Source: Candidatus Poriferihabitaceae bacterium (GTDB lineage Bacteria > Pseudomonadota > Gammaproteobacteria > Arenicellales > Poriferihabitantaceae). Taken from it: a DNA stretch of 64,000 nucleotides. The notes beneath the pieces were generated by a model that saw nothing but the letters and a program-made list of their open reading frames with translations, did no database searches and had not been told where the DNA came from. The stretch covers positions 1,835,890-1,899,889 of the forward strand of contig OZ245364.1 of NCBI GenBank assembly GCA_965226545.1, given 5' to 3'. Each line of letters begins with the position of its first letter. Position 1 is the stretch's first letter. Both the position numbers and the translations under genes were made by a program. Shown piece after piece: positions 1-64,000 of this stretch.

Positions 1-557
1 ACGGCTCGTGGTTTTTTCTCGGCGAGTTATACACCGACCTGCCGCTGCCGATTGACCGGCCGGTCGGCGCGCATTGCGGAAGTTGCACGGCATGCATCGA
101 CATCTGTCCGACCGATGCAATCGTTGCGCCGTATCAATTGGATGCGCGCCGCTGCATTTCGTATTTAACGATTGAATTAAAGGGCGCCATCCCGCATGAA
201 TTTCGCGAAGCCATCGGCAACCGCATTTACGGCTGCGACGATTGCCAATTGGTCTGCCCGTGGAATCGCCGCGCGCGCATCGGCGTGCACCCCGACTTCG
301 CCGCGCGCCATCGCCTCGACCGCACTTCGCTGATTGAATTGTTCGCTTGGCGTCGCGAAGAATTCGAACGCAAAACCGAAGGCTCGCCGATACGCCGCAT
401 CGGACATCACCGCTGGCTGCGCAACATCGCCGTCGCCCTCGGCAACGCGCCGGCATCCGATGCGGTCAAAGCCGCCTTGCAAAAACGCCGCGCGCATCCG
501 TCGGCATTGGTGCGCGAACACACCGAGTGGGCGTTGCGGCGGCAGTTGGCGAAGTGA
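1..557 (+). CDS. queG: Epoxyqueuosine reductase QueG, 3' part (5' end outside window)
   Basis: The frame of ORF 138..557 stays open back to base 3. The translation ...HCGSCTACIDICPTDAI...RCISYLTIELKG...IYGCDDCQLVCPWNR shows two ferredoxin-type Cys clusters and the C-terminal tail typical of QueG. Confidence 0.85.
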   Translation, partial: GSWFFLGELYTDLPLPIDRPVGAHCGSCTACIDICPTDAIVAPYQLDARRCISYLTIELKGAIPHEFREAIGNRIYGCDDCQLVCPWNRRARIGVHPDFAARHRLDRTSLIELFAWRREEFERKTEGSPIRRIGHHRWLRNIAVALGNAPASDAVKAALQKRRAHPSALVREHTEWALRRQLAK

Positions 558-562
558 GGGTT

Positions 563-573
563 TTGTGTATAAT
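563..573 (+). promoter_or_regulatory. Promoter-like element TTGTGTATAAT (consensus -10 TATAAT at 568..573) upstream of small ORF copy 1
   Basis: Perfect TATAAT hexamer with TTGGCG at 546..551, 16 nt upstream. The same 11-mer recurs at 846..856 and upstream of rpmF. Confidence 0.4.
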
Positions 574-607
574 TGAGAAACCACTTAACTGAAGCGGGGA
601 AATTACG

Positions 608-808
608 ATGAAATCCAACTCTGAAAAACCGTTTAAGATTCGCGTAACCCAAAACGGCGGCGTTCGTTTTGACGGCAAAAAGTTTATGGAGCGTCCCGAA
701 GTGGATCGGGTGAATAAAATCCTGCGCAACATCGACTTCGAAGGCAAAAAATTGGTCGGCGACAAACTCGTGCCGATTGACGACAACGATTCCGCGCGCA
801 AAAAGTAA
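608..808 (+). CDS. Small hypothetical protein (66 aa), tandem copy 1
   Basis: ATG preceded by GGGGAAATTACG (SD-like). The differences from copy 2 outside one central patch are synonymous (gta/gtg, cgt ccc/cgc cct), which argues for real coding sequence. I recognise no family. Confidence 0.6.
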   Translation: MKSNSEKPFKIRVTQNGGVRFDGKKFMERPEVDRVNKILRNIDFEGKKLVGDKLVPIDDNDSARKK

Positions 809-845
809 AGTGCAACCATTGCGCAACAGTTGATGGATGGCGGGC

Positions 846-856
846 TTGTGTATAAT
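846..856 (+). promoter_or_regulatory. Promoter-like element TTGTGTATAAT upstream of small ORF copy 2
   Basis: Identical 11-mer to 563..573, with TATAAT at 851..856. Confidence 0.4.
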
Positions 857-890
857 TGGGCAACCACTTAACTGAACCGGGGCAATTACG

Positions 891-1091
891 ATGAAATCCA
901 ACTCTGAAAAACCGTTTAAGATTCGCGTGACCCAAAACGGCGGCGTTCGTTTTGACGGCAAAAAGTTTATGGAGCGCCCTGAAGTGAAACGGCAGAGTGA
1001 AATCCTGCTAAGCATTGACATCGAAGGCAAAAAATTGGTCGGCGGCAAACTCGTGCCGATTGACGACAACGATTCCGCGCGCAAAAAGTAA
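891..1091 (+). CDS. Small hypothetical protein (66 aa), tandem copy 2
   Basis: Same length and near-identical termini to copy 1. It differs in a clustered patch (DRVNKILRNIDF vs KRQSEILLSIDI) plus D/G at residue 52. Confidence 0.6.
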   Translation: MKSNSEKPFKIRVTQNGGVRFDGKKFMERPEVKRQSEILLSIDIEGKKLVGGKLVPIDDNDSARKK

Positions 1092-1157
1092 AGCGCAACC
1101 ATTGCGCAATGATGGATGGATGGCGACGCGCCGCAAAACGCCGACTGAATTTTATCC

Positions 1158-1847
1158 ATGTCACTTTCAACAAACGGACTTGTATTAAGCGCGCTGTCCA
1201 TATTGGCGTGCGGTTATCTTGTCTATTACGCCCCGCTTTGCCGTTTGTGGTGGGTGCGCGTTGGCGGCTATATGTTTTACTTTCGAATCCTGGTCGCCGG
1301 GCTTTGTTGGTTTTACCTAATCACCGCTTTGCTACAACTGACGACGCCTCAAGAGTTGCAGGTTGGCAGGTGGCTTAACTTCGACATCGCCCCGCAACAA
1401 GCCCCGCTCGTTGCGGTCATTGGCGCGATTATTTTTCGTGTGTTGGCGAAGAGTGTTGTTTGGCTTTACGCGCGCGACAAAAATCGGGAATACAATTTAA
1501 ATTTAAGAAGCCTCGACGCCGAAGAACTGGCGACATTTGTTTATCGCAAAGCGCATGCCGCGGAATTAATTATGGTGTCGCTGAAAAACGGAAAAGTGTA
1601 CGCGGGTTGGCCGCGCGAGATTCGCGGCGCGGACAGCAAATGGCTGCGACTTATCCCGGAATGGAGCGGACATCGTGACGCACAAGGGATGATTGCAATG
1701 CAGACCAACTACGCCAAAGTTTTTAGTGACATCCCCTATACCGAACGCGAACCGATGCTGATATTGGTGGAGGAAATCGTCACCGTCCAACCATTCGACG
1801 CGGAAATATTCATGCGGTTTGCGACCAATCCGCGCGCCGACCATTAA
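1158..1847 (+). CDS. Hypothetical membrane protein (about 3 N-terminal TM helices plus a soluble C-terminal domain)
   Basis: Hydrophobic N-terminus LVLSALSILACGYLVYYAPL / FYFRILVAGLCWFYLITALL / LVAVIGAIIFRVLA. The C-terminal part (...LIMVSLKNGKVYAGWPRE...WLRLIPEWSGHRD...) matches no family I can name. Its stop overlaps the dsrK stop (TTAA at 1844..1847). Confidence 0.6.
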   Translation: MSLSTNGLVLSALSILACGYLVYYAPLCRLWWVRVGGYMFYFRILVAGLCWFYLITALLQLTTPQELQVGRWLNFDIAPQQAPLVAVIGAIIFRVLAKSVVWLYARDKNREYNLNLRSLDAEELATFVYRKAHAAELIMVSLKNGKVYAGWPREIRGADSKWLRLIPEWSGHRDAQGMIAMQTNYAKVFSDIPYTEREPMLILVEEIVTVQPFDAEIFMRFATNPRADH

Positions 1848-3433
1848 CCCCGCAACACAATCGCCTCGCCGACCAATTGATGCACGCCGACAATCATCGT
1901 GCGGTCGAAGTTGAAGTGCGGAAGGGTTTCGCTGAATTGACTTTTGCAGATGGCGCAAATCGCGGCGATGTGGGTGACGCCGTGGTCGCGGACGACTTCA
2001 TGCAACGCTTGCATGCGCGGGGCGGCGCCTTGCAGGCGCAATTCCAGCAGGTCGTCGGTCAGCAAACCGCCGCCGCCGCCGCAACAAAATGTCGCTTCGC
2101 CGATTGCATTGGCGCGCATATCGACGAAGCGATTGCAGCAGGCGCGGATAATCGCGCGCGGTATGCGGAATTGCCCGCCGGGTCGGCCGCCGAAATTGGA
2201 TGCGCGCGCGATGTTGCATGAGTCGTGAAAGGTGATTACCTTGTCGTCGTGGCGTTGTTTATCGAAGCGCAATGCGCCCTGTTGAATCAATTCATTGGTG
2301 AGTTCGCAGATATGTTGCGGCGACGGATAACGCGCATCCAAAAAATCCAACCGGCCGATTAACGTCTCCCAATAATTGTGCGCGACGCGCCATGCGTGTC
2401 CGCATTCGCCGACCACGATTCGTTTAACGCCGAGGTCGCGCGCGGCATCGCGCACGCGCATGGCGATGTTTTTCATCTGTTGTTGATTGCCGACAAACAA
2501 GCCGAAGTTGGCGGCCTCGCCGGCGTGCGTGCTGAGCGTCCAACTGACGCCGGCGGCGTGAAACACTTTGGCGCAGCCGATTAAGCCGTCGACATGCGGC
2601 TCGGCGAATAAATCCGCCGACGGCACCACCAGCAACACTTCGGCGCCGGCTTGGTCGAGCGGGAAGGCGACTTGCGCGCCGCATTGTTCGGCGACATCGT
2701 CGCGCAATACATCGAGCGTGTCGGCAATCGCGGCAGCCGATGCGCCGAAGTTGTTGCCGGTTTGATTGACCTTGCCGATGATTTCATTGGCGTATTTTTG
2801 CCCGACGCCAACGCTCGCCAAAATCTCGCGACCGGCTTGGGTGACTTCGGCGGTGTCGATGCCAAACGGGCAATACACCGAACAACGCCGACACTGCGAG
2901 CATTGATGATAATAGGCGTACCATTCGCGCAACACTTGTTCGGTCAACTCGACGGCGCCAACCAGCCACGGAAAATATTTGCCGGCAAAGGTGAAATGCC
3001 GTCGATACACTTTGCGCATTAACTCTTGACGCGCCACCGGCATGTTGTTGGCGTCGCCGCCGCCGAGAAAATAATGGCATTTGTCGGTGCATGCCCCGCA
3101 CTTGACGCAGCAATCCATAAACACCCGCAACGCGCGATTTTGCCCGAGCAATTGCTTCATCTTGGCAAGCGCCTTGGCTTGCCAATCATCGACCAACTGC
3201 GGCGGAAAGCCGAGCGCGGTTTGTTGTTCGGCTGAAGCCTGTTGCGGCGCCAACGGCGCTTTGCTGTGAATTCGAATCGGCGGAATTTGCGGATGATGGG
3301 TGATGACCGGAATATCGAATGCGCGCGCGGTCGATGGACTCGGTGAACTCGATGGACTCGATGCGGTCGACGCATTCGATGTACTCGAAACGTTCGAAAC
3401 GTTCGATAGTTTCGATGTATTGGATGCGTTCAT
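1844..3433 (-). CDS. dsrK: DsrK-like Fe-S/CCG-domain heterodisulfide-reductase-type subunit
   Basis: CCVKCGACTDKCHYF and CSQCRRCSVYCPFGID ferredoxin-type clusters, plus CCG-type motifs (CGHAWR, FHDSCNIAR, FCCGGGGG). It lies directly downstream of dsrM. The first ~35 aa are Ser/Asn low complexity. Confidence 0.8.
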   Translation of the reverse strand: MNASNTSKLSNVSNVSSTSNASTASSPSSSPSPSTARAFDIPVITHHPQIPPIRIHSKAPLAPQQASAEQQTALGFPPQLVDDWQAKALAKMKQLLGQNRALRVFMDCCVKCGACTDKCHYFLGGGDANNMPVARQELMRKVYRRHFTFAGKYFPWLVGAVELTEQVLREWYAYYHQCSQCRRCSVYCPFGIDTAEVTQAGREILASVGVGQKYANEIIGKVNQTGNNFGASAAAIADTLDVLRDDVAEQCGAQVAFPLDQAGAEVLLVVPSADLFAEPHVDGLIGCAKVFHAAGVSWTLSTHAGEAANFGLFVGNQQQMKNIAMRVRDAARDLGVKRIVVGECGHAWRVAHNYWETLIGRLDFLDARYPSPQHICELTNELIQQGALRFDKQRHDDKVITFHDSCNIARASNFGGRPGGQFRIPRAIIRACCNRFVDMRANAIGEATFCCGGGGGLLTDDLLELRLQGAAPRMQALHEVVRDHGVTHIAAICAICKSQFSETLPHFNFDRTMIVGVHQLVGEAIVLRG

Positions 3434-3440
3434 TTCAGTT

Positions 3441-4157
3441 TCATTTTTTTACGCGCGCACGACGCACACGGTCGGCTTGATTGCGCGTCGGGCTAAACAG
3501 CACGCCGGGGGCATGCAGTAATTTGCTGATGGGAAAAATCATCATCAACACCGCCGCCAACCCAAGATGAATCCACAGCGCGGCATTGCCCGGCAACGGC
3601 GCGATATGCAACCCAAGCCACGACAACACGAATTGTTTGAGCGCAAATAAATTGACGCGCCAAATGTATTCCACCGCCAAGCCGCTGAGGCAAAGCGCCG
3701 CCAACAACGCGAGCATTAAATAATCCGACGGCGTCGAGATGTAACGCACGCGGTCGACCCACACCCGTCGCGCGGCCAAGCCGCCCAAGCCGATGAGCAT
3801 CAACCCGCCGCTCCAATCGGCGAGCGGCTGCAGGCGGTGCACCCAACCCCACACCGGCTCGGCGACATAACGCAAATGACGAATCAACGCCAGCACCAAC
3901 GCAAAATGAAACAGCCAACCGAACGCCCAAGTCCAACGGCTTGCCTTAAACAAACTTTCGAACAACAGAATCTCGCGCATCATCCGCAACATCACTCCGA
4001 ATCTCGTAACCGGCGCCGGCGTGGTTGGAATTCGCAGGCGCATCGGCGTGCGCGCATACAACCACACCCGCCGCGCGATGCCGAGCGTCATCACCGCCGC
4101 GCCCGCATACAACAACACTGCAATCGCCGCGCCCGCCGCGTTTACGTTTATGCTCAC
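3441..4157 (-). CDS. dsrM: DsrM-like NarI-type dihaem membrane subunit
   Basis: Polytopic membrane protein with conserved His in helices (FHFALVLALIRHLRY; WIHLGLAAVLMMIFPISKLLH), located between dsrC and dsrK. Confidence 0.75.
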   Translation of the reverse strand: MSINVNAAGAAIAVLLYAGAAVMTLGIARRVWLYARTPMRLRIPTTPAPVTRFGVMLRMMREILLFESLFKASRWTWAFGWLFHFALVLALIRHLRYVAEPVWGWVHRLQPLADWSGGLMLIGLGGLAARRVWVDRVRYISTPSDYLMLALLAALCLSGLAVEYIWRVNLFALKQFVLSWLGLHIAPLPGNAALWIHLGLAAVLMMIFPISKLLHAPGVLFSPTRNQADRVRRARVKK

Positions 4158-4172
4158 GCCCGCGCCCGCGCC

Positions 4173-4508
4173 TTATACGCAGCCGGTCGGCTTGGGCAGC
4201 CCGGCATAACGGCAGGCTTGTTTGGCCGGGCCGTATGGAAACAGTTCATACAGATATTTGCTGTTGCCCTTTTCCTTGCCGAGGCGATTGCCGATGGCTT
4301 TGGTCAACACGCGCACCGCCGGGGCGATTTGATATTCGGCGTAGTAGTCGCGCAAAAAATGCAGCACTTGCCAATGCGCATCGGATAATTCGATGCCGTC
4401 TTGTTGCGCCATCAAAGTCGCCAACGCCGCGCTCCAATCCTCCAAGTTGGCGAGATAGCCCTCTTGGTCGGTTTGGTAACGCGCGCCGTTTAATTCCAAA
4501 GTCGCCAT
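4173..4508 (-). CDS. dsrC: DsrC sulfur-carrier protein
   Basis: 111 aa ending ...GPAKQACRYAGLPKPTGCV. Both conserved cysteines are present (C-x10-C-V). Confidence 0.85.
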   Translation of the reverse strand: MATLELNGARYQTDQEGYLANLEDWSAALATLMAQQDGIELSDAHWQVLHFLRDYYAEYQIAPAVRVLTKAIGNRLGKEKGNSKYLYELFPYGPAKQACRYAGLPKPTGCV

Positions 4509-4546
4509 TGATAAAATCCGTCAACCCTGCGGACAACGCCGCACCA

Positions 4547-4867
4547 TTAAAGCCACGATTGCACTTTGTCGCTTTGTGCCGCCAATGCAACAAAGCCGTC
4601 ATAGCCGACCACCTCGACGCCATCCACCAACCGCCGCGCATCGATGCCGCGCGCCTTTAAGTCGGCGTCCAACGCATAGAATTTTTTGTCGCGCATCGCC
4701 GTGCGCACCCGCGATGCAATTGCGCCGTCAGCCAAGGCGGCGTATACGCCGTCCTCTATCAACAACACCCGCGCGCCGGCGCGCGCCAACCGCAAACAGG
4801 AGTCCAAACTGTTTTTTTCAAACGGTGATTTGTTGACGATGTGCAGCATTGATTGCGTTGATGGCAT
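4547..4867 (-). CDS. dsrH: DsrH/TusB-family sulfur relay protein
   Basis: ~100-aa protein (MLHIVNKSPFE...LLIEDGVYAAL...) positioned after dsrE and dsrF. Confidence 0.7.
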   Translation of the reverse strand: MPSTQSMLHIVNKSPFEKNSLDSCLRLARAGARVLLIEDGVYAALADGAIASRVRTAMRDKKFYALDADLKARGIDARRLVDGVEVVGYDGFVALAAQSDKVQSWL

Positions 4868-4899
4868 TGATGGCGAGCCCGACAGTTTATTAAACCGAA

Positions 4900-5040
4900 A
4901 TTAATTAAATTATATTATTTAATTAAACCATATTAACTGCAATTGCAATTAACCAAGTGATTAACCAATAACCCGGTTAACTTAACACGATTAACGTAAC
5001 CCCGTTAACTTAACAAAGTTAACTTACTGAAGTTAACTTA
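4900..5040. repeat. A/T-rich GTTAAC-containing low-complexity spacer between dsrF and dsrH
   Basis: ...ggttaacttaacacgattaacgtaaccccgttaacttaacaaagttaacttactgaagttaactta... has four GTTAAC sites in ~80 nt, inside an apparent operon. Confidence 0.9.
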
Positions 5041-5078
5041 TCCAATCGAACCCAACAAAGCGTCCGTCAAAATGCCCA

Positions 5079-5468
5079 TCAAAAATTCAACAACACATCC
5101 TGCTCGGCAATCACTTCCGACAATGCCTCGGCCGACAGTATGCGGATTAATGAATCGGCGTGCGCGTCATCGCTACGCGGCAACTGCATCAAATCATCGT
5201 CGCCCAAACCGCGCAACGCAAGCGATTCGCGTTCGACATATACGCGATGCACTTCATAATCGCCCAACGCCGCAAACGCCGCGGCGAAATTTTTCATCGC
5301 CAAATCGCGCGGTTGTTGGTCGCGCAACAATTGAAACACGCCGTCGTCGATAAACGCCAACGATACCCGCTGCTCAAACGCCGCGCCAACCAACGCAACA
5401 TCCAACCCTTCCTGCGCATAATTGGTGCCGTGCGGTGCGCGGCGATTGATGTACATAATTTTTTTCAT
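5079..5468 (-). CDS. dsrF: DsrF/TusC-family sulfur relay protein
   Basis: MKKIMYINRRAPHGTNYAQEGLDVALVGAAFEQ... I chose the ATG at 5468. The ORF track extends to 5498 through a low-complexity MNASRMNANR segment. Confidence 0.75.
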   Translation of the reverse strand: MKKIMYINRRAPHGTNYAQEGLDVALVGAAFEQRVSLAFIDDGVFQLLRDQQPRDLAMKNFAAAFAALGDYEVHRVYVERESLALRGLGDDDLMQLPRSDDAHADSLIRILSAEALSEVIAEQDVLLNF

Positions 5469-5677
5469 TCGGTTTGCGTTCATCCGACTTGCATTCATTC
5501 GAATCGCTCATTCGAATCGTTGATGCGCATCGTTGATTAAATTGGTTGCGCGAGTTGCGTATGTGAATTGTGCTTGCGAATTATGTATGTGAATTATGTA
5601 TGTGAATTGTTTACTCGAACCGCGCACGCGCATCATTTATGCAACACTTTACGCGCAATCACTCGTTTCATCACAAC

Positions 5678-6070
5678 TCAATCGCCAAAGGTAATCACCC
5701 GGTCGGCGCAAATCGCCGCGTCCACCAATTGCCCAAGCCCGGCAATCTTAAACCCGGCGGCGATGTTGTTGGCATCGACGCCGTGTCGATGTTGTTCGGC
5801 GGCGTCCAACACGCCGCGCCGTTGCGCCGCGGCGATGCAGACCGCCAACTCCAATCGATGTTGCGCCGCCAATTGCGCCCAACGTTCGCCGATGCGGCGT
5901 TCATCTTGCGGCGGCTGCGACAGGCGCGATGCGTTATGCACGCCGTCATGATAAAAAAACACGCGCACAATTTCATGCCCGCCAGCCAATGCCGCGACCG
6001 CAAAATGATACGCGCTGTCGCTGGCTTGATGCGTATAAGGCGCTTCATTGACGACGATGGCAAATTTCAT
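5678..6070 (-). CDS. dsrE: DsrE/TusD-family sulfur relay protein
   Basis: MKFAIVVNEAPYTHQASDSAYHFA... with the conserved Cys context LAVCIAAAQRRG. Confidence 0.8.
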   Translation of the reverse strand: MKFAIVVNEAPYTHQASDSAYHFAVAALAGGHEIVRVFFYHDGVHNASRLSQPPQDERRIGERWAQLAAQHRLELAVCIAAAQRRGVLDAAEQHRHGVDANNIAAGFKIAGLGQLVDAAICADRVITFGD

Positions 6071-6262
6071 TTAATGGCGACCCTTGATGCAATCATTTAT
6101 ACAATCATCGACACCGCGATTAACACGACTGGCGACCAATTCATCGATGCACTTTCGATGCGCAAGTGGCGTTGTACGATTGCATTGTGCGATTGCGTTG
6201 TGCGATTGCATTGTCGAATGGCGGTACGCAATGCCTTATGCGTCACTTCGCACCACTTCGCA

Positions 6263-6823
6263 TCACCGCACATCATCATCGACGGTGTTAATAAAGGTCG
6301 CACGATAATATTTCAATTCTTCAATCGACTCGCGGATGTCATCCAAGGCGCGATGTGCGTTGTTTTTTTTAAACCCCTTGACCAATTCCGGCCGCCAACG
6401 CACCGCCAATTCCTTAATCGTGCTGACATCCAAATTGCGATAATGCATATACGCCTCGAGTTTCGGCATATAGCGCGCAAGAAAACGGCGGTCTTGGCAA
6501 ATCGAATTGCCGCACAACGGCGAATGATTGCCCGGCACATGTTTGGCGATGAACTTTAAGGTTTGCCGTTCGGCGTCGCTTTCGCTGATTTGCGATTCCT
6601 TGACGCGATTGACCAACCCGCTTTCAGTGTGGGTGCGCGTGTTCCATTCATCCATGTTGGCAAGCCGCGTCAACGGTTGCGATATGGCGAGCACCGGGCC
6701 TTCTTCAATCAAGTTCAACTCGGCGTCGGTAATCACCGTGGCAATTTCAATGATGCGGTCGTCGCTCGGCGACAAGCCGGTCATCTCCAAATCAATCCAA
6801 ACGAGGTTTTGGTTTTGCGGCAT
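6263..6823 (-). CDS. orn: Oligoribonuclease
   Basis: [12 protein letters not shown]...[10 protein letters not shown]...[18 protein letters not shown], DEDDh exonuclease motifs. Confidence 0.9.
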
Positions 6824-6870
6824 TCGACTGCGCGATGGGTGGGGGGATTGGGTGGCGGGTTAATTAAGCG

Positions 6871-7659
6871 TCAACTGAGCGTCAATTGATTGGCAACCGC
6901 CAACAACGCCGCGGCTGCGGTTTCGATGCGCAACACATGCGCGCCCAACGCCAGATGCTTCACATTTGCGCGCGCCAATAATTCGCGTTCGGCGCGGTTC
7001 AGCCCGCCTTCCGGCCCGACCAACAACACGATGCGCCGCACCGCGCGAGATTGCGCATTGGCATGCACATCAATTATGCCCGCTTTATGCGCGAAAAGCG
7101 ACTCGCCGTCGCGCGCACCCGCCAGCCAGGCATCGCCGGGCGCGCGCGTCGCCAACAATTCATCGAGCGTCGACTCGGCGTCAATCGTCGGCAAATAACA
7201 ACGCCGCGATTGTTTGCATGCGCTGATTAAAATCCGCCGCCAACGTGCGCCCATCGCCGCGCGATAACGCAACACGCTGCGCTCGACCGCCAGCGGGATA
7301 AACCGATGCATGCCGAGTTGCGTTGCGCTGTCCAACAACACCGCCTGCGCATCGCCTTTCGGTATCGCGCACGCCAACGCAATCTCGATTTCATCGCGCG
7401 CCGCCGTCTCGATGCGCACAATGCGCAAGCGCATCGACGCCGGACGCGCATTGCATTCGACCACGACGCAATGCGCAAGCGCGCCGTTGCCGTCGGTCAC
7501 ACAAACCGCATCGCCGATGTCACATCGCCGCGCGCGCACCGCGTGAATCGCTTCGCGCGGTTCGAGCGCGATGCATTCGCCCGCGTCAGCCAATTCGGCG
7601 TAATAAAAAAACGCGGCGGGTGACGGTGATGGCGGCGACGATGGTGACGGTGGCGGCAT
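6871..7659 (-). CDS. rsmE: 16S rRNA (uracil1498-N3)-methyltransferase RsmE
   Basis: C-terminal [19 protein letters not shown]...[17 protein letters not shown] is typical of RsmE. The Pro/Ser-rich N-terminus makes the start uncertain. Confidence 0.75.
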
Positions 7660-7683
7660 TTAAGTGACTGGGTAAATAACTTG

Positions 7684-7775
7684 GCGAGTGACAATGTGCA
7701 AGTGACAATGCGAATGACGATGCAAGTGACAATGCAAGTGGCAATGCAAATGACAATGTATGTGACAATACAACC
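7684..7775. repeat. Imperfect tandem repeat, motif (a/g)tgacaatgca
   Basis: gtgacaatgtgcaagtgacaatgcgaatgacgatgcaagtgacaatgcaagtggcaatgcaaatgacaatgtatgtgacaat, in the rsmE/fabI divergent spacer. Confidence 0.9.
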
Positions 7776-7896
7776 GAAAACGAAAATGGAAGTCGAAATG
7801 GAAATGCCCGGCAAACAGTTGCGCGCGCGCGTCCGCACTTGTATAGTGCATATCGTAACCAATTCACTCGAGCAACGAGTAACCAACCAACCGCAC

Positions 7897-8709
7897 ATGA
7901 ACGCACAAACGGGTTTTTTAGTCGGCAAACGCGCGTTGATTTCGGGCGTGGCCAGCAATCGTTCGATTGCCTGGGGCATCGCCCAAGCGATGCGCGCGCA
8001 AGGCGCGGAAATTGCGCTGACCTATCCCAATGAAAAAATGAAGCCGCGCGTGCAAAAACTCGGCGATGAACTCGGCGCGCAATTTGTGCTGCCCTGCGAT
8101 GTCGCCGCCGATTCGCAAATCAGCGAATTGTTTGTCGGCTTAAAACAACATTGGGATTCGCTCGATGTGTTGGTGCATTCCATCGCCTTCGCCCCGCGCG
8201 AACAATTGGAGGGATTGTATTTGGATGCGGTCACGCGCGAAGGGTTTGCAGCCGCGCACGACATCAGCGCATACAGTTTTGCGGCGATGGGCGCGCAAGC
8301 CAAATCGATGATGAAACCCGGCGGCGCAATGTTGACGCTCACCTACATCGGCTCGGTGCGTTCGATGCCCGGCTACAATGTCATGGGCGTCGCCAAAGCC
8401 AGTTTGGAAGCCAATGTTCGTTATATGGCGCAATCGCTCGGCGCACTCGGCGTGCGCGTCAATGCAATTTCCGCCGGGCCGATTCGCACGTTGGCCGCCT
8501 CCGGCATCGCCAACTTCAAAAAAATGCTCGCCCATTTCGAAAAAGTCGCGCCGCTTGGCCGAGCGGTCACCATCGACGAAGTCGGCAACACCGCCGCGTT
8601 TTTATGTTCGGATTTGGCGTCGGGGATTACCGGCGAAATCACTTATGTCGACGCCGGCTTTAACACGGTTGGGTTAAGTGAACATTTAATCGCCGGCGAC
8701 GGCGATTGA
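7897..8709 (+). CDS. fabI: Enoyl-ACP reductase (NADH) FabI
   Basis: From the ATG at 7897: [32 protein letters not shown]..., an SDR-type FabI. The upstream part of ORF 7681.. only reads through the repeat. Confidence 0.9.
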
Positions 8710-8963
8710 TTCGCGGATGCGGTGATGCATCGCTGCCGGACACTTACGTTCGAGTTCAAAGTTACAGATTGGAAGTTACCAATTGCAAGCCGCAAGTTAC
8801 AAATCGGAAGTTACAAATTAACGGTTAACAACGGAATAAAAAAACAACCCGGCGCAATGCGCCCTCCCCGTCGTCAAGCCGAGTCATCCCAAACCAATAA
8901 ACCAACCGCAACCTCGGCGCCATCGATAAGAATCGATAAGCGTCAATAAACGCCAAAAAAAAA

Positions 8964-9040
8964 TGGCGTCCCCAAGGGGATTCGAACCCCTGTTGCCGCC
9001 GTGAAAGGGCGGTGTCCTAGGCCGACTAGACGATGGGGAC
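8964..9040 (-). tRNA. tRNA-Glu (UUC)
   Basis: Reverse complement GTCCCCATCGTCTAGTCGGCCTAGGACACCGCCCTTTCACGGCGGCAACAGGGGTTCGAATCCCCTTGGGGACGCCA. It forms a cloverleaf and closely resembles the E. coli tRNA-Glu sequence as I recall it. Confidence 0.9.
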
Positions 9041-9056
9041 TTAGGCGTTGCACAAA

Positions 9057-9132
9057 TGGTGGAGCCAGGCGGGATCGAACCGCCGACCTCAACACTGCCA
9101 GTGTTGCGCTCTCCCAGCTGAGCTATGGCCCC
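9057..9132 (-). tRNA. tRNA-Ala (GGC)
   Basis: Reverse complement GGGGCCATAGCTCAGCTGGGAGAGCGCAACACTGGCAGTGTTGAGGTCGGCGGTTCGATCCCGCCTGGCTCCACCA. The anticodon loop CTGGCAG gives GGC. Confidence 0.9.
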
Positions 9133-9246
9133 GATGGGTTCCAACGGGCGCGGATTGTCGCCGATTGATGCGCGCTTGTCAATCGCGCCGGTTTATTAAA
9201 TACGACATTAACATACGGCATTAACGTACGACATTAATGCACGACA

Positions 9247-10659
9247 CTAACTTGCGGCGTCGAGTTTTGCGACGGCGGTTTGGATGCGCGCGCAACAGCG
9301 GTCTTGCCCGACCAACTGCAGCGTTGCATCAATCGCCGGCGTGTGTGCGCGTCCGGCGACGGCGACGCGCAACGGCGGGGCGACTTGTCCGAGTTTGAGC
9401 GCATGCGTTTTGCATACGCGCGCAACGGCTTGATGAATTTCGTTTTGATTCCATTCGGTCACTGCGCGCAATTCATCATGCGCGGTTTGCAATGATGCGC
9501 GCGCTGCGGCGTTGAGATGTTTGCGCACGGCGGCCTCGTCGTATTCCACTTCATCGGCAAAACAAAACGCCGCTTGCGCCGCCATCGCGCCGATGGTTTG
9601 TACGCGCGTGCGAAACAGTTCGACGACGTCGACCAGCGGCGGGCCGTTATCGGGCGACAACGACAACTTGCGCAACTGTTCATCGAGCAATGGCGTCAAT
9701 TCCGTCACGGCGCATTCGCGCAGATGTTGTTCGTTGACCCACAACAATTTGGCAAGGTCAAAACTCGCCGCCGATTTGTTGACATCGGCGATATCGAACG
9801 CCGCAATCAATTCATCGCGGCTGAAAATTTCGCGGTCGCCGCACGCCCAACCAAGCCGCGCAAGATAATTTAACAACGCCTGCGGCAACACGCCCATCTC
9901 GCGATAGTCGAGCACGCTGACCGCGCCGTGCCGTTTGGATAACCGTTGCCCGTCTTCGCCGAGAATCAGCGGGATGTGCGCGAAGGTCGGCAAGGCGGCT
10001 TGCAATGCATTGAAGATGTGGATTTGGCGCGGGGTGTTGTTTAAGTGGTCGTCGCCGCGGATGACATGGGTGATGCCCATATCGATGTCGTCGACCACCG
10101 CGCACAAGTTATAGGTCGGCGAGCCGTCGGCGCGGGCGATGATTAAATCATCCAGTTGGTCGTTGTCGACCGCGACCCGTCCGCGCACGATGTCGTCAAA
10201 CACCACATTGGAATCGCGCGGCGTACAAAATCGCACCACCGCCGATTCACCGTCGGCGGCGCGACGCGGTTGCGCGCGGCAATGACCGTCGTAACGCGGC
10301 TTTTGTCCGCGCGCGCGTTGCTGTTCGCGCAAGGCATCGAGGCGCGCCGGCGTGCAAAAACAATGATAGGCAAAACCGCCGTCCAATAATTGCGCGATGA
10401 CTTGCGCATACCGCGCGCTGCGTTCGGTTTGATAAAACGGCCCGCGTTGCCAATCCAACCCAAGCCATTGCAATGCATCGAGAATAACCGCCACCGCCGC
10501 ATCAGTCGAACGCGCGCGGTCGGTGTCTTCGATGCGCAACACCATCTCGCCGCCGGTTTTTTTGGCGTGCAACCAATTGAACAACGCGGTGCGCGCGCCG
10601 CCGACATGTAAAAACCCGGTCGGGCTGGGCGGAAAACGGGTGACGCTTGATGAAGACAC
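9247..10659 (-). CDS. gltX: Glutamate--tRNA ligase
   Basis: ...VTRFPPSPTGFLHVGGARTALFNWL... (HIGH region) and LSKRHG (KMSKS-like). Start placed at the GTG at 10659. The ORF-track extension to 10836 runs through a repeat and tRNA-Pro. Confidence 0.85.
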   Translation of the reverse strand: MSSSSVTRFPPSPTGFLHVGGARTALFNWLHAKKTGGEMVLRIEDTDRARSTDAAVAVILDALQWLGLDWQRGPFYQTERSARYAQVIAQLLDGGFAYHCFCTPARLDALREQQRARGQKPRYDGHCRAQPRRAADGESAVVRFCTPRDSNVVFDDIVRGRVAVDNDQLDDLIIARADGSPTYNLCAVVDDIDMGITHVIRGDDHLNNTPRQIHIFNALQAALPTFAHIPLILGEDGQRLSKRHGAVSVLDYREMGVLPQALLNYLARLGWACGDREIFSRDELIAAFDIADVNKSAASFDLAKLLWVNEQHLRECAVTELTPLLDEQLRKLSLSPDNGPPLVDVVELFRTRVQTIGAMAAQAAFCFADEVEYDEAAVRKHLNAAARASLQTAHDELRAVTEWNQNEIHQAVARVCKTHALKLGQVAPPLRVAVAGRAHTPAIDATLQLVGQDRCCARIQTAVAKLDAAS

Positions 10660-10689
10660 GGCGGGCAAGATGCGAGCGGGGGAATAAAA

Positions 10690-10790
10690 GTGTACGTGTA
10701 AGTAAAAGTGTAAGTAAAAGCGAAAGTAAAAGTACGAGTACGAGTACGAGTACGAGTGGAAGTACGAGTAAAAATAAAAACAAAAATAAA
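10690..10790. repeat. Short-period repeat spacer including (gtacga)x4 at 10732..10755
   Basis: gtaagtaaaagtgtaagtaaaagcgaaagtaaaagtacgagtacgagtacgagtacgagtggaagtacgagtaaaaataaaaacaaaaataaa. Confidence 0.9.
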
Positions 10791-10791
10791 A

Positions 10792-10868
10792 TGGTCGGGG
10801 TGAGAGGATTTGAACCTCCGACCACCGCAACCCCATTGCGGTGCGCTACCAGACTGCGCTACACCCCG
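10792..10868 (-). tRNA. tRNA-Pro (GGG)
   Basis: Reverse complement CGGGGTGTAGCGCAGTCTGGTAGCGCACCGCAATGGGGTTGCGGTGGTCGGAGGTTCAAATCCTCTCACCCCGACCA. The anticodon loop ATGGGGT gives GGG. Confidence 0.9.
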
Positions 10869-11065
10869 AATGTAACTTTGTAAAACAATTTCACAAACAA
10901 CTGCACAAGTAATTTTGCAAAGTAACTATTACGAAGTAACTATTACGAAATCAATTCGTAAAGTAACTTCACAAAATAATTTCACAAGGTAACTTAACAA
11001 AACAACTTTACAAATTAACTGCGCCAACCCAACCACGCATTGCCAGTGCAACTTACAACTGCACG

Positions 11066-11431
11066 TTAAGATTTCAATATCGCACACACCTCACGCAATT
11101 CCTCGACCAATTGGCGGATGAATTCGCGTTCGGCATCGGCGGCGTCGGCTTCGCCGCGCGCGGCTTGCGCCAATTGCGCGCGCGCGCCGCTTATCGTAAA
11201 CCCTTCCGCATGCACCAACGTTTTAATCGTGCGAATCAACTGCACTTCGTGGCGTTGATAATACCGCCGATTGCCGCGCCGTTTAATCGGATTCAACTGC
11301 GGGAATTCCTGCTCCCAATAACGCAACACATGCGGCTTGACCGCACACAACCGGCTGACCTCGCCGATGGTGAAATAACGTTTCGACGGAATCGGCGGCA
11401 AATCAAACCCGCGCGGGTCAAGCATCGTCAT
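11066..11431 (-). CDS. MerR-family transcriptional regulator
   Basis: YFTIGEVSRLCAVKPHVLRYWEQEFPQLNPIKRRGNRRYY is a MerR-type HTH. It lies downstream of ihfA. Confidence 0.8.
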   Translation of the reverse strand: MTMLDPRGFDLPPIPSKRYFTIGEVSRLCAVKPHVLRYWEQEFPQLNPIKRRGNRRYYQRHEVQLIRTIKTLVHAEGFTISGARAQLAQAARGEADAADAEREFIRQLVEELREVCAILKS

Positions 11432-11600
11432 CGCCGGTGGTTGTCGATAGTATTATCGACAGTGGTGTCGACATTGTCATCGACAACATCGTCGACCGCT
11501 TTCGAAGTTACTTTCGAGATGGTTTTCGAAGTGACTTTCGACATTGCTTTTACCGTCGCCGCCGTCATCGACGCCGATGGTGTCACAGTAACATTTGCCA

Positions 11601-11921
11601 TCACCGTCGTCGCCCCAATCGCGCAACCAATGCCGGGGCATTTGCGCTGATGTCGGCGCGCAGGCGGCGGCTGGGGCGGAAGGTGACCACGCGGCGCGCG
11701 GAAATCTCGACAGATTCGCCGGTGCGCGGATTGCGTCCGGGGCGCGCCGCTTTGTCGCGCAACGCAAACACGCCGAAGCCGGACAACTTAATCGCCGCGC
11801 CTTGTTCGAGCGAGAGGCTGATTTGTTCGAAAAACAACTCGGCAAACTCGCCGGCTTCGCGTTTGTTCAACCCGATGTCGCCGAACAACTTCTCGCTCAA
11901 AGACGCTTTGGTGACGGTCAT
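11601..11921 (-). CDS. ihfA: Integration host factor alpha subunit
   Basis: MTVTKASLSEKLF...KLSGFGVFALRDKAARPGRNPRTGESVEISARRVVTFRPS, and it follows pheT. Confidence 0.9.
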   Translation of the reverse strand: MTVTKASLSEKLFGDIGLNKREAGEFAELFFEQISLSLEQGAAIKLSGFGVFALRDKAARPGRNPRTGESVEISARRVVTFRPSRRLRADISANAPALVARLGRRR

Positions 11922-12033
11922 TTGGATGGGTCGGCGGTTTATGGTTGGCGTTGGATGCGCTGCATTGTCGTCGTTATCATCATCGGCGTGATTGTCGCAT
12001 CGATAGTGTCGACATCAATCGACATCGTCGACA

Positions 12034-14511
12034 TCAACGCAACTTGGCGTCGAGTTGGGCGCGCAATGCGGCGACGATGCGTTCGACATCGGCGTCGACT
12101 TCGGCGGCGTTAAGATTGCGCGATTTGGCGCGGAAGGTCAAGCGGAACGCAAAACTTTTTTGCCGCGCGGACAGCGGCGCGCCGCTGTATACATCGAACA
12201 ACACAATCTTCGCCAACGTCTTGCCGCCCGATGCGCGAATGCAGGCGCGCGCCTGTTGCGCGCTGATTTTTTCATCGACGACAATCGCAACATCGCGCAA
12301 CGCCGGCGGATGCCGCGCAATATCGGCAAACATCGGCAACGCGGATTCGCCCAACACCGACAACGCCATCTCGAACGCCACCAACGGCGTCGGCAGGTCG
12401 GCGCGCTTTTGCACTTGCGGATGAATCTGCCCGATGTGTCCGACGCATTGCCCGCGCAATTCAATCCGCGCGCATCGACCCGGATGAAACGCGCGATGTT
12501 CATCGGCGCAAAACGAAAATTGTCCGGCGTCTTGGCTGCGATTAAGCAACGCGCAGACATCGCCCTTCAAATCATAAAAATCCACCGCGCGCGTCGATGC
12601 GCCCCACTGCAGCGGCAACGCCGCGCCGGCTGCGACCGCGCCGATGTGTGCGACTTCATTTTCGCCGCGCGCGCCCAAAAACACCCGCCCGCATTCAAAC
12701 AATCGCACGCGCTCGAAGCGGCGATTAAGATTGGTGCGCGCCGCACCCAACAAGCCCGGCAACAAACTGCGCCGCATCACCGCCATGTCGTCGGCGATTG
12801 GATTGCTCAAGGCGACGCCGCGTTCGCCGGTCAATGCCGATTGCAGATTGGCGTCGACAAAACTGTAGGTGATGATTTCAAAATAACCGCGCGCGATGAG
12901 TTCACGTTTGAGCGTATCGCGCGCGATGTGTTGTTCGCGGTGGGCGTGTGTGCGCGCGACGCTTTTTGGGCGGCGCGCTGCGATGCGGTCGAAGCCGATG
13001 ACGCGCCCGACCTCTTCGGTTAAATCATGCGCGCCGTGAATATCCGAACGCCACGACGGCGCGCGCACCCGCCAGCCGTCACGCACCGCGCGCACCTCCA
13101 TCCCCAATTGACTCAGCAATTTATGCACGCGCGCATCATCGACCTGCACGCCGAGGATGCGCGCGATTTCGCTTTTGCGAAAATGAATCGGCGCGCGTTT
13201 CGGCGACTGTTTATCGATGCGCGCATCGGTGAGTTTGCCGGGTGCGCCGCCGGCCAATTCGACCAACAATCGCGTTGCGCGCTGCATTGCATGCGGCGGC
13301 ATCAACGGGTCGGCGCCGCGTTCGAAGCGATGCGATGCATCGGTGTGCATGCCGTTTCGGCGCGCCTTGCCGAGCATTGCGGCTTGGGCAAAAAACGCCG
13401 CCTCCAAAAACACATCGCGGGTGTCGTCGCCAATCGCCGAATTCGCCCCGCCCATAATGCCGCCGAGCGCAACCGCGCGTTCGCGGTCGGCGATGACCAA
13501 ATCATCTTCATGCAGCCGCACTTCATTGCCGTCGAGCGTTGTGATGCGTTCGTTTTTGGCGGCGAGACGCACGACGATGCCGCCGCGCAGTTTTGCCAAA
13601 TCGAATGCATGCATCGGCTGCCCCAACTCGAGCATTACATAATTGGTGATGTCGACGACGATGTTGACGCAACGCACGCCGCCGCGCCGCAATCGTTCGA
13701 CCATCCAATCCGGCGTGCGCGCGCGCAAATCGACGCCGCACACCGCGCGCCCGATATAACGCGAACATGCCTGCGGTGCGCGCAATTCAATCGGCAGATG
13801 CACATTCGTGCGCGCGGCAACGACGGGCGCGGCGTAATCGTTTAATGCAAGTTTCGCGCGCGCGCCGGACAACGCCGCCGCCTCGCGCGCAATGCCGAGC
13901 ATGCCGAGGCAATCGCCGCGGTTCGGCGTCAATTGCAATTCGATGATGTCGTCATCCAATTGCAGATGCGCGCTCAACGATTTTCCCAACGGCGCGCGTT
14001 CATCCAACAACAACACGCCGTCGGCATCGTCGCCCAACCCCAATTCGGCGGCTGAACAAATCATTCCATTCGAAGCAACGCCGGCAATTTCGCGCGGTTG
14101 AATCTTGATGGGGGAATTGGACTGTGACTTTGTTTGTGACTTCGCTTGCGACTTTGATTGTGATTTTGTTTGTGACTTCTCTTGCGACTTCATCGACGCA
14201 TCGGTTGACGGCAACGTTGCGCCGGGCAATGCAACCGCGACCTTGATGCCGACGGCGACATTATCCGCGCCGCATACAATTTGATGTGCGCGTTGACCTC
14301 GATGCGCGCCGACCTTCACCGTGCATATCGACAACTTTGCGCGCGGATGTTTTTGTACCGCGGTGATTTGCCCGACGACGATGCGCGGCGACAACGGCGC
14401 AAGCCGTTGTATCGATTCGACTTCGAGACCGCCGAGGGTTAACTGCGCGGCCAATTTGCGCGCATCGAACGCGCCAATCCATTCGCGCAACCACGCGCAA
14501 CTGATTAACAT
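12034..14511 (-). CDS. pheT: Phenylalanine--tRNA ligase beta subunit
   Basis: 825 aa with the N-terminal tRNA-binding OB domain, B3/4, B5 and FDX-ACB regions recognisable. It follows pheS. Confidence 0.9.
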   Translation of the reverse strand: MLISCAWLREWIGAFDARKLAAQLTLGGLEVESIQRLAPLSPRIVVGQITAVQKHPRAKLSICTVKVGAHRGQRAHQIVCGADNVAVGIKVAVALPGATLPSTDASMKSQEKSQTKSQSKSQAKSQTKSQSNSPIKIQPREIAGVASNGMICSAAELGLGDDADGVLLLDERAPLGKSLSAHLQLDDDIIELQLTPNRGDCLGMLGIAREAAALSGARAKLALNDYAAPVVAARTNVHLPIELRAPQACSRYIGRAVCGVDLRARTPDWMVERLRRGGVRCVNIVVDITNYVMLELGQPMHAFDLAKLRGGIVVRLAAKNERITTLDGNEVRLHEDDLVIADRERAVALGGIMGGANSAIGDDTRDVFLEAAFFAQAAMLGKARRNGMHTDASHRFERGADPLMPPHAMQRATRLLVELAGGAPGKLTDARIDKQSPKRAPIHFRKSEIARILGVQVDDARVHKLLSQLGMEVRAVRDGWRVRAPSWRSDIHGAHDLTEEVGRVIGFDRIAARRPKSVARTHAHREQHIARDTLKRELIARGYFEIITYSFVDANLQSALTGERGVALSNPIADDMAVMRRSLLPGLLGAARTNLNRRFERVRLFECGRVFLGARGENEVAHIGAVAAGAALPLQWGASTRAVDFYDLKGDVCALLNRSQDAGQFSFCADEHRAFHPGRCARIELRGQCVGHIGQIHPQVQKRADLPTPLVAFEMALSVLGESALPMFADIARHPPALRDVAIVVDEKISAQQARACIRASGGKTLAKIVLFDVYSGAPLSARQKSFAFRLTFRAKSRNLNAAEVDADVERIVAALRAQLDAKLR
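14101..14200. repeat. In-frame 12-nt tandem repeat inside pheT, encoding (KSQx)n
   Basis: tgtgactttgtt tgtgacttcgct tgcgactttgat tgtgattttgtt tgtgacttctct tgcgacttc translates on the minus strand to KSQEKSQTKSQSKSQAKSQTKSQS. It is inserted between ...GATLPS and IKIQPREIAGVASNGMICS in the N-terminal OB-fold domain. Confidence 0.9.
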
Positions 14512-14536
14512 CTATCGAGGCCTCGACGGTTGCGCA

Positions 14537-15613
14537 TCAGAATGCGCCGAATTGTTTTAAGAACGCGATGTCGTTTTCGAAAAACAGCCGCAGGTCGTTT
14601 ACGCCGTAGCGCAACATCGCAAGCCGTTCGACGCCAAGCCCAAACGCATAGCCGCTGAATTGATTCGGGTTGACGCCGCCGTGCCGCAACACCGCCGGAT
14701 GCACCATTCCGCTGCCGAGCACTTCAATCCAACCGCTGTGTTTGCACACTCGACAACCGTCGCCGCCGCAAAACACGCAGGCGATGTCGACTTCTGCCGA
14801 CGGTTCAGTAAACGGAAAATACGACGGGCGAAATCGCACCTGCAAATCGGTTTCAAAAAATTCGCGCACGAAGTGAATCAACACGCCCTTCAAATCGCCG
14901 AAGTGCATGTCGCGGTCAATCGCCAGCCCTTCGAGTTGATGAAACATCGGCGTGTGCGTCACATCCGAATCGCAGCGATACACCCGCCCGGGCGCAATCA
15001 CCATCAACGGCGGCGCGTGGCTGCGCATGTAACGAATCTGCACCGGCGAAGTGTGCGTGCGCAACAATCGCCGGTCGCGCAGATAAAAAGTGTCGTGCAT
15101 CTCGCGCGCCGGATGGTCCGGCGGAAAGTTGAGCGCCTCGAAGTTGTGATGTTCATCCTCAATCTCCGGGCCGCTTGCAATGTCAAACCCCAATTGCGCA
15201 AAAATCGCCTGCATGCGCGCCAAGGTGCGGCTGACCGGATGAAGCGCGCCGTGCGATTGCGCGCGCCCCGGCAAGGTGACATCGATGCATTCATCGCGCA
15301 ATTGCGCGGCGGTGGTCGCCTCTTCGAGCGCGACGCGGCGTTCATCCAGCAGGCGTTGGATGTGTTGCTTAAGTTCATTCAATTCGCGCCCGCGCGCGCG
15401 GCGTTCATCGCCGCTTGCATCGCCGAGTTGTTTCAGTTGCACGGTGACTTCGCCCTTTTTGCCAAGCCATTGCACGCGCAATTGTTCGAGTTCGCCAATC
15501 GACGCGGCGCGCGCCACGGCGTCTGCGGCGTGCGTTGCCAATGCGGACGGTGTCGTGGGTGACGATGACGACGGCGACGACGCTTTCGTTGATGTTGAGT
15601 TGTCGATGGACAT
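14537..15613 (-). CDS. pheS: Phenylalanine--tRNA ligase alpha subunit
   Basis: ...HPARE(M)HDTFY...[16 protein letters not shown]...GSGMVHP...[12 protein letters not shown], class II aaRS motifs. Confidence 0.9.
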
Positions 15614-15618
15614 GCGGA

Positions 15619-16107
15619 TTAATCGGCGGTCGTTGGCGATGTCGGGAAACTGACCTTGCGCGGCGTGATGGTTTGTTGGATGACCACGGTGCCGGCGAGT
15701 TTGTCATGCCAACCTTGTTTGCGCCGGTCGAATGCAATCCAAAGATAGCCCAGCCCGACGGCGGACAGCGAGAGGAAATAGCCGAAATAACGACCAATGC
15801 ATTGCGCGGTGCTCGGCGGCAATCCACTTTCGGCGTCGACGATGCGCGCGGCAATGACCATCTTGCCGGGGGTGGCTTGACGATATTTCCAAAACAAAAT
15901 CACCGCGGCCGTCGACGCACTCCATGAACCGAACGCCGAAATCACCGCCGCCGCAACACCCGCGCCGGTCTCGCCATGCAAATAATGCAGGCTGTACGCC
16001 AAAATCAACGACGGCACGATGACCGCCATGCCCAACACCGAGTCGATAATGTACGCGCCGCAACGCGCCCAAAAGCCGGCGTAGTGATGAGATTCAGCGT
16101 CGGGCAT
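15619..16107 (-). CDS. RDD-family membrane protein (paralog 1)
   Basis: [17 protein letters not shown]...[14 protein letters not shown]...[20 protein letters not shown]. The stop is 5 nt upstream of the pheS start. Confidence 0.8.
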
Positions 16108-16215
16108 TACAACGGCTTCGAGGCAAACGGAACGGGGCGTGAAGTAAAGTGAAGTAACGTAAACGTCGTAAACGTAACGTGCGTGAATTAACGGGAATCG
16201 GAATCGGCGCGCAAC

Positions 16216-16707
16216 TTAAGACGACTCGGGGAAACTGGCTTTGTCCGGCACGATGTGTTTTTTGATGACCACAGTGCCGGCGAGTTTGTCGTGCCAACCT
16301 TGTTTGCGCGAGTCGAATGCAATCCAAACAAAGCCGAGCATGCAAATAAACGCGGAAACAAAATAACCGAGATAGCGGCCGATGCATTGCATGGTGCTGG
16401 GCGCTTTGCCGGTTTCGGCGTCGACGATGCGCGCGCCGATAATCATCTTGCCGGGCGTCGCTTGGCGAAAGCGCCAAAACAAAATTATCACCGCCGCCGG
16501 CACCGCCCATGAAATCAAATCGTCGCCGATGCCGACCACGTCATAGACCATCCAATAATGCCGCTCGTACGTCCACACCAACAAGTACGGCCCATACAGC
16601 CACGTCAACACTGCGCTGACCAGCACTCCAATCAGTATCAAGTCGATAATGGACGCGCCGCAACGCACCCAAAAACCGGCGTATTCGAATTCTTCAGTAT
16701 CGAGCAT
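16216..16707 (-). CDS. RDD-family membrane protein (paralog 2)
   Basis: YAGFWVRCGASIIDLIL...ATPGKMIIGARIVD...[21 protein letters not shown] clear paralog of 15619..16107. Confidence 0.8.
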   Translation of the reverse strand: MLDTEEFEYAGFWVRCGASIIDLILIGVLVSAVLTWLYGPYLLVWTYERHYWMVYDVVGIGDDLISWAVPAAVIILFWRFRQATPGKMIIGARIVDAETGKAPSTMQCIGRYLGYFVSAFICMLGFVWIAFDSRKQGWHDKLAGTVVIKKHIVPDKASFPESS

Positions 16708-16859
16708 TGCAACGCTTGCACATTAAATAAGTCGACCAATGCGTCGATAAGTGCATCGACAAGTGCATCGAGTTAAGAGTCGAATTAAGGGTCGAGCCAC
16801 TTGTCGAATCAACGTGCGCGCAATCGTTCGCGTCATTAATAACGACAAGCCAACAACAC

Positions 16860-17219
16860 TCAACCGCTCAACGCCGCTTTGGCGCGTTCCGCCAACTGCG
16901 CGAATGCCGGTTTGTCGTTGACCGCCAACTCGGCGAGGATTTTGCGGTCGAGCGCGACGTCGGCTTTGGTTAAGCCGCTCAACATGCGGCTGTAATTCAA
17001 GCCGTGCGCGCGCGCCGCGGCGTTGATGCGCACAATCCACAGCGCGCGGAATTGCCGCTTGCGTTGGCGGCGGTCGCGATAGGCGTATTGCGCGGCGCGA
17101 TTGACCGCGGCTTGCGCCGAGCGAAAGGTGCGGCTACGCGCGCCGCGATAACCTTTGGCGCGCTTCAGGATTTTGTTGTGGCGCGCCTTGGCGACGACGC
17201 CGCGTTTAATGCGTGGCAT
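16860..17219 (-). CDS. rplT: 50S ribosomal protein L20
   Basis: [29 protein letters not shown]... Confidence 0.95.
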
Positions 17220-17237
17220 GGGATTCTCCCGCGGGGG

Positions 17238-17435
17238 TTAACTGTAAGGCAGCAGTTTTTTAACCGCCGCACTGTCGGCTGCAGCGACCAATTGCCCGGA
17301 GCGCAGATGCCGCTTGCGCTTGGCTGATTTCTTGGTCAGGATGTGATTGAGATGCGACTGGGCGCGCTTGAACTTGCCGCCGGCGGTGCGCGAAAAACGC
17401 TTGGCCGCGCCGCGATTGGTTTTCAATTTTGGCAT
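17238..17435 (-). CDS. rpmI: 50S ribosomal protein L35
   Basis: [37 protein letters not shown]... Confidence 0.95.
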
Positions 17436-17744
17436 TGCATATCTCCACTTAACACTGTGCGAATCAAAACAACATTACCGCTAAAAAGGCGACACCGTGC
17501 AATAACGCACACCGCGCAACCCGTGAATTAACGCTTCATCACTTCATACCGCTTGATGCAACTTCATACAACGCACAAATTCATACCACATAAAACTTCA
17601 TACAACTTCGCGGCGTCGATAATATCGACATCAAAATCGATATCGAAATTAAAATCGACATCGACATTAACATCGACAACACCATATCGCCGCGCCCGAC
17701 AAAATCAAGCGCGCAACATCGCCGCACACCGTTCACACCCAAAC

Positions 17745-18320
17745 TTAATCCGCATCGTCCGCCGCGCCTTTGCCGGCGGGTTTGACGCTGCGTTTGGGCG
17801 CAAGCACCATAATCATCTGTCGCCCCTCCATCTCCGCGGCTTGTTCGACCACGGCGATTTCGTCGAGGTCTTTTACGACCTGCTTGAGCATCGCCAAGCC
17901 CAATTCACTGTGCGCCATCTCGCGTCCGCGAAAGCGCATCGTGACCTTGGTCTTGTTGCCGACCTCCAAAAAATTCGCAAGTTTGCGCAATTTGACTTCG
18001 TAATCGGCGACATCGGTGCCCGGGCGAAATTTAATTTCTTTGACCGTGATTTGCTTTTGCTTTTTCTTCGCTTCGGCGCGTTTTTTGCTGGCGTTGTACA
18101 GATACTTGCCGTAATCCATCACGCGACACACCGGCGGTTCGGCGTGCGGCGCGATTTCGACCAAATCATGCCCGGCGTCCTGCGCGATTTGGCGCGCATC
18201 AGCAAGCGGCATTACCCCCAATTGGTCGCCGTTTTCCGCGACAACGCGAATCGGATCGCTTTGGATCTGTTCGTTTACGCGCTGCTGTTTTTGTTTAACG
18301 ATAGTCGTAGCCCTCGTCAA
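17745..18320 (-). CDS. infC: Translation initiation factor IF-3
   Basis: ...RVNEQIQSDPIRVVAENGDQLGVMPLADARQIAQDAGHDLVEI...KEIKFRPGTDVADYEVKL... No ATG is available near the N-terminus. The ORF-track start is TTG at 18320, so the exact start is uncertain. Confidence 0.85.
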   Translation of the reverse strand: MTRATTIVKQKQQRVNEQIQSDPIRVVAENGDQLGVMPLADARQIAQDAGHDLVEIAPHAEPPVCRVMDYGKYLYNASKKRAEAKKKQKQITVKEIKFRPGTDVADYEVKLRKLANFLEVGNKTKVTMRFRGREMAHSELGLAMLKQVVKDLDEIAVVEQAAEMEGRQMIMVLAPKRSVKPAGKGAADDAD

Positions 18321-18521
18321 GATCGAAAGAGGAAAGGTCGGCGCACCGCCTTCCGCGAATTGGGTTAATTAATAAGTCGTTAATTAAGTCGTTAATAACA
18401 GTGATTGGCGTCGTCAGTCACGTCGTTAGTCACGTCAACATTAAAGCCGCCGTTAACATCACGGATGTAACGATGACAATCGGCATTGTAAACCATAAAC
18501 AGTCGGCGCGCCTATGTGCGT

Positions 18522-20444
18522 CTATAAATCGAAATCACCGCGCAATGCAACTTGTTCGGCGAGAATGTTGGAAAAATCATCCGCCGACATCACGCCCAAA
18601 TCGCGCCCTTCGCGGGTGCGCACGGCAAGCGAATCGTCTTGCGCTTCACGTTCGCCAACCACCAACAAATACGGAATGCGTTGCAATGTGTGTTCGCGGA
18701 TTTTAAGCCCGATTTTTTCATTGCGCAAGTCGGATTCGGCGCGAAAACCGCCGGCGCACAATTGCGCGGCGACGCGCGCCGCATAATCGCCCTGTTTCTC
18801 GGTAATCGACAACACGCTGCATTGCACCGGCGCCAGCCACGGCGGGAATTTGCCTTCGTAGTTTTCAATCAAAATGCCGATGAATCGCTCGAAGGAACCG
18901 AGCAAGGCGCGATGCAACATCACCGGCGTGCGCTTGTCGCCGTGCGCGTCGATGTAATGCGCATCGAGCCGGCCGGGCATCGATAAATCGACTTGCATCG
19001 TGCCGCATTGCCACACCCGCCCGATGACGTCGCGCAATGAAAATTCAATTTTCGGCCCGTAAAACGCGCCTTCGCCGGGCAATTCCTTCCAAGTCAACCC
19101 TTTGGCGGCGAGCGCTTCGGCCAATGCGGCTTCGGATTTATCCCAATCGGCGTCGTTGCCGACGCGCGCTTCGGGGCGCAACGACAGCCGGTAAATCACC
19201 TCATCGAATCCAAAATCGCGGTATACCTCATGCAAAAAATCGATGAAGTCGGCGACTTCGCTTTGGATTTGTTCCTCGTCGCAAAAGATGTGTCCGTCGT
19301 CCTGCACAAAGCCGCGCACCCGCATCAAGCCATGCAAGGCGCCGGATAATTCATCGCGATGACACGAGCCGAACTCTGCCAATCGCAACGGCAATTCTCG
19401 ATAACTGCGCAAGCCCTGATTAAACACCTGCACATGACACGGGCAATTCATCGGCTTGAGCGCAAACCGCCGCCCTTCGGATTCGAGAGCGAACATATCA
19501 TCGCCGAATTTATCGGCGTGTCCGGAACGTTTCCACAGCGAAAAATCGACCACCGCCGGCGTGTTCACTTCCAAATAACCGCGCCGCTGTTGTTGCGCGC
19601 GCATGTATTGGCGGATGGTTTGATACAGCGTCCAGCCGTGCGGATGCCAAAACACCATGCCCGGCGCCTCTTCTTGCATGTGAAACAAATCCAGTTGTTT
19701 GCCGAGTTTGCGATGGTCGCGTTTGGCCGCTTCAGCCAGTTGGGTGAGATGCGCGTTGAGTTGTTTTTTATCCGGCCAGGCGGTGCCGTAGATTCGCTGC
19801 AGCATTTTATTGTTGGAATCGCCGCGCCAATACGCGCCGGAGACGCGCATCAATTTAAAAAATCGACACGCGCCCATCGACGGCACATGCGGGCCGCGAC
19901 ACATATCGACATATTCCTGATGAAAATACAATCCCGGCTGTTGGTCACGCGCAATGTTTTGTTCGAGGATTTCGACTTTATACGGTTCATCACGCTCGGC
20001 AAAAGTGCGATGCGCCTCATCCCACGACACCGTGCGTTTGACGACTTGATAATCGCTCGCCGCCAATTCGCTCATGCGTTTTTCCAATGCCGCCAAATCT
20101 TCGTCGGTGATGCGATGCGGCAAATCGATGTCGTAATAAAAACCGTTTTCAATCACCGGGCCAATCGCCATTTTGCTCTGCGGCCACAGTTGCTTGACCG
20201 CATGCCCGAGCAAATGCGCACAGGAATGCCGCAACACGCCTAAGCCGTCTTCATCCGCTGATGTAACAATCGACACCGCACAATCGTCGTCGACCACTTC
20301 GCAGGCATCGGCCAATGCACCGTCGATTTTGCCCGCCAACGCCGCCTTGCCCAACCGCGCACCAATGTTGTGCGCAATCTCGGCGATGCTCACCGGCTTG
20401 TCAAAACGACGTTTGGAACCGTCGGGCAGCGTGATTTCGGGCAT
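18522..20444 (-). CDS. thrS: Threonine--tRNA ligase
   Basis: 640 aa: [10 protein letters not shown]... (TGS domain), [11 protein letters not shown] (editing domain), class II core and anticodon-binding domain. Confidence 0.95.
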
Positions 20445-20617
20445 ATTGGAACGAGGTGAAACGCGGGAATTAATTGATTGCTTAATTAATCTTGCTTGAT
20501 TAATTAATTTAATGATGATTCATTAATTAATAACTATGAATAACGAGTGGAAAGTGACAATTAAAAAGTAACAGTTCAAAGTAACTTGTCAAAATAAAAA
20601 AACAACGCGCAACAAAT

Positions 20618-20694
20618 TGGTAGGCGCGAGTGGATTCGAACCACCGACCCCCACCATGTCAAGGTGGTGCTCTAACCAACTGAGCTACGCGCCT
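20618..20694 (-). tRNA. tRNA-Val (GAC)
   Basis: Reverse complement AGGCGCGTAGCTCAGTTGGTTAGAGCACCACCTTGACATGGTGGGGGTCGGTGGTTCGAATCCACTCGCGCCTACCA. The anticodon loop TTGACAT gives GAC. Confidence 0.9.
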
Positions 20695-20901
20695 GCAAAA
20701 AGTTTGCGAAGTATACGCCGATGCCGCGCGCAATGCAACGCACGACTCAATATCGCGTCTACTTCGATTCGAACTCGAACTCGACTTCGAATCGACTGTC
20801 AATCGCCTCACGGCATTACTTCGAATTGACTGTGAATAAACTGTTAAGTAACCGTCAATCGACCGTACATCGACTTCATCGAATCAACCGTCAACCAACC
20901 T

Positions 20902-22080
20902 TCACCGCACCGCCACCACCCGCCGCAACGCCAACGCCAATTCATCCAACGCCAGCCGACGGTCGAACGGTTCATTAACCATTTTGCGCAACGCGCCGAT
21001 TTTGTCGTATAACTCGAACGCCTTGTCGGTCGACCAATGCGCCGCGCGCGTCGGCGCCAGCGGGTTGGGCGCACCGGCGGTGGAGGCGCGAATCAAATCG
21101 CAACTGAGATGATGCAGCCAAATTAACAATTGCGCCAAATCATGTTTGGCGAATTCGCCGGACCAATCCAACGCGCCGCGATTGCCGGCCGCCAACGCCG
21201 CGGTTTCGCGCAAAAAGGCGCGATACAACGGCGGCAATTCGGCGTGATGCGCGGCCAATGCGCCCAACGGCGCACCGCCGGATAATTTCAACGCGGCTTG
21301 TAAATCTTCATCGCTTGCCTTCGGCGCGCGCTTTGCCAACCAATCGCGCGCATCGGATTCGCTTGGCGCGACCGCTTCGATTCGCATGCAGCGACTCAAT
21401 ATCGTCGCCGGCAACGTCTGCGGGGCGTGGGTGACCAACATCAGCACCGCATTGCTCGGCGGCTCTTCGAGCAACTTCAACAATGCATTGGCCGAGTTAA
21501 CATTCATCCGCTCAGCCGGCACCAACACCGCGACCTTGCGCGCGGCGATGTGCGGATGGGTGGCGAAGCGGTCAATCAACAATCGCACTTCGTCGATGGG
21601 GATTACGCTCGACGGGTTGGCGCGTTTTTCGCGCTTGGCGGCGTCTTGATAGCGGTCGCTGTATCGCGCGATTAATTCGATGCGCCCGCCGCTGGATTCG
21701 CGCTCGGTGGTCAACACATGAAAATCCGGATGGGTGGCGGCGGCAAACAAAACGCAGTTGCGGCATTCACCGCATGCCGGCGCATCGACGCGCGCGCGTT
21801 CGCACAACAACCATTGCGAAAATGCAATCGCCAATTCCCGCTTCGCCAACCCCGCCGCCCCGCAAATCAACAACGAATGATGCAATGAATCGACATCATC
21901 GGTCAGCCGCCGCCACAACGGACGCAACCATTCATATTCGCGGATGTCGATGGCGGCGGTGTCGACGCCACTGTCGGCGGCATTGCGCGTAACCTTGCGA
22001 CGCGCAGTCGCGGACGATGGCGCTTTTTTAGTTGTCTTTTTGGCGACTTTCGTCTTGGTTTTCTTTTTAACGGCGTTCAT
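20902..22080 (-). CDS. holB: DNA polymerase III delta-prime subunit
   Basis: HSLLICGAAGLAKRELA...CGECRNCVLFAAATHPDFHVL...LLKLLEEPP. It carries an unusual ~60-aa Lys-rich N-terminal extension (KKKTKTKVAKKTTKKAP...), so the start is uncertain. Confidence 0.8.
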   Translation of the reverse strand: MNAVKKKTKTKVAKKTTKKAPSSATARRKVTRNAADSGVDTAAIDIREYEWLRPLWRRLTDDVDSLHHSLLICGAAGLAKRELAIAFSQWLLCERARVDAPACGECRNCVLFAAATHPDFHVLTTERESSGGRIELIARYSDRYQDAAKREKRANPSSVIPIDEVRLLIDRFATHPHIAARKVAVLVPAERMNVNSANALLKLLEEPPSNAVLMLVTHAPQTLPATILSRCMRIEAVAPSESDARDWLAKRAPKASDEDLQAALKLSGGAPLGALAAHHAELPPLYRAFLRETAALAAGNRGALDWSGEFAKHDLAQLLIWLHHLSCDLIRASTAGAPNPLAPTRAAHWSTDKAFELYDKIGALRKMVNEPFDRRLALDELALALRRVVAVR

Positions 22081-22285
22081 TATTTTGCGTCGTTGATTAA
22101 GGTTAGTTGGTTAATTAATGTTAATTGGTTAATGCGAGTTGATTAATGTTGGTGACTTAACTTGCGAAGAGTGTCGTTGTCGCTGTCGTCGTTGTCGCCG
22201 TCGTCACTGTCATCGTTGCACTTGTTACTTGCACTTGCACTTATCGACTGTCACTTAACATTTGTCACTTATCACTTAACACCAA

Positions 22286-22936
22286 CTACCCGGCTCGCGC
22301 ATCGATAAATTCATCCAACACCCGCCCAATCGCCTCTTGCACCACCTCGACATCAGGGTCGGCATCGATGCGCACAATGCGTTGCGGATGCGCATTGGCG
22401 CGCTCGCGATAGGCTTGGTTGACTGCGCGTTGGAAAGCGTCGGCTTGGCTGTCGAAACGTTCATCCATCACCAACCGCCGCTGCAGCCGCGACCGCCCGA
22501 CATCCAGCGACACATCCAACCATAAAGTTAACGCCGGCTGCAATGCGCCTTGCACCCATTTTTCCAATCGCTCGATTTCCGCCAAGGCGATGCCGCGTCC
22601 GCCGCCTTGATAAGCGTAAGTGGCGTCGGTGAACCGGTCCGACAACACCCATTTGCCCGCCGCCAAAGACGGGGCGATGAGTTCGCGGATGTGTTGTGCG
22701 CGCGCGGCAAACATCATCAACAATTCGGCTTGTGCGTCGATGGCGACTTCGCGTTCATGCAGCAACAGCGAGCGCAACACTTCGCCCAAGGCGGTGCCGC
22801 CCGGTTCGCGCGTGCGCACAACATCGACGCCGCGCGCGCGCAACCGCGCATCGATGAAATCCAATTGCGTCGATTTGCCGGCGCCGTCTGCGCCTTCGAG
22901 CGTGATGAATGCGCCGCGTGTGGTCGAGTCGTTCAT
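22286..22936 (-). CDS. tmk: Thymidylate kinase
   Basis: GAFITLEGADGAGKSTQ... P-loop and dTMP kinase layout. Confidence 0.9.
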   Translation of the reverse strand: MNDSTTRGAFITLEGADGAGKSTQLDFIDARLRARGVDVVRTREPGGTALGEVLRSLLLHEREVAIDAQAELLMMFAARAQHIRELIAPSLAAGKWVLSDRFTDATYAYQGGGRGIALAEIERLEKWVQGALQPALTLWLDVSLDVGRSRLQRRLVMDERFDSQADAFQRAVNQAYRERANAHPQRIVRIDADPDVEVVQEAIGRVLDEFIDARAG

Positions 22937-22988
22937 CGTTGATTTAACCTTTTGGTTAACCTTTGGTTTAACTTTTTCATCACCACTG

Positions 22989-24068
22989 TTAACCTTTCTT
23001 GCGGCGGGCTAACAGATATTCGCGCACCGCGCGATTGTGTTGCTGCAGCGTTTTGGAAAACACGTGGCTGCCGTCGTCGCGCGCGACAAAATACAGTTCA
23101 TCGGTGTCAATCGGATTCATCGCCGCCAAAATCGAACCCCAGCCCGGCAAACTAATCGGCGTCGGCGGCAACCCGCCGCGCGTATAGGTGTTGTACGGCG
23201 TGTCGGTTCGGAGATGCGCGCGGGTGATGTCGCCGGCGTAATCCGCGCCGAGACCGTATATCACGGTCGGGTCGGTTTGCAGGCGCATGCCCTTTTGCAA
23301 TCGATTGCGAAACACCCCGGCGATGCGCGGCTTCTCCGATTCGAGACGCGATTCTTTTTCGATAATCGACGCGATGATTAATGCATCGTATTCATTTTGC
23401 CACGGCAACTCATCGGCGCGTTCAGCCCAGGCGCGCGACAACTTTTCGCGCATCAAGGCAAACGCCTGTCGATACACCGATAAATCGGTTTGCCCGGCGG
23501 TGTAATGATAAGTGTCCGGGAAAAACCGCCCTTCGGGATGCAGATTCGGATGCCCGAGTTTTGCCATCAGTTGTTCATCGCTTAACTCGGCGACTTGTTG
23601 TTTTAACTTCGGCGCGCGTTTCAATTGCGCGCGCATTTGCGCAAAAGTCCAGCCTTCGATAATCGCCACTTTGATGTCGACTTGCCCTTCGCCTTGCACG
23701 ACATCGCGCAAAAATCGCCGCAACGATATGCGCGCATCGAAACGGTATTCGCCAAAACGAATCTTGCGCGCGCGATTGCCCCACAACGCCAGCAACCGCA
23801 ATTGCCAACCGTGCGCATCGCGCGCCAACACACCCTGTTCGCGCAATTGCGTCGTCAATGCATTCAGCGTGTCGCCGCGTTGGATGATAATCGTGCGCCC
23901 GACAAAATCGCGCGGGCGATTGAGTTCATAAATACAAAACGCCGCGAGTGCAGTTAACGCTGCGAGCGCCGACCACATCGACCATCGAGTGACGCGGCGC
24001 ACCGTGTGCATCGTTGGTGCGCGCTTATGCATCGAGTCGCGCATCGACTTTTTCGAATCGCGCGTCAT
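22989..24068 (-). CDS. mltG: Endolytic murein transglycosylase MltG (YceG family)
   Basis: ...ASIIEKESRLESEKPRIAGVFRNRLQKGMRLQTDPTVIYGL...YNTYTRGGLPPTPISLPG... Start set at the ATG at 24068, which overlaps the fabF stop (ATGA). Confidence 0.85.
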   Translation of the reverse strand: MTRDSKKSMRDSMHKRAPTMHTVRRVTRWSMWSALAALTALAAFCIYELNRPRDFVGRTIIIQRGDTLNALTTQLREQGVLARDAHGWQLRLLALWGNRARKIRFGEYRFDARISLRRFLRDVVQGEGQVDIKVAIIEGWTFAQMRAQLKRAPKLKQQVAELSDEQLMAKLGHPNLHPEGRFFPDTYHYTAGQTDLSVYRQAFALMREKLSRAWAERADELPWQNEYDALIIASIIEKESRLESEKPRIAGVFRNRLQKGMRLQTDPTVIYGLGADYAGDITRAHLRTDTPYNTYTRGGLPPTPISLPGWGSILAAMNPIDTDELYFVARDDGSHVFSKTLQQHNRAVREYLLARRKKG

Positions 24069-25309
24069 GCGTCGACCGCGCCAAACACCAACGTGCCGTT
24101 GGTGCCGCCAAAGCCGAAGGAATTCGACAGCGCATACCGCACGCGCATCTTGCGCATGCCGTCGGCGACAAAATCCAAATCGCATTCGGGGTCTTGGTCG
24201 ACCAAATTAATCGTCGGCGGAATTTCGCCGTGATATATCGTCATTGCGGTCATCACCGCCTCGACACCGCCGGCCGCGCCGAGCAGATGCCCAATCATCG
24301 ATTTATTCGAACTGACCGCCAATTTCGATGCATGCGCGCCGAAGGCGGTTTTAATCGCTTGGGTTTCGGCGATGTCGCCAATCGGCGTCGAGGTGCCGTG
24401 GGCGTTGATGTAATCAATTTGCGTCGGCGCAATCGCGGCGTTTTTAAGCGCACTTTGCATGCAGCGCACCGCGCCCTCGCCGCCCGGCGCCGGCGCGCTG
24501 ATGTGATGCGCATCGCCGCTCATGCCGAAGCCGTTGAGTTCGGCGTAAATTCGCGCACCGCGCGCGCACGCGTGTTCATATTCTTCGAGCACCATCACGC
24601 CCGCGCCTTCGCCCATCACAAAGCCGTCGCGCCCAATATCCCACGGACGGCTGGCGTGCGTCGGTTCATCATTGCGCGAACTCAACGCGCGCGCCGCGCT
24701 AAACCCGGCGACCGAAGTCGGCGAAATCGGCGCTTCGGCCGCGCCGGCGACCATCGCATCGGCGTCGCCGTATTCAATCATCCGCGCCGCATCGCCGATG
24801 GCGTGGGTGCCGGTGCTGCAGGCGGTTACCATCGCAAGATTGGGGCCTTGCAAGCCGTATAAAATCGACAGATTGCCGGACACCATGTTGGTAATCGTCA
24901 TCGGGATGTAGAACGGCGAGACGCGGCGCGCGCCTTTGGCCGCGTATAACGCGGTGGTGGCTTCGATGGTGTTGACGCCGCCGATGCCGGAGCCGATGTA
25001 TACGCCGATGCGCGGCGCATTGGCGGCGTCAATTTTCAGGTTGGAATCCTCGATGGCTTCGATGCCGGCGGCGATGCCCAATTGCATAAACCGATCCATC
25101 TTGCGCGCCTCACGCGCGCCCAACTTTTCCGCCGCATCAAATTCGCGAATTTCGCCGGCGATGCGACACGGCAACCCGCTCGCATCGAAACAGGAAATCG
25201 TCGAGATGCCGCTCTGCCCGGCGCACATCGCCCGCCAAGTGCCGGGCAAATCCACCGCCAACGGCGAAACCGCGCCCAGCCCGGTAATTACAACGCGTCG
25301 CTTCATCAA
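24065..25309 (-). CDS. fabF: 3-oxoacyl-ACP synthase II
   Basis: MMKRRVVITGLGAVSPL...ACSTGTHAIGDA...HGTSTPIGD...GHLLGAAG. Confidence 0.95.
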   Translation of the reverse strand: MMKRRVVITGLGAVSPLAVDLPGTWRAMCAGQSGISTISCFDASGLPCRIAGEIREFDAAEKLGAREARKMDRFMQLGIAAGIEAIEDSNLKIDAANAPRIGVYIGSGIGGVNTIEATTALYAAKGARRVSPFYIPMTITNMVSGNLSILYGLQGPNLAMVTACSTGTHAIGDAARMIEYGDADAMVAGAAEAPISPTSVAGFSAARALSSRNDEPTHASRPWDIGRDGFVMGEGAGVMVLEEYEHACARGARIYAELNGFGMSGDAHHISAPAPGGEGAVRCMQSALKNAAIAPTQIDYINAHGTSTPIGDIAETQAIKTAFGAHASKLAVSSNKSMIGHLLGAAGGVEAVMTAMTIYHGEIPPTINLVDQDPECDLDFVADGMRKMRVRYALSNSFGFGGTNGTLVFGAVDA

Positions 25310-25611
25310 AGCCTCGTCATTGAATCGTCATCGAATCGTCATCGACTCATCACTGTTATCGCCGCTTCAGCGTCGCGTGTTGTACACGACAATGCGAACG
25401 GCGGAATGCGGAAACGGTGCAGGTGGCGACACGGTCGACATCGACAATACGGTCGACTCTGAGCAAAACAAGTAACACGGTCAAAGCCGACACGGTCGCC
25501 GCCGCCGCATCGTCCACTATCGACACCACCGTCATCGACACCGTCGACAACGCCAATACAACACAACGGGCGACGGTCAACGCAATGCGCCAACCGTCGC
25601 GCGACGCCGCA

Positions 25612-25848
25612 TTAGCCGGTGTTGGCTTCGATGTAGGCGATGGCATCTTTGACGGTGACGATGCCTTCGGCTTTGTCGTCGGGGATTTCAGTGTCGAATT
25701 CCTCTTCGAGCGCCATGACCAACTCGACGGTATCGAGCGAATCGGCGCCGAGGTCGTCGACAAACGACGCCTGCGGAGTCACTTTTTCGGCGGTGACGCC
25801 CAACTGTTCAACCACAACCTTTTTTACGCGTTCTTCAATGGTGCTCAT
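25612..25848 (-). CDS. acpP: Acyl carrier protein
   Basis: [18 protein letters not shown]...[19 protein letters not shown] (phosphopantetheine Ser motif DSLD). Start at the ATG at 25848. Confidence 0.95.
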
Positions 25849-26004
25849 TGCGTTTAACTCCTCCGAGTCAAATGGATACAGGGTTAAAAACGACAAAGCG
25901 GGCGATGGTGTACTCAAAGCGATGCGCCAAAAGCGTACCGCCAATCGCCCGGCGGTGCGCGAGTATAGCACAACATCGCGCCGCGTGTCGTTACCGCTCA
26001 GCCG

Positions 26005-26796
26005 TCACGCCATCAACATTCCGCCGTTGACATGCAAGGTCGCGCCGGTCAAATAGCCGCCGCCGCTGGACGCCAAAAACACCACCGCCGCCGCGACATC
26101 GTCGGGCGCACCAAGCCGCGCCAACGGGATTTGCGCGCGCAACGCATCGCGCTGCGATTCCGCCAACTCGGCGGTCATGTCGGTTTCGATAAAGCCCGGC
26201 GCGATTGCATTGACCGTGATGTTGCGCGATGCAACTTCGCGCGCCAACGCTTTGGTGAAGCCGAGCATGCCGGCTTTGGCCGCGGCATAATTGCTCTGCC
26301 CGGCATTGCCGCTCGCGCCGACCACCGAGGCGATGTTGATAATCCGCCCAAACCGCGCCTTGCTCATCGGCCGCAAACAGGCGCGCGTCATTCGATACAC
26401 CGATTTAAGATTGGCGTCGAGCACTTCATCCCATTGCGATTCGCTCATGCGCATTAATAAATTGTCGCGGGTGATGCCGGCGTTATTGACCAACACTTCG
26501 GGCGCGCCGAATTTTGCGCAGATAACTTCCAACGCGCGCGCAATCGAATCGTCGTCGGTAACATCCATCACCAACCCGACGCCTTTAATATCCGCTTGCT
26601 TTAACGCCGCATCGATTTGCGCCGCACCGTCGGCGGAAGTGGCGGTGCCGACAACCACCGCGCCATGCGCGCCCAACGCCAACGCAATCGCCCGCCCAAT
26701 GCCGCGCGTTGCGCCGCTGATTAAGCAGGTGTGGTTGAGTTGGAAGTTAACTTGAGAATTCACTTGCGAGTTTGTTTGTGCGTTCATTTTGGTCAC
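26005..26796 (-). CDS. fabG: 3-oxoacyl-ACP reductase FabG
   Basis: ISGATRGIGRAIALAL...NAGITRD...YAAAKAG..., an SDR. The N-terminal NSQVNSQVNFQ low-complexity segment makes the start uncertain. Confidence 0.9.
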   Translation of the reverse strand: MTKMNAQTNSQVNSQVNFQLNHTCLISGATRGIGRAIALALGAHGAVVVGTATSADGAAQIDAALKQADIKGVGLVMDVTDDDSIARALEVICAKFGAPEVLVNNAGITRDNLLMRMSESQWDEVLDANLKSVYRMTRACLRPMSKARFGRIINIASVVGASGNAGQSNYAAAKAGMLGFTKALAREVASRNITVNAIAPGFIETDMTAELAESQRDALRAQIPLARLGAPDDVAAAVVFLASSGGGYLTGATLHVNGGMLMA

Positions 26797-26957
26797 TGAT
26801 GTTTTACTGTCGATTTAAAGTTGTCAAAGTTGTCAACGTTGTCGTTGCGAAGTTACTGTTACAAAGTCACTATTAATACAAAGTCACTATTAACAAGTTA
26901 ACGATTAAAGTTACTGTGAAAGTTACTGTTCAAAGTTAACCGTCAAAATCACCGCCA

Positions 26958-27956
26958 TCACATTTTAATCAACGCCGCACCCCAAGTAAAACCGCCGCCG
27001 AAGCCTTCGAGCAAAATATGTTGCCCGGCTTGCACCCGCCCATCGCGCACCGCCACATCCAACGCCAGCGGCACAGACGCGGCCGAAGTGTTGCCGTGTT
27101 TATCGACCGTAACCACGACTTTATCCGCGCCGATTTGCGCGCGTCGACCGACCGCGTTGATGATGCGGATGTTGGCTTGATGCGGTATCAGCCAATCGAT
27201 TTGTTCGCGCTGCATATCATTGGCGCGCAGCGTTTCATCGATGATGTCGCTCATTGCGGTCACCGCCCAACGAAAAACTTCGCCGCCTTCCATCTTCGTA
27301 AACGCTTCGCCGTCGCGCACTTTTTGATAATTGCGCGACACGCCAACCGGCACGCACAACAAATCTTTATAGCGCCCGTCGCTGTGCAAATGCGTCGACA
27401 ACACCCCGGGCTGTTCGCCGGCTTGCAACACAACCGCCCCTGCACCGTCGCCGAATAATACGCAAGTGCGCCTATCGCTCCAATCGATAATCCGCGAAAA
27501 AGTTTCTGCGCCAACCACCAACGCGCATTTTGCCGCGCCGCCGCGAATGAATTGGTCGGCAACGCCGAGCGCAAATAAAAACCCGGCGCACACCGCCTGC
27601 ACATCAAACGCCGGACAACCGCGCACGCCGAGTCGTTCCTGCAACAAGCAGGCGGTGCTGGGGAACACTTGGTCGGCGGTGGTGGTGGCGACGATGATTA
27701 AATCAATCTGTTGCGCATCGATGTCGGCCGATTCGAGCGCGCGCAATGACGCCTGTTGCGCCAAATCCACGGTGAATTGGTCGTCCGCGGCGATGCGCCG
27801 TTCGCGGATGCCGGTGCGAGTTTCAATCCATTCGTCGCTGGTGTCAATCATCGACTCGAGGTCTTTATTGGTGACGATTTTTTCCGGCAGATAACCGCCG
27901 GTGCCGATGATGCGGCTGTAGTTTTTTGCGCCGTTGTTCATTGCCTTGCTGTTCAT
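26958..27956 (-). CDS. fabH: 3-oxoacyl-ACP synthase III
   Basis: ...[15 protein letters not shown]...HQANIRII...[12 protein letters not shown]... Confidence 0.9.
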
Positions 27957-29083
27957 TGCACTGAGGCGCGCGGCGCAGTTGCTTTCGAATCGTCTTGAGA
28001 TTCGGTTTGTGAATCAGTTTGTGATTCGGACTCGGACTCGGATTGTGACTTCGACTGCGCCGACCGTTCGAGCATCGCTTCGGGCGATTGCGTCAACGCG
28101 CGTTCGATGCGCCGCACCAATCCTTGTTGCGCTTCGGCGATGCCAACCTCGAGCGCGCAACCAAAGCCCAACACATCCGCGCCGCCGTGTGATTTAACCA
28201 CCGTGCCGCGCAAGCCCAACAAACTTGCGCCGTTGTATCGCCGATGGTCGAGACGTTGTTTAATTGCATCGAGCACCGGCTTGGCAACCAAGGCGCGCGC
28301 GCGCGTCGCCAAATCGCGCGTGAATTCTTCCTTCAGCACAGTCATTATTAACTGCGCCACCCCTTCGCTGGCTTTCAGGGCGGCGTTGCCGACAAAGCCG
28401 TCGCACACCACCAAATCGGTGCCGCCGACATAGATGTCATCCGCTTCGACATAGCCGACATAATTGAGCGCACTTTGTTTAAACAATTGCGCCGCCGCGC
28501 GAATCGTGTCGCCGCCTTTAACATCTTCGACGCCGATGTTAAGCAAGCCAACCGAAGGGCGCGGTTTATCGGCAAGGCAATGCACCAAGGTCGCGCCCAT
28601 CACGCCGAATTGAAAAAGTATCTCGGCCGGGCTGTCGATGTTCGCGCCCATATCCAGCACATAGGTGGTGTTGCCATCGATGCGCGGCAGCCCGACACAA
28701 ATCGCCGGACGGTCGATGCCGGCAATGGTTTTTAATACGAATCGCGCAGTCGCCAATAACGCGCCGGTGTTGCCGGCACTGACGCATGCATCGGCGCGTC
28801 CGCTCTGCACCAAATCCAACGCAACGCGCATCGATGAGTTCTTTTTTTTGCGCAACGCCTGCGCCGGCGATTCATCCATCGCAACAATTTGGTCGGCTTG
28901 TTGTATCTGCAATCGTTCGCCGGTATGCGCACCGGCGACGGACAATTGCGCATCAATCCGCGCACGGTCGCCGACCAAAATTTGCCGCACTTCCTTATGG
29001 CGTTTGCCGATTTGCAAAGCGGCCGGTATGGTCACTTCCAACCCGCGGTCGCCGCCCATGGCGTCTATGGCGAGGGTAATCAT
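27953..29083 (-). CDS. plsX: Phosphate acyltransferase PlsX
   Basis: [14 protein letters not shown]... from the ATG at 29083. The stop overlaps the fabH start. The C-terminus carries a low-complexity tail [27 protein letters not shown]. Confidence 0.9.
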
Positions 29084-29143
29084 CGAAGCGCAATACGCGG
29101 TTGGGAAATCAATGGCGGGCGCGATTGAGCGCACCCGGCGGCG

Positions 29144-29341
29144 TTATTCCTCCGCGGCGTCCTCTTCGCTTTTGAAGTGAACAAGTTTCTTGCCGCGATA
29201 AAAACCGTCCGCGGTGATGTGATGCCGCCGATGTTGTTCGCCGCTGACCGGATCAATCGACAAGGTCTTCGCTTTAAGCGAATCATGCGACCGCCGCATG
29301 TTGCGACGAGACGGGGTTTTGCGGCTTTTTTGGACTGCCAT
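29144..29341 (-). CDS. rpmF: 50S ribosomal protein L32
   Basis: [22 protein letters not shown]... from the ATG at 29341. Confidence 0.9.
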
Positions 29342-29392
29342 AATTGCCTCTGCGGATTTGGTGCTGCGGATTGCTGTTGCGTGGATTGCGCG

Positions 29393-29403
29393 ATTATACA
29401 CAA
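29393..29403 (-). promoter_or_regulatory. Promoter-like TTGTGTATAAT upstream of rpmF
   Basis: The minus strand reads ttgtgtataat ~50 nt upstream of the rpmF ATG. It is the same 11-mer as at 563 and 846. Confidence 0.4.
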
Positions 29404-29430
29404 CTCGTTGGGGGTGTGCTGATGCATTTA

Positions 29431-30762
29431 TTAATACATCTGGATTTGTGCATCACGCGCTTTTAATGCGGCGTTTAAGTATTCCATTGGACGGTCGCCT
29501 TTGATTGAGTTGCAGTTGCCGCAGAGTAACTGCAGATTATCCAGTTGCCATTGCCCGCCTTTTGAGTCGGGGTAAATGTGGTCGATATGAAAATGGCGCG
29601 GATGGTCGAAGTGAGTTCGGCAGCCGTTGCAATTGCCGGCTTGTTCGCCATAAAAATATTTGCGCACTTTTGCTTTGCTCCAATCGAACTTTTTTAAATC
29701 GGAACGGTGCGGCAAGGTTTCGCTTGCGACAAAATCGGTAAACAATCGTTTGACATCACCGTCATAACTTAACCGTTCGGCAACCAATTTTGCCGCGACA
29801 TCAGATATATCGACGCCAATCCAATTGCGATTAAGATTTTGCGCGGCAACGCAGGTGGTTGCGCAACCGCAAAACGGGTCCATCACAACATCGCCTTCGT
29901 TGGAACTTGCCTTGATGATTCGGTCGAGTAACGCCAACGGTTTTTGCGTCGGGTAACCGGTGCGTTCGAGTTTTGATATTTGTCCGCCGCTTGGAATGTC
30001 GTTCCACCAATCCGGCACAACTTTGCCTTTGCCAAAATTGGCTTCGACTTGTTCGTCGCTTCGTTCGCCCGGATAGTTGCGCATAATTCCTTTTGACCCT
30101 TGTTTGCCTTCGGTGAATTTGCGTCGGCTTAAAAATGATTCGCTGTAATCGACGCGCACCTCATCCTTATTAAATTCCGCCGCATTGGATTTTGCATAAA
30201 AAAGTATCGCATCGTGTTTACGCGGGAATTGTCTTTTGATGTTCGACGGCCCGGTGTAACACCAAACAATTTCATTGCGAAAGTTTTCCTTGCCGAAAAT
30301 GCAATCCAACAAAATCCGCAAATAACCGTTGGCGGTTGCATCGCAATGCAAATACAAATTGCCCGTGTCTTTTAATACACGATGCATCTCGATAATCCGT
30401 TGCGCCATAAACGTTAAATACGCCTTCATCGGCGCACCGTGAATCGCGCCGACAATTTGGATATACGAAAATAAATCGGCATGCTTATCCGCATACGCCA
30501 ACAACCGCTCATCAACATCATCATTCCAAGTCCAAATGTCGTGAAAGCCCGCTTCGATTTTCTTTTTGCCGCCCTTACCCGTGCCAATCGGTGCAGAGTA
30601 AATCCGCTTCGAATTAAACGGCGGGTCGAGATAAATCAAATCGACGCTGCCCGAGTTTAACCCGCGCATCACATCGAGATTGTCGCCGACGAATAACTTG
30701 TTGGCGGAAGTTGCCACGGTCGAGAATGCCTCAATTAAGGTTGACAATTCCCAACACCGCAC
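29431..30762 (-). CDS. Beta-class (N6A/N4C-type) DNA methyltransferase fused to a C-terminal HNH endonuclease domain
   Basis: Motif [13 protein letters not shown] lies near the N-terminus and motif [29 protein letters not shown] lies later, which is the beta-class order. The C-terminus [48 protein letters not shown] is an HNH with a CxxC...CxxC Zn finger. Start ambiguous: GTG at 30762 (ORF track) or in-frame GTG at 30717 preceded by GAGG. Confidence 0.8.
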
Positions 30763-30915
30763 GGTGTCGGGTCTTGCTTACTCAATGAGGCATTGAATTC
30801 CCGCTATTTCCACAGCCGCCGGTGACGGCGACAGACGGAATCGTCGTTGCCGACCATTCCACTACGGTGTTGTATTCACGGGAGGCCCGACGGGCGAGAC
30901 CTCATTAAGTAAGCG
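30717..30915 (-). ncRNA. Structured 5' leader of the MTase-HNH gene with alternative pairings (riboswitch/attenuator-like, class unassigned)
   Basis: Segment B (30776..30794) can pair with C (30900..30914; 15 bp) or with A (30725..30739; 14 bp plus 1 bulge). A contains the SD-like GAGG. The internal hairpins are 30837..30860 (GCAA loop on the minus strand), 30815..30832 and 30750..30771. Two positions are G-U on the minus strand but A-C mismatches on the plus strand, so the transcript orientation is minus. Confidence 0.5.
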
Positions 30916-30921
30916 CGACAA

Positions 30922-30950
30922 ATGTTACCCATTACGCCGCCCGCCGTCAA
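30922..30950 (-). promoter_or_regulatory. Sigma70-like promoter for the MTase-HNH leader
   Basis: The minus strand has TTGACG (30950..30945), a 17-nt spacer and TAACAT (30927..30922). The predicted start is a few nt upstream of the 5' strand of the outer helix (30914). Confidence 0.4.
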
Positions 30951-31031
30951 TCGCCACCCTTTCCCTTTACCGTCAATATCCCCTACAATGCCGCCCAACC
31001 ATCACCCGTCGCCAAACCAACAACGCACACA

Positions 31032-32102
31032 ATGTCCAACCCGAACCCATCGCAAACCACCACCGACGACCTGCGCATCGCCGCCATCACTCGCGTCGTC
31101 AACCCCGCCGAATTGGTTGCGCAATTGCCGATTGACGATGCGGCGATGCAGACCACCATCCAAACCCGCAACGCGGTTGGCGACATACTCGATAAACGCG
31201 ACGACCGATTGTTGGTGATTGCGGGGCCGTGTTCGATACACGACACAAAAGCCGCGCTCGATTACGCCGACCGATTGTTGCCGTTGATGAAAAAACACAG
31301 CGCTGACTTGTTGCCGGTGATGCGGGTTTATTTTGAGAAGCCGCGCACCACCGTTGGCTGGAAAGGGCTCATCAACGACCCGGATTTGAATGACACTTTT
31401 GACATTAATAAAGGGCTGGCGTTGGCGCGTCAACTATTGCTGGAATTAAACCGCAAAGGCGTCGCCGCCGGCACCGAATATTTGGACATCATCACGCCGC
31501 AATATGTCGCCGACCTGGTTTCATGGGGCGCGATTGGTGCGCGCACGACTGAGAGCCAAGTGCATCGTGAATTGGCGTCGGGGTTGTCGTGTCCGGTGGG
31601 GTTAAAGAACGGCACCAACGGCAACTTGGATATCGCCGTCGACGGCATTCGTGCGGCGAGTCGGCCGCATCATTTTTTATCGCTGACCAAAGCCGGGCAA
31701 TCGGCGATTTACACCACCACCGGCAACGAGCAATGCCACATCATTTTGCGCGGCGGCAAAAAACCGAATTACGATGCGGTGAGCGTCGATGATGCATGTA
31801 CAAAATTGCGCGACGCCGGTTTAAGCGAACGGGTGATGATTGATTTCAGCCACGCCAACAGCCGCAAACTGCCGGAGAATCAACCGGCGGTATGCGCCGA
31901 TGTCGCCTCGCAAATCGCGCGCGGCGATGCGCGCATCATCGGCGTGATGATTGAAAGCCACTTGGTCGGCGGACGACAAGAGGTTATCGATGGTCAAGCC
32001 AAAGTGTATGGGCAGAGCATTACCGATGCCTGCGTCGACATCGAGACGACTGAAAAAATGTTTGATGAGTTGGCGCAATCGGTTCGCGCGCGGCGTGGTT
32101 AA
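31032..32102 (+). CDS. aroG: 3-deoxy-7-phosphoheptulonate (DAHP) synthase, class I
   Basis: ...LLVIAGPCSIHD...MRVYFEKPRTTVGWKGLINDP...IDFSHANS... The isozyme (F/G/H) cannot be assigned. Confidence 0.9.
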   Translation: MSNPNPSQTTTDDLRIAAITRVVNPAELVAQLPIDDAAMQTTIQTRNAVGDILDKRDDRLLVIAGPCSIHDTKAALDYADRLLPLMKKHSADLLPVMRVYFEKPRTTVGWKGLINDPDLNDTFDINKGLALARQLLLELNRKGVAAGTEYLDIITPQYVADLVSWGAIGARTTESQVHRELASGLSCPVGLKNGTNGNLDIAVDGIRAASRPHHFLSLTKAGQSAIYTTTGNEQCHIILRGGKKPNYDAVSVDDACTKLRDAGLSERVMIDFSHANSRKLPENQPAVCADVASQIARGDARIIGVMIESHLVGGRQEVIDGQAKVYGQSITDACVDIETTEKMFDELAQSVRARRG

Positions 32103-32235
32103 TTAAGTTAAGTCACTTAATTAAGTTAATTAATTTAAACTACTTAACTTAACAAGTCACTTTGCCGTCACCGACACTGTCACTCGTCACTGTTACTGTC
32201 ACCTTAACTTCGCAACCACAACCCAAAACCGAACA

Positions 32236-33432
32236 ATGATTAAACCGCACGGCTCAGCGCAACTGCAGCCGAGATTTGTCGAAGACGAATCGCACAACGC
32301 CGCATTAACCGAGCGCGCCGCCACCTTGCCGCAACTGACCTTAACCTCCGCCGCCGCCGGCAATGCGGTGATGTTGGGCGGCGGCTATTTCAATCCATTG
32401 CCCGGCTATATGAACAAGGCGGATGCGTTAAGTGTCGCCAAAGATATGCACACGCGCGACGGTTTATTTTGGCCAACGCCGATTTGTTGTTTAACCAAAT
32501 CGCTCGATGCACTCGGCAATGCCGACGAAGTCGCCCTGCTCGACCCGAACATCGATGGCAACCCGCCGCTCGCGGTTTTGCATGTCGACGATATGCAAAA
32601 GTTAACCGATTCCGAAATGGAATTGTTATGCGAAAAAATTTACGCCACCACCGACCGCAATCATCCGGGCGTCGCCGAGTTTGTCGCGCAAGGTCGCTGT
32701 ATGTTGTCCGGCGCGATTGAGGTATTAAATTACAGTTACTTCGCCCGCGATTTCCCCGACACTTTCCAAACCGCCGTGCAAATCCGCGCGCAAATCGAAG
32801 CGAACGGTTGGCAAAAAACCGTCGCCTTCCAAACCCGCAACCCGATGCATCTTGCGCATGAGGAACTCTGCCGCATCGCAATGCAACGCATTGGCGCGGA
32901 TGGTTGCGTGATACACATGTTGCTCGGCAAATTAAAACCCGGCGACATTCCGGCGGATGTGCGCGATGCGGCGATTCGCAAAATGGCTGAGTTATATTTC
33001 CCGCCGGGCAGCGTGATGATTAGCGGCTACGGTTTCGATATGTTGTATGCCGGGCCGCGCGAGGCTGTTCTGCATGCATTGTTCCGCCAAAACATGGGCG
33101 CGACTCATTTTATTATCGGGCGCGACCACGCCGGCGTCGGCGATTATTACGGCGCCTTCGATTCGCAAACGATTTTTGATGAACAAGTGCCGGCGGATGC
33201 ATTGGCGATACAAATTTTCCGCGCCGACCACACCGCCTATTCGAAAAAGTTAAACAAGGTTGTGATGATGCGCGAAGCGCCCGACCATTCGCCGGATGAT
33301 TTTGTATTGCTGTCCGGCACCAAAGTGCGCGAGATGCTCAGCCAAGGCATCGCCCCGCCGGCACAATTCACCCGCCCCGAAGTCGCGGAAATTTTGATGG
33401 CGTACTATCGAGCGTTACCCACGGGAGATTAA
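32236..33432 (+). CDS. sat: Sulfate adenylyltransferase (ATP sulfurylase, Sat type)
   Basis: ...VAFQTRNPMHLAHEEL...HFIIGRDHAGVGDYYG... Confidence 0.85.
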   Translation: MIKPHGSAQLQPRFVEDESHNAALTERAATLPQLTLTSAAAGNAVMLGGGYFNPLPGYMNKADALSVAKDMHTRDGLFWPTPICCLTKSLDALGNADEVALLDPNIDGNPPLAVLHVDDMQKLTDSEMELLCEKIYATTDRNHPGVAEFVAQGRCMLSGAIEVLNYSYFARDFPDTFQTAVQIRAQIEANGWQKTVAFQTRNPMHLAHEELCRIAMQRIGADGCVIHMLLGKLKPGDIPADVRDAAIRKMAELYFPPGSVMISGYGFDMLYAGPREAVLHALFRQNMGATHFIIGRDHAGVGDYYGAFDSQTIFDEQVPADALAIQIFRADHTAYSKKLNKVVMMREAPDHSPDDFVLLSGTKVREMLSQGIAPPAQFTRPEVAEILMAYYRALPTGD

Positions 33433-33902
33433 TGATGACGGCGATGATGATGGTGATGATGTTCACGACGCTGCAATTGGTTGCGGTGTTTTGTAGCGGC
33501 GCATTTTTCGGCGCGGCGTTGTATATCTCGCTGGTGCAACATCCGGCAATGATGCAATGCGGACACTTAACCGCGCGACAATTTTTCCCGCCGATGTACC
33601 ATCGCGCCGCGCCAATGCAAATTACGCTTGCATTGCTCGGCACCGCCGCCGGCGTCTCGGTCTGGTTTCTCGGCGCGAGTATTCAGTGGCTCATCGGCGC
33701 ACTTTGTTTGCTGTCGTCGATACCCATCACGCTGATTCTCATCAAGCCGATTAACGATGCACTGTTAAAGGATACGCACGGCGCAATCGATGCAGACACA
33801 CTGATGTCACTCTTGCGTCGATGGGCGGCATTGCATTGGTTGCGCACCACTACAAGCGGCGTCGCCTTCATACTTTACCTCCTCGCCTTCGGCGCGTATT
33901 AA
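33432..33902 (+). CDS. DUF1772-like (anthrone-oxygenase family) membrane protein
   Basis: Four hydrophobic helices, ...IKPINDALL...WAALHWLRT... The ATG overlaps the sat stop (TAATG). The family name is from memory of the motif pattern. Confidence 0.55.
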   Translation: MMTAMMMVMMFTTLQLVAVFCSGAFFGAALYISLVQHPAMMQCGHLTARQFFPPMYHRAAPMQITLALLGTAAGVSVWFLGASIQWLIGALCLLSSIPITLILIKPINDALLKDTHGAIDADTLMSLLRRWAALHWLRTTTSGVAFILYLLAFGAY

Positions 33903-34868
<966 letters not shown>

Positions 34869-34933
34869 ATGTGTTGTTAATTAAGTTAACTTGATTTGTT
34901 AACTTGTTTTGTTAATTTGACGGTGAACGCGCC

Positions 34934-35476
34934 ATGAGTAACAAACCAAACAAACCGTTAAGCGACGATGAAAGCGAGTTGTTTCGTCGCGAGATGGAAA
35001 ACATGCGCGTCGAAGCCGGCGATTATGATGAAAACCGTGAACCTGACGAACCCAAACGTTCGACTGCGCGCACAAATAAAAGAATCCACCGTCGCCCGCA
35101 AGGCAACGAAGGCGTATTGGTAGACGAACAAACCGCCGGCGGTGATGTGAAATTCGCGCGCGGCGGCGTACAAGAGCGAATCTGGCGCAAATTAAAACGC
35201 GGCAATTTTTCCATCGATGCACGATTGGATTTACACGGCTGCACATCCGCCGATGCACGAAAATTATTGCGCGATTTTTTCGTCAATGAATGCACCGAAG
35301 AATCCGTCAAGGTGGTAACAATCATCCACGGCAAAGGCATGCGCAGCGGCGAAGGCGGCGAAGTGTTGCGCTCGTTGACTTACGATTGGCTTAAACAACA
35401 ATCGACAGTGCTCGCCTTCTGCTCAGCACAACCGCGAGACGGCGGCTATGGGGCGGTGTATGTTTTGTTGCGGTAA
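34934..35476 (+). CDS. Smr (MutS2-related small) domain protein
   Basis: C-terminal ARLDLHGCTSADARKLLRDFF...VVTIIHGKGMRS... Confidence 0.75.
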   Translation: MSNKPNKPLSDDESELFRREMENMRVEAGDYDENREPDEPKRSTARTNKRIHRRPQGNEGVLVDEQTAGGDVKFARGGVQERIWRKLKRGNFSIDARLDLHGCTSADARKLLRDFFVNECTEESVKVVTIIHGKGMRSGEGGEVLRSLTYDWLKQQSTVLAFCSAQPRDGGYGAVYVLLR

Positions 35477-35535
35477 CAAGTTAACAGTGCGTCGACAAGT
35501 AACATCGACCACGCAGTCAACTTAACCACTCAACC

Positions 35536-37374
35536 TCACCCCATCCCCAACGCCTTCAACTTCGCCTTATTCGGCGCACCGTTTTCATCCCAATCGCGCA
35601 GTTGATAATACTGCGGCAACAACACCTCCAACTCGACCACGCCGCCTTTGGCAAAACCGCTCGGCGCCGGGTCTTGTAACATTCGCGGCGGCAAGGTGTC
35701 ATCCGCGCGGGTTAAGCCGGCTTGCAGGTTGAACAACCGCTCGATAGTCCACACCCGTTCGCCAACTTCGCGCAAACGTTCCTCGCTCCATTCGCCTTCG
35801 CAATTGGCGTCGATAAGTTCGCAATATTCTTTTGCACCCCACGCGCCGCTGGTGAATAAACACAAGCCGGTCGAATCGACCATCGCAATGTGGTCTTGCG
35901 ATTCGCGGCAGGCTTTGGCTTTGCCTTTCGCGCCGGCGTCCGCCATATCCTCGCCGAAGGTGTCGTGTTTTAAATGGCACGCGCCGCGATTGCTGGTGGC
36001 GTAGCCAAGCCCCATGCCCTGCATCGCGCGTCCGTCGTAGCCGGCGAATTCTTGTCCTTTGGCGACCATCGCCAATTCGGGATGCCCGTATTTTTCGCAT
36101 AACAATTTCGACCCCAAGCCCAACTCGCGCCCGAAGCCCTGATACAACCCGGTCTTTTCCGACATCACCACCAACGCCTCGGCGTTGCCGAATCGCAAAT
36201 CGATGCCGTCGGTTTGTTTTTGCGTAATCGCGCCGAGTTCATAGAGTTCCATCGCCGCCGCCAACGTCACGCCAAACGATATCGGGTCCATTCCGTGTTC
36301 GTTCATCATAAAGCCGGCAAAGGTCAGCGCATCGATGTCGTCCACGCCAACCACCGGGCCAAACGCAAACGCGGTTTCATATTCCAGCCCGCCGGATGCG
36401 CCCCAATATTGCGGACGGTCGACGACGCTAAAATGAGTCGGGTTGATTTTGGCGATGCGTCCGCAGCCAATCGTGCAGCCGAAGCAGGCGGCGTTGGTGA
36501 TGAGGTTGGTGTGTCCGTCTCGCGTCGTAGTTTGCGATGCGCGCGCGTTGATGTTGGCGACGCCTTCGAACGACATCTTGCGAAAGTTTTCGGTCGGCAG
36601 CCCGCCGAATTCCTGCATCGTATCCATCATTGCATGCGTGCCGTAGCGAATCAAACCGCGCCGCGACCGGCTCTTGTTTAACGCGCCGTTTACTTTGGCG
36701 GCCACTTGCATAAACTTTGTTGCATCACCTGATGCGACGCCGACACTGCCAACCACGCCAATCGCCTTAAGATTTTTCGCGCCCATCACCGCCCCGACTC
36801 CAGACCGCCCGGCGGCACGATGCAGGTCGTTTACGACGCAAGCGTATTTCACCCCGCGTTCGCCGGCGACGCCAATCGCCGCAACTTTCATTCGCGGCTC
36901 TTGATGGCGGGTGCGCAGCCATTCATCGGTGTGCCAAACGGTGCTTCCCCAAATTTCATCCGCCGGCAACAATGAAATTTCATCGTTGTTGATATGCAGA
37001 TACATCGGCGTTTTTGCGCGTCCGCTGATGATGAGCATATCGTAGCCGGCATATTTCAATTCCGCGCCAAACTTGCCGCCGGAGTTCGAGCATGCAATCG
37101 CGCCGGTCAACGGCCCTTTGGTCACGACAACATATCGCCCGCCGGTCGATGCCATCGTGCCGGTCAACGGCCCGGTCGCAAATATCAGCGGGTTGTCTTC
37201 GCTCAACGCATCGGCGCGCGGATCCATTTCTTCGAAGAGATATTTCGATGCCAAGCCGCGTCCGCCGAGATATTGTTCAGCCCATTGGCGATTCAGCGGT
37301 TCGGTGGTGATTTTGCCGTCGCTGAGGTTTACGCGCGCGATTGTGTTTTGCCAGGTCATTTTTGCTACACTCAA
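35536..37374 (-). CDS. Aldehyde:ferredoxin oxidoreductase family (tungsto/molybdopterin) enzyme
   Basis: N-terminal ...IARVNLSDGKITTEPLNRQWAEQYLGGRGLASKYL... and C-terminal AOR-type domains (...CLFTSGAW..., ...DDTLPPRM...). Confidence 0.8.
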   Translation of the reverse strand: MSVAKMTWQNTIARVNLSDGKITTEPLNRQWAEQYLGGRGLASKYLFEEMDPRADALSEDNPLIFATGPLTGTMASTGGRYVVVTKGPLTGAIACSNSGGKFGAELKYAGYDMLIISGRAKTPMYLHINNDEISLLPADEIWGSTVWHTDEWLRTRHQEPRMKVAAIGVAGERGVKYACVVNDLHRAAGRSGVGAVMGAKNLKAIGVVGSVGVASGDATKFMQVAAKVNGALNKSRSRRGLIRYGTHAMMDTMQEFGGLPTENFRKMSFEGVANINARASQTTTRDGHTNLITNAACFGCTIGCGRIAKINPTHFSVVDRPQYWGASGGLEYETAFAFGPVVGVDDIDALTFAGFMMNEHGMDPISFGVTLAAAMELYELGAITQKQTDGIDLRFGNAEALVVMSEKTGLYQGFGRELGLGSKLLCEKYGHPELAMVAKGQEFAGYDGRAMQGMGLGYATSNRGACHLKHDTFGEDMADAGAKGKAKACRESQDHIAMVDSTGLCLFTSGAWGAKEYCELIDANCEGEWSEERLREVGERVWTIERLFNLQAGLTRADDTLPPRMLQDPAPSGFAKGGVVELEVLLPQYYQLRDWDENGAPNKAKLKALGMG

Positions 37375-37444
37375 TTTGCGTCAGTTAATCGGCTGTGCAG
37401 TGTCGCCGATTTATGCGGTTAAATCCACAATTGCGAGGTGATTG

Positions 37445-39958
37445 ATGGAAACCCCCTTTAACCGATGTAACGCTGTATGCAATGTTGTTTGTAATGGCAA
37501 GGTCACTCCGCTTCGCGTTTTGCGCGCGGCGGGGTTTTTTGCGGTCGCGCTTCTCTTGATGGTTACCTTGGCCGCTTGTTCAGGTGGCGGGGGTGGTGGA
37601 GGAGGTGGGGGTGGCGGTACCCCCGACCCGCCGACGACGATGACGCCGAGCCCGCCGATGACAATGGCGACGGACCCGCCGGGCTCGACTCTAACCTTCC
37701 CGCCCGACCCTGCCGACTTTGACAGGCAGGTGACGACGTATGCAACTACGTATGAGTACAGTCCGAGTTACTTCCTTATTGGTGGCGCTGAGTACACCGA
37801 CCAACACCTGCCGAAAATCAAAGCCGCCTACGCTTATGTGCGAGGCGCAACCGGCAAGGATGTAACGATAACCATATTCGACGACGGCATTTACACCGGG
37901 CATAACGAGTTTGCCGGCGTTGGCAAATTAACTGTGCGCCAACTCATCCAAGGTTATAACCCCGTCGGGAATGACCTGTCTCACGGCACGGCGGTTGCCG
38001 CCGCCGCCGCCGCCGCCCGCAGCAATGCGGATGATTATCGCGTGCTCAACATGCAAGGCGTTGCCTTCGATGCATCCATCGATTTCGTGCCGCTGGATTT
38101 GGCTTATCTCGACGAAGCCGACACCGACCTCAAACGCGCCTTATTGTTTCACGAATTGCTGACTTTTGCCCGCGGCGACATCCTTAATTTTAGTTGGGGC
38201 ATCCCCGGCGCAGTCACCTATACGCCCGCGCAAATCCGCGCAATACTGGATAAAACCGCCTACGCATTGGCGCAACACGGCGTTGACGATGCCGATAAAA
38301 AAATCATCGCATGGGCGGCGGGTAATGACGGCTACAACCGCCCGGGATTGTTGGTCGGACTCGGCGCGGATTTTCCCGAATTGCGCAATATCATCGTCGC
38401 CGTTGTCGCCTTGGACCAAGACGGCAATATCTGGGACGACTCCAACCATTGCGGCGTCTCGAAAGATAACTGCATCGCCGCCCCCGGCGTCGATATTCTG
38501 TCGGCACTTTATGCATACGGGGAGCCAGGAGACCCCCTTCCCGGCCCAACCGATTATGGACAAGTCACCGGCACTTCCTTCGCCGCCCCCATCGTCGCCG
38601 GCTCGCTCGCCGTGATGAAACAATTTTTCCGCAATCAACTCGGCAACACCGAACTGGTCGAACGCCTATTCGCCACCGCCGACCGTGCCGGCAAATATGC
38701 TGACGCCGACATTTACGGACACGGCGTTGTCGATTTGGATAACGCAACCAAACCGCAAGGCATTATCACCGCCGGAATGCCCGGCGATGACGATGCGATA
38801 CCGCTGTCGCAAACCGGCTTCGACTTAAACGGCGATGCCTTCGGCGCGTCGTTTGCCGAGTTGGACAACATCGAAATCGCCGGCTTCGATGAACTCGGCG
38901 CGCCGTTCTTTTTCCCCGCCCATTTGATAATCGACCATGCCGCGCGCGATGCAACGCCGCCGCCGACCAAGTTGACGGCGGCGATGCCGGATGGCGAACT
39001 CGCCTTGCGCGTCGATGGCAATCGATTGACGCAAAGCGGTTATGTGCAACAGGGCAATTGGGTATTGGGCTACGCTGAAAATCCCGGGCAATTTTTTGGC
39101 GCGGCGCGATTGCAATACGGTGGCGACAGTGCACTGTTGCGTGACACTTTTAGTAACGCGTTTAACTTTGCCGACACTGTCAATGTCAACGTTGACCTTG
39201 GCTTCGGCAACGACAACGCATTCGTCTCCCCCTACTTATCCCTCGCCCAACACGGCACAAGCGCAGGTTGGCGGCATAGCGGCGGGCGATTCGGATTCGC
39301 CTTAATGCACGGCAACGCACATTTCGACCAATGGCAAAACCCCGGCGGCGAACGCGGGTTGGGCGTATTGTTGGATTGGACGACGCGCACGCGACAAGGT
39401 GCATTCGCGATTCAAGCCGGCGCGGTGCGCGAAGCGGATTCATTGCTCGGTGCGCGCGCCAATGATGGTGACTTAAGCGCATCGACCCTATTCGCCGGCA
39501 TCAACATCGCCCGCGCATTCGGCGATTGGCAAACTTTGGCAACCGCATATTTCGGCGACACCGACAGCACCGCGCATAATGCCCGTTGGCAAATCGACGA
39601 CACGATTAAAAGCGGTGCCTTCGCCCTCGGCGCAACGCGACATTCCCTGCATCGCCGCCACGATACATTGGCGATTCGCTTATCCCAACCGCTGCGCGTT
39701 GACCGCGCCAAGGCGAAGATGAATATGCCCATCGGACGCACCAAACACGGCGAGGTGATTCACCGGCAACATCACATTGATTTATCGCCGCACGGTCGCA
39801 CCTTACAACTCGAAGCCGCGTATCGAATGCCGTTGAACGGCAAAGGCGCGGGCAAAAGTACGCTGAAAACCGCCATCGGCGTCGAGCGTCATCCGATGCA
39901 CGATGATTCGCGCGGCGATAATTGGTATGCGCGGGTGGCGGTAATGCGGCGCTTTTGA
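37445..39958 (+). CDS. Subtilisin-like (S8) serine protease lipoprotein with autotransporter-like C-terminal beta domain, paralog 1
   Basis: Lipobox LAAC followed by G12. Asp (ITIFDDG), His (SHGTAVAAA), oxyanion Asn (AWAAGNDG) and Ser (GTSFAAPIVAG) are present. The last ~280 aa have an alternating hydrophobic pattern ending ...WYARVAVMRRF (terminal Phe). Confidence 0.8.
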   Translation: METPFNRCNAVCNVVCNGKVTPLRVLRAAGFFAVALLLMVTLAACSGGGGGGGGGGGGTPDPPTTMTPSPPMTMATDPPGSTLTFPPDPADFDRQVTTYATTYEYSPSYFLIGGAEYTDQHLPKIKAAYAYVRGATGKDVTITIFDDGIYTGHNEFAGVGKLTVRQLIQGYNPVGNDLSHGTAVAAAAAAARSNADDYRVLNMQGVAFDASIDFVPLDLAYLDEADTDLKRALLFHELLTFARGDILNFSWGIPGAVTYTPAQIRAILDKTAYALAQHGVDDADKKIIAWAAGNDGYNRPGLLVGLGADFPELRNIIVAVVALDQDGNIWDDSNHCGVSKDNCIAAPGVDILSALYAYGEPGDPLPGPTDYGQVTGTSFAAPIVAGSLAVMKQFFRNQLGNTELVERLFATADRAGKYADADIYGHGVVDLDNATKPQGIITAGMPGDDDAIPLSQTGFDLNGDAFGASFAELDNIEIAGFDELGAPFFFPAHLIIDHAARDATPPPTKLTAAMPDGELALRVDGNRLTQSGYVQQGNWVLGYAENPGQFFGAARLQYGGDSALLRDTFSNAFNFADTVNVNVDLGFGNDNAFVSPYLSLAQHGTSAGWRHSGGRFGFALMHGNAHFDQWQNPGGERGLGVLLDWTTRTRQGAFAIQAGAVREADSLLGARANDGDLSASTLFAGINIARAFGDWQTLATAYFGDTDSTAHNARWQIDDTIKSGAFALGATRHSLHRRHDTLAIRLSQPLRVDRAKAKMNMPIGRTKHGEVIHRQHHIDLSPHGRTLQLEAAYRMPLNGKGAGKSTLKTAIGVERHPMHDDSRGDNWYARVAVMRRF

Positions 39959-40157
39959 CGGCGATTGACGCACGCTTTTGACGATTTTGGTGATTTTAAT
40001 GTCGCGCGCGGCGGTTGCAAATTGATGAGTTTTTTGGCATTAATACACCTTAAATATTTCACCGTTAACCGCGCGATTTTTGCGCTACTATGGTGACAAG
40101 TTTGTTTTACATTTATCGTCTACTCTTCACAATCACTTTTATATGGGGGAACTTACG

Positions 40158-42950
40158 ATGATGAACTTCACTATGAAATCCAAATTGAACGCCAAGCGGT
40201 CAGTCGGCGCATTCGAATTGACGATGCGCGGGGTGGCGGGTTGGTTGTTGATGTTGGCGGCGGTTGGTGGGCTTACGGCTTGTTCGTCCGGCGACAGTAG
40301 TTCTGCAAGTGCGCCGCAGAGTCATAACTTCGGGCTTGCCGGGGATTTCCGCAATGTCGACACCAATTGCATCACGACTGATACGGTCGAATGCACGTCG
40401 AGCGAGCCGGCGGAGCCCAGCGACGACACAAATCCCGCCGATTACAAACCTTTGATAGCGGATGTATGCGACGGTACCAATAGCGAGCCCGCTTGGTGCG
40501 ACGGGAGTTACGCATACACACCCGCCGACAACGAAGGGGCGCGCGGTGCGACCGTTTCGATTACATCGCCGGTTGTGACCCTTGCCGACGACCCGGTGAA
40601 TTTCGCCGCGGAAGTGGCGAGGTATGAAAACTCGCAAGAATACATAGGCACATTCATCGTAGCCGGCACCTCTGGCCCCGGCGCGCGCCCGCCGGTCACC
40701 CATGGAACGGTGCAAACGCAACTGCCGCTCATCAAAGCCGCCTATGCTTATGCGCGCGGTGCAACCGGCAAGAATGTAACGATAACCATCGTCGACTCCG
40801 GCATTGACCCCACGCATTACGAGTTTGGCAAACCCGGCCCAGATAACGCACAAAGTCAAATAGACCCAACCAAAACGGTGGCGGACCCGGACAAACTGAA
40901 TGTGCGTTACCTCGATGCATTTGGCAGTGACTATTCGCCGACCGGCTCCAATCTTCTGCACGGCACGGCGGTGGCGTCGGTTGCCGCCGGCAAAAGAAGT
41001 GGCAGAGCCGAGAAAAGTTATCGCTACATTCACGGCGTTGCTTTCGATGCCAACATCGACTTTTTGGCACTTCGACTCGACTCCCTTAACGGCGGACTGT
41101 CCCTCCCCGACGGCAACGTCCCCAGCGACCTCGAATTCGCGACTTTTTTCAGCGGTATCCTTAGCCTAGCGGTGGGCAACATCATCAATTTTAGTTGGGC
41201 ACCGCTCTTCGACCCAATCCACTTAACTCCGCGCGACGACATCCGCGACAGATGGGCGCGCACCGCCGCTGTCTTGGCGCAAACCGGTGAAGCCGACGCC
41301 AACAAAAAAATCATCGTTTGGGCAGCCGGCAATAGCGGCTTTGACTCACCGCACACCCTCGCCGGACTCGGCGTTGATTTCCCCGAACTGCAAAGCCACA
41401 TCATCGCCGTGGTCGGCGTGGATGGAGAAGGCAACATCCACCCCGACTCGAACAAGTGCGGCTTGGCCCACAACTTCTGCATCGCCGCACCGGGCTGGGA
41501 TGTAACGGCGGCGTATTACAACGGGAAGCAACATTACGCCTATGAGGTCGGCGGCACCTCATTAGCCGCGCCAATGGTTTCCGGGGCACTTGCGGTGCTC
41601 ACGGAACTTTTCCGCAACCAACTCAGCGGCACCGAATTGGTCGCAAGATTATTCGCCACCGCCGACAAACAAGGTCGGTACGCCAACGCCGAAATTTACG
41701 GACAAGGCATGCTCGATTTGGACAAAGCCACCAAACCGGTCGGCGGCCAGGTGCAAACTGGCTTCGCCAACGACCCCAACGCCAAACCCTTATCCCAAAC
41801 CGGCTTCGCATTAAACGGCGGCGCATTCGGCGCATCATTCGCCCAATTGGACGACATCCAAATCGCCGGCTTCGATGAACTTGGCGCGCCGTTCTTTATG
41901 TCGGCATCGGCGGTCATTACCCCCGCCGCGCGCGACAAAACGCCGACGCCGGATAAAGTCAGCGCACAACTGCCCGAAGGCGGCGGCGAACTCGCCCTGC
42001 GCATCGGCGCGGACAACATCCCGCAAAGCGGCTATCTGTCGGCAAGCGGCTGGATGGTCGGCTATGGCGAAAACCCCGGGCAATTCTTTAACCTCAGCGA
42101 CAAACGCGACAACCCGTTGCGCGACAGCGTCGCCGGCGCGTTTAACTTCTCCGAAGGCGATCGCAGCCATCTCGCCAAAACCGATTTTGGCTTCAATCGC
42201 ATCGGCTTCGGCAATCAAGACGCCTTCGTCTCGCCGTATCTCGCCCTCGCGCAAAACGGCGCAAGCCTCGGCTGGCGACACGACAACGGGCGATTTGGCA
42301 TCGCCGTGATGCATGGCAATGCGCAATTCGATCAATGGCAAAACCCCGGCGGCGAACGCGGCTTGGGCATATTGATGGATTGGACGACGCAAACCAAACG
42401 CGGCGCAATCGCCATCCAAGCCGGGGCGGTGCGCGAACCCGAATCGATGTTGGGCGCGCGCGCCAATGATTACGCCCTGCAAGCGCAAACCGCATTCGCC
42501 GGCGTAAACTACGCCCGCGCATTCGGCCAATGGGATGCCCTCGCCACCGCCTATTTCGGCACAACCCGCGCGGATTTAAACAATGAATTCTGGCAAGCGG
42601 ATGGCGACATCAAAAGCAGCGCGTATGCCTTGGGCTTCACCCGCGAATCCCTGCGCCGCCACAACGACAAACTCGCCCTGCGCATCACCCAACCCCTGCG
42701 CGCCGAACGCGCCAAGGCAATAATGAACCTGCCCATCGGCCGCACCAAAGCCGGCGAAGTAATCCGCCACGACCAACAAGTCGACTTCGCCCCCCACGGC
42801 CGCACCATCCAGATAGAAGCCGCCTATCAACTCCCCCTCACCACCAAAAACACCCTACACACCGCCCTCGGCATCGAACGCGAACCGTTGCATGACGAAA
42901 CGCTGGATGACAATTGGTATGCGCGGGTGGCGTTTGTGAAGGGGTTTTAA
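40158..42950 (+). CDS. S8 serine protease lipoprotein/autotransporter-like, paralog 2
   Basis: ATG at 40158 after GGGGGAACTTACG. Lipobox LTAC; ITIVDSG, LHGTAVAS, WAAGNSG, GGTSLAAPMVSG. Ends ...WYARVAFVKGF. Confidence 0.8.
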   Translation: MMNFTMKSKLNAKRSVGAFELTMRGVAGWLLMLAAVGGLTACSSGDSSSASAPQSHNFGLAGDFRNVDTNCITTDTVECTSSEPAEPSDDTNPADYKPLIADVCDGTNSEPAWCDGSYAYTPADNEGARGATVSITSPVVTLADDPVNFAAEVARYENSQEYIGTFIVAGTSGPGARPPVTHGTVQTQLPLIKAAYAYARGATGKNVTITIVDSGIDPTHYEFGKPGPDNAQSQIDPTKTVADPDKLNVRYLDAFGSDYSPTGSNLLHGTAVASVAAGKRSGRAEKSYRYIHGVAFDANIDFLALRLDSLNGGLSLPDGNVPSDLEFATFFSGILSLAVGNIINFSWAPLFDPIHLTPRDDIRDRWARTAAVLAQTGEADANKKIIVWAAGNSGFDSPHTLAGLGVDFPELQSHIIAVVGVDGEGNIHPDSNKCGLAHNFCIAAPGWDVTAAYYNGKQHYAYEVGGTSLAAPMVSGALAVLTELFRNQLSGTELVARLFATADKQGRYANAEIYGQGMLDLDKATKPVGGQVQTGFANDPNAKPLSQTGFALNGGAFGASFAQLDDIQIAGFDELGAPFFMSASAVITPAARDKTPTPDKVSAQLPEGGGELALRIGADNIPQSGYLSASGWMVGYGENPGQFFNLSDKRDNPLRDSVAGAFNFSEGDRSHLAKTDFGFNRIGFGNQDAFVSPYLALAQNGASLGWRHDNGRFGIAVMHGNAQFDQWQNPGGERGLGILMDWTTQTKRGAIAIQAGAVREPESMLGARANDYALQAQTAFAGVNYARAFGQWDALATAYFGTTRADLNNEFWQADGDIKSSAYALGFTRESLRRHNDKLALRITQPLRAERAKAIMNLPIGRTKAGEVIRHDQQVDFAPHGRTIQIEAAYQLPLTTKNTLHTALGIEREPLHDETLDDNWYARVAFVKGF

Positions 42951-42990
42951 CGGGTTGCGGTTTTACGCAATTGGCATGCGGTTATTTGTC

Positions 42991-43029
42991 AATGCCGACG
43001 GGTGCTACAATGCCCGTCGGCATTTTTTA
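42991..43029 (+). terminator. Rho-independent terminator after paralog 2
   Basis: aatgccgacggg (42991..43002) pairs with cccgtcggcatt (43013..43024), followed by a T-run. Confidence 0.75.
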
Positions 43030-43093
43030 TTGGCGACAATGCCGACATTGCGAAACAATGCCCGGTGAAACAAGACAGACGAAATCCAAAGTT

Positions 43094-43291
43094 ATGATGC
43101 AAGACAAAATGATGCAGGACAAAATCATCTGCGGCGATGCGGTTGTCGAATTGGCGAAGATGCCGGATTCGACGGTTGACCTTGCAGTTTTCTCACCGCC
43201 GTATGACGGGTTGTGCGCCCGCAAAAAAGCGGTCGTCAACATCAGTTGCGATTGGTGGGCGCAAAATAAGCGCAAAATAACCTTTTCGTAA
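43094..43291 (+). pseudogene. Truncated DNA methyltransferase remnant (N-terminal ~35 aa of homology only)
   Basis: MMQDKMMQDKIICGDAVVELAKMPDSTVDLAVFSPPYDGL is the typical MTase N-terminus through motif IV (SPPY). It then runs into unrelated sequence and a stop after 65 codons. Confidence 0.65.
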
Positions 43292-43332
43292 CCGTTGTAA
43301 CCGTCAATAGTTAACTTTAAATCAGTTAACCA

Positions 43333-44724
43333 TCACTCCCCCGGCGCCACCATCTTCTCCGGGCGCACAATTTCATCGAATTGTTGTTCGGTTACATACC
43401 CGCCGCCAACCGCCGTTTCGCGCAAGGTTGCGCCGGTTTGGTGTGCTTGTTTGGCGATTTTGGCGGCAGTGTCGTAGCCGACGGTGGGGGCGAGGGCGGT
43501 TACTAACATCAGGGAATTTTCGACCAAGGCATCGATGCGCTTGCGGTCGGCTTGGATGCCGGTGATGCAGTTGTCGGTGAAACTCATCGCCGCATCGGAC
43601 AGCAGGCGAATCGATTGCAGGAGGTTGTGGGCGATGACCGGCTTAAATACATTTAATTCGAAATGCCCCTGCGCGCCGCCGAAGGTGACCGCCGTGTGAT
43701 TGCCGATGACTTGCGCGCACACCATCGTCATTGCTTCGCATTGCGTTGGGTTGACCTTGCCGGGCATTATCGATGAGCCGGGTTCGTTTTCCGGCAATTG
43801 CAATTCGCCGATGCCGCTGCGCGGGCCGGAGCCGAGCAGGCGGATGTCGTTGGCGATTTTGTTAAAGCCGACTGCGATGGTGTTCAGCGCGCCGGAGAGT
43901 TCGACCATCGCATCGTGTGCCGCCAACGATTCGAATTTATTCGCCGCCGATTCGAATGGCAATTTGGTAAATTGCGCGACTTGCACCGCGAATTGTTCGC
44001 CAAAGCCGCGCAATGAATTTACCCCGGTGCCGACCGCCGTGCCGCCTTGCGCCAACGGAAAAAGACGCGGCAATGTCGATACAATCCGCGCCCTTGCCAA
44101 CTCGACTTGCCTTGCATAGCCGGAGAATTCTTGTCCGAGTGTCAGCGGGGTTGCATCCTGCAAATGCGTGCGCCCGATTTTGACGATGTCGCCCCATTGT
44201 TTTGCCTTGTCGGCGAGCGCGCTTTGCAGATGCGCCAACGCCGGCAACAGTTGATGATGCAGTTGTTCAGTGGCGGCGATGTGCATCGCGCTGGGGAAGG
44301 TGTCGTTGGAGGATTGGCTGAGGTTGCAATGGTCGTTCGGATGCACCGGCGATTTTGCGCCGAGCGGCGCGCCGAGTTGTTGATTGGCGAGGTTGGCGAT
44401 GACTTCGTTGGCGTTCATGTTGGTTTGCGTGCCCGAGCCGGTTTGCCACACGACCAACGGAAAATGCGCATCGAGTTCGCCGTCGATAACCTTTTGCGCG
44501 CCCTGCACGATGGCTTCGCCAATGTCTTTATCCATCAGATTTTGCGCAACATTCACCCGCGCCGCACAGCGTTTAACAATGCCCAACGCGCGAATCATCG
44601 CGCGCGGCATCCGTTCGGCGCCTATTTTGAAGTTCTGCAGCGATCGTTGCGTCTGCGCGCCCCAATATTTATCCGCCGGCACTTCAATTTCGCCAAATGA
44701 ATCAGTTTCGATGCGGGGTTTCAT
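43333..44724 (-). CDS. fumC: Class II fumarate hydratase
   Basis: [28 protein letters not shown]...[16 protein letters not shown]... Start at the ATG at 44724. Confidence 0.95.
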
Positions 44725-44809
44725 TGCGGCAGTATAGCATTGGCTTAGCATTTATAATGGCGGGGTTTATACTTGGCGTTGTTATACACAAATACTTCGA
44801 GGGTTGATT

Positions 44810-47221
44810 ATGTTTCGCTTTTTATTTGATGAGTTTGGCTGGGCTGGCGTGCGCGTTTTGCGGGCGGTGGTTTTGTTGGTTTTACTTTGTGGGGTAGCGG
44901 GTTGTGGGTCGTCTTCGAGTTCGAGTGGTGGCGAACAACGCAATGTGATATTCGAGAAGCGCGTCTCGCCTGCAGTCACGCTACCCGCCAACCCGGGCGA
45001 TTACACCACCAAGTTGGCAAGTTATGAAGCGTCGTCTGAATACAACTGGACGCTTGTCGATAGGGACGGCACAGAATACCCTGACCCTCAACTTGCCCGC
45101 ATTAAAGCCGCCAACGCCTATGCGCGCGGCGCAACCGGCGCCGGAGTAACGATAACCGTTGTCGACACCGGCATTCGCACGACGCACAAAGAGTTTGGCG
45201 GTAGCGGCAAAGTCACCGTGCGCAACTTGTTCGACGATTACAACCCGGAACTAAGTGACTTATTTCACGGCACGGCGGTGGCGGCACTTGCCGCTGGCAA
45301 CATTAATAACGACGGCGAAATGCACGGTGTCGCTTTTGACGCGAAAATCGACTTTCTGTCGATTTTTCTTAATGACCCATCACCGGACCCTGACCCGACT
45401 GATGTGCCTGACCCTGACGACGGGCAAGACGAAGGCACTGCCGCTTTCTTTCGTGCCATATTCAATGCCGCCAACGGTGACATTCTTAACTTTAGTTTTA
45501 ACGCACCTGGCAAAATCAGCGGTTATTCCCCCGCCGCAATTCGCCGCGGCTGGGCGCAAACCGCCGCCGCAATTGCGCAAGCCGGCACGCTCGATGCCGA
45601 CAAAAAAATCATCGCTTGGGCGGCGGGCAATGCAGGCGAAGATTCACCTGAAGTTTTCGCCGGACTCGGCGTGGATTTCCCCGAACTGCAAAGCATCATC
45701 GTCGCCGTGGTTGGTTTGGAGGCAGACGGCAGAATCGCCGGCCGCTCAAACCGGTGCGGCGTTGCCAAAAACTACTGTATCGCCGCACCTGGCTGGAGCG
45801 TCTACACGGCGGACTTCCGCGGCGATAACGCTTACTTTTTTCAAGACGGCACATCATTCGCCGCCCCCATCGTCGCCGGCTCCCTCGCCGTAATCAAACA
45901 ATTCTTCCGCGACCAACTCGGCAACACCGAACTCGTCGACCGCCTATTCGCCACCGCCGACCGCAGCGGCATCTACGCCAACTCCGACATCTACGGACAA
46001 GGACTCGTCGACCTCGACAACGCCACCAAACCGCAAGGCATGATAATCACCGGGCTGCCGGGCGATAAAGATGCAGTGCCACTATCACAAACCGGCTTCA
46101 CCTTAACCGGCAACGCCTTCGGCGCATCGTTTGCCGAATTGGGCCGAATCGAAATCGCCGGCTTCGATGAACTTGGCGCGCCGTTCTTTTTTCCGGCGAC
46201 CTCATTAATCGCCCACACCGCCCGCGACACCTCGCCCCCGCCGACCAAACTGTCGGCGACATTACCCGAAGGCGAACTCGCCCTGCGCGCCGATGCGCAT
46301 GGCGCAACCCAAAGCGGCTATCTGCAACACAACAACTATCTGCTCGCCTACGGCGAAAACCCCGCGCAATTTTTCGGCAACGCAACCACGCGCGACAATG
46401 TAAACGATGCATTTAACTTTGCCGACAACGACCACCGTTTCAACCACATCAACATCGGCTTCGACAACAACAACGCATTCGTCTCGCCCTACTTATCCCT
46501 CGCGCAAAACGGCACAAGTGCAGGTTGGCGAAACGACAACGGTCGATTCGGATTCGCCTTCATGCAGGGCAACGCACACTTCGACCAATGGCAAGACAAC
46601 GGCGGCGAACGCGGATTGGGATTATTGATGGATTGGACGACGCTCACCAAACACGGCGCAATCGCATTGCAAGCCGGGGCGGTGCGCGAAACCGATTCAT
46701 TGCTCGGTGCGCGCGCGAATCAAAGTGACTTAAGTGCGCAAACATTATTCGCCGGCATCAACATCGCCCATAGATTCGGCGATTGGCAAACCCTCGCCAG
46801 TGCATATTTCGGCAACACCGAACCAACCGCGCGCAATGCCTATTGGCAACTCGACGACACGATTAAAAGCGGCGCATTCGCCTTCGCCGCAAGCCGTGAA
46901 TCGTGGCAAAGCCAACACGACCAATTGACGATTCGATTAACCCAACCGCTGCGCACCGAACGCGCACAAGCGACGCTGAATATGCCGGCGGGACGAACCA
47001 AGTATGGCGAAGTGATTCATCAACAACACGACATCGACTTGTCGCCGAATGGACGCACCTTGCAACTCGAGGCGGCGTATCAAACGCCGGTTGCGATTAA
47101 AAGTCACAGTAAAAACAAAAGCACCGTGCAAACCGCCATCGGCGTCGAGCGACATCCGATGCACGATGCTGCGCGCGATTCGCGGTGGTATGTGCGGCTG
47201 GGGGTTGAGACGCGGTTTTGA
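44810..47221 (+). CDS. S8 serine protease lipoprotein/autotransporter-like, paralog 3
   Basis: ATG at 44810 after GAGGG. Lipobox VAGC followed by a Ser run; ITVVDTG, FHGTAVAA, WAAGNAG, DGTSFAAPIVAG. Ends ...WYVRLGVETRF. Confidence 0.8.
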   Translation: MFRFLFDEFGWAGVRVLRAVVLLVLLCGVAGCGSSSSSSGGEQRNVIFEKRVSPAVTLPANPGDYTTKLASYEASSEYNWTLVDRDGTEYPDPQLARIKAANAYARGATGAGVTITVVDTGIRTTHKEFGGSGKVTVRNLFDDYNPELSDLFHGTAVAALAAGNINNDGEMHGVAFDAKIDFLSIFLNDPSPDPDPTDVPDPDDGQDEGTAAFFRAIFNAANGDILNFSFNAPGKISGYSPAAIRRGWAQTAAAIAQAGTLDADKKIIAWAAGNAGEDSPEVFAGLGVDFPELQSIIVAVVGLEADGRIAGRSNRCGVAKNYCIAAPGWSVYTADFRGDNAYFFQDGTSFAAPIVAGSLAVIKQFFRDQLGNTELVDRLFATADRSGIYANSDIYGQGLVDLDNATKPQGMIITGLPGDKDAVPLSQTGFTLTGNAFGASFAELGRIEIAGFDELGAPFFFPATSLIAHTARDTSPPPTKLSATLPEGELALRADAHGATQSGYLQHNNYLLAYGENPAQFFGNATTRDNVNDAFNFADNDHRFNHINIGFDNNNAFVSPYLSLAQNGTSAGWRNDNGRFGFAFMQGNAHFDQWQDNGGERGLGLLMDWTTLTKHGAIALQAGAVRETDSLLGARANQSDLSAQTLFAGINIAHRFGDWQTLASAYFGNTEPTARNAYWQLDDTIKSGAFAFAASRESWQSQHDQLTIRLTQPLRTERAQATLNMPAGRTKYGEVIHQQHDIDLSPNGRTLQLEAAYQTPVAIKSHSKNKSTVQTAIGVERHPMHDAARDSRWYVRLGVETRF
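46352..47221 (+). repeat. Near-identical ~0.87-kb tract shared with 49139..50002 (3' ends of paralogs 3 and 4)
   Basis: By eye the two tracts differ only by scattered substitutions and one 6-nt indel (SHSKNKSTVQ vs SKSDSTVQ). Identity stops at the stop codons. Confidence 0.85.
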
Positions 47222-47311
47222 TGCGGGAATGATTAAGTCCATTCGTGCAATGCGTAAATCGATAATGTGGTAAATTACTGAACACACAAAACAAGCATCA
47301 CCAACGGAAAA

Positions 47312-50002
47312 ATGCTGAACGCGCACATTTTCATCGATGTCCCGCTCGCGCTTTTCGCGCGGGTGTTGTGCGCATTGTTGCTGATTGGATTGGTCGCTTG
47401 CGGCGGTGGTGGCGGTGGCGACACCAATGAGGCACCGACCGACCCGACACCGACCGACCCGCCGCCGACCGACCCGACACCGACCGACCCGGCGCCGACC
47501 GACCCGACACCGACTGACCCGACACCGACTGACCCGCCGCCGACTGACCCGCCGCCGACCGACCCGGCGACCTACGACCCGTGCACCGACAACCCATCGC
47601 CCGCATGGTGCGCCGGCAGTTATGCCGTCGCCGACATCGGTGCGCGCACCGCCGCTTTCGCTTCCCCGGATTCGCCGACGGTCACCATCGTCGCCGACCC
47701 GGCCGATTTCGCCGCCACTGTGTTGACTTATGAAACAGCCGAATACGACAAGCGGTACACCATCCTCGTGAAAGACGAAAATCGTTTGATTATCGACCGT
47801 CTCCACTTCGACAACCCGCGTCTTGGGCGCATCAAAGCCGCCTATGCATATTCGCGCGGGGCGACCGGCAAAGATGTAACGATAACCATCGTCGACTCCG
47901 GCATTAACGCAAACCATCGCGAGTTTGCCGGCGAAGGAAAACTGACCGTGCGCAACTTGTACGGCGATTACACGACGAAAGTAACCGACGAGTTTTACGG
48001 TTACCTCCTCCAGCACGGCACGGCGGTTGCCGCGATTGCGGCCGGCGTTCGCCATGGCGACGAAGAGATGCACGGCGTTGCCTTTGACGCGACGATTGAC
48101 TTTATTCCTTATGACTTATCGGCGCGTCCTTCATCCGAGCCCGAACCCACCGACCTCGAGAGAGCGGTTGGCTATGACTTTTTAATTAAAGCCGCCAAAG
48201 GCGACATTCTTAATTTTAGTTGGGGCGTCAGCCAAAACATCGCCGATGTTTTGCGCAGCGACATGCGCGACAAATGGGCGCGCACCGCCGCCGCTTTCGC
48301 GCAAGGTGATACGCCCGACGCCGATAAAAAAATCATCGTCTGGGCCGCGGGCAATTTTGGCAAAGCGTCGCCGGATCGCCTCGCCGCACTCGGTGTCGAC
48401 TTCCCCGAATTGCAAAGCCACACCATCGTCGTAATCGGTTTGGAAGTGGACGGCGTCGCCTACGGCGAGAACTTTGATGCGCGCGAACGCGGTCAATCCA
48501 ACTATTGCGGGCTCGCCAAAAATTTCTGCATCGCCGCCCCCGGCTGGCGCATTAAAACGGCGTTTCACAATCTGTATAACCCAACCGCCGACAATCAATA
48601 CCGGGAACAATCCGGCACTTCCTTCGCCGCCCCGATGGTTTCCGGCGCACTTGCCGTGATGAAACAATTTTTCCGCAATCAACTCGGCAACACCGAACTG
48701 GTCGAACGCCTATTCGCCACCGCCGACCGCAGCGACTACTCCGCAAGCGGCGGGGCCGACTACAGCAACGCCGACATTTACGGACAAGGAGTCGTCGATT
48801 TGGATAATGCAACCAAACCGCAAGGGATGGTCACGACCGGGATGCCGGGCGATAAAGATTCGATGCCATTATCACAAACCGGCTTCACCTTAACCGGCAA
48901 CGCCTTCGGCGCATCGTTTGCCGAATTAAGCAACATCGAAATCGCCGGTTTTGATGAACTCGGCGCGCCGTTTTTTATGCCGGCGTCTTTATTGATTGCG
49001 CACACCGCAAGCGACAAAACGCCGCCGCCGACCAAGTTGACGGCGCAGTTGCCGGACGGTGAACTTGCATTGCGCGTTGGCGCGGATAACTTGACGCAAA
49101 GCGGCTATGTGCAACAAGGCGGTTGGGTGTTGGGTTATGGCGAAAACCCCGCGCAATTTTTCGGCAACGCAAGAATGCGCGACAATGTAAACGATGCATT
49201 TAACTTTGCCGACAACGACCACCGTTTCAATCACATCAACATCGGCTTCGACAACAACAACGCATTCGTCTCGCCCTACTTATCCCTCGCGCAAAACGGC
49301 ACAAGCGCCGGCTGGCGAAACGACAATGGTCGATTCGGATTTGCATTCATGCAAGGCAACGCCCACTTCGACCAATGGCAAGACAACGGCGGCGAACGCG
49401 GATTGGGATTGCTGATGGATTGGACGACGCACACCAAACACGGCGCAATCGCATTGCAAGCCGGTGCGGTGCGCGAAACCGATTCATTGCTCGGTGCGTG
49501 CGCGAATCAAAGTGACTTAAGTGCGCAGACATTATTCGCCGGCATCAACATCGCCCATAGATTCGGCGATTGGCAAACCCTCGCAAGCGCATATTTCGGC
49601 AACACCGAACCAACCGCGCGCAATGCCTATTGGCAACTCGACGACACAATTAAAAGCGGCGCATTCGCCTTCGCCGCAAGCCGTCAATCGTGGCAAAGCC
49701 AACACGACCAATTGACGATTCGATTAACTCAACCACTGCGCACCGAACGCGCACAAGCGACGCTGAATATGCCGGCGGGGCGAACCAAATATGGTGAAGT
49801 CATCCATCAACAACACAACATCGATTTGTCACCGAACGGACGCACTCTGCAACTCGAGGCGGCGTATCAAACGCCGGTTGCGATTAAAAGTAAAAGTGAC
49901 AGTACCGTGCAAACCGCCATCGGCGTCGAGCGACATCCGATGCACGATGCTGCGCGCGATTCGCGGTGGTATGTGCGGCTGGGGGTTGAGACGCGGTTTT
50001 GA
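47312..50002 (+). CDS. S8 serine protease lipoprotein/autotransporter-like, paralog 4
   Basis: Lipobox LVAC, G-run, then a (PTDPx)n linker; ITIVDSG, QHGTAVAA, WAAGNFG, SGTSFAAPMVSG. Ends ...WYVRLGVETRF. Confidence 0.8.
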   Translation: MLNAHIFIDVPLALFARVLCALLLIGLVACGGGGGGDTNEAPTDPTPTDPPPTDPTPTDPAPTDPTPTDPTPTDPPPTDPPPTDPATYDPCTDNPSPAWCAGSYAVADIGARTAAFASPDSPTVTIVADPADFAATVLTYETAEYDKRYTILVKDENRLIIDRLHFDNPRLGRIKAAYAYSRGATGKDVTITIVDSGINANHREFAGEGKLTVRNLYGDYTTKVTDEFYGYLLQHGTAVAAIAAGVRHGDEEMHGVAFDATIDFIPYDLSARPSSEPEPTDLERAVGYDFLIKAAKGDILNFSWGVSQNIADVLRSDMRDKWARTAAAFAQGDTPDADKKIIVWAAGNFGKASPDRLAALGVDFPELQSHTIVVIGLEVDGVAYGENFDARERGQSNYCGLAKNFCIAAPGWRIKTAFHNLYNPTADNQYREQSGTSFAAPMVSGALAVMKQFFRNQLGNTELVERLFATADRSDYSASGGADYSNADIYGQGVVDLDNATKPQGMVTTGMPGDKDSMPLSQTGFTLTGNAFGASFAELSNIEIAGFDELGAPFFMPASLLIAHTASDKTPPPTKLTAQLPDGELALRVGADNLTQSGYVQQGGWVLGYGENPAQFFGNARMRDNVNDAFNFADNDHRFNHINIGFDNNNAFVSPYLSLAQNGTSAGWRNDNGRFGFAFMQGNAHFDQWQDNGGERGLGLLMDWTTHTKHGAIALQAGAVRETDSLLGACANQSDLSAQTLFAGINIAHRFGDWQTLASAYFGNTEPTARNAYWQLDDTIKSGAFAFAASRQSWQSQHDQLTIRLTQPLRTERAQATLNMPAGRTKYGEVIHQQHNIDLSPNGRTLQLEAAYQTPVAIKSKSDSTVQTAIGVERHPMHDAARDSRWYVRLGVETRF
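47435..47572 (+). repeat. 15-bp tandem repeat (ccgaccgacccgaca-like, ~9 units) encoding the PTDPT/PTDPP/PTDPA linker in paralog 4
   Basis: accgaccgacccgacaccgaccgacccgccgccgaccgacccgacaccgaccgacccggcgccgaccgacccgacaccgactgacccgacaccgactgacccgccgccgactgacccgccgccgaccgacccg. Confidence 0.9.
49139..50002 (+). repeat. Partner copy of the 46352..47221 tract
   Basis: See 46352..47221. Confidence 0.85.
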
Positions 50003-50164
50003 GGTGGGTAACAAGTGAATTTCGTTTATTGATTTATATCAATTTACGCATCGGATTAAGGTTTGATTGAGGTGATTTTTGATTTGGGATTTATACTTTC
50101 GCCGCTTTACCTTTGTGTGCACTTCAATGTGCACTTAACTTTAATACTCTGTGGAGAATTTACA

Positions 50165-50536
50165 ATGTATGAAGTTTCCAAAATAAACGACCAACGAATC
50201 GATTTAACTTTCAGCGGGCGTCTCACCGCCGCTGATATGCAATCGATGTTGGATGAATTGTTGCCGCTTGCCGAAAGTTGCCAACACGCCGCATTGATTT
50301 GTCGGCTGAAGGAGTTCAACTTCCCGACCATGGGCGCAATTGCGGTCGAGTTGTCGCATCTGCCGAAGTTGTTAAAACTGCTGCATAAGTTTGACCGTTG
50401 CGCAGTGCTGGCGGATGAAAACTGGGTAAAAATCGGCGCGACCATCGAGTCGTGGTTGATTCCCGGAATGAAACTCAAGGCATTCGAACACGCCAGCGAA
50501 GACGAAGCGATTAAGTGGGCGCAAGGCGGGAGTTAA
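50165..50536 (+). CDS. STAS/SpoIIAA-like small protein
   Basis: MYEVSKINDQRIDLTFSGRLTAADMQSMLDELL...FDRCAVLADENWVK...KAFEHASEDEAIKWA matches the pattern of SpoIIAA-like (DUF3478-type) proteins. The family is assigned from memory. Confidence 0.55.
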   Translation: MYEVSKINDQRIDLTFSGRLTAADMQSMLDELLPLAESCQHAALICRLKEFNFPTMGAIAVELSHLPKLLKLLHKFDRCAVLADENWVKIGATIESWLIPGMKLKAFEHASEDEAIKWAQGGS

Positions 50537-50614
50537 CTTGTTGGTCGGTTGGGGGGCGCTTGTTGCGCTGCTTTGTTGGTTACTTATTGGTTATGCTTTA
50601 ACTTATACTTGCTT

Positions 50615-50695
50615 TGCGATTCGCTATTCGCAATTCACGATTCACGATTCGCAATTCGCAATTTGCAATTTGTGATTCACGATTCACGAATCACA
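50615..50695. repeat. 7-nt period repeat spacer (attcacg/attcgca)
   Basis: gcgattcgctattcgcaattcacgattcacgattcgcaattcgcaatttgcaatttgtgattcacgattcacgaatcaca. Confidence 0.9.
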
Positions 50696-50743
50696 ACTCG
50701 TTAACAAGTTAAAAAGTTAACCGCCAACCACCCCGTCAACCCA

Positions 50744-51634
50744 ATGAACATCCTGCTCACCGGCGCCACCGGCTTAATCGGTCGCGCCTTGTGCAGTGCA
50801 TTGCGCGATAAAGGACATTCGCTTGCTGTGCTGTCGCGCCGCCCGAATCGAGTTGCGCAACTTTGCAGCGGCGCGCGTGGCATAAACTCGCTCGACCAAT
50901 ACACGCCGGCGTGCGCATACGATGCCGTCATCAACCTTGCCGGTGCGCCGATTATTGGCGCGCGATGGAGTGCGAGACGCAAACGCAGATTAACCGAAAG
51001 CCGCGTCGCCTTGACCGCAAAATTGGTCGACTGCATTGCGCGCGCACAACATAAACCGCAAGTGCTATTGAGCGGTTCGGCGGTCGGCTATTACGGCGAT
51101 TGCGGCGCGCGCATCGTTGCCGAAAGTGCACCTGCGGGTACGGATTTTGGCGCGAAGTTATGCGCCGATTGGGAACGCCAAGCGCATCGCGCATCGCAAC
51201 ACGGCGTGCGCGTCTGCCTGTTGCGCACCGGGTTGGTGTTGTCGCGCGAAGGCGGATTGCTCGCCAAAATGCGCCCGACATTTGCGCTCGGCTTGGGCGC
51301 GCAACTGGGCGACGGCGCGCAATGGATGAGTTGGATACATCTGCGAGACGAGGTCGACATCATCCTAAAATTGCTGACCGAGCCGCATCACGGCGCCTTT
51401 AATTTGTGCGCACCGAATGCGGTCACCAACGCCGCCTTCACCCGCGCCTTGGCGCGCACCTTGCGCCGACCAACCTTCATCAAAACCCCGCCGTTTGCCT
51501 TGCGCTTGGCATTGGGCGAAGCCGCCGAATTGTTGCTCGGCGGACAACACGCCTGCGCCGAAAAAATACAAACCGCCGGACATCGATTCGCCTATCCGCA
51601 ATTGACCGATGCATTGGCGGATTGCATTGGCTGA
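50744..51634 (+). CDS. TIGR01777/YfcH-like NAD-dependent epimerase-family protein
   Basis: MNILLTGATGLIGRAL... Rossmann N-terminus and a DUF1731-like C-terminus. Confidence 0.75.
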   Translation: MNILLTGATGLIGRALCSALRDKGHSLAVLSRRPNRVAQLCSGARGINSLDQYTPACAYDAVINLAGAPIIGARWSARRKRRLTESRVALTAKLVDCIARAQHKPQVLLSGSAVGYYGDCGARIVAESAPAGTDFGAKLCADWERQAHRASQHGVRVCLLRTGLVLSREGGLLAKMRPTFALGLGAQLGDGAQWMSWIHLRDEVDIILKLLTEPHHGAFNLCAPNAVTNAAFTRALARTLRRPTFIKTPPFALRLALGEAAELLLGGQHACAEKIQTAGHRFAYPQLTDALADCIG

Positions 51635-51790
51635 TGTGTGCGCGAAGTCGAGGTGACGATGGCGGCGCGATTATTCTTTACGCGCCACAGTGCGCGCCGT
51701 ATAATGCCGCCATCGACCGCAATCATCTCGACCAATCGTGACCAATCGCAATCGACCGTCAACCCAACGCATCCATCGACGCACTTAATA

Positions 51791-52705
51791 ATGTCCACCG
51801 CCGCAGACGCCGTCACCGCCCGTTTGGATGCCGCCATCACCGAACAAACCCGCGCCGAATATGCGCGCGCCGGCGCCGTGTGTTTGCGCGGTGTGTTTGA
51901 GGAACGATGGTTGACGCAACTTGCCGCCGGCATCGATAAAAACTTCGCGCGCGAAACTGACGGTGAAACCGACGGCGAAAATGTCGGCGAGACCGACGGT
52001 GAAAACGCAGACAACAATGTCGACGAAACAAATTACCAACGCAACTACACCGCCGCCGGCAACCCCGGCGGGTTTTACGATGATTATTGCAATTGGCAAC
52101 GCATCGATGAATACCGCGATTTTATTTTGCATTCGCCGGCGGCGGCAATCGTCGGTCGATTAATGGGCGCGCAAAATGTGCGCATTTATCACGAGCATGT
52201 TTTGATTAAGGAACCGGGCACCGCCGAAGTGACTCCGTGGCATCACGACCTGCCCTATTACGGCTTGGACGGCAAACAACTTTGTTCGCTGTGGTTGCCG
52301 TTGGATGAAGTGCCGCAACGCGTCTGCCCGGAATTTGTCGCCGGCTCGCATGCCAACGGCGTGCTGTACTATCCGCGAATGTTTGCCACGCATGAAAATT
52401 ATGAACGCGATATCGACGGCTTCGAAACCGTGCCGGACATAGACGCCAATCGCGCGCAATACGAAATTTTATCGTGGTCGTTGGCGCGCGGCGATTGCAT
52501 TGTTTTCGATATGCGCGCAGTGCATGGCGCACCGCACACCATCGATTCCACCGCGCGCCGACGCGGCTTCAGTTGCCGCTGGCTCGGCGACGATGCGCGT
52601 TTCGCCACCCGCCCATGGCAAACCTCGCCGCCGTTCGAACAATTAACCCTCGCGCCCGGCGCGCCGATGGATGACCCGTTGTTTCCAATTGTCTGGCGGC
52701 AATAA
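51791..52705 (+). CDS. Phytanoyl-CoA dioxygenase (PhyH)-family Fe(II)/2OG oxygenase
   Basis: ...TPWHHDLPYYGL...LWLPLDEV...VFDMRAVHGAP... Contains an in-frame ETDGETDGENVGETDGENADNN low-complexity insert. Start chosen at the ATG at 51791. Confidence 0.65.
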   Translation: MSTAADAVTARLDAAITEQTRAEYARAGAVCLRGVFEERWLTQLAAGIDKNFARETDGETDGENVGETDGENADNNVDETNYQRNYTAAGNPGGFYDDYCNWQRIDEYRDFILHSPAAAIVGRLMGAQNVRIYHEHVLIKEPGTAEVTPWHHDLPYYGLDGKQLCSLWLPLDEVPQRVCPEFVAGSHANGVLYYPRMFATHENYERDIDGFETVPDIDANRAQYEILSWSLARGDCIVFDMRAVHGAPHTIDSTARRRGFSCRWLGDDARFATRPWQTSPPFEQLTLAPGAPMDDPLFPIVWRQ

Positions 52706-52909
52706 TCGCGGCGGGTCAATCGAGTTAAGTTAAGTTAACTTGCATCGTTAAGTTACGACTTATATGTTACGAAATTAAGTTGCCGCGTTAACTTATCTAA
52801 GTTAAGTTACAGTGCGCGCCGACATCGACATCGAAAACAAACCAAGTTACCCATTCACCAACCCCGCGCCAACACCATCCGCCTCATTACGCTTCGCCCG
52901 CTTATTCCC

Positions 52910-54142
52910 TTGTTGTTTGCCGCGTCGATTTTGCTCGGCGGCAACGGCTTGCTTGGCACCTTAATCGCCCTGCGCGGCAATCTCGAAGGCTTTTCCACCG
53001 ACACGGTCGGCGCGCTTGGCGCGTGTTATTTTGTCGGGTTTTTCGTCGCCTGCTTTAACGCCGCGCGATTAATTCGATCGATTGGCCACGCGCGCGCATT
53101 TGCGGCGTTGGCCGCGACCGGGGCGATTGTGCCGTTGGTGATGGCGATGACGGTTAATCCATTGGTGTGGATGGTGGCGCGCGCCGTCAGCGGGTTTTGT
53201 TTTTCGGCGTTGTTGATGGTGATTGAAAGTTGGATTAACGCCAACTCGGCCAACGCCGACCGCGGGCGCGTGCTCGGCGTGTATCGCATCGTCGATTTGT
53301 TGTCGGTGACCGGCATGCAGTTTTTAATTCCAGCGGTCGGCGTCGGCGGGTATCAAATTTTTTCGCTGGTCAGTTTGATGTATTGCCTGTCGCTGTTGCC
53401 GGTGGCGTTATCCAACCGCGCGCGTCCGCGTCCGCCGGATAATCTTAAACTCAACTTGCCGGTCATTTGGCGCATCTCGCCGCTGGCGTGTTTAACTTCG
53501 CTCGCCATCGGCTTAACCAATTCGGCGTTTCGTTTGGTCGGTCCGTTGTACGGCATCGAAATCGGCTTAAGCACCGGCGCGATTGTGGTGTTTATGACGC
53601 TCGGCATTTTCGGCGGCGCGACGTTGCAATATCCGTTCGGTTATATGTCGGATAAATTCGGTCGCCGCAAAACCGTGCTCATCGCCACGCTCGGCGCGAT
53701 GTGCGCGGCAATGTTCATCGCCGCGCAATCGTTCAGCGCAATGTGGCCGGTGTATGCCGGGGTGTTTTTCTTCGGCGGCTGCGCCCTGCCGCTGTATTCC
53801 CTCGCCGCCGCCCACGCCAACGACCGCGCAAAGCATGGTCAATATGTGTTGGTCTCAGCCGGCTTAACTTTTTTCTTCACGGTCGGCGCGATTGTCGGAC
53901 CGTATGCGGCGTCGTTGGTGATTAAACATTTCAGCGCGCCGGCGTTTTTTGTCTACACCTGCGCGGTGCATTTGTCGCTCGCGGCGGTTGTGGTGGTGCG
54001 CTTAAAACGCCGCGCCTCCGTGCCGGCGGAACAACGTTCGACCTTTGTTGCATTGTTAAAAACTTCGCCGATGTTTTCGCGCATGGCGCGTAAGGTGAGT
54101 GAGGGCGATGGTAAAGGTGATGGCGGGAGGAAGGGCGGATGA
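52910..54142 (+). CDS. MFS transporter
   Basis: About 12 hydrophobic helices. The only canonical start in frame is TTG at 52910. Confidence 0.75.
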   Translation: MLFAASILLGGNGLLGTLIALRGNLEGFSTDTVGALGACYFVGFFVACFNAARLIRSIGHARAFAALAATGAIVPLVMAMTVNPLVWMVARAVSGFCFSALLMVIESWINANSANADRGRVLGVYRIVDLLSVTGMQFLIPAVGVGGYQIFSLVSLMYCLSLLPVALSNRARPRPPDNLKLNLPVIWRISPLACLTSLAIGLTNSAFRLVGPLYGIEIGLSTGAIVVFMTLGIFGGATLQYPFGYMSDKFGRRKTVLIATLGAMCAAMFIAAQSFSAMWPVYAGVFFFGGCALPLYSLAAAHANDRAKHGQYVLVSAGLTFFFTVGAIVGPYAASLVIKHFSAPAFFVYTCAVHLSLAAVVVVRLKRRASVPAEQRSTFVALLKTSPMFSRMARKVSEGDGKGDGGRKGG

Positions 54143-54702
54143 GAAATCCGGCGTTGGATAAACTTAAAGTCACTTTGAAAAAAGGTGATGAACCGTTGCT
54201 TGACGAAAACGGTCGGACGCTTGACGCCAATGTGCTGTCGTTTTGGCAATGGACGGGGTCGGATTTAATTAACAATGCTTGGCGCGGCGTGTTGGCTGAA
54301 TATATTGTCGCGCTGGCGGTCGATTGCGACAATCAACCGCGTGAGGAATGGGCGGAGGTCGATTTAACGATGGAGCATTGTGGACAAGAAATTACAATGG
54401 AAGTTAAGTCGTCCGCGTTTGTGCAAACTTGGCAACAAGACAAACTTTTTGCGGTTAAATTTTTAATCGGTTTGAGTAAAAAAGAACCGAAAGCCGATGT
54501 ATACGTGTTTTGTTTACTTGCGCACCAAGACGCGGATGTTAACCCGTTAAATCTCGCACATTGGGAATTTTATGTCGTGCCGTCGCGTCAACTGCTTGGC
54601 ATGGAAAAAGTTGACCCGCAATGGCTTAAAGAAAACAACATCGATGCAACACAACACGCCAACCTTAAAGACGCGATTATCAAAGCGCATCAAAAAAATT
54701 AA
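54139..54702 (+). CDS. Hypothetical protein with a PD-(D/E)xK nuclease-like motif
   Basis: GVLAEYIVALAV...EVDLTMEHCGQEITMEVKSSA (D...E-x-K spacing), then ADVYVFCLL...WEFYVVP. The gene looks more A/T-rich than its neighbours by eye. Its ATG overlaps the MFS stop (ATGA), and its stop overlaps the convergent acyl-CoA synthetase stop (TTAA). Confidence 0.45.
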   Translation: MRNPALDKLKVTLKKGDEPLLDENGRTLDANVLSFWQWTGSDLINNAWRGVLAEYIVALAVDCDNQPREEWAEVDLTMEHCGQEITMEVKSSAFVQTWQQDKLFAVKFLIGLSKKEPKADVYVFCLLAHQDADVNPLNLAHWEFYVVPSRQLLGMEKVDPQWLKENNIDATQHANLKDAIIKAHQKN

Positions 54703-56372
54703 TCCCCGCCTTCCAACTCTGCAATCATCCCCGGCAACTTCAATCGCAAAATCTTCCCCGACGGCCCCTTCGGCAATTCATCCATAAAATAAATCCGCTT
54801 CGGCATCTTCACCGCCCCAACCGCCTTTTCGCAAAACGCCTGCAATTCATCGGCGGTGCATCGATGCCCTTCGCGCAAGGCGACGCAGGCGACGACTTCC
54901 TGTCCGTAGTTTTCATCATCGACGCCAACCGCCGAGGCTTCGAGAACCGCTTCGTGGCGATACAACACATCATCGATTTCGCGCGGTGCAATGTTTTCAC
55001 CGCCGCGCACAATTAATTCCTTTAATCGTCCGGTGATGAACAAATCGCCGTCGTCATCCAACAATCCCAAATCGCCGCTGCGGAACCAATCGTCGACGAA
55101 GGCGGATTCGGTGGCGCGCGCATCTTTGTAATAACAATGCAGCACATTGTCGCCGCGAATTGCAATTTCGCCGACCACATTGGGCGCGCACTCGACGCCG
55201 TGTTCATCGAGGATTTTAATTTGATTGCCGGTGCAAGCCGCGCCGACTGATTTTGGTTTGGGCGATGTCGGCGGCATTCCGTTGGCGGCGACTGTGCCGG
55301 CGGTTTCGGTTAAGCCGAGCGTTTCTATCATCGGCGCGCGGAATTTAACTTGCCATTGCCGCAACACCGAAGCCGGCAACGGCGCCGAGGCTGAGCGCGC
55401 AAAACGGAAATGTTTTAATTTTTCATCGTCGCCGAATGCAAACGATTCATCATCAAATCTGTCGAGCAGATAATTAATCATCGTCGGCACAACACTCGCC
55501 CAAGTGCAATGATGCTGCGCAATCAATCGCCAAAACGCGCTTGCGCTAAATCGCGGCGGCATCACCACGCCGCCGCCGCTGACCAACGGCGCGCACACTG
55601 TCACCATCGCGCCGTTGATGTGATACACCGGCAACACGCACAAGGCGCGGTCGCGCGCGGTTAACTGATGCGCATCGACAACATTGCGCGCGCCGCAAAT
55701 CAATGAGCGATGCGTCAACAACGCGCCTTTCGGCAAACCGGTCGAGCCGGAGGTGTATAACAACAAACCATAATCATCGGCGCGCGGCGTATCGTTTTGC
55801 GCGACTTCGACTTCGACTTCGACTTTGTTTTTACTTTGATTGTCACTTCGATTGTCACTTTTGTTGCCACTTGCACTGTCACTGTTACTGTCACTTTTAC
55901 TTTCACCGCCAACACGCGCAACATTGTCCCGCGCGGCTTGCCATTCCGGCCCATGTTCCGCCGAAGTTTCAATCAGCGTAATGTTGCGTTCAATCGCCGC
56001 CAACATCTCGCGCGCCTGCGGCAAATAGTTTTTCGATACAAACAAAAAATCGGCGTCGCAATGATTTAATACATAGCGCAACTGCTCCGGCCCGGCGGCG
56101 GCGTTTAGCGGCACAATGATTCGATTGCATGCCATCACGCCCAGAAACAACCGCACCGACCAAATGCCGTTATCCAGCAAAAACGCAATTTTTTGCCGCG
56201 CACCAACGCCCAACGCGCACAGATGAGATTTAATTTCATCGCGGTTTGCCAACAACTGCGCATAGGTCAACTCGGATGATTGCGCCGTGTCAACCAAAAA
56301 AACCGAATCACCACGCAATGAAGCGTGGTGTTCGATTTGTTCGCAAATCGTTGTTGCTTGGGGAGGGTTCAT
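54699..56372 (-). CDS. AMP-dependent acyl-CoA synthetase/ligase
   Basis: LLYTSGSTGLPKGALLTHRSL (AMP-binding motif), ...GDLG..., ...PKGPSGKILR. Contains an in-frame low-complexity insert ESKSDSNSDSASGNKSDNRSDNQSKNKVEVEVEV. Confidence 0.85.
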   Translation of the reverse strand: MNPPQATTICEQIEHHASLRGDSVFLVDTAQSSELTYAQLLANRDEIKSHLCALGVGARQKIAFLLDNGIWSVRLFLGVMACNRIIVPLNAAAGPEQLRYVLNHCDADFLFVSKNYLPQAREMLAAIERNITLIETSAEHGPEWQAARDNVARVGGESKSDSNSDSASGNKSDNRSDNQSKNKVEVEVEVAQNDTPRADDYGLLLYTSGSTGLPKGALLTHRSLICGARNVVDAHQLTARDRALCVLPVYHINGAMVTVCAPLVSGGGVVMPPRFSASAFWRLIAQHHCTWASVVPTMINYLLDRFDDESFAFGDDEKLKHFRFARSASAPLPASVLRQWQVKFRAPMIETLGLTETAGTVAANGMPPTSPKPKSVGAACTGNQIKILDEHGVECAPNVVGEIAIRGDNVLHCYYKDARATESAFVDDWFRSGDLGLLDDDGDLFITGRLKELIVRGGENIAPREIDDVLYRHEAVLEASAVGVDDENYGQEVVACVALREGHRCTADELQAFCEKAVGAVKMPKRIYFMDELPKGPSGKILRLKLPGMIAELEGGD

Positions 56373-56395
56373 TGCGTCGACCGCTATGGTTTTGG

Positions 56396-56546
56396 ATTAA
56401 GTTGAGTTAAGTTAAGTTCAGTTAAGTTAAGTTCAGTTAACTTAACTTAAATTACGTTGCGTTAAGTTAAATGAAGTTAAGTGAAGTGAAGTGAAGTTAA
56501 TCGAAGTGAAACAAAGTGAAATAAAGTGAAGTTCAGCGCACTTAAC
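56396..56546. repeat. gttaagt/gtgaagt short-period repeat spacer
   Basis: gttgagttaagttaagttcagttaagttaagttcagttaacttaacttaa...gttaagtgaagtgaagtgaagttaatcgaagtgaaacaaagtgaaataaagtgaag. Confidence 0.9.
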
Positions 56547-56554
56547 ACCCGCCA

Positions 56555-58072
56555 TCAATCGCGTCCGTATTTATTAAAGTGCGCGCCAAACAATTCATCC
56601 TCGCTCGGTTTATCCTCGTCGACCGTGCGCACCAAATGCGTGATGTTGATGAAGTGGCGATAATTTAAATTTTCGCTGATGCTGTTGCCGCCCCAAGTGC
56701 CGCAGCCCATGCTTAAGGTGAAATTAAGCGCATTGTTAAAACTGCCGCCGTTGCCGAAAGTGTGCGCCTGATTAACCAACACCCGCACAACATCGACGCG
56801 CGCCGCCAATTGCGCCGCGTGGTTTTGCGTTTGCGTGTGAATGCCGCATGAATGCCCGCGCCCGCACACCGCCAGCACCGCATTGACCAACTGCACCGCA
56901 TCGTCAAAATTCGCGGCGCGATACACGGTCAACATCGGCGAGAGTTTTTCATCGGCAAACTTCGATTGCGCATCGAATGAATCCTCTTCGACCAAAATAA
57001 ACTTGGCGCGCGCCGCCTCATCGCTCAAGCCGATTTGCGCGGCGATAACCGCGACATCCTTGGCGATGAGGTCGCGGTTGAGTTTGCCGTCTTGCCACAA
57101 CTGTGCGGCGATTTTTTGCTTTTCAGCCGCGCTTGCCAAATGCGCGCCGACGCCGCGCAAGGCGGCCATCGCATCGTCATACACTTCATCCAACACAATC
57201 AGCGCGTTTTCAGAGGAACACGAAGTCGCGTTGTCGAACGTTTTCGATGCGCAAATTTTTTGCGCGGCATCGTGCACATCGGCATCGGCGTCAATTATCA
57301 CCGGCACATTGCCGGCGCCGACGCCGATGCATGGCGTGCCGCTTTGGTACGCCGCGCGCACATTGTTTTGCGAACCGGTCGCAATCACCAAATCGGCGCG
57401 GCGCATTAATTCGCGCGTCAATTCGCGGGTAATCGGGCGCGGCAAAATCTGCACCAAATCGCGCGGCGCATCGATGCGCGCCAACGCCTCGCGCATCAAT
57501 GCAACCGTCGCCTCGGTGCATGACCAACCGCTCGGCGACGGCGCAAGGATGACGGCGTTGGCGCCCTTGATTGCCATCATGGTTTTATTGACCGGGGTTG
57601 CAGCCGGATTGGTCGATGGCGTAATCGCGCCGACCACGCCGACCGGTTTGGCATAGCGCACCAAGCCGCGTTCGGGCGAATCTTCAATCACGCCGACGGT
57701 GTTGGCGCGCGCCAAATCGCGCAACGCGCCGAAGGTCTTGCGTTGGTTTTTAATGATCTTGTCGGCGACATTGCCGATGCCGGTGTCGCGCACCGCCAAC
57801 TCGGCCAAGGCGCGCGCGTTTTGCGGTTTATACAACGACCAGGCAATCGCCGTAACCAATTCATCGATGCGCGCCTGCGGTTCGCCGGCAATCAATTGCA
57901 TCGCCGCGCGCGCGCGCGTCATTAACGCATCGATGGTTTGCGCTTCATCGAGTTTCGCTTCATCGATTTGCGTCGCATCGACTTGCGATGCATCGACACT
58001 CGATTCGCTTGCGCGCATCGATGCTTGGGATTGCGATTTTGTCATTGTGTTATGCTCAGCGGTCAGTTGCAC
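56555..58072 (-). CDS. CoA-acylating aldehyde dehydrogenase family protein (EutE/AdhE-N-like)
   Basis: ...ITPSTNPAATPVNKTMMAIK..., catalytic Cys context FDNATSCSSENALIV. Low-complexity N-terminus, so the start is uncertain. Confidence 0.7.
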   Translation of the reverse strand: MQLTAEHNTMTKSQSQASMRASESSVDASQVDATQIDEAKLDEAQTIDALMTRARAAMQLIAGEPQARIDELVTAIAWSLYKPQNARALAELAVRDTGIGNVADKIIKNQRKTFGALRDLARANTVGVIEDSPERGLVRYAKPVGVVGAITPSTNPAATPVNKTMMAIKGANAVILAPSPSGWSCTEATVALMREALARIDAPRDLVQILPRPITRELTRELMRRADLVIATGSQNNVRAAYQSGTPCIGVGAGNVPVIIDADADVHDAAQKICASKTFDNATSCSSENALIVLDEVYDDAMAALRGVGAHLASAAEKQKIAAQLWQDGKLNRDLIAKDVAVIAAQIGLSDEAARAKFILVEEDSFDAQSKFADEKLSPMLTVYRAANFDDAVQLVNAVLAVCGRGHSCGIHTQTQNHAAQLAARVDVVRVLVNQAHTFGNGGSFNNALNFTLSMGCGTWGGNSISENLNYRHFINITHLVRTVDEDKPSEDELFGAHFNKYGRD

Positions 58073-58472
58073 AAACGCCGCACATCAATACGCTTCGATG
58101 CGGCGCGATAATCTCTGCCATTTCACTTCCCATCAAACATTGCCCATCAAGTGCGGCAATGCGGTCATTTAATACTGTGTACTTTAATACTGTTACTTCG
58201 ACATAGTCACTGTATTAATCACAGTCGCCATATTTCACAGTCACTATATTAATGATGTTAACTATTAACGATTAACGATATTAATATAATGATATTAATC
58301 ATATTAATAATGTTAACGATATTAATGCAAGCGCGATTAATAATGTCACGCATAACCTCACGCACAACCTCACACACATTGCGCCGTTTCATAATACGCA
58401 TTGCCCGACCTGCATGCAACCAACACCGCGCACCGACGGCATTGTTCATTAACTTCCTCCGACGCTAAACCA

Positions 58473-59228
58473 ATGGCAGGCGATTTGTCAGCGTTGACTT
58501 TATTGTGGTGCACCTTCGCGCTGTTTTGCGGCGGCGTCATTAAAGGCGCGTTAGGCGTCGGCACGCCGCTGTTGACCGTGCCGTTGATGGCGTTGGTGCT
58601 GCCGCCGCAAATCGCGATAGCGGTGATGTCGCTGCCGTCGGTGTCCGCCAACTTTTGGCAGATGTTGCAGGCGCCGAAGGTCGATAACGTGCTGGCGCGA
58701 TTTTGGCCGACATTTGTTGCGGTGCTGCTCGGCGGCGCGGTTGGCGTGGCGTTGTTCACCCGATTGGACGACACCGCCCTGCTGATTTTTGTCGGTTGCG
58801 CGGTGATGCTGTTCGCCCTGCTCGAAGGCGCCAACCGCCGCCTGCGCATCCCACCGCGCCGCGAAAAGCCGGCCGGCTTTTGTTTTGGCTTGGTCAGCGG
58901 CGTCATCGGCGGCGTCTCCTCCTTTTTTGGCCCGATGCTCATCGCCTATTTGGTGTCGATGCCGGCGGTGCGCAAGGAACAATTCATCGGCGCCATCAGT
59001 TTCCTTTATTTAAGCGGGCTGGTGCCGTGGACGATTGCATTGTATTGGGTCGGCGCATTGCGCGGCGCGGTGTTGTGGTATTCATGCGCCGCGATTGTGC
59101 CGGTGTTGTTGGGCGCGGCGTGCGGACGGCGGCTGCGTCGCCACATTGCCGAAGCGCTTTTTCGCCGATTGATTTTGTTAATTCTATTGCTGTCCGGCGG
59201 CGCAATTTTATGGCATGCATTGCGATAA
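58473..59228 (+). CDS. TauE/SafE (TSUP) family anion exporter
   Basis: MAGDLSALTLLWCTFALFCGGVIKGALGVGTPLLTVPLMA... Repeated 4-TM halves. Confidence 0.7.
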   Translation: MAGDLSALTLLWCTFALFCGGVIKGALGVGTPLLTVPLMALVLPPQIAIAVMSLPSVSANFWQMLQAPKVDNVLARFWPTFVAVLLGGAVGVALFTRLDDTALLIFVGCAVMLFALLEGANRRLRIPPRREKPAGFCFGLVSGVIGGVSSFFGPMLIAYLVSMPAVRKEQFIGAISFLYLSGLVPWTIALYWVGALRGAVLWYSCAAIVPVLLGAACGRRLRRHIAEALFRRLILLILLLSGGAILWHALR

Positions 59229-59592
59229 TCGCATCGCCGTCGATGCCGCCATCGATGCATGTACGGTGAATGCGACGATGAATGCATGAGGTGGAATCGA
59301 TGAAGGCGCGGCGAATTCGCAAGCGCGTCGATTAATAATGATTAAACGCTCATCCAAAACCGATAAAATTCTCATCAATTTCATTGCACTTTTTTGCAAA
59401 AAACCCGTGCATAAATTGTGTACACTAAATTTTCAATCCGCTAACAGCGGTTTGCTCATGCGAGTTCTTAATCGCGCGTGTGCGGTGAAGTTGATGTCGA
59501 AGTTGATGTCATTGGGTTGCCGCAACAAACAACCCAAGCGCGCGCGCATTTTGAACTCATTACTCCATCCATTATCAAACATGGGGGTAACA

Positions 59593-60645
59593 ATGAAAGC
59601 ACTGCAACTGTGGTATCGCAATATTCGACGCGGTTTGGCGTTGGGCGGATGTGCATTGACGGCGACCTTGTTGTCGGCCAATGTCGCTTACGCCGCCTGC
59701 GTAACCGATTCACTTCCGTCCAGCCGACAAGGCCCGGACGGTTATCCGCAACGCGCCTTGACCATGATTGTGCCGTATGGTCCGGCCGGCGGTTCCGGGC
59801 AGGTCGCCCAGGCAATGGCGCAGGCGGTCTCCGACCTCAGCGGCGTCGCCATCAATCGCGACCATAAACCGGGCGGCTCGGGCTCGGTTGGCTTGACCGC
59901 CTATATGGCGGCGCCGGCCGACGGCTACACCGTGTTGGAACACATCGACGACGCCTCGAGCGCCTATGCATTGGATTCTTCGCGGCCGAATCCGGCGAAG
60001 GATTTAATCCCGTTGGTGACTTCGCAAATCACCTTCAGCCAGATTTACATTCGCGCCAATGAAACCCGCTTTAACGATTGGGATTCATTTGTGCGATGGG
60101 TCAAGGCGCAAAACGGCAAGGCGACCATCGCCAACGTTTCCAAAGAAGGCTCGATGGAACGCGTGTCGATGAAGTTCATCACCGACGCCACCGGAATGAA
60201 AATTCAGCAAATTTCATTCGACAAAGGCGCGCCGCGTTATGGCGCATTGGCCGGCGGGCAGGTCGACGCGTTGTTCGAACAGCCCGGCGATGTGCGCAAA
60301 TTTTTGGATTCCGGCACATTCAAACCGATTCTCACGTTGCTCAAAGAGGCGCCTTCGGCGTTTGCCGATGTGCCGAGTTTGACCGACGTTGGTTTGAAAT
60401 TCGACCCGCTGTATCGCTTTCGCGGATTCTTCGTGCATAAAGCCGCGCCCAAAGCCCGCGTTAAATGGCTGCAGTGGGCGTTCCAAAAAGCGTACTGTCA
60501 AGACAGTTATCAAAAGTTCAACGAAAAGAAATACATGACGTTGATTGACAGTTATCGCGACACCAAAGGTACGCGCAAGTTGATTAACAACACGGTGGCG
60601 CAATACCGCAAGGTGTACAAGCAAATGGGGCTTGATGTGAAATAA
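59593..60645 (+). CDS. tctC: Tripartite tricarboxylate transporter substrate-binding protein (TctC/Bug family)
   Basis: Signal peptide ...LLSANVAYA, then ...YPQRALTMIVPYGPAGGSGQVA... ATG at 59593 after GGGGG. Confidence 0.8.
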   Translation: MKALQLWYRNIRRGLALGGCALTATLLSANVAYAACVTDSLPSSRQGPDGYPQRALTMIVPYGPAGGSGQVAQAMAQAVSDLSGVAINRDHKPGGSGSVGLTAYMAAPADGYTVLEHIDDASSAYALDSSRPNPAKDLIPLVTSQITFSQIYIRANETRFNDWDSFVRWVKAQNGKATIANVSKEGSMERVSMKFITDATGMKIQQISFDKGAPRYGALAGGQVDALFEQPGDVRKFLDSGTFKPILTLLKEAPSAFADVPSLTDVGLKFDPLYRFRGFFVHKAAPKARVKWLQWAFQKAYCQDSYQKFNEKKYMTLIDSYRDTKGTRKLINNTVAQYRKVYKQMGLDVK

Positions 60646-60659
60646 GCCGTCACGGCACG

Positions 60660-60702
60660 GCGCACGCCGCTCAGATAGGCGGTGCGCGTCGCGCTTTTTT
60701 TT
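60660..60702 (+). terminator. Possible intrinsic terminator/attenuator after tctC
   Basis: gcgcacgcc...ggcggtgcgc stem (one bulge), followed within ~7 nt by T8 (60695..60702). Confidence 0.4.
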
Positions 60703-60745
60703 GCGCGGTTGGCGCAATCAATCGGATTCACCCGGAGACTGAATA

Positions 60746-61423
60746 ATGAAACCACCCGGCCGCACCACCGCCGGACACGCCATCGAAGCCGCGTTGTGGC
60801 TGTTGCTGGCGGCGTTTTTGTATGCGCTTTCGTTTCGCTTCGAACGCGAGATTGAGATTTACAAATACGGCGCGACCGCCTGGCCGCGCGCGATTTTGTT
60901 GCTGATTGCAATCGCCGCCGTCGGTCAATTCATTTATCACCGCCAAACAGATGCGGACGATGCGCCCGATGCGCACACCGGCGGATTCGACCCGCGCCGA
61001 TTCTTTTCCACCTGCATCTTGCTGGCGTTGCCGTTTATCTACATGGTGTTGCCGCGCCTGTTGGCTGCGCCGTTCGGCGACGATGCGCCGTTGAATGCGA
61101 TTAAACTCGGCGCGGCGGCAACGTTGATTTTGTTGTATCTTTGGTTGTTGCGCACCAATGCGGTCGGGGCGATGTTGGCGTTGCCGATTTTATTCGGCGC
61201 ATTGATGCAGGATTTTGGCTTTTATTCGCTCGCACCGTTTTTTGCGGCCGGCGTAATGTTCCTAATGGGCGAACGCCGCGTCGGCTGGATTGTCGCGCTC
61301 AGCGCGCTGATAATCGGTTTGCTGCTGTTGTTGTTTGTCAGTTTGCTGTTTGTCGGCTTGCCCACCGGCAATGTCAGCCCGTTTTACGAAATCGGCGCGG
61401 GGGTGGTGAATTTGTTGCAGTGA
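60746..61423 (+). CDS. tctB: TctB-like small membrane subunit
   Basis: Hydrophobic multi-TM protein between tctC and tctA. The assignment rests on position. Confidence 0.5.
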   Translation: MKPPGRTTAGHAIEAALWLLLAAFLYALSFRFEREIEIYKYGATAWPRAILLLIAIAAVGQFIYHRQTDADDAPDAHTGGFDPRRFFSTCILLALPFIYMVLPRLLAAPFGDDAPLNAIKLGAAATLILLYLWLLRTNAVGAMLALPILFGALMQDFGFYSLAPFFAAGVMFLMGERRVGWIVALSALIIGLLLLLFVSLLFVGLPTGNVSPFYEIGAGVVNLLQ

Positions 61424-61684
61424 CTTCGAGTTCGAAGTTAACTTCGGTTTCGACTTCGAATTTAACTTCGACTTCGACTTTGACTTTGTTTTTTACTGTT
61501 ACTTTTCACTGTTACTTTTTACCGTTACTTTCGACTTTGACTTTTTCGACTCATTATGATTATTAAGTTAACTTAGTTAAGTTAATTTTTTAAGTTACCT
61601 TTATTAAGTTACTTTATTCATTTACATTTTTCATTCGCGTATCAACCAACCTCAACAACCAACCTTTACTCAACGGTATCTGCG
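61424..61684. repeat. Long low-complexity spacer between tctB and tctA
   Basis: cttcgagttcgaagttaacttcggtttcgacttcgaatttaacttcgacttcgactttgactttg...ttactgttacttttcactgttacttttt...aagttaacttagttaagttaa. Confidence 0.9.
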
Positions 61685-63196
61685 GTGGAAACTTTCGGCA
61701 ATTTTATGGCGGGCACGCTGGCGTTGTTCAGCGACCCGGTGGGCGTCTTGATTTTTATCGGCGGCGTTGTCGGCGGGATGTTGTTCGGCGCGATTCCCGG
61801 GGTCAGCATGCTGACCTTGGCCGCGATTTTGTTGCCGTTCACCGCGCATCTATCGGCCGAGCACGGCATTATGTTGTTCTCGGTGATTTACTGCACCGGC
61901 GTATACGGCGGCGCGATTACCGCGATTTTGTTCAACATTCCCGGCGCGCCGGAAAACGCCCCGACCGCATTCGACGGCTATCCAATGACGCGCAACGGCC
62001 AAGCCGGCAAGGCGGTTGGCGCGGCGGTGATGTGTTCGGCGATTGGCGGCTGCATCTCGGCGGTGGTGATGATGGCCGCGACCGCGCCGATTGCATCCTG
62101 GGCAATTTCGGCGTTTGGCCCGCCGGAGATTTTTGCGTTGGTGTTTTTCGGCTTGGCTGTCGCCTCCTCGGTCGGCGCGAAAACATTTTGGAAAGGTTGG
62201 CTGTCGATTCTCGCCGGCTTATTAATCGCCGTGGTCGGGCTGGATCCGGTCGGCGGCATCGCGCGCTATGATTTCAGCATGCCGTATTTGCTCGCCGGCA
62301 TTCATTTCATCCCGATGATTCTCGGCTTCTTTGCGGTGTCGGAGATTTTCATTCAAGCCGAACACAAAGCCAAAGGTTCCTACAAGGCGCCGAAGATGAG
62401 CGTCAACTTCCCGACGCTGGCTGAATTAATCGCGCATAAAATCGCAATTGTGCGGTCGATACTCATCGGATTTTTTTGCGGCATCCTGCCGGGCATCGGC
62501 GCCACCTTGGCCGCGTTTATGGGCTACAACGAAGCGGTGCGCTGGTCGCCGCGCCGCAGTGAATTCGGGCGCGGCAAACTGGAGGGCGTCATCGCTTCGG
62601 AAACCGCCAACAACGCCGCCACCGGCGCGGCGATGATTCCGCTGCTTGCGCTTGGATTGCCCGGCGGAGCGTTGACCGCAATGATGGTCGGCGTGTTTCA
62701 AATGCACGACATGGAGCCGGGGCCGCTGGTGTTTCTCAACAGCGCCGATTTGGTTTGGGTGGTGTTCGCCGCGATGTTTTTCGCCAACCTGTCGATTCTG
62801 TTCATCGGCTATCTCGAAACCAAAACCATCATCAACCTGTTGCGCATTCCGTTTCAATTTTTGGCGCCGTTGATTTTATTGCTGGCCACGGTCGGCGCCT
62901 ATGCGGTGCGCGGGTTGACGATTGATGTAATCGCAATGTTTGTCGCCGGCGTCGCCGGGTTTTTCCTGCGGCGTTCGGGCTATTCGGTCGCCGGCATCGT
63001 GCTCGGGTTAATCCTCGGCAAAATCGGCGAACAAACTTTCGCCCAAGCGATGCAGATGTTGCATTTCGAATGGAGCGGATTTATGCACCGCCCGATTGCA
63101 TTGGTGTTGTTGGTCGCCGGCTTTTTAACGTTGCTGGCGAGCGTATATCGCGCCTTTTTTAAAAAATCTCCGAAGCAACGGGTTTTCGCCGAGTGA
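61685..63196 (+). CDS. tctA: Tripartite tricarboxylate transporter permease TctA
   Basis: GTG start; METFGNFMAGTLALFSDP...GAIPGVS... Large polytopic TctA-type protein. Confidence 0.85.
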   Translation: METFGNFMAGTLALFSDPVGVLIFIGGVVGGMLFGAIPGVSMLTLAAILLPFTAHLSAEHGIMLFSVIYCTGVYGGAITAILFNIPGAPENAPTAFDGYPMTRNGQAGKAVGAAVMCSAIGGCISAVVMMAATAPIASWAISAFGPPEIFALVFFGLAVASSVGAKTFWKGWLSILAGLLIAVVGLDPVGGIARYDFSMPYLLAGIHFIPMILGFFAVSEIFIQAEHKAKGSYKAPKMSVNFPTLAELIAHKIAIVRSILIGFFCGILPGIGATLAAFMGYNEAVRWSPRRSEFGRGKLEGVIASETANNAATGAAMIPLLALGLPGGALTAMMVGVFQMHDMEPGPLVFLNSADLVWVVFAAMFFANLSILFIGYLETKTIINLLRIPFQFLAPLILLLATVGAYAVRGLTIDVIAMFVAGVAGFFLRRSGYSVAGIVLGLILGKIGEQTFAQAMQMLHFEWSGFMHRPIALVLLVAGFLTLLASVYRAFFKKSPKQRVFAE

Positions 63197-63398
63197 CGCT
63201 TCGAGTTAATGTCGAGTTGGTTTCCATTTAATTAATTTAATTACTTTAATTAATTAAATGATTGTGCAACCTCGAATTAGTTAAGTTGAGTTGAGTTAAC
63301 TTAACTTAACTCACTTAACTTCACGCCGCCAATTGCACAAACGCATGCCGCAAGTTAAGTTAATTCACTATTAACACTTCACCCGCCGATTAATCCCC

Positions 63399-64000
63399 GT
63401 GTTTGCCGAATCATTGCTCAGCGAAATCCGCGCGCGGTTTTGCCATGTCGAGCGTTGCCCATATCAGGGCGCGCGGGTGTTTTTTGAAAACGCCGGCGGT
63501 TCGTTGACATTAAAATCAGTGGTCGACATCAGCGCGCAACTCGCCGCCATCCCCGACAACCAAGGGCGCGACAATCCGGCGTCACAACACATGGGCGAAT
63601 TAATTGCGCGCGGGCGGCGCGATATGTTTGCGTTCTTAAACGCATCCGACGGCGCGGTGTTTGTCGGCGAAAGCGGCACCGAATGTTTGTTCCGCATCAT
63701 TCGCGCGGCAACGCTCGCCGCCGCGCCCGGCGGCAATGTCGTCGGCAGCACCTTGGAACACCCGGCAACCGCCAGCGCGGCGCAACAATGGAGCGCGCAC
63801 GCCGGCAAAACCTACACCGCCATCGCGCACAACCCCGAACAAGGCGCGGTCGATATCGACGCCTATCGCAGCAAAGTCAACGCCGATACCCGCGTCGCCA
63901 CCATCATCCAAACCAGCCCGGTCACCGGCATCGCGGTCGATGTCGGCGCGATTGCTTTGATGATTCGCGAGATTGCGCCGGCCTGCTTCATCATCGTCGA
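63399..64000 (+). CDS. Class V aminotransferase / cysteine-desulfurase-like protein, 5' part (3' end outside window)
   Basis: Not in the ORF track because no stop is reached. The frame opening at the GTG at 63399 reads FAESLLSEIRARF...VFFENAGGSLTLKSV...VFVGESGTECLFRIIRAA...STLEHPATASAA...TRVATIIQTSPVTGIAVDV... Confidence 0.6.
   Translation, partial: MFAESLLSEIRARFCHVERCPYQGARVFFENAGGSLTLKSVVDISAQLAAIPDNQGRDNPASQHMGELIARGRRDMFAFLNASDGAVFVGESGTECLFRIIRAATLAAAPGGNVVGSTLEHPATASAAQQWSAHAGKTYTAIAHNPEQGAVDIDAYRSKVNADTRVATIIQTSPVTGIAVDVGAIALMIREIAPACFIIV

Follow-up and report, generated by a model that had tools for sequence, protein, structure and literature searches.

In this study, we analysed a structured leader that lies on the minus strand of the window (the whole 64,000-nt stretch of DNA), directly upstream of a gene whose product, P0001, combines an N6/N4 DNA methylase domain with a C-terminal HNH domain (MTase-HNH). 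The similarity of the HNH domain to those of IscB and Cas9d is weak and far below the cut-off. The surroundings of the gene are of housekeeping character: a DAHP synthase gene (31032..32102, plus strand) lies divergently upstream, and rpmF, plsX, fabH, fabG, fabF, mltG, tmk and holB are located downstream on the minus strand. No phage, transposon, integrase or transposase genes were found among the window neighbours. The possibility that the leader is part of the divergent DAHP synthase gene was rejected, since elsewhere the leader travels with its downstream gene into different neighbourhoods. The MTase-HNH protein has thousands of relatives, which in the reference genomes are spread over many phyla and stem almost all from metagenome-assembled genomes of sponge symbionts; a paralogue in the same genome, P0040, is located outside the window.

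A sequence-only reading of the locus had placed a sigma70-like promoter in front of a multi-helix leader and the gene, and these landmarks were recovered (Table 1). The promoter is present with its 17-nt spacer, the core with the GCAA hairpin and the 7-bp hairpin lies where that reading had drawn it, and segment A carries the GAGG in front of the in-frame GTG, which is also the start in the public gene call. The outer helix, which had been given as 15 bp between segments B and C, was found as P1 with 16 bp (30914..30899 with 30791..30776), including two G-U pairs, at -26.1 kcal/mol; it starts 7 nt past the -10 hexamer. No other sigma70-like site occurs in 29300..31100, where 2.3 are expected by chance, so that the count of sites alone is not above chance. 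P2 and P3 are nested inside P1, both inner hairpins and the two single-stranded junctions are nested inside P3, and P4 follows after P1. A tRNA/tmRNA scan gave no match at the site of the leader.

Table 1. Features of the leader and of the downstream gene, in the order of transcription.
Feature	Position	Strand	Basis or remark
Sigma70-like promoter, TTGACG (30950..30945), 17-nt spacer, TAACAT (30927..30922)	30922..30950	-	scan
P1 5' arm (segment C of the sequence-only reading), GCUUACUUAAUGAGGU	30899..30914	-	fold
P2 hairpin, GCCC-GUC-GGGC	30885..30895	-	fold; GUCGGG part invariant in the family
P3 5' arm, partner 30799..30804	30878..30883	-	fold and covariation
Single-stranded junction GAAUACAACA; family consensus AAU-R-Y-AA-N-A	30868..30877	-	invariant columns
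Inner hairpin, GCAA tetraloop	30837..30860	-	fold; region variable in the family
Second inner hairpin, 7 bp, loop UCAC	30815..30832	-	fold
Single-stranded junction GAAAUA; family consensus R-AAUA-N-G	30805..30810	-	invariant AAUA
P3 3' arm	30799..30804	-	fold and covariation
Segment B; 30776..30791 is the P1 3' arm, AAU at 30794..30792	30776..30794	-	pairs with P1 5' arm or segment A
P4 hairpin, CCCGACACC-GUGC-GGUGUUGGG	30750..30771	-	fold; highly conserved; absent from the sequence-only reading
Conserved UUGUCAAC (type ii leaders: UUGCCAAC); possible pairing with the GCAA ending segment B	30740..30747	-	
Segment A, CUUAAUUGAGGCAUU, resembles P1 5' arm; SD GAGG at 30732..30729	30725..30739	-	
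MTase(N6_N4)-HNH gene, GTG start at 30717, 428 aa	29431..30717	-	start from public gene call (P0001)

At -93.1 kcal/mol, the minus-strand fold is more stable than its shuffled versions, which average -71.0 (z -4.64); none of 200 shuffles was as good, whereas the plus strand folds more weakly (z -2.51). In two other leaders, the z values of the folds are -4.4 (L001) and -5.7 (L002). The earlier argument that G-U pairs point to a structure at the RNA level, in the orientation of the methylase gene, holds over the family as well: 13 of the 177 base pairs of P1 in ten leaders are G-U, and the opposite strand is weaker in nine of the ten. The structure is genuine and belongs to the RNA that is read in the direction of the methylase gene.

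In a MAFFT alignment, the 5' halves of the window leader, L001 and L002 were not brought into register. Five type ii leaders were therefore used instead as the seed of a first covariance model, R1, which finds the window leader with an E-value of ~5e-7. R1 misses the leader L207, which was recovered by a second covariance model, R2, built on P2, P3 and P4. In ~670 kb, R2 detects 11 leaders, ten of them distinct; the window leader scores 83.9 bits and is the only copy in the 64-kb window. The ten distinct leaders come from sponge-symbiont assemblies. In A5, an alignment of these related sequences that was fitted to the model, 94.7% of the cells are paired, compared to 37-45% with the partners slid; half of the pairs (22/44) are changed on both sides, a value reached by none of 500 shuffles, and pairing and covariation follow the same trend in alignment A7. 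P1 was also assessed in an alignment-free manner. Duplexes of the leaders' own arms average -27.2 kcal/mol, compared to -11.0 for cross-pairs between leaders (best -18.5), and each arm finds its best partner in its own leader. P1 measures 15-21 bp in all ten distinct leaders. No two copies share the sequence of its arms, and the unpaired junctions and P4 show almost no variation. P3 covaries as well (CCCG:CGGG, CCCAC:GUGGG, CCUGCC:GGCGGG). Invariance of the junction bases extends across two phyla, from the Gammaproteobacteria to L074 (Ca. Multivorans, Acidobacteriota), whose stretch has 68% G+C. The inner part of P3 carries one hairpin in type ii leaders and two in the window type. A pattern of conserved loops and stems that covary freely is typical of functional RNAs and not of transposon ends.

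The order of the elements is constant: a -10 hexamer is followed after 5-7 nt by P1, and P4 is followed after ~30 nt by the start codon. L085, L207 and L086 have homologous TTGAC(G/A)-17-(-10) promoters 5-7 nt before P1; in the remaining leaders, hexamers resembling a -10 box are present. With respect to one hallmark of riboswitches, the loci carry a conserved aptamer-like fold with covariation in the 5' leader. We also considered the P1 arms as programmable guides copied from flanking DNA, and rejected this since the arms can be aligned between leaders and show ordinary compensatory changes. A metagenome scan with a degenerate pattern that fits nine leaders returned human gut and soil false positives, and among the matches listed none scored with R1 or R2; in viral contigs, the same pattern gave 5 chance matches. 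Plasmid and phage collections searched by blastn with the leaders gave no match.

The sequence-only reading could not place the core in any riboswitch class, naming SAM, SAH, cobalamin, TPP, FMN, ZTP, guanidine, c-di-GMP and fluoride, and the Rfam comparison agrees with it. A cmscan of 30400..31300 with all 4227 families of Rfam 15, at E-values up to 10, returned a single chance match outside the element and was negative for these classes as well as for HEARO and ribozymes; cmscan of L001, L051, L074 and L086 against Rfam 15, with the same E-value limit, yielded nothing relevant. Likewise, nothing relevant was found in the literature on a sponge-symbiont RNA motif or on this MTase-HNH fusion. 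Orphan cis-regulatory RNAs, identified by comparative genomics of environmental lineages, include the motif collections of Weinberg and Breaker in Rfam. The leader resembles them in being structured, located upstream of genes, supported by covariation and restricted to particular uncultured lineages, but it is none of those present in Rfam 15. We assign the leader to a family of structured cis-acting RNAs of sponge-symbiont bacteria that has not been described before.

The assumption that the leader is a dedicated controller of MTase-HNH genes was not borne out. Close relatives of the window protein (69-78% identical), all from one long-read sponge assembly, adjoin lepB/rnc, nth, a lytic transglycosylase gene, a glycosyltransferase gene and a DarT-NADAR pair, and each of them has ~200 nt upstream in the architecture of the window (promoter, P1-P4, junction words, UUGCCAAC, SD and start). 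However, ~100 other MTase-HNH genes that were sampled have no leader. Among the leader-less genes are the tandem-array paralogues (L207-L210 and genes 2 and 3 of L217) and a 59%-identical gene of Ca. Spongiihabitans (L216), and 80 distant MTase-HNH loci had no leader by R1 or R2 and no exact junction motifs upstream. In some leader-less MTase-HNH genes the same promoter is followed by a simple hairpin only. Conversely, the leader precedes other genes, which were caught by chance in the flanks of sampled loci: a lipoprotein gene at L207, where promoter and leader are ~80% like those of the window, a reprolysin-like metallopeptidase with a signal peptide at L074, and an HExxH protein with a signal peptide at L051. 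A degenerate short copy at L086 is followed by an ankyrin/Sel1 protein with a signal peptide. A coherent downstream pathway, a further hallmark of riboswitches, is not seen among these genes (MTase-HNH, lipoprotein, reprolysin-like peptidase, HExxH and ankyrin protein). Since the leader is not specific for MTase-HNH, a feedback of the SAM/SAH type is without support. The methylase-HNH cassettes themselves form a family that is amplified in tandem and shifts from one housekeeping locus to another; their copy number varies at one chromosomal slot and they occur in many contexts.

The sequence-only reading had further proposed that segment B pairs in two mutually exclusive ways, either within P1 or with segment A, and that the second pairing hides the SD. 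In the window, this competing helix is real. The P1 5' arm recurs in degenerate form as segment A, and segment B can therefore pair with either of them; the predicted B:A duplex has -18.4 kcal/mol, compared to a shuffle mean of -8.1 (z -3.96), and none of 500 shuffles of segment A was as good. The B:A helix encloses P4, which forms the tip of the alternative B-P4-A hairpin, and covers the SD. It beats shuffles in seven of the ten leaders (z -2.6 to -4.0), is missing in L074 and L207, and is weak in L002. Segment A is nearly identical in four of the seven supporting leaders, which thus represent only ~3 independent lineages (window type, type ii and L051). In these lineages, the B:A pairs are predicted at the same alignment columns. 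On an alignment that was not fitted to these pairs, 75% of the cells are paired, compared to 26-42% after sliding, and six pairs show double changes; as judged from the alignment, covariation gives moderate support to the B:A helix. The competing helix with its partial conservation is, like the structure, its conservation and its placement with respect to promoter and start codon, a feature of the leaders as they stand.

In the MFE folds, the SD is largely free. When the P1 5' arm was blocked, six leaders refolded to one long B-P4-A hairpin in which 10-11 of the 11 bases of the SD region are paired (11/11 in the window). The P1 state is predicted to be favoured over the alternative by 5-12 kcal/mol in six leaders and by ~21 kcal/mol in three, and only in L001 are the two states nearly equal in energy. 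P1 is also transcribed before segment A. As P1 is made first and is more stable, the expected default is ON, with P1 closed and the SD free, and shut-off of the gene would need the 5' arm to be removed or displaced. Of the translational ON/OFF switch suggested earlier, the SD-covering helix stands, recurring in seven of ten leaders, while its absence or weakness in the remaining three and a P1 of 15-21 bp that is favoured by 5-21 kcal/mol speak against the switch. On these models, the leader is a plausible translational switch.

In translational ON riboswitches, such as the add adenine riboswitch of Vibrio vulnificus, P1 has under 10 bp. The leader is alike in that P1 closes a junction in the 5' leader, that the SD region is an alternative partner for the 3' strand of P1, that closed P1 leaves the SD free, and that junctions are conserved while helices covary. 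It is unlike them in its P1 of more than this length, which is predicted to be stable without ligand, in downstream genes without a metabolic theme, in the missing match to any Rfam riboswitch, and in the extra conserved P4 as the tip of the OFF hairpin. The leader as modelled here is at odds with the usual picture of a short P1 that is tipped by a ligand.

Therefore, it is tempting to suggest, at a little less than an even chance, that the leader is a ~205-nt 5' UTR transcribed from the 30950..30922 promoter which represents a new cis-RNA family and acts as a two-state translational gate. The long P1 at the 5' end of the transcript would close a junction of P2 and P3, with P3 bearing the invariant single-stranded bases (AAU..AA.A facing AAUA.G) and the variable inner hairpins; P4 and then segment A, single-stranded and carrying the ribosome-binding site, would follow P1. 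With P1 closed, the SD would be free and the gene would be translated, which would be the default state. With P1 opened or lost, the long B-P4-A hairpin would bury the SD and the gene would be silent. Since the P1 arms differ in every leader, a surface for common recognition can only be the invariant core, which would be the likely site for an effector that sets the balance between both states. Candidate effectors comprise small molecules, proteins and a nuclease that cuts within the A/U-rich junctions. Such a cut would make P1 bimolecular, and the intramolecular B-P4-A hairpin would then win. Switching, its direction and any effector are what we infer. P1 is long and favoured, nothing in the sequence indicates how it would open, and the downstream genes share no pathway that points to a ligand; these points count against a gate, as do the three leaders in which the B:A helix is missing or weak, the ~3 independent lineages behind this helix, and the small set of ten distinct sequences with model-fitted alignments.

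Alternatively, promoter and leader might form a constitutive portable module, in which the 5' helix shields the mRNA from 5'-end-dependent decay and insulates the ribosome-binding site of horizontally acquired genes, and the likeness between segment A and the P1 5' arm would be a by-product of ancestry. We consider this unlikely, although it would agree with a P1 that in all leaders begins within a few nt of the predicted start of transcription and has -22 to -33 kcal/mol, with the occurrence of the same promoter and leader before unrelated genes (MTase-HNH in the window, lipoprotein at L207), with the largely free SD, and with the lack of the alternative helix in three leaders. The 5'-terminal stem-loop of the ompA type is comparable in this respect, being a stable helix at the extreme 5' end of a leader, and the leader likewise stands before unrelated genes; however, the leader has in addition a complex conserved core, invariant junctions and a third segment that competes for one arm. 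A plain stabiliser needs no junction bases that are invariant across phyla, the conserved P4 is not required for it, and there would be no need for segment A to track the fast-changing P1 arms in three lineages.

It is improbable that P1 and the core are released by processing as a small RNA, acting in trans or sequestering a protein, with a downstream gene that is incidental or later silenced by B-P4-A. The closed P1 and the conserved core look self-contained, the A/U-rich single-stranded junctions are possible RNase E sites, and the helix is near the length of an RNase III substrate. However, no terminator was found after P1 or after P4, ahead of the start codon, the spacing to the start codon is fixed, and the P1 arms differ in every copy, so that a common antisense target would not exist.

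Even less probable is a role at the level of DNA, in which the element would be a mobile-cassette end, an insertion of the MITE type or an attC-like folded site tied to the shuffling of MTase-HNH cassettes. The variable copy number of these genes and their many contexts, the inverted ends of the element and a 45-nt direct repeat that flanks the core in the window (z 6.4) would be compatible with it, but in none of the other nine leaders does the long direct repeat reach significance. The Correia/MITE repeats found in mRNA leaders share with the element a size of ~150 nt, inverted ends, a position between promoter and gene, and a long hairpin that RNase III could cut. Unlike in these repeats, the ends of the leader are not conserved between copies, there is no pattern of target duplication, and conservation resides in unpaired bases, the opposite of what transposon ends show; with arms that differ in every copy, one copy in 64 kb and no plasmid or phage match, a MITE- or Correia-like repeat was rejected. 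An integron site of the attC type was rejected as well, since most array cassettes are without the element and no integrase is present among the neighbours; a transposase is likewise missing nearby. Furthermore, the cassettes at L207 and L208 diverge within the promoter and not at P1, and the element is in fixed register with promoter and start codon.

It is scarcely credible that the HNH nuclease-methylase uses the leader as a guide or scaffold RNA, as IscB does with omega RNAs, since the leader is not specific for MTase-HNH: its place directly upstream of an HNH protein is shared with HEARO/omega RNA (RF02033), and the weak HNH similarity and the variable outer arms would fit, but neither HEARO nor another Rfam model matches, the protein has no RuvC domain, the leader is dispensable for most family members (the 59%-identical gene and the array genes among them) and is also used by genes without a nuclease, and the variable arm is base-paired in P1 within the RNA and thus not free to guide.

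If the translational gate is accepted, one may go further and ask what it would respond to. Potentially, the core senses a signal of life in the sponge, either a molecule of the host or its community or a symbiont protein, and gates horizontally exchanged accessory genes across phyla. We regard this as a quite unlikely, more speculative extension. If true, secreted factors of host interaction (proteases, lipoprotein and possibly ankyrin proteins) and mobile methylase-nuclease cassettes would be placed under the gate, and the leader would represent a new riboswitch-like class, a three-segment toggle of 5' arm, 3' arm and 5' arm mimic with a symbiosis-specific regulon. The methylase-HNH cassette family deserves a separate study.

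In summary, if the findings hold, they would define a new structured regulatory RNA family that is absent from Rfam and common to uncultured sponge symbionts of at least two phyla. Its design, with a long P1 and three segments, differs from the textbook layout of a riboswitch. The leader would be placed before genes typical of host interaction and genome defence, and, with its ~200 nt, it would provide a concrete handle on gene control in symbionts that cannot be cultivated, one that may be tested in vitro or with reporters in E. coli.

The MTase-HNH genes, which encode an N6/N4 methylase with a C-terminal HNH domain, behave as cassettes across the loci compared. The slot between the DAHP synthase gene and rpmF holds one copy in the window, at least three in L085 and four in L217 (both comparison loci). 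Copy number also varies between strains at two further slots, and close paralogues are harboured by unrelated housekeeping loci. The family is spread over many phyla, yet it is found almost exclusively in sponge-symbiont genomes. The full fusion was absent from both the reference phages and the reference plasmids that were searched. Toxin or defence-type genes (DarT with NADAR, HicA, MPTase-PolyVal) adjoin MTase-HNH insertions. The HNH domain of the window protein (residues 341-417) matched the NCBIfam IscB HNH (E 8e-8) and Cas9d HNH (E 1e-6) models, both below threshold and far under the NCBIfam cut-off. The similarity is that of an ordinary HNH domain and does not count as evidence for RNA guidance. 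Coordinates are listed in the table.

Coordinates of cassette-associated features in the window and the comparison loci
Feature	Locus	Coordinates	Strand
MTase-HNH cassette region	window	29431-30717	
MTase-HNH cassette region	L085	2501-6320	
MTase-HNH cassette region	L217	7278-12832	
MTase-HNH cassette region	L207/L208	8575-11323	
MTase-HNH cassette region	L209/L210	8607-17181	
Duplicated 38-aa ORF	L210	9888-10004 and 15797-15913	
Direct repeat copies	window	30747-30700 vs 30920-30876	minus
Promoter + short hairpin	L085	3821-3972	
Promoter + short hairpin	L208	8453-8575 and 9880-10000	
Spacer after MTase stop	window	29341-29430	minus
Homologous array spacer	L210	11267-11336	
Homologous array spacer	L207	9940-10000	
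Toxin/defence-type genes near MTase-HNH	L086	1099-2285	
Toxin/defence-type genes near MTase-HNH	L001	6634-6888	
Toxin/defence-type genes near MTase-HNH	L216	9398-9769	

L210 has two copies of a 38-aa ORF that encodes a twin-arginine-like signal peptide and overlaps an MTase-HNH gene at its start. The ORF looks like what remains of a gene for an exported protein that was interrupted when the cassette inserted. In the window, a 45-nt imperfect direct repeat (z 6.4) involves the structured leader, the conserved folded RNA upstream of the gene. One copy spans the leader 5' end through P2 and the other UUGUCAAC into the first codons; a repeat of such strength was seen in the window only. At the L085 and L208 sites, the promoter that the structured leaders have (here TTGACG-17-TAACTT) is followed by a short hairpin alone; this is a leader variant that lacks the conserved core. 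R2, a second covariance model of the leader built on P2/P3/P4, also gave a weak match on the minus strand of the window (24258-24388; 16 bits, E 0.06), within coding sequence at the fabF/mltG overlap; it was set aside as noise.

On the 3' side, the window spacer beyond the MTase stop codon shares homology with the intergenic spacers of the arrays. Within this spacer a perfect TATAAT (29398..29393) is directed into rpmF, and the cassette therefore seems to supply a promoter to any gene downstream of it.
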